A DNA stretch of 64,000 bases from Orbicella franksi (taxonomy: Eukaryota): assembly GCA_964199315.1 (NCBI GenBank), contig OZ116709.1, positions 3,100,001 through 3,164,000 of the forward strand, written 5' to 3'. The notes under the pieces are model-generated. The model saw only the letters and a program-made list of their open reading frames with translations, ran no database searches and was not told where the DNA came from. Of this stretch, positions 1 to 64,000 are shown piece by piece. The translations under genes and the position numbers were made by a program. The first letter of the stretch is position 1; each line of letters starts with the position of its first letter.

Positions 1-38902: not shown

Positions 38903-41841
38903 TTATTTGAACATCACCTCGTGCAAAAAAGTAAAACGCCAATTTGTTTCCTACCCGTAAAAAAATATCCGAAATAAAAAATTTAACCTCGCTTGTCTTA
39001 ATCAAATTTTGAACCAAACAAATCTTTCACCGAAAAATTTCAGTTGTTTCCAAACTCTTTTGCACGAGATGATGTTTCGGATAAAACCCTTTTTCAACCG
39101 ATCCTCATTTGTAACACAGGACAAATTAAACCAAAAACTGTCAAGACATTTTACCGTCGTAAACAATTTGTAACAACAGTTATGAAGTTTTGTAGTAATG
39201 CAGACAATTTAAACTGTTGTTTGCTAATTTACCCGTCTTAAACAATATGTAACAACAGTTGTTAAGTTTTGGAGTAATACATACAATTTCAACTGTTGTT
39301 TTAGCCAGGCGACATTCGCTTGTCATCTTACTCTCTTTGTTGATTTCGGGTTTTATTTCAATTTCAGCGACAACTTCAACAATTCAGAAATCAGTTCAAC
39401 GCGATTCAGTGTCTGATAATTTTTTAATTCGGTTTAACGAAATGTCCTGTGTTACAACGAGCGTCGGCAGTATAGGTCTTCATCCAGTTACAAATATATA
39501 TTTTCAACCAACTTATCATAAAACCCAAGTGCCTGATCAAAGAGACGCGATTATATTCTGCAAGTCAGTTTAATTTAACCCCACCCTTATTAAACTCGAA
39601 CATTTGATTGAAATAAATAAAGGTTATACGGACCACAATGAAAACAAAACCATTACATAGCGATAAAAATACGCCTTAGACATAACATAAAACCGGTTGA
39701 AATTTGCGAATCAATCTTGTTTATTCGCTCAGAAAGCACCTTCGCAAATTGCATTGTAATTTAAAATCATGAAGATGAACAAGACAATTGTGAAGCGAAG
39801 TTTATCACTGAAGGTTTTATTTTAACGTCATTTTTTTGACTAAGAAAAGCAAAGAAAAAGTAAAAAGAAGCATTCCAAAAGACTGGTGATTTGCAAACAA
39901 AATGAAAATAGAACTTTCCTTCTGCGGATTGGAAAATAATTCTAAGTCCTTTGCTTTAGCTATGTCTAGAATAAGAAAGCAATTTTAATTTTAAATCACG
40001 AAAATAAAGAAATTAAAACATTTGTGAAGCAAATTAATCAAAGCAGGTCTTTACATTCCACAAATTGAAAAGTTGATTATTTTCAAATCATCAGCTTCAT
40101 CTAGTTTGGTTTATAATTTTTTGGCCTGTATAATAAGACAACTGAAAATCTTGACTTTACTTGGACACCAAACCAGACAATCATACAACTGACTAGTAAC
40201 TGCAGATTGTTTCTATTTTCGAAAATCTGAACTGTTTTCGACACAAACAATACTTGACAAACTAATGCGATCAATTTGGTCGTTTTTTACTGTGTGTGAC
40301 TTTGTGGTTCGTACAACTCAAAAAGTGGAAATACTGACTTTATCTAGACCCCTTAACGTTACTAACATTCTCCGAGTCAGGCATTAGGGTTTTATAACAA
40401 CCACCCAAACATATGACAAGAGAATATAGGGATCTTTCACGTTTACGAAACGAAAACAAGCCAAAATGCAAACTACAGGTTTTTTGGGTTGCAAAAAAAT
40501 TCTTATTAATAAATAGTTTGAACCCTGCAGTAAAGTAGTTTTTAAAGTGTGTGAGTAGTTCTGCAGCCAAGTCAAAGTTGTTCGTGCAACTGTTTAGTAC
40601 GATTCCCCGTGGTATTTGTCGGCTGTTAAGTAATCAAGACTCACTTGATGTTTGTCACCAGTAATGGCATAATCCGTTGTTGACAGTTTTGATTCGTATA
40701 GCGAATCGTCGGCATTCGTATATGGTTAGAAAAATATCAGTTCGTTCGTTGGTTTAATTGAGGTTGCGAATAATTCGTTCGTAGCGTGACAGTAATTGTC
40801 TTAAGTTAGTGAATTGGCCTTTCAGAGTCGGTCGCTGCAAGTAATTTGTACTGTAATGATTTATGCATTGAGGAGAGAAGCAGTCAGTTTGTGATTAGAT
40901 GATGTTCAGCGAAGTAATTAGTGACATCATCGATTATTTGGCGTCGTACGTTAGTGTTAAGTCAGTCAGGGTTCCAACAGAAAAAAAATAAATTATGACA
41001 AAAAATTTATATCGAAAAAGCCCATATTCTCTTGTAAACTACAGTTGTACAGTTGATGCAACATCAACTGAAATTGTTAAATATAACAACGCATAAAGCA
41101 CCGACTGTTTTGCAGACATGACGAAAAGATCTTGAAAAAAAAAAACGCTAAACAATTAATCGAGAAACCCGTTTTTTCAAGAGCTAAATAATCGAATGAA
41201 TTATACAAATTTCATAAATATTTGAGATTCAAAAATTTGTCAAATTGAATCAAGAAGATTTCTTTAAGAATTTGCTCCGCGCGAGATGAATTAAATCGAA
41301 ATTATTCGCTATGCATGATGTCTGCAAAAGAATCGGCAAATGGTGGCTGATGTTTAAACCGTTTGAAATCAAAGAATTCTGTTCCATTTCGCAGATTCTG
41401 ATTTAAAAAAGAATCTGTTTTCTCCGTTCCAGACAATTAGTGTACAATTTTTAAGCCAAGAGTGATGTTCCCTTGCAAATTCAAGCAGTCTGTTCCATTT
41501 CCCAGATTCTAGTTTAAAAGGAATTTTTTTCCCTCCGTTCCAGACAATTAGTGAGTTTTCAGTACTTTCTTCTATTTTCCAGGCAATCAGTGTGCGATTA
41601 TTCCCTTGCAAACTTAGCCATAGTTCAACCACCATTTTTACTAGCTATCTGATAATTCCAAAGTTCTTATCTTTGAAGAATTCTTGCTTATTCAGTGAAT
41701 CAGTACAGTTTGTCCACGTCCCCATCTTCTTTACTCTCCTTTCCTCCATGCCAGAGTTAGTTTTCTCGAATTTCTGGAGACAGAATTGAAAAAAATCCCA
41801 GATTAGCAAATGCTGAAATATATTAAAGCTTCAACAGGCTC

Positions 41842-41842
<1 letters not shown>

Positions 41843-41872
<30 letters not shown>

Positions 41873-41890
41873 CTTATTTATTTATTTTTT
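41843..41890. repeat. (TATT)n microsatellite
   Basis: Read directly from the sequence. Confidence 0.85.
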
Positions 41891-44032
41891 ACTTATTACA
41901 GTGACTTTACAAATACTGGAGGTATGGTACAATAAAGCAATTACCAACTGTTACCTCTTAAAAATACCACTAGTAAGATATTTGAAAATCCAAATGGCTT
42001 CAATTTAATTTGTGGCCAGGTTAAAATTTCATTGCGCATTTTTGCCTTTGAACAGGTGAAAGGTTTCTTGTCCATTTAATTATTACAAAGCATAAGTATT
42101 TGCTGGAGTATCATTCAGAGTGGCCGCACTTGAAATATTGCAAATGAAAATTAAGATACCGCTTTGCTGTCCTGTTTCAAGACGGAGGGATGAGCGAGTG
42201 CACGTGTTCACTCGCTTGGGTGACAGTTTGGTACTCGTGTGGCTTTCTGAGCTAAATTACAGGGATGTTTTCCAAAAGCAATGCTTACCTTCGACTGGAA
42301 TAGAATGAGGACTTCTTTCCAAGCGTTAGGTCCTTCCAGCATCAAGCATCTTCTTCCTTCAGGAGTAAAATTGGCCCTCAGCCGGACGACACATCTTCAC
42401 TCATCAACGAACAATCTGAAATGTGCAAAACTATACGATTGCTATGAATATGGATTAGAAACTCAAGCCAATCGCTGACAAACACCGCACGGATCCGACG
42501 CGGGAATTTGTTTGCACGCTTTTTCTGCCAGCGAATCATAAACGACTAATAGAGAAAGAAGTCGCGTGTTTATGTATACAAGCTGCAAGAATTTGTTTGC
42601 AAGCATTCCAACTTGTTTTGCTGGCTATGTTGTTATAAATAAATTAAACTATTCTGAAAAATTTATTTTATTATATTTCCTGTCCCGCTTGAAACTAATC
42701 AGTGAAGAGAGACCTCAGAATAAACCTTTTCATAACTAACTTTTTACTCACAGCTCACAAGGTGGGATCAAAACGACTTCTCTGTAAAATAATTAAAACC
42801 AAAGTTAAGCCGATCTGAAATGTGCCCTGAGGTATATTGAAGGGAACAGTTTTTTCTCATGTAAATGGCTTCTGAGGATTTACATTATGAGTGATGACAA
42901 AAAATCTCTCAAAATCAAAACATTTTCGAATATCACAAGTACTGCTCGAGCTTTCATACGATTTCTCATTTATTACATGACTGAGAAAATCACAATAGCG
43001 GGCGAGTTAATTTGCACTGAAGTGAAAATTAACCATAAATTGGCCTGCTCTCAGCCCATCACAATGAAGTAATTCTCTCAGTCATAAGATTATGTTCGAA
43101 AACCACGGGCGAGTTTCGAAGGACTGGCCTCCCATGGAATACGATCACCTAAGCGTAAACCAACTTGGGGTTCAGGGGCCTTGCTCTCTCTTAAATACGT
43201 CGACTTTTAAGTTCTCTGAAATTTGAAATTAATAAGGGATAGTGCAAAACAACTGCAAACTTCAGGCTATGCCATTAACTGTATTTTGTTTAGTTTTTCC
43301 TATTGCTAGATCTAGCAATTTTGTCTCAACACGATTCATCTAACTATGGATAAAAGGGGTCTAAAAGGTATTTCAATCAAAAAAGGAAATCGAAAAATGC
43401 CGCAGATCAAAAGCTTGAGCCATCAAGTCAATGGATTCAAAGCATATTTGCCTTTTTTCATAGATGATTGTTCTCCGGACTTCTGAAATTAAGTCGATTT
43501 ATATGTTTTCTAGGACATTAACAACCAGTTTATTGAAACAACACTTGACATTCTTGTCTTTTGGAGTACAATCCTGAAAACCTGTCTGTATTTGAAAAGA
43601 AATGCTGAACAATTCTAAACTTAGCCCGAAGCAAAAAGACCTGTGGGTCAGTTGCGTTTGGCAGCCAATAATCCGTCCATGAATCCTGGCGAGACTCCCC
43701 TTCCTCCGTTCGCGCCCCGAAATGAACGTAGCACTAGTTATTGCTCTTTTCTGCGGATGATAGTTTGCATTTTCTAAGACAGAAAGAGCTCTTTGCAAAG
43801 GCAAATTTGAAATTTTTCCACTGTTTAATTTACTTTCAAATCAGATGACTTGTGTTTGGTACCGTCACGCAACCTTTCCTCCTCCCAGGTCCCCCGATGG
43901 GAGGAGTGCGCGACGAGGCATGGGTCTAGTCACGATCACATGATTTACGTGACGTGCTTATCACTAGACGCGAGGTGAAGAGGTCTTCTTGCTTTGATTG
44001 CGAGCTTTTCCGCTCAGCTAGCAGGAAAACAA

Positions 44033-45280
44033 ATGAGTTTGGAAACTTTTCCACCATCAAATATGACTTCTACATCAGACGAAAAAACACCCCTCACGCG
44101 ATCAGTTTCTGCTTCAGACGATGGTTTAGATAGAAGCAGAACTAGCTTAAGTGATAGTGGCCATCTTCAAAAACACTTCCCCACACGGAGACATCTTCCA
44201 TCACAAGTACCGGCGCAGAATTCCTTCTTTCCTTTGGTGTGTGTTCTTCTTACTGTTGTTCTCGAAAGATTAGTGTACTACGGTATTGTGGGAAATTTGC
44301 TAATCTTCCTGATAAACGAGACTAAGTTTAGTCAATCTATTTCTATTGGAATCGTTTTCATTTTCACTGCACTCTCTTGCCTCATGTCCACTGTTGGAGG
44401 GACTGTCGGAGACTCGTACAGTGGTCGTTATAACGCTGTATGGGGAAGTCTTCTTGTTTACATCGTGGGTGTTGGAATGATTTCCTCGTCAGCTTGTATC
44501 TTAGACAAGAAATCTGATAAAGAATATCGCCATCTTGCCCATGTTCTTTGCCTGGTTTCCTTGGTCATAATTTCCACTGGCGAAGGTGCATACAAGGCGA
44601 ATGTAACAGCTTTCGGAGGAGATCAATTAAGAGGGCAGGACGAGCAAAGATATCGGCGATTTTTCAACTGGTATTACTGGAGTATAAACATTGGTTCATT
44701 CCTCGGACTTTCTGTAATAGCATATGTCGAAATGGAGAAATTTGAAACGGGATTTGGCATTCTGTTTGGTTGCATTGTTTTGGCTGCTGTAATATTCTGC
44801 ATTTGTAAATCTCGTTATATAAGTCATCCCCCGACTGGACACATTTTGAAAAAGATATATAACATCATAAAAGAAGCAAAGCAGAAGAAATATGAAGAGG
44901 AAAATAATTCTATAAGGTAGGGAGGTTGTGGAGTATTTAGCTGAATCAAGGAGTGAATGGAGGGAGGGAGGAGTGTAACAACAGTATCAGGGCTTTCATT
45001 ACAGTGAGCCATCTTCAGCTCAGCCAGTCACTTTTGCCTCATTATTTTGTCTCAGATAATAGTTGAGCTCTGGCGGCCCTTTGCCCCATACCCATGTAGG
45101 AAAGAAAAGGAAACCCATGAATTGATTTTCTCATAGTTATCATGGCTAGTGGTATTGCTTGTGGGCATGTGTGCACAACCACGGCGGCGACAACGATGAC
45201 GGAGTTGTGCAAGATGGTGGCTGTATTCCAGCTAAAAGGTTGACAAAGACATATAGGATTTATAGCCTCCTTCTTTGATA

Positions 45281-45312
<32 letters not shown>

Positions 45313-48300
45313 ATCTGCTGGCCAGTATCACATGACCATATTGCGGGTTCAAATTTAGAGGTCAAGTGTTTTTTTTTAAGTTGACCGCTGACCAAATGCT
45401 GGTTTCATATTGGATTGCATGCTCATGTCAGGTTAACTTGTTGTAAATGGGGCCGGGTTGTTCAGAAGCCAGTTAAATGCTAACCCAGGATTAAAAGTTA
45501 ACAGAAGTATAAATATTTCTTGTATGCAAATGCTTTTCACTGCTTTTGTTTTGTGTATTTTGAGATTATTAAAACTCAAAACAGAAGGCCAAACAATATA
45601 CAGTAAACCTCACTGCAAAGTTACAAATTCAAATCAAAATTCTTGCTTAACCTGGCTTATCTTAATGGGACTTTGAACAAACCAGTCCAGGAGCTCCGCT
45701 TTTAGGCTTGGGTAAATCTACATATTATCCATACCCTTCCCTCGGAATGTTTGTTGGTTTTTAAACTCTAACCCCCCCTCCTGCCAACCTAAGGATATTC
45801 CTATTAAGTTTCAAACTTTCCTTTGGCTTTTGAAACCCCCCCTCCCTCAGAGGTTCCACTGAGCAGAGAAAGAAGGGAATCTCTGTCTCACAGTGTATTC
45901 CCTTGAGAAGACATTTCACTGTCACAGAATGACTTTTGGGCATTAAAATGCTGGCAGGAAGCTGTGTCAGGAACTGCCATCCCATCTAGGGAAGTAGCAA
46001 AAGAGACCTGAATTGACTATCAGCAGAAGATTATTGTTCACATTGTGTTCTTCAGGGACAGTAGCACCCGTTTTTATCCTGGCTTAGAGGAATATATGCC
46101 AATCAAAAGCTGGCTGGATCGTGCCATGATGAAATATGGTGGAAGTTATTTGGATACTGATGTAGAGGAAGTTAAAACAGTTTCCAAGATCATGGCCATT
46201 TTTGTAATCCTTATTCCTTATTGGGCAATATATTTTCAGGTAAGTAGTTCATTTGTAACTGGGAACACTACCAATACACTACAACACTACCAGCTTGCCC
46301 TTGGGACAAGTAGCTCTCAATTTCTTTTTTACCCAGGGCAAGTCCTAGTTTGCTCTTTTAATGATATCAGTGACAGACAACTTGCCTCATCAATTGCCCA
46401 TAGGGCAAGTGGGAATGAAAAGCTACTTACAGTACCCAGAGGGAACATCTACTTGTCCTGGACGACTGGACCACTTTTTTTGAGCCCTGAGCCGAGTTCT
46501 CTTTCTTTAAATACAGCTATCTTCAAGATTTCATTTATTGTACCTTTCAATAACAAACTCTGAAGTTTAAAACCTAACCATTGAGTACATCTATGCAATT
46601 ATTATTACGACACCAACCAAAAAACCCTGATAAAAAAAAGAAACAAACAAAGTGGACCAAATTCTACCAATTACAACCCACAGATGTCACCTTTTGAACC
46701 ACTTGAAAGTAAACTTCTGTTTCCTGAGAAGTCTCTTAAGATGAATGATGGCAGCAAAACACAGAACCATTGACTGAGCATAGTTTCAATGTTATTGAAA
46801 GGTGCAGTAAACCACCATATGATTCTCACAGTGTACAGCAGTCATTGAAATAACAATTTTGTAAAACTAGTTGAAACTTCCAGAAAGAGACACTTTTGGA
46901 AGGTGTTAGATTATACTCTTTTTGTTTGGTTGCATGCCTAATGAACGTCTAACTGGTACAAGCTAATAGTTTTCAGTCTTAGTTTTCATTCTTGTTGGTT
47001 TTTAACTATATTATATAGTTAATTATATTGTCAGGCTTTTTAATAGTTCATTAGAAAATAGTAGGTTATTAATTATACTAAGTGTGCCCAATTAGTAGAG
47101 GCTGGATATAAAGACACGTCAATAAAGTTTATGTATGTATGCCTAACTTCTGTATACCACCCTGTGTCATTCTTACGATGGCCCAGAAGGCTCACAGTTC
47201 AGTTGTGAATTTTCACAGTTCAGTTGTGATTTTTCACAGTTCAGTTGTGAATTTTCACAGTTCAGTTGTGATTTTTGAAACAGTTCAGTTGTGATTTTTC
47301 ACAGTTCAGGTGTGAGTTTTTTGAAAAACGTTCAGTTGCGATTCTCCGCACAGTTCAATTCTGACCTTTTGGAACAGAAGCTCCACCCTTGGCACTTCAT
47401 CCATCATATCCGGGCTAAACCCTAAGCCCAACTTTGTCTGGCACATTGATGGCTGTGACAAACTGAAACCTTATGGATTCTGTGTGCATGGAGCCATCGA
47501 TGGATTTTCAAGGAGGCTAATTTGGCTTGAGGTTGGTCCCACAAATAACAACCCTGAAGTTATCACTAAATTTTACCTTGATACTGTAAAACAAATCGGT
47601 GGTTTACCGAGAAAAGTGAGATCAGACGACGGAACTGAGAACAGCATGGTTGCTGCAATACATACATTTCTGAGGTCGAGCCACAGTGATGAGGATGCAG
47701 GCCTTGGGTGTTTTCTCACTGGCAGGTCCACAGCAAATCAGAGGATTGAAGCCTATTGGTCACATCTAGCTAAGGATGGTCCTGGTTGGTGGATTAATTT
47801 TTTTAAAGATCTGCACGACTTGGATCTATTTATTGACTCAGATCCAGTTCATGTTGACTGCATTCGATTTTGCTTCATGTCTATTCTAAGAAATGAGCTA
47901 CATCAAGTGGCGGAATTGTGGAATCAACCCAGAATATCGTCAAGCAAATTTGGAAACAGCAGTGGTCCTCGGGGACGACCTGATTGCATGTTTTTTCTAC
48001 CTCACCTTTACAATACAGATGACTATACAACGGATGTAGACGAAGATGACCTTCAGGAGTTCTATGATCACTCCACAATGTGCCCACCTGACTACAGTGA
48101 GGATTTCAAGGAATTTGCTCTGACTATTATGAATGAATATGACCTTCCAGAGCCACACAATGTTAGCTCTGCTCTTGATCTCTATATGAGACTCCTCAAA
48201 GAGGTGGAAAAGTTAACATAATTTTTCTCAAAGCATATCCTTCGAATGTGTTCTTCCACAGTTTTGTAACCAAAAACACAAGCTATTGCCAAATTTCAAA

Positions 48301-51300
48301 TTGCACCTGTATGTATGAACATTGATTTTCATTATCCCACCCTCTCACTGAGAATGTAGAGTCCTTAATGGGATATCTTAGAAGGGAAGACAAGGCAACA
48401 TCAAAAATTATCTTCCATCTTACGCTGCAGGGATGGTATTTGATACACTTTTTTAAACTGAGACCTAGATGTGTTTAGTGTCATGGTTTTCACAAAAACA
48501 GGAAGAAAACCAATACTAGTAAAATAATCTTCTAGCAGTTTGCCTGGTCTTTAAGCAGCCAACCTGTAATAAGCACTGGGGGGAAATGAGGACATAAATT
48601 CCATATAATAATAACCATTTTATTTAGCAAATGACAAGTGTGTTTTTGTCTACATGTAAGCCACTCTAAATGTTAAGAACCAGAAACGCTAAATACATAC
48701 ATAACTGGGTTGATGTGTGAACTGGAATTGACAAAAGCTAGAACTCAAACACTTATTATGTCAACAACTTAAAGTAAACTTTGACAATTAAACAAATTGT
48801 CTGGGATCTTAACAAAATGTTCAGTGCATGCTACTTTCCCTAGCCTGAAATCTCAGCATTTTAAAATTTTTCTTGCACGGTCACCTCCTCCTAAGACCTC
48901 TTATGGTCTACCCTGAAATCAGAACTTCATACCTAAAGTACAACAGACTAACACAACATTCTGCCCAGCTTGAAAACACGGCTGACACAGACCTCTGGTT
49001 CTGAGGCTGCCTTAGTTAAAACTACAACAGTACTTAGTTGAGAACACACAAAAATAATGTAGATTTTAGGTCATTTCAGACACCAATTTTGTGCATTCCA
49101 ATTAAATAGCCTGTTATTTACAGGGCGTGATTCAACCCTTCGACAGTTAGTTTGTAACAGAAAAACATCAATCAAAAACCTGGGCCAATAGAGTTTCTTT
49201 CATATAATATCCATTTCCCAGTTGTCCTGATTAAGAATGTTCATGAAGTCTTCCCTTAATTCCACAAAGTTAGCATATGTGGATGGAATTTCCAAAAGGG
49301 GTCCAGAGGTGTGGGCAATGGGTCTTACACTCAAGCCCTCGCACTTAATGAAAGTAACTTCTATCTTCTTGTCAATCATAATATCCATAGCTGTTGTAAA
49401 TCGCAAAAACTGTAGGAGTTTTGGTATCTCCAGACTCCTTACAAATCGCTGCAAAAATTTGAATGCATCTCTCTCTCCTTCACTTTGTGGATTTGAGGTG
49501 AGACAAGATAGCACCTTTTTCGTTGTAAGTTTAAGACTATCATAGAAGCCCTCAACTGCTGAAATAGTTTGGAACTGGGGATACTGCTTCAACTGCTGTA
49601 CAAAAGGTTACAAAGATGAAATCATGAGATGTGGTTTCTGAACTAGTTCCTGCTTGGAAATTTCAAGAATGACTTGGCTAAGGTTTTCAGTGGTAACCAC
49701 CCTTCTACACTTGAATCTTTCAAGAAAATCAGTAAATTCATCTTCATCATCTGGAGGCTGATTCTTCCTTATAATATCTACAATGAACTCTTCCTCTACT
49801 GGGGATAGGTATTTCGTAAATGAATCAACAAACATGGAATCTGGAACTTGGTTGCCAAAGATGCAGTAGCATAAAAAAGCCTTTGACAAAAAGGTAGGAA
49901 AATAAGAGACAGACACAAACCCTTTAACTAAAATTCTCCCCACAGCCTCCCACTCCTCAACAAAGTGGTCATGTTTAACAAAGGGAACTCTTTCTCTCTC
50001 TCCTATAGTCATGGAGATGGAAAATTCACTCCAGAATAAAGTGTACACTTCACAAATTACCCCAACACCCACACCTTGTTCAAACTCTCCCTTTTCATTA
50101 ATCACTTTAAAATCAATATTACAGTTCATTACACTTGGGTCTTTAAAATGTTCAATCAATTCAGTTCTTATGCATGATCTGTGAACTGTGAGAACTCTCT
50201 CTGGAAGATCTCTTGATGAAGAGGGACATGGAGAATCCTGCTCTACAGAGCCTTCATCACAACTACAATTCTCTTCATTTGTAAGCCTTGGGTAACTGGT
50301 TTCATCAGCCACATTGCTATGCGATCCTTCTGCCTCGGTTTCAGCCACACCATTTGAAAGTGATGCTACCCGCCTAGATCTTATTTCATCCATAGTTAGT
50401 AAAACTGGGTTTTCTGGTGTTTCTGGGGTTTCTGTAGTACATGGATTCCCCCCATCAGCGATCCTAGAAAACTCATATTCTCTGTTCTGCATTCTTCACC
50501 TTCCAAATACGTACAGCTACATACTGAACAAACAACGCACTTACCAGCACCTGATGCTACCTGCGAAGTATTCAGGTTGACTGACCGTTCAAAATTTTCC
50601 TCCTCTGCTTTAAGTTGTGAAAAGAATGTGTCTTGGTGCTGTGATCTTAGATAGAGGTAAGTTGTCGACGGATAGAGACCATTTTCCTTTAAATAACTTT
50701 CAATAGTTCCTTCACCAGGAAATCGAATAATGGCCGTTTGGGTTGTGTCGCAGATATCTAGGAGCATGTCGTCAACAGAGCCTGCGAAAGCACTTTTCCT
50801 GTTAGGGAAAAACAAAGTAGTGGCTTTTTGCTTAAGTTCTTCAACTGTGGGAGGTTCCGACGCAGTATAAGCAACGAACCAATTTCCACCACCATTCTTC
50901 TGACGAACTGGAACAAAAACTTCTGACTTCTTGTCGTAATGAATCCAGTGAACTGGGATTCGATGTTCTTTATCGGTCTTTCTTTTCTTCCCTCTTGACT
51001 GACCTCTGATGCGGTCGAGCAATCCAGACAGTCGGCTTACCGTTCGTTGATTTGGTTCACTGGTCGCTGCTTTAGAACTTGTAGAGGCAGATTCACCCTG
51101 ACGTCTTATTTCCTCTCGGACAGTTTGCCAAGCACTGCCAAACACAAACTAGAGGACAACTTTGCCGCCTTTCAAAATGGCGGGAGAAAAACACTTGCCT
51201 GTCTCAGTTCCCGTATGTTAAGTTGCAGTCTTTTTCGTCCAACCGGAAAATCACAACTGAACTGTTTCAAAAATCACAACTGAACTGTGAAAAATCACAA

Positions 51301-62376: not shown

Positions 62377-63868
62377 TCAGTCCCCGACAAGCATGACACA
62401 TTTTTTAATCCCCACAGTCCCACACATAGGACACAAGTAACACTTAACAGCATTCTGAAAGGCAGGCTTTCTGCATAAAATGCACATCTTCACGTTTGGC
62501 GGTCCAGGCGGCTTATGAAAATGGCACACCATGGCGGACCGTTGATCGTCTTTCCATGTCGTAAAGCGTCCACAAATGAAACATGAATCTTTGTTCAATT
62601 GAAACACGTCTCCAAAAGCCCCCCGCCTTGTACTGCAGAACTGGCAAATGTGAACGTCGTGGGCAAATGCTGTTCCCTGATGAAGTAATTTGTTACAACG
62701 GAGATCCTGAAAAGAAAAAGTAGGAGTTTATTATTAGTAAACGTAAAGACTTCATATCTAGACCTTTCCAAGGCAAGTGACTTCAGTTGTCAAGCTGGTG
62801 TTCGAATCCAGTTTCAATAACCGTGATGAAGTTACTGGTACCCAGTGCCAGAGGTAGATCCCCGAGCATTTTGTCAGGGTTTGAACTCAGAGCTCTCGAA
62901 TAGGAGTCCTGCATACTAACTATAAAGCCATCGCGCCTGTCACAGTTTAGTACAAGGCGTGTAAAAATTGCAATTAATCAAATTAACTATAAAGAAGGCG
63001 AAAATATCCTAGTTTTTAAGGCCGTAAAAACACCTCATGACGAAAAAGGCAAAAAGGGGAAAAATATCTTAAAAGTAATAAGACAATAATTTATCTCCAG
63101 TGTTTTATATTCAAACTACCTTGTAGTAGCTGATTTTCCAAAAGCCAGGTTTGTTTATGGAGCGCTGATCCTTTCTCAGGAATTCCAACAGTCTTTTCTT
63201 TTCTCCAGCTAATTTGAGTTGTTCTGGCACCATGTAGATCACTCGCTCTTCATCTTTGCAGTGATCTGCAAAGAAATCTGCCAGTTTTAAATGAAACTTT
63301 TTCTTTTCCTCAAAATCTACGAGAATGGTTTCCAATACAACCTGCGAGAAAAAAGAAGAGGCGTTCATGAACTGGAGGGGATCTGTAATGTACACTGGTC
63401 AAAGAGCGAAGAGCATTGACTTTTTCAAGGATATATAAAGAAGACGTTTATAACATTTTCATGTAACAAAGTAATAAACATCTTTATATAACACAAAAAA
63501 GATACTTTGTGCACTGCGATTGGTTAAAAAACTTTGTAGCACAACTCAATGAAAACAGACAATCGTTTAATTAAAACATGATGTACGTTTTCCTTTTGTT
63601 CCCAACCATGAAAGTCTGCTATGAACAGTCAGTTAAGAAAAATACAGATTAAACAGTCTGGTTACGTAACCTCTTGTATTGATGCGTGGAAGAAATCGAG
63701 TCTTTCCTGTTCTCTTCTCCCTCCAATGTTTCTAAGAAATGGTTTTAATGTACGTCTTACTTCAGCCCACATCATCATCGGGACAGACTCAGTGAAATCA
63801 TCACTGAGGAGATATTGGAGCTCAGTTTCCCTTAAGCCACCTTTACTACACGCCAGCAGCCCTAAAAC
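62377..63868 (-). CDS. Last three exons of a NACHT/TEP1/NWD/NPHP3-like gene ending in a PHF5-like zinc-knot domain; 5' part lies beyond the window end
   Basis: Exons 63671-63868 (VLGLLACSKGGLRETELQYLL..MWAEVRRTLKPFL..LDFFHASIQE), 63120-63341 and 62377-62706 are all phase 0 with GT-AG boundaries. The first resembles the winged-helix region after the NTPase of TEP1/NWD/NPHP3-type proteins; the NTPase itself is not in the window. Confidence 0.8.
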
Positions 63869-64000
63869 CTACGAGAGAGAGAGAGAGAAAAAAAACTGGA
63901 CATAATTTTATTGGAATCTGTGAGACAAAAATCTCTAAACTCGGCAGTATAGCTTTCCGGAAAGGGACTGTCGTGTTTATGCAGGGACATTGCTAAGCAA

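Follow-up and report, generated by a model that had tools for sequence, protein, structure and literature searches.

The domain described here has its closest known counterpart in PHF5A/Rds3 (Pfam PF03660), a subunit of SF3b in the U2 snRNP. PHF5A carries 12 ligands for three zinc ions in the order of one Cys, five C-x2-C pairs and one Cys (PMC5458519). Pair 1 joins with pair 4, pair 2 with pair 5 and pair 3 with the two single Cys, and the chain makes a left-handed deep trefoil knot (PMC5458519). It serves as a rigid scaffold touching a HEAT-repeat protein and RNA, and the authors of its structure found no similar protein in the PDB, the fold being common to Rds3 alone (PMC5458519).

The rest of the protein is closest to the animal proteins NWD1, NWD2, TEP1 and NPHP3, which share with the full-length members of its family the N-terminal DUF4062, the NACHT subtype (NPHP3_N) and the NWD1-type winged helix. 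DUF4062 has been reported as a TIR-like NADase fold, with human TEP1 active and NWD1, NWD2 and NPHP3 inactive in vitro, and the region following the winged helix of STAND proteins normally regulates the switch, as in APAF-1 (DUF4062 preprint).

In bacteria, the DUF4062-NACHT-TPR proteins place DUF4062 before an NPHP3_N-type NTPase and are the nearest neighbours in the ESM Atlas. The defence system Swarozyc also shares DUF4062 with this family. The bacterial DUF4062 proteins end in TPR or other domains, and none was seen with the zinc domain.

Here, an intact, expressed gene has its last three exons at positions 63868 to 62377 on the minus strand of the window, the whole 64-kb stretch of coral DNA that we analysed. 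Exon A (63868-63671, 66 codons) lies between an AG at 63870-63869 and a GT at 63670-63669. It encodes the end of the STAND winged-helix region with the motifs LLACSKGGL..ETEL and RRTLKPFLRN..FFH, and aligns to the conserved winged-helix block in 13 full-length proteins. Its frame has no start within the window and is preceded by the AG, so the gene extends upstream past 64000.

An intron of 329 nt (63342-63670, minus strand, GT..AG, phase 0) leads to exon B (63341-63120, minus strand, 74 codons), which encodes the short helical region between the winged helix and the zinc domain, ends in a FLRKD..YYK linker and is colinear with its orthologues. A second intron of 413 nt (62707-63119, minus strand, GT..AG, phase 0) leads to exon C, whose coding part (62706-62380, minus strand, 109 codons) encodes the PHF5-like three-zinc domain. 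The stop codon TGA (62379-62377, minus strand) comes six residues past the last zinc ligand.

Splicing was checked over 62000-64000 with contigs from four RNA runs of three studies, including two poly-A libraries. Contigs of all four runs join 63338-41 to 63668-71 with 329 nt skipped, and likewise 62705/6 to 63119/20 with 413 nt skipped, the latter joint being flanked by at least 220 nt on both sides. Read on the plus strand, both skipped segments are bounded by CT..AC, or GT..AG in the direction of the gene. The transcript contigs cover 63668-63865 of exon A, and the spliced ones extend without a break from 62705 past 62000, which makes the 3′UTR at least 377 nt long (62000-62376, minus strand).

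These joints establish that the splice model is correct and that the gene is transcribed. The first-pass annotation had proposed just this, namely three exons joined in phase 0 and a Cys-rich exon spliced to winged-helix and helical exons through the 62706/63120 junction. The stretch is present in 20 RNA or unclassified runs.

Two of the runs also have unspliced contigs through the 329-nt intron (63314-63697), at a depth of about 7 versus 34-64 for the spliced ones; their source may be pre-mRNA, a retained intron or carried-over DNA.

The zinc domain has the ligand formula C-(CxxC)5-C with 12 ligands, the third pair being CxxH. In the numbering of exon C and with their codons on the minus strand, they are C4 (62697-62695), C21 (62646-62644) and C24 (62637-62635), C42 (62583-62581) and C45 (62574-62572), C61 (62526-62524) and H64 (62517-62515), C75 (62484-62482) and C78 (62475-62473), C92 (62433-62431) and C95 (62424-62422), and C103 (62400-62398). 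Because the structural alignment with PHF5A is colinear, the zinc pairing can be predicted by analogy. Zn1 would be held by C21/C24 and C75/C78, Zn2 by C42/C45 and C92/C95, and Zn3 by C4, C61/H64 and C103.

As a word-search query, the hemichordate zinc domain retrieved just itself, while a wider region and then a 570-residue profile succeeded, and an ESM Atlas feature search with the zinc domain alone gave sub-threshold matches only. With phmmer, an exhaustive search through 1.84 billion representative proteins gave 17 relatives, and later searches brought the set to 34 domains.

Among these 34 homologous domains from several phyla, all 12 ligand positions are invariant or nearly so, truncated fragments apart. 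Their conservation is far above chance, the mean identity of the remaining positions being only about 26%. Thus the 12 ligands that had been read from exon C in the number and order of PHF5A hold for the whole family, with CxxH as the third pair. Further conserved are the Arg before C4, the NKD before C42, Gly46, the HKP after H64 and the YLC at C92. The domain is uniformly basic, with a net charge of +4 to +13 across the family.

One 161-aa relative, a zinc-domain fragment with 62% identity, has lost the C95 ligand and diverges in sequence beyond it. This could reflect a paralogue in decay or an erroneously called fragment.

Without gaps at either exon junction, the 249 spliced residues align to roughly the final 250 residues of 13 full-length proteins (E 1e-37 to 1e-75). 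They match over their whole length the C-termini of full-length proteins from three further corals and some 20 other animals. In corals, they share 76% identity along all 249 residues with the C-terminal end of an 852-residue ORF on a 3.4-kb contig, 68% with an 807-residue protein of Pocillopora verrucosa and, over exons A and B, 84% with a protein of Desmophyllum pertusum. The full-length orthologues have the order of DUF4062 (TIR-like), NACHT, winged helix, short helical region and zinc domain. DUF4062 scores above the Pfam threshold in them and NACHT/NPHP3_N is also found.

Exons A and B by themselves match nothing in Pfam, and HTH_NWD1 and NPHP3_hel match weakly in one full-length member. 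The two exons align to the winged helix and helical region of all orthologues. In a related coral, exons for DUF4062, the P-loop (GPAGSGKS), the winged helix, the helical region and the zinc domain follow each other in this order on one strand within about 17 kb of a 1-Mb contig. The STAND/NACHT gene foreseen by the first-pass annotation is hence borne out for the family by the orthologues, including three scleractinians (68-84% identity) with DUF4062, Walker A and B and the winged helix, and the window gene itself runs off at 64000, its NTPase and DUF4062 exons falling outside the window.

Many NACHT proteins have D-G-x-D-E at the Walker B position. The orthologues have a Walker A of GxxGxGKS, with GxGKS invariant in the full-length ones, and a Walker B of hhhhDAVNQ, or D-D-L-T-Q in sea urchins. 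If amides take the place of the acidic Walker B residues, the family might bind ATP and hydrolyse it poorly. At the N-terminus, 18 of the 26 full-length sequences have a Met-Gly start and a small residue at position 6, which we take to be a probable N-myristoylation signal.

At the other end, the zinc domain always sits C-terminally, in proteins 800-1,080 residues long that stop 0-10 residues beyond the Cys equivalent to C103. No WD40, TPR or LRR repeat is found in the family members, in keeping with the initial reading of a protein that ends in the Cys-rich domain. Compared with NWD1, NWD2, TEP1 and NPHP3, the family lacks WD40 and TPR and has the zinc domain in their place after the short helical region, with a total length of just about 800-1,080 residues and the distinct Walker B. 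It also differs from the NLRs sensu stricto and the NWD receptors, which have a C-terminal repeat sensor of LRR, WD40 or TPR.

An AlphaFold2 model of the window domain, made from a 17-sequence alignment, has a mean pLDDT of 88.8 and a pTM of 0.79. Among 350,542 PDB chains, Foldseek places 15 chains of PHF5A/Rds3 at the top with weak scores (E 0.17-1.2, TM 0.36-0.48), and the five best entries of the Swiss-Prot AFDB are all PHF5A. In the ESM Atlas, the top row is an 87-residue cluster with PF03660 in 67% of its members (TM 0.56/0.66) and the remaining rows have TM of 0.33 or less. In the three collections, PHF5A/Rds3 leads the structural matches and is essentially alone among them.

In the AFDB cluster library, the model of the sea-urchin orthologue itself comes first (TM 0.93, rmsd 1.5 Å), followed by three more family members and then PHF5 proteins. 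Three further AFDB entries, A0A0B7A7Z1 (300 aa), A0A813QUV7 (347 aa) and A0A815HDT4 (897 aa), have the same C-terminal domain with TM of 0.73-0.80 and may extend the family to more phyla.

In these predicted models, the similarity extends over the whole domain and the alignment takes in the entire knot of PHF5A (residues 7-91). The fold is thus predicted to be like PHF5A/Rds3 and not like RING, LIM or C1. In the structural alignments, 15-23% of the positions are identical, some 12-18 residues and roughly as many as the superposed ligands alone would give.

The two proteins share the ligand formula and a similar size of about 85-105 residues, but they differ in several respects. In the coral domain, the third pair is CxxH, most loops are longer (spacers 16/17/15/10/13/7 versus 11/3/12/8/10/9 in PHF5A) and the Pfam threshold is missed. 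The zinc-domain family has its own conserved motifs NKDxCxxCG, HKP and YLC, and the residues of PHF5A in contact with SF3b are not recognisable in it. PHF5A is a free protein of about 110 residues in SF3b, whereas the zinc domain is the C-terminus of an 800-1,080-residue ATPase and is far less conserved, with a mean identity between members of 0.34.

The family is old and wide. Its members among the Anthozoa are the sea anemones Actinostola, Actinia and Nematostella and the stony corals Pocillopora and Desmophyllum, and among other cnidarians Hydra and the scyphozoans Rhopilema and Sanderia. The others are echinoderms (starfish, sea urchins and crinoids), two hemichordates, amphioxus, a nemertean and the four frogs Hyperolius, Rana, Ascaphus and Rhinophrynus. 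The architecture had been taken at first for a cnidarian novelty, and this spread does away with that idea.

Across phyla, the mean pairwise identity is 0.34 for the zinc domain, 0.33 for the NACHT and 0.51 for the winged helix, the most conserved part. Between the window and the related coral, pS is saturated at 0.69-0.76 and pN is 0.12-0.15 in all three exons, with a pN/pS of 0.18 for exon B. The saturated pS with the low pN indicates an old gene under purifying selection rather than a fast-evolving receptor or a recent domain capture.

Taken as a whole explanation, our main reading is an old animal STAND family whose basic C-terminal domain of about 105 residues, with 11 Cys and one His for three zinc ions and a predicted PHF5A-type fold, would make a regulatory or partner-binding end, to which we give a probability of about 70%. 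The working model is borrowed from APAF-1, in which the C-terminal domain folds onto the ATPase and the ligand permits oligomerisation, although APAF-1 has an NB-ARC NTPase, a CARD effector and a WD40 sensor. The protein would be held at the membrane by the probable N-terminal myristoyl anchor and its zinc domain would keep the ATPase closed. Binding of a conserved partner to the zinc domain would then permit the NACHT oligomerisation, which would gather the N-terminal TIR-like domains at the membrane.

For the partner, our tentative first guess is a polyanion such as RNA, given the uniformly basic character of the domain and the contacts that PHF5A makes with RNA and a helical-repeat protein. 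The family is small, conserved and open to direct functional tests, as it occurs in such tractable animals as Nematostella, Hydra, sea urchin and frogs.

Alternatively, the zinc domain may be a constitutive docking or localisation module, protein-binding or lipid-binding, in a protein with a housekeeping role akin to that of the myristoylated, cilium-targeted NPHP3 and unlike that of an immune receptor. The slow evolution and the wide phyletic spread agree with it, as do the probable N-myristoylation start, the basic character shared with such lipid-binding zinc domains as FYVE and C1, and the scaffold nature of PHF5A itself. However, the C-terminal modules of the characterised STAND proteins are normally regulatory, APAF-1 being the comparison, and we consider constitutive docking somewhat unlikely.

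A bolder variant has the zinc domain as an ancient offshoot of the spliceosomal PHF5, captured before the cnidarian-bilaterian split at the end of a membrane-anchored NACHT switch and made into a sensor of RNA or another conserved polyanion that gates a TIR-like NAD-cleaving effector. If true, an animal STAND sensor was made from a splicing-factor module and a second natural family of zinc-knotted proteins exists. We find it unlikely.

The Pfam PHF5 model matches the window domain with 13.4 bits (E 0.09), below its gathering threshold of 26.7, and touches four of the 34 domains with a best E of 3.8e-4. One member matches yeast Rds3 at E 0.05, but the register is shifted by two Cys pairs from the structural alignment, so the match is not counted as evidence for homology.

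With such weak and scattered matches, the membership in the PHF5 family is not established by sequence alone. The PHF5 likeness rests on the ligand pattern and the predicted fold, without demonstrable sequence homology. Of the original proposal of a PHF5-type triple zinc knot, the predicted fold, PHF5A-like and neither RING nor LIM, is retained.

Another possibility is that the domain is an ordinary multi-zinc finger, either C1-like, a RING-like cross-brace or a tandem zinc ribbon, and that its PHF5 likeness is an artefact of AlphaFold2 memorisation. Family profiles searched against the PDB sequences match PKC C1 domains weakly (E 0.03-0.08) and do not retrieve PHF5A. The noise matches in Pfam spread over many zinc-finger families, including C1_1 in six of the 34 domains (best E 0.027) and Prok-RING in several of them, and the window domain has a match to a prokaryotic RING family comparable in level with its PHF5 one. 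Moreover, every structure model comes from one method family, and the PHF5 sequence matches are weak with one out of register. We nevertheless hold an ordinary finger to be distinctly unlikely next to a three-zinc domain of the PHF5A-type fold.

A C1 domain in particular was tried and rejected, as the required H-x2-C element is missing and the predicted structure is also against it. The domain does not fit the C1 pattern (PF00130) of H-x12-C-x2-C-x13-C-x2-C-x4-H-x2-C-x7-C with two zinc ions. No Pfam model covers the zinc domain.

Bacterial natural products are known to target SF3b. The first-pass annotation had suggested an integrated decoy in cnidarian immunity, in this case a mimic of host PHF5A that would bait SF3b-directed effectors or toxins and so trigger the NACHT, and its sensor-domain position, the predicted PHF5-like fold and the targeting of SF3b speak for it; but a decoy must keep the target surface while the domain shares with PHF5A essentially the zinc ligands, and it belongs to an old family, orthologous over at least six phyla or subphyla with frogs included, evolves no faster than the NACHT under purifying selection and has no paralogue in the 64-kb window, so that it is highly improbable and is rejected on the divergence from PHF5A and the phyletic spread. 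PHF5A itself, unlike the zinc domain, is extremely conserved (PMC5458519). In the plant NLR-ID proteins, by comparison, an integrated decoy is a close likeness of some pathogen-targeted host protein and is as a rule confined to one lineage. We judge such a decoy less likely than a regulatory or ligand-binding module conserved at the C-terminus.

What is new is a STAND NTPase with a previously unrecognised type of C-terminal domain, in a design that is undescribed yet old and widespread in animals. Full-text literature searches found no description of the zinc domain or of the DUF4062-NACHT-zinc-domain architecture, and both zinc and PHF5 are absent from the DUF4062 preprint. As a second family with the PHF5A formula and its predicted fold, it would be of interest for the studies of zinc fingers and knotted proteins. 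In STAND and NLR biology, a compact zinc domain joins the short list of C-terminal modules (LRR, WD40, TPR and ankyrin). From corals to frogs, it occurs with a TIR-like domain whose relatives were recently reported to be NADases.

The database names of the members, 'telomerase protein component 1-like' and 'TPR repeat-containing protein DDB_G0287407-like', are both misleading for the family. Public gene models miss or mangle the zinc-domain exon, which may explain how the domain went unnoticed. The Desmophyllum pertusum model (865 aa) reads past the exon-B donor into the intron and misses the zinc domain, and ORF calls of 141-188 aa, one of them a 95% identical fragment, begin inside the upstream intron.

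Around the gene, no copy of exon A, B or C is found elsewhere in the window, and a scan downstream for promoters and terminators of bacterial type, whose models are irrelevant for a eukaryote, gave nothing. No Pfam model matches the short ORFs at 59.7-61.9 kb. Those clustered at 59774-60870, short, overlapping and on both strands, may be a decayed repeat or a transposon remnant downstream of the gene.

The orthologous gene of the related coral has retroelement insertions in two introns. A LINE-like element with endonuclease and reverse transcriptase ORFs (L001:4229-6347) lies in the intron between the equivalents of exons A and B, and an upstream intron has a reverse-transcriptase/RNase H fragment (L002:7974-8462) on the opposite strand.
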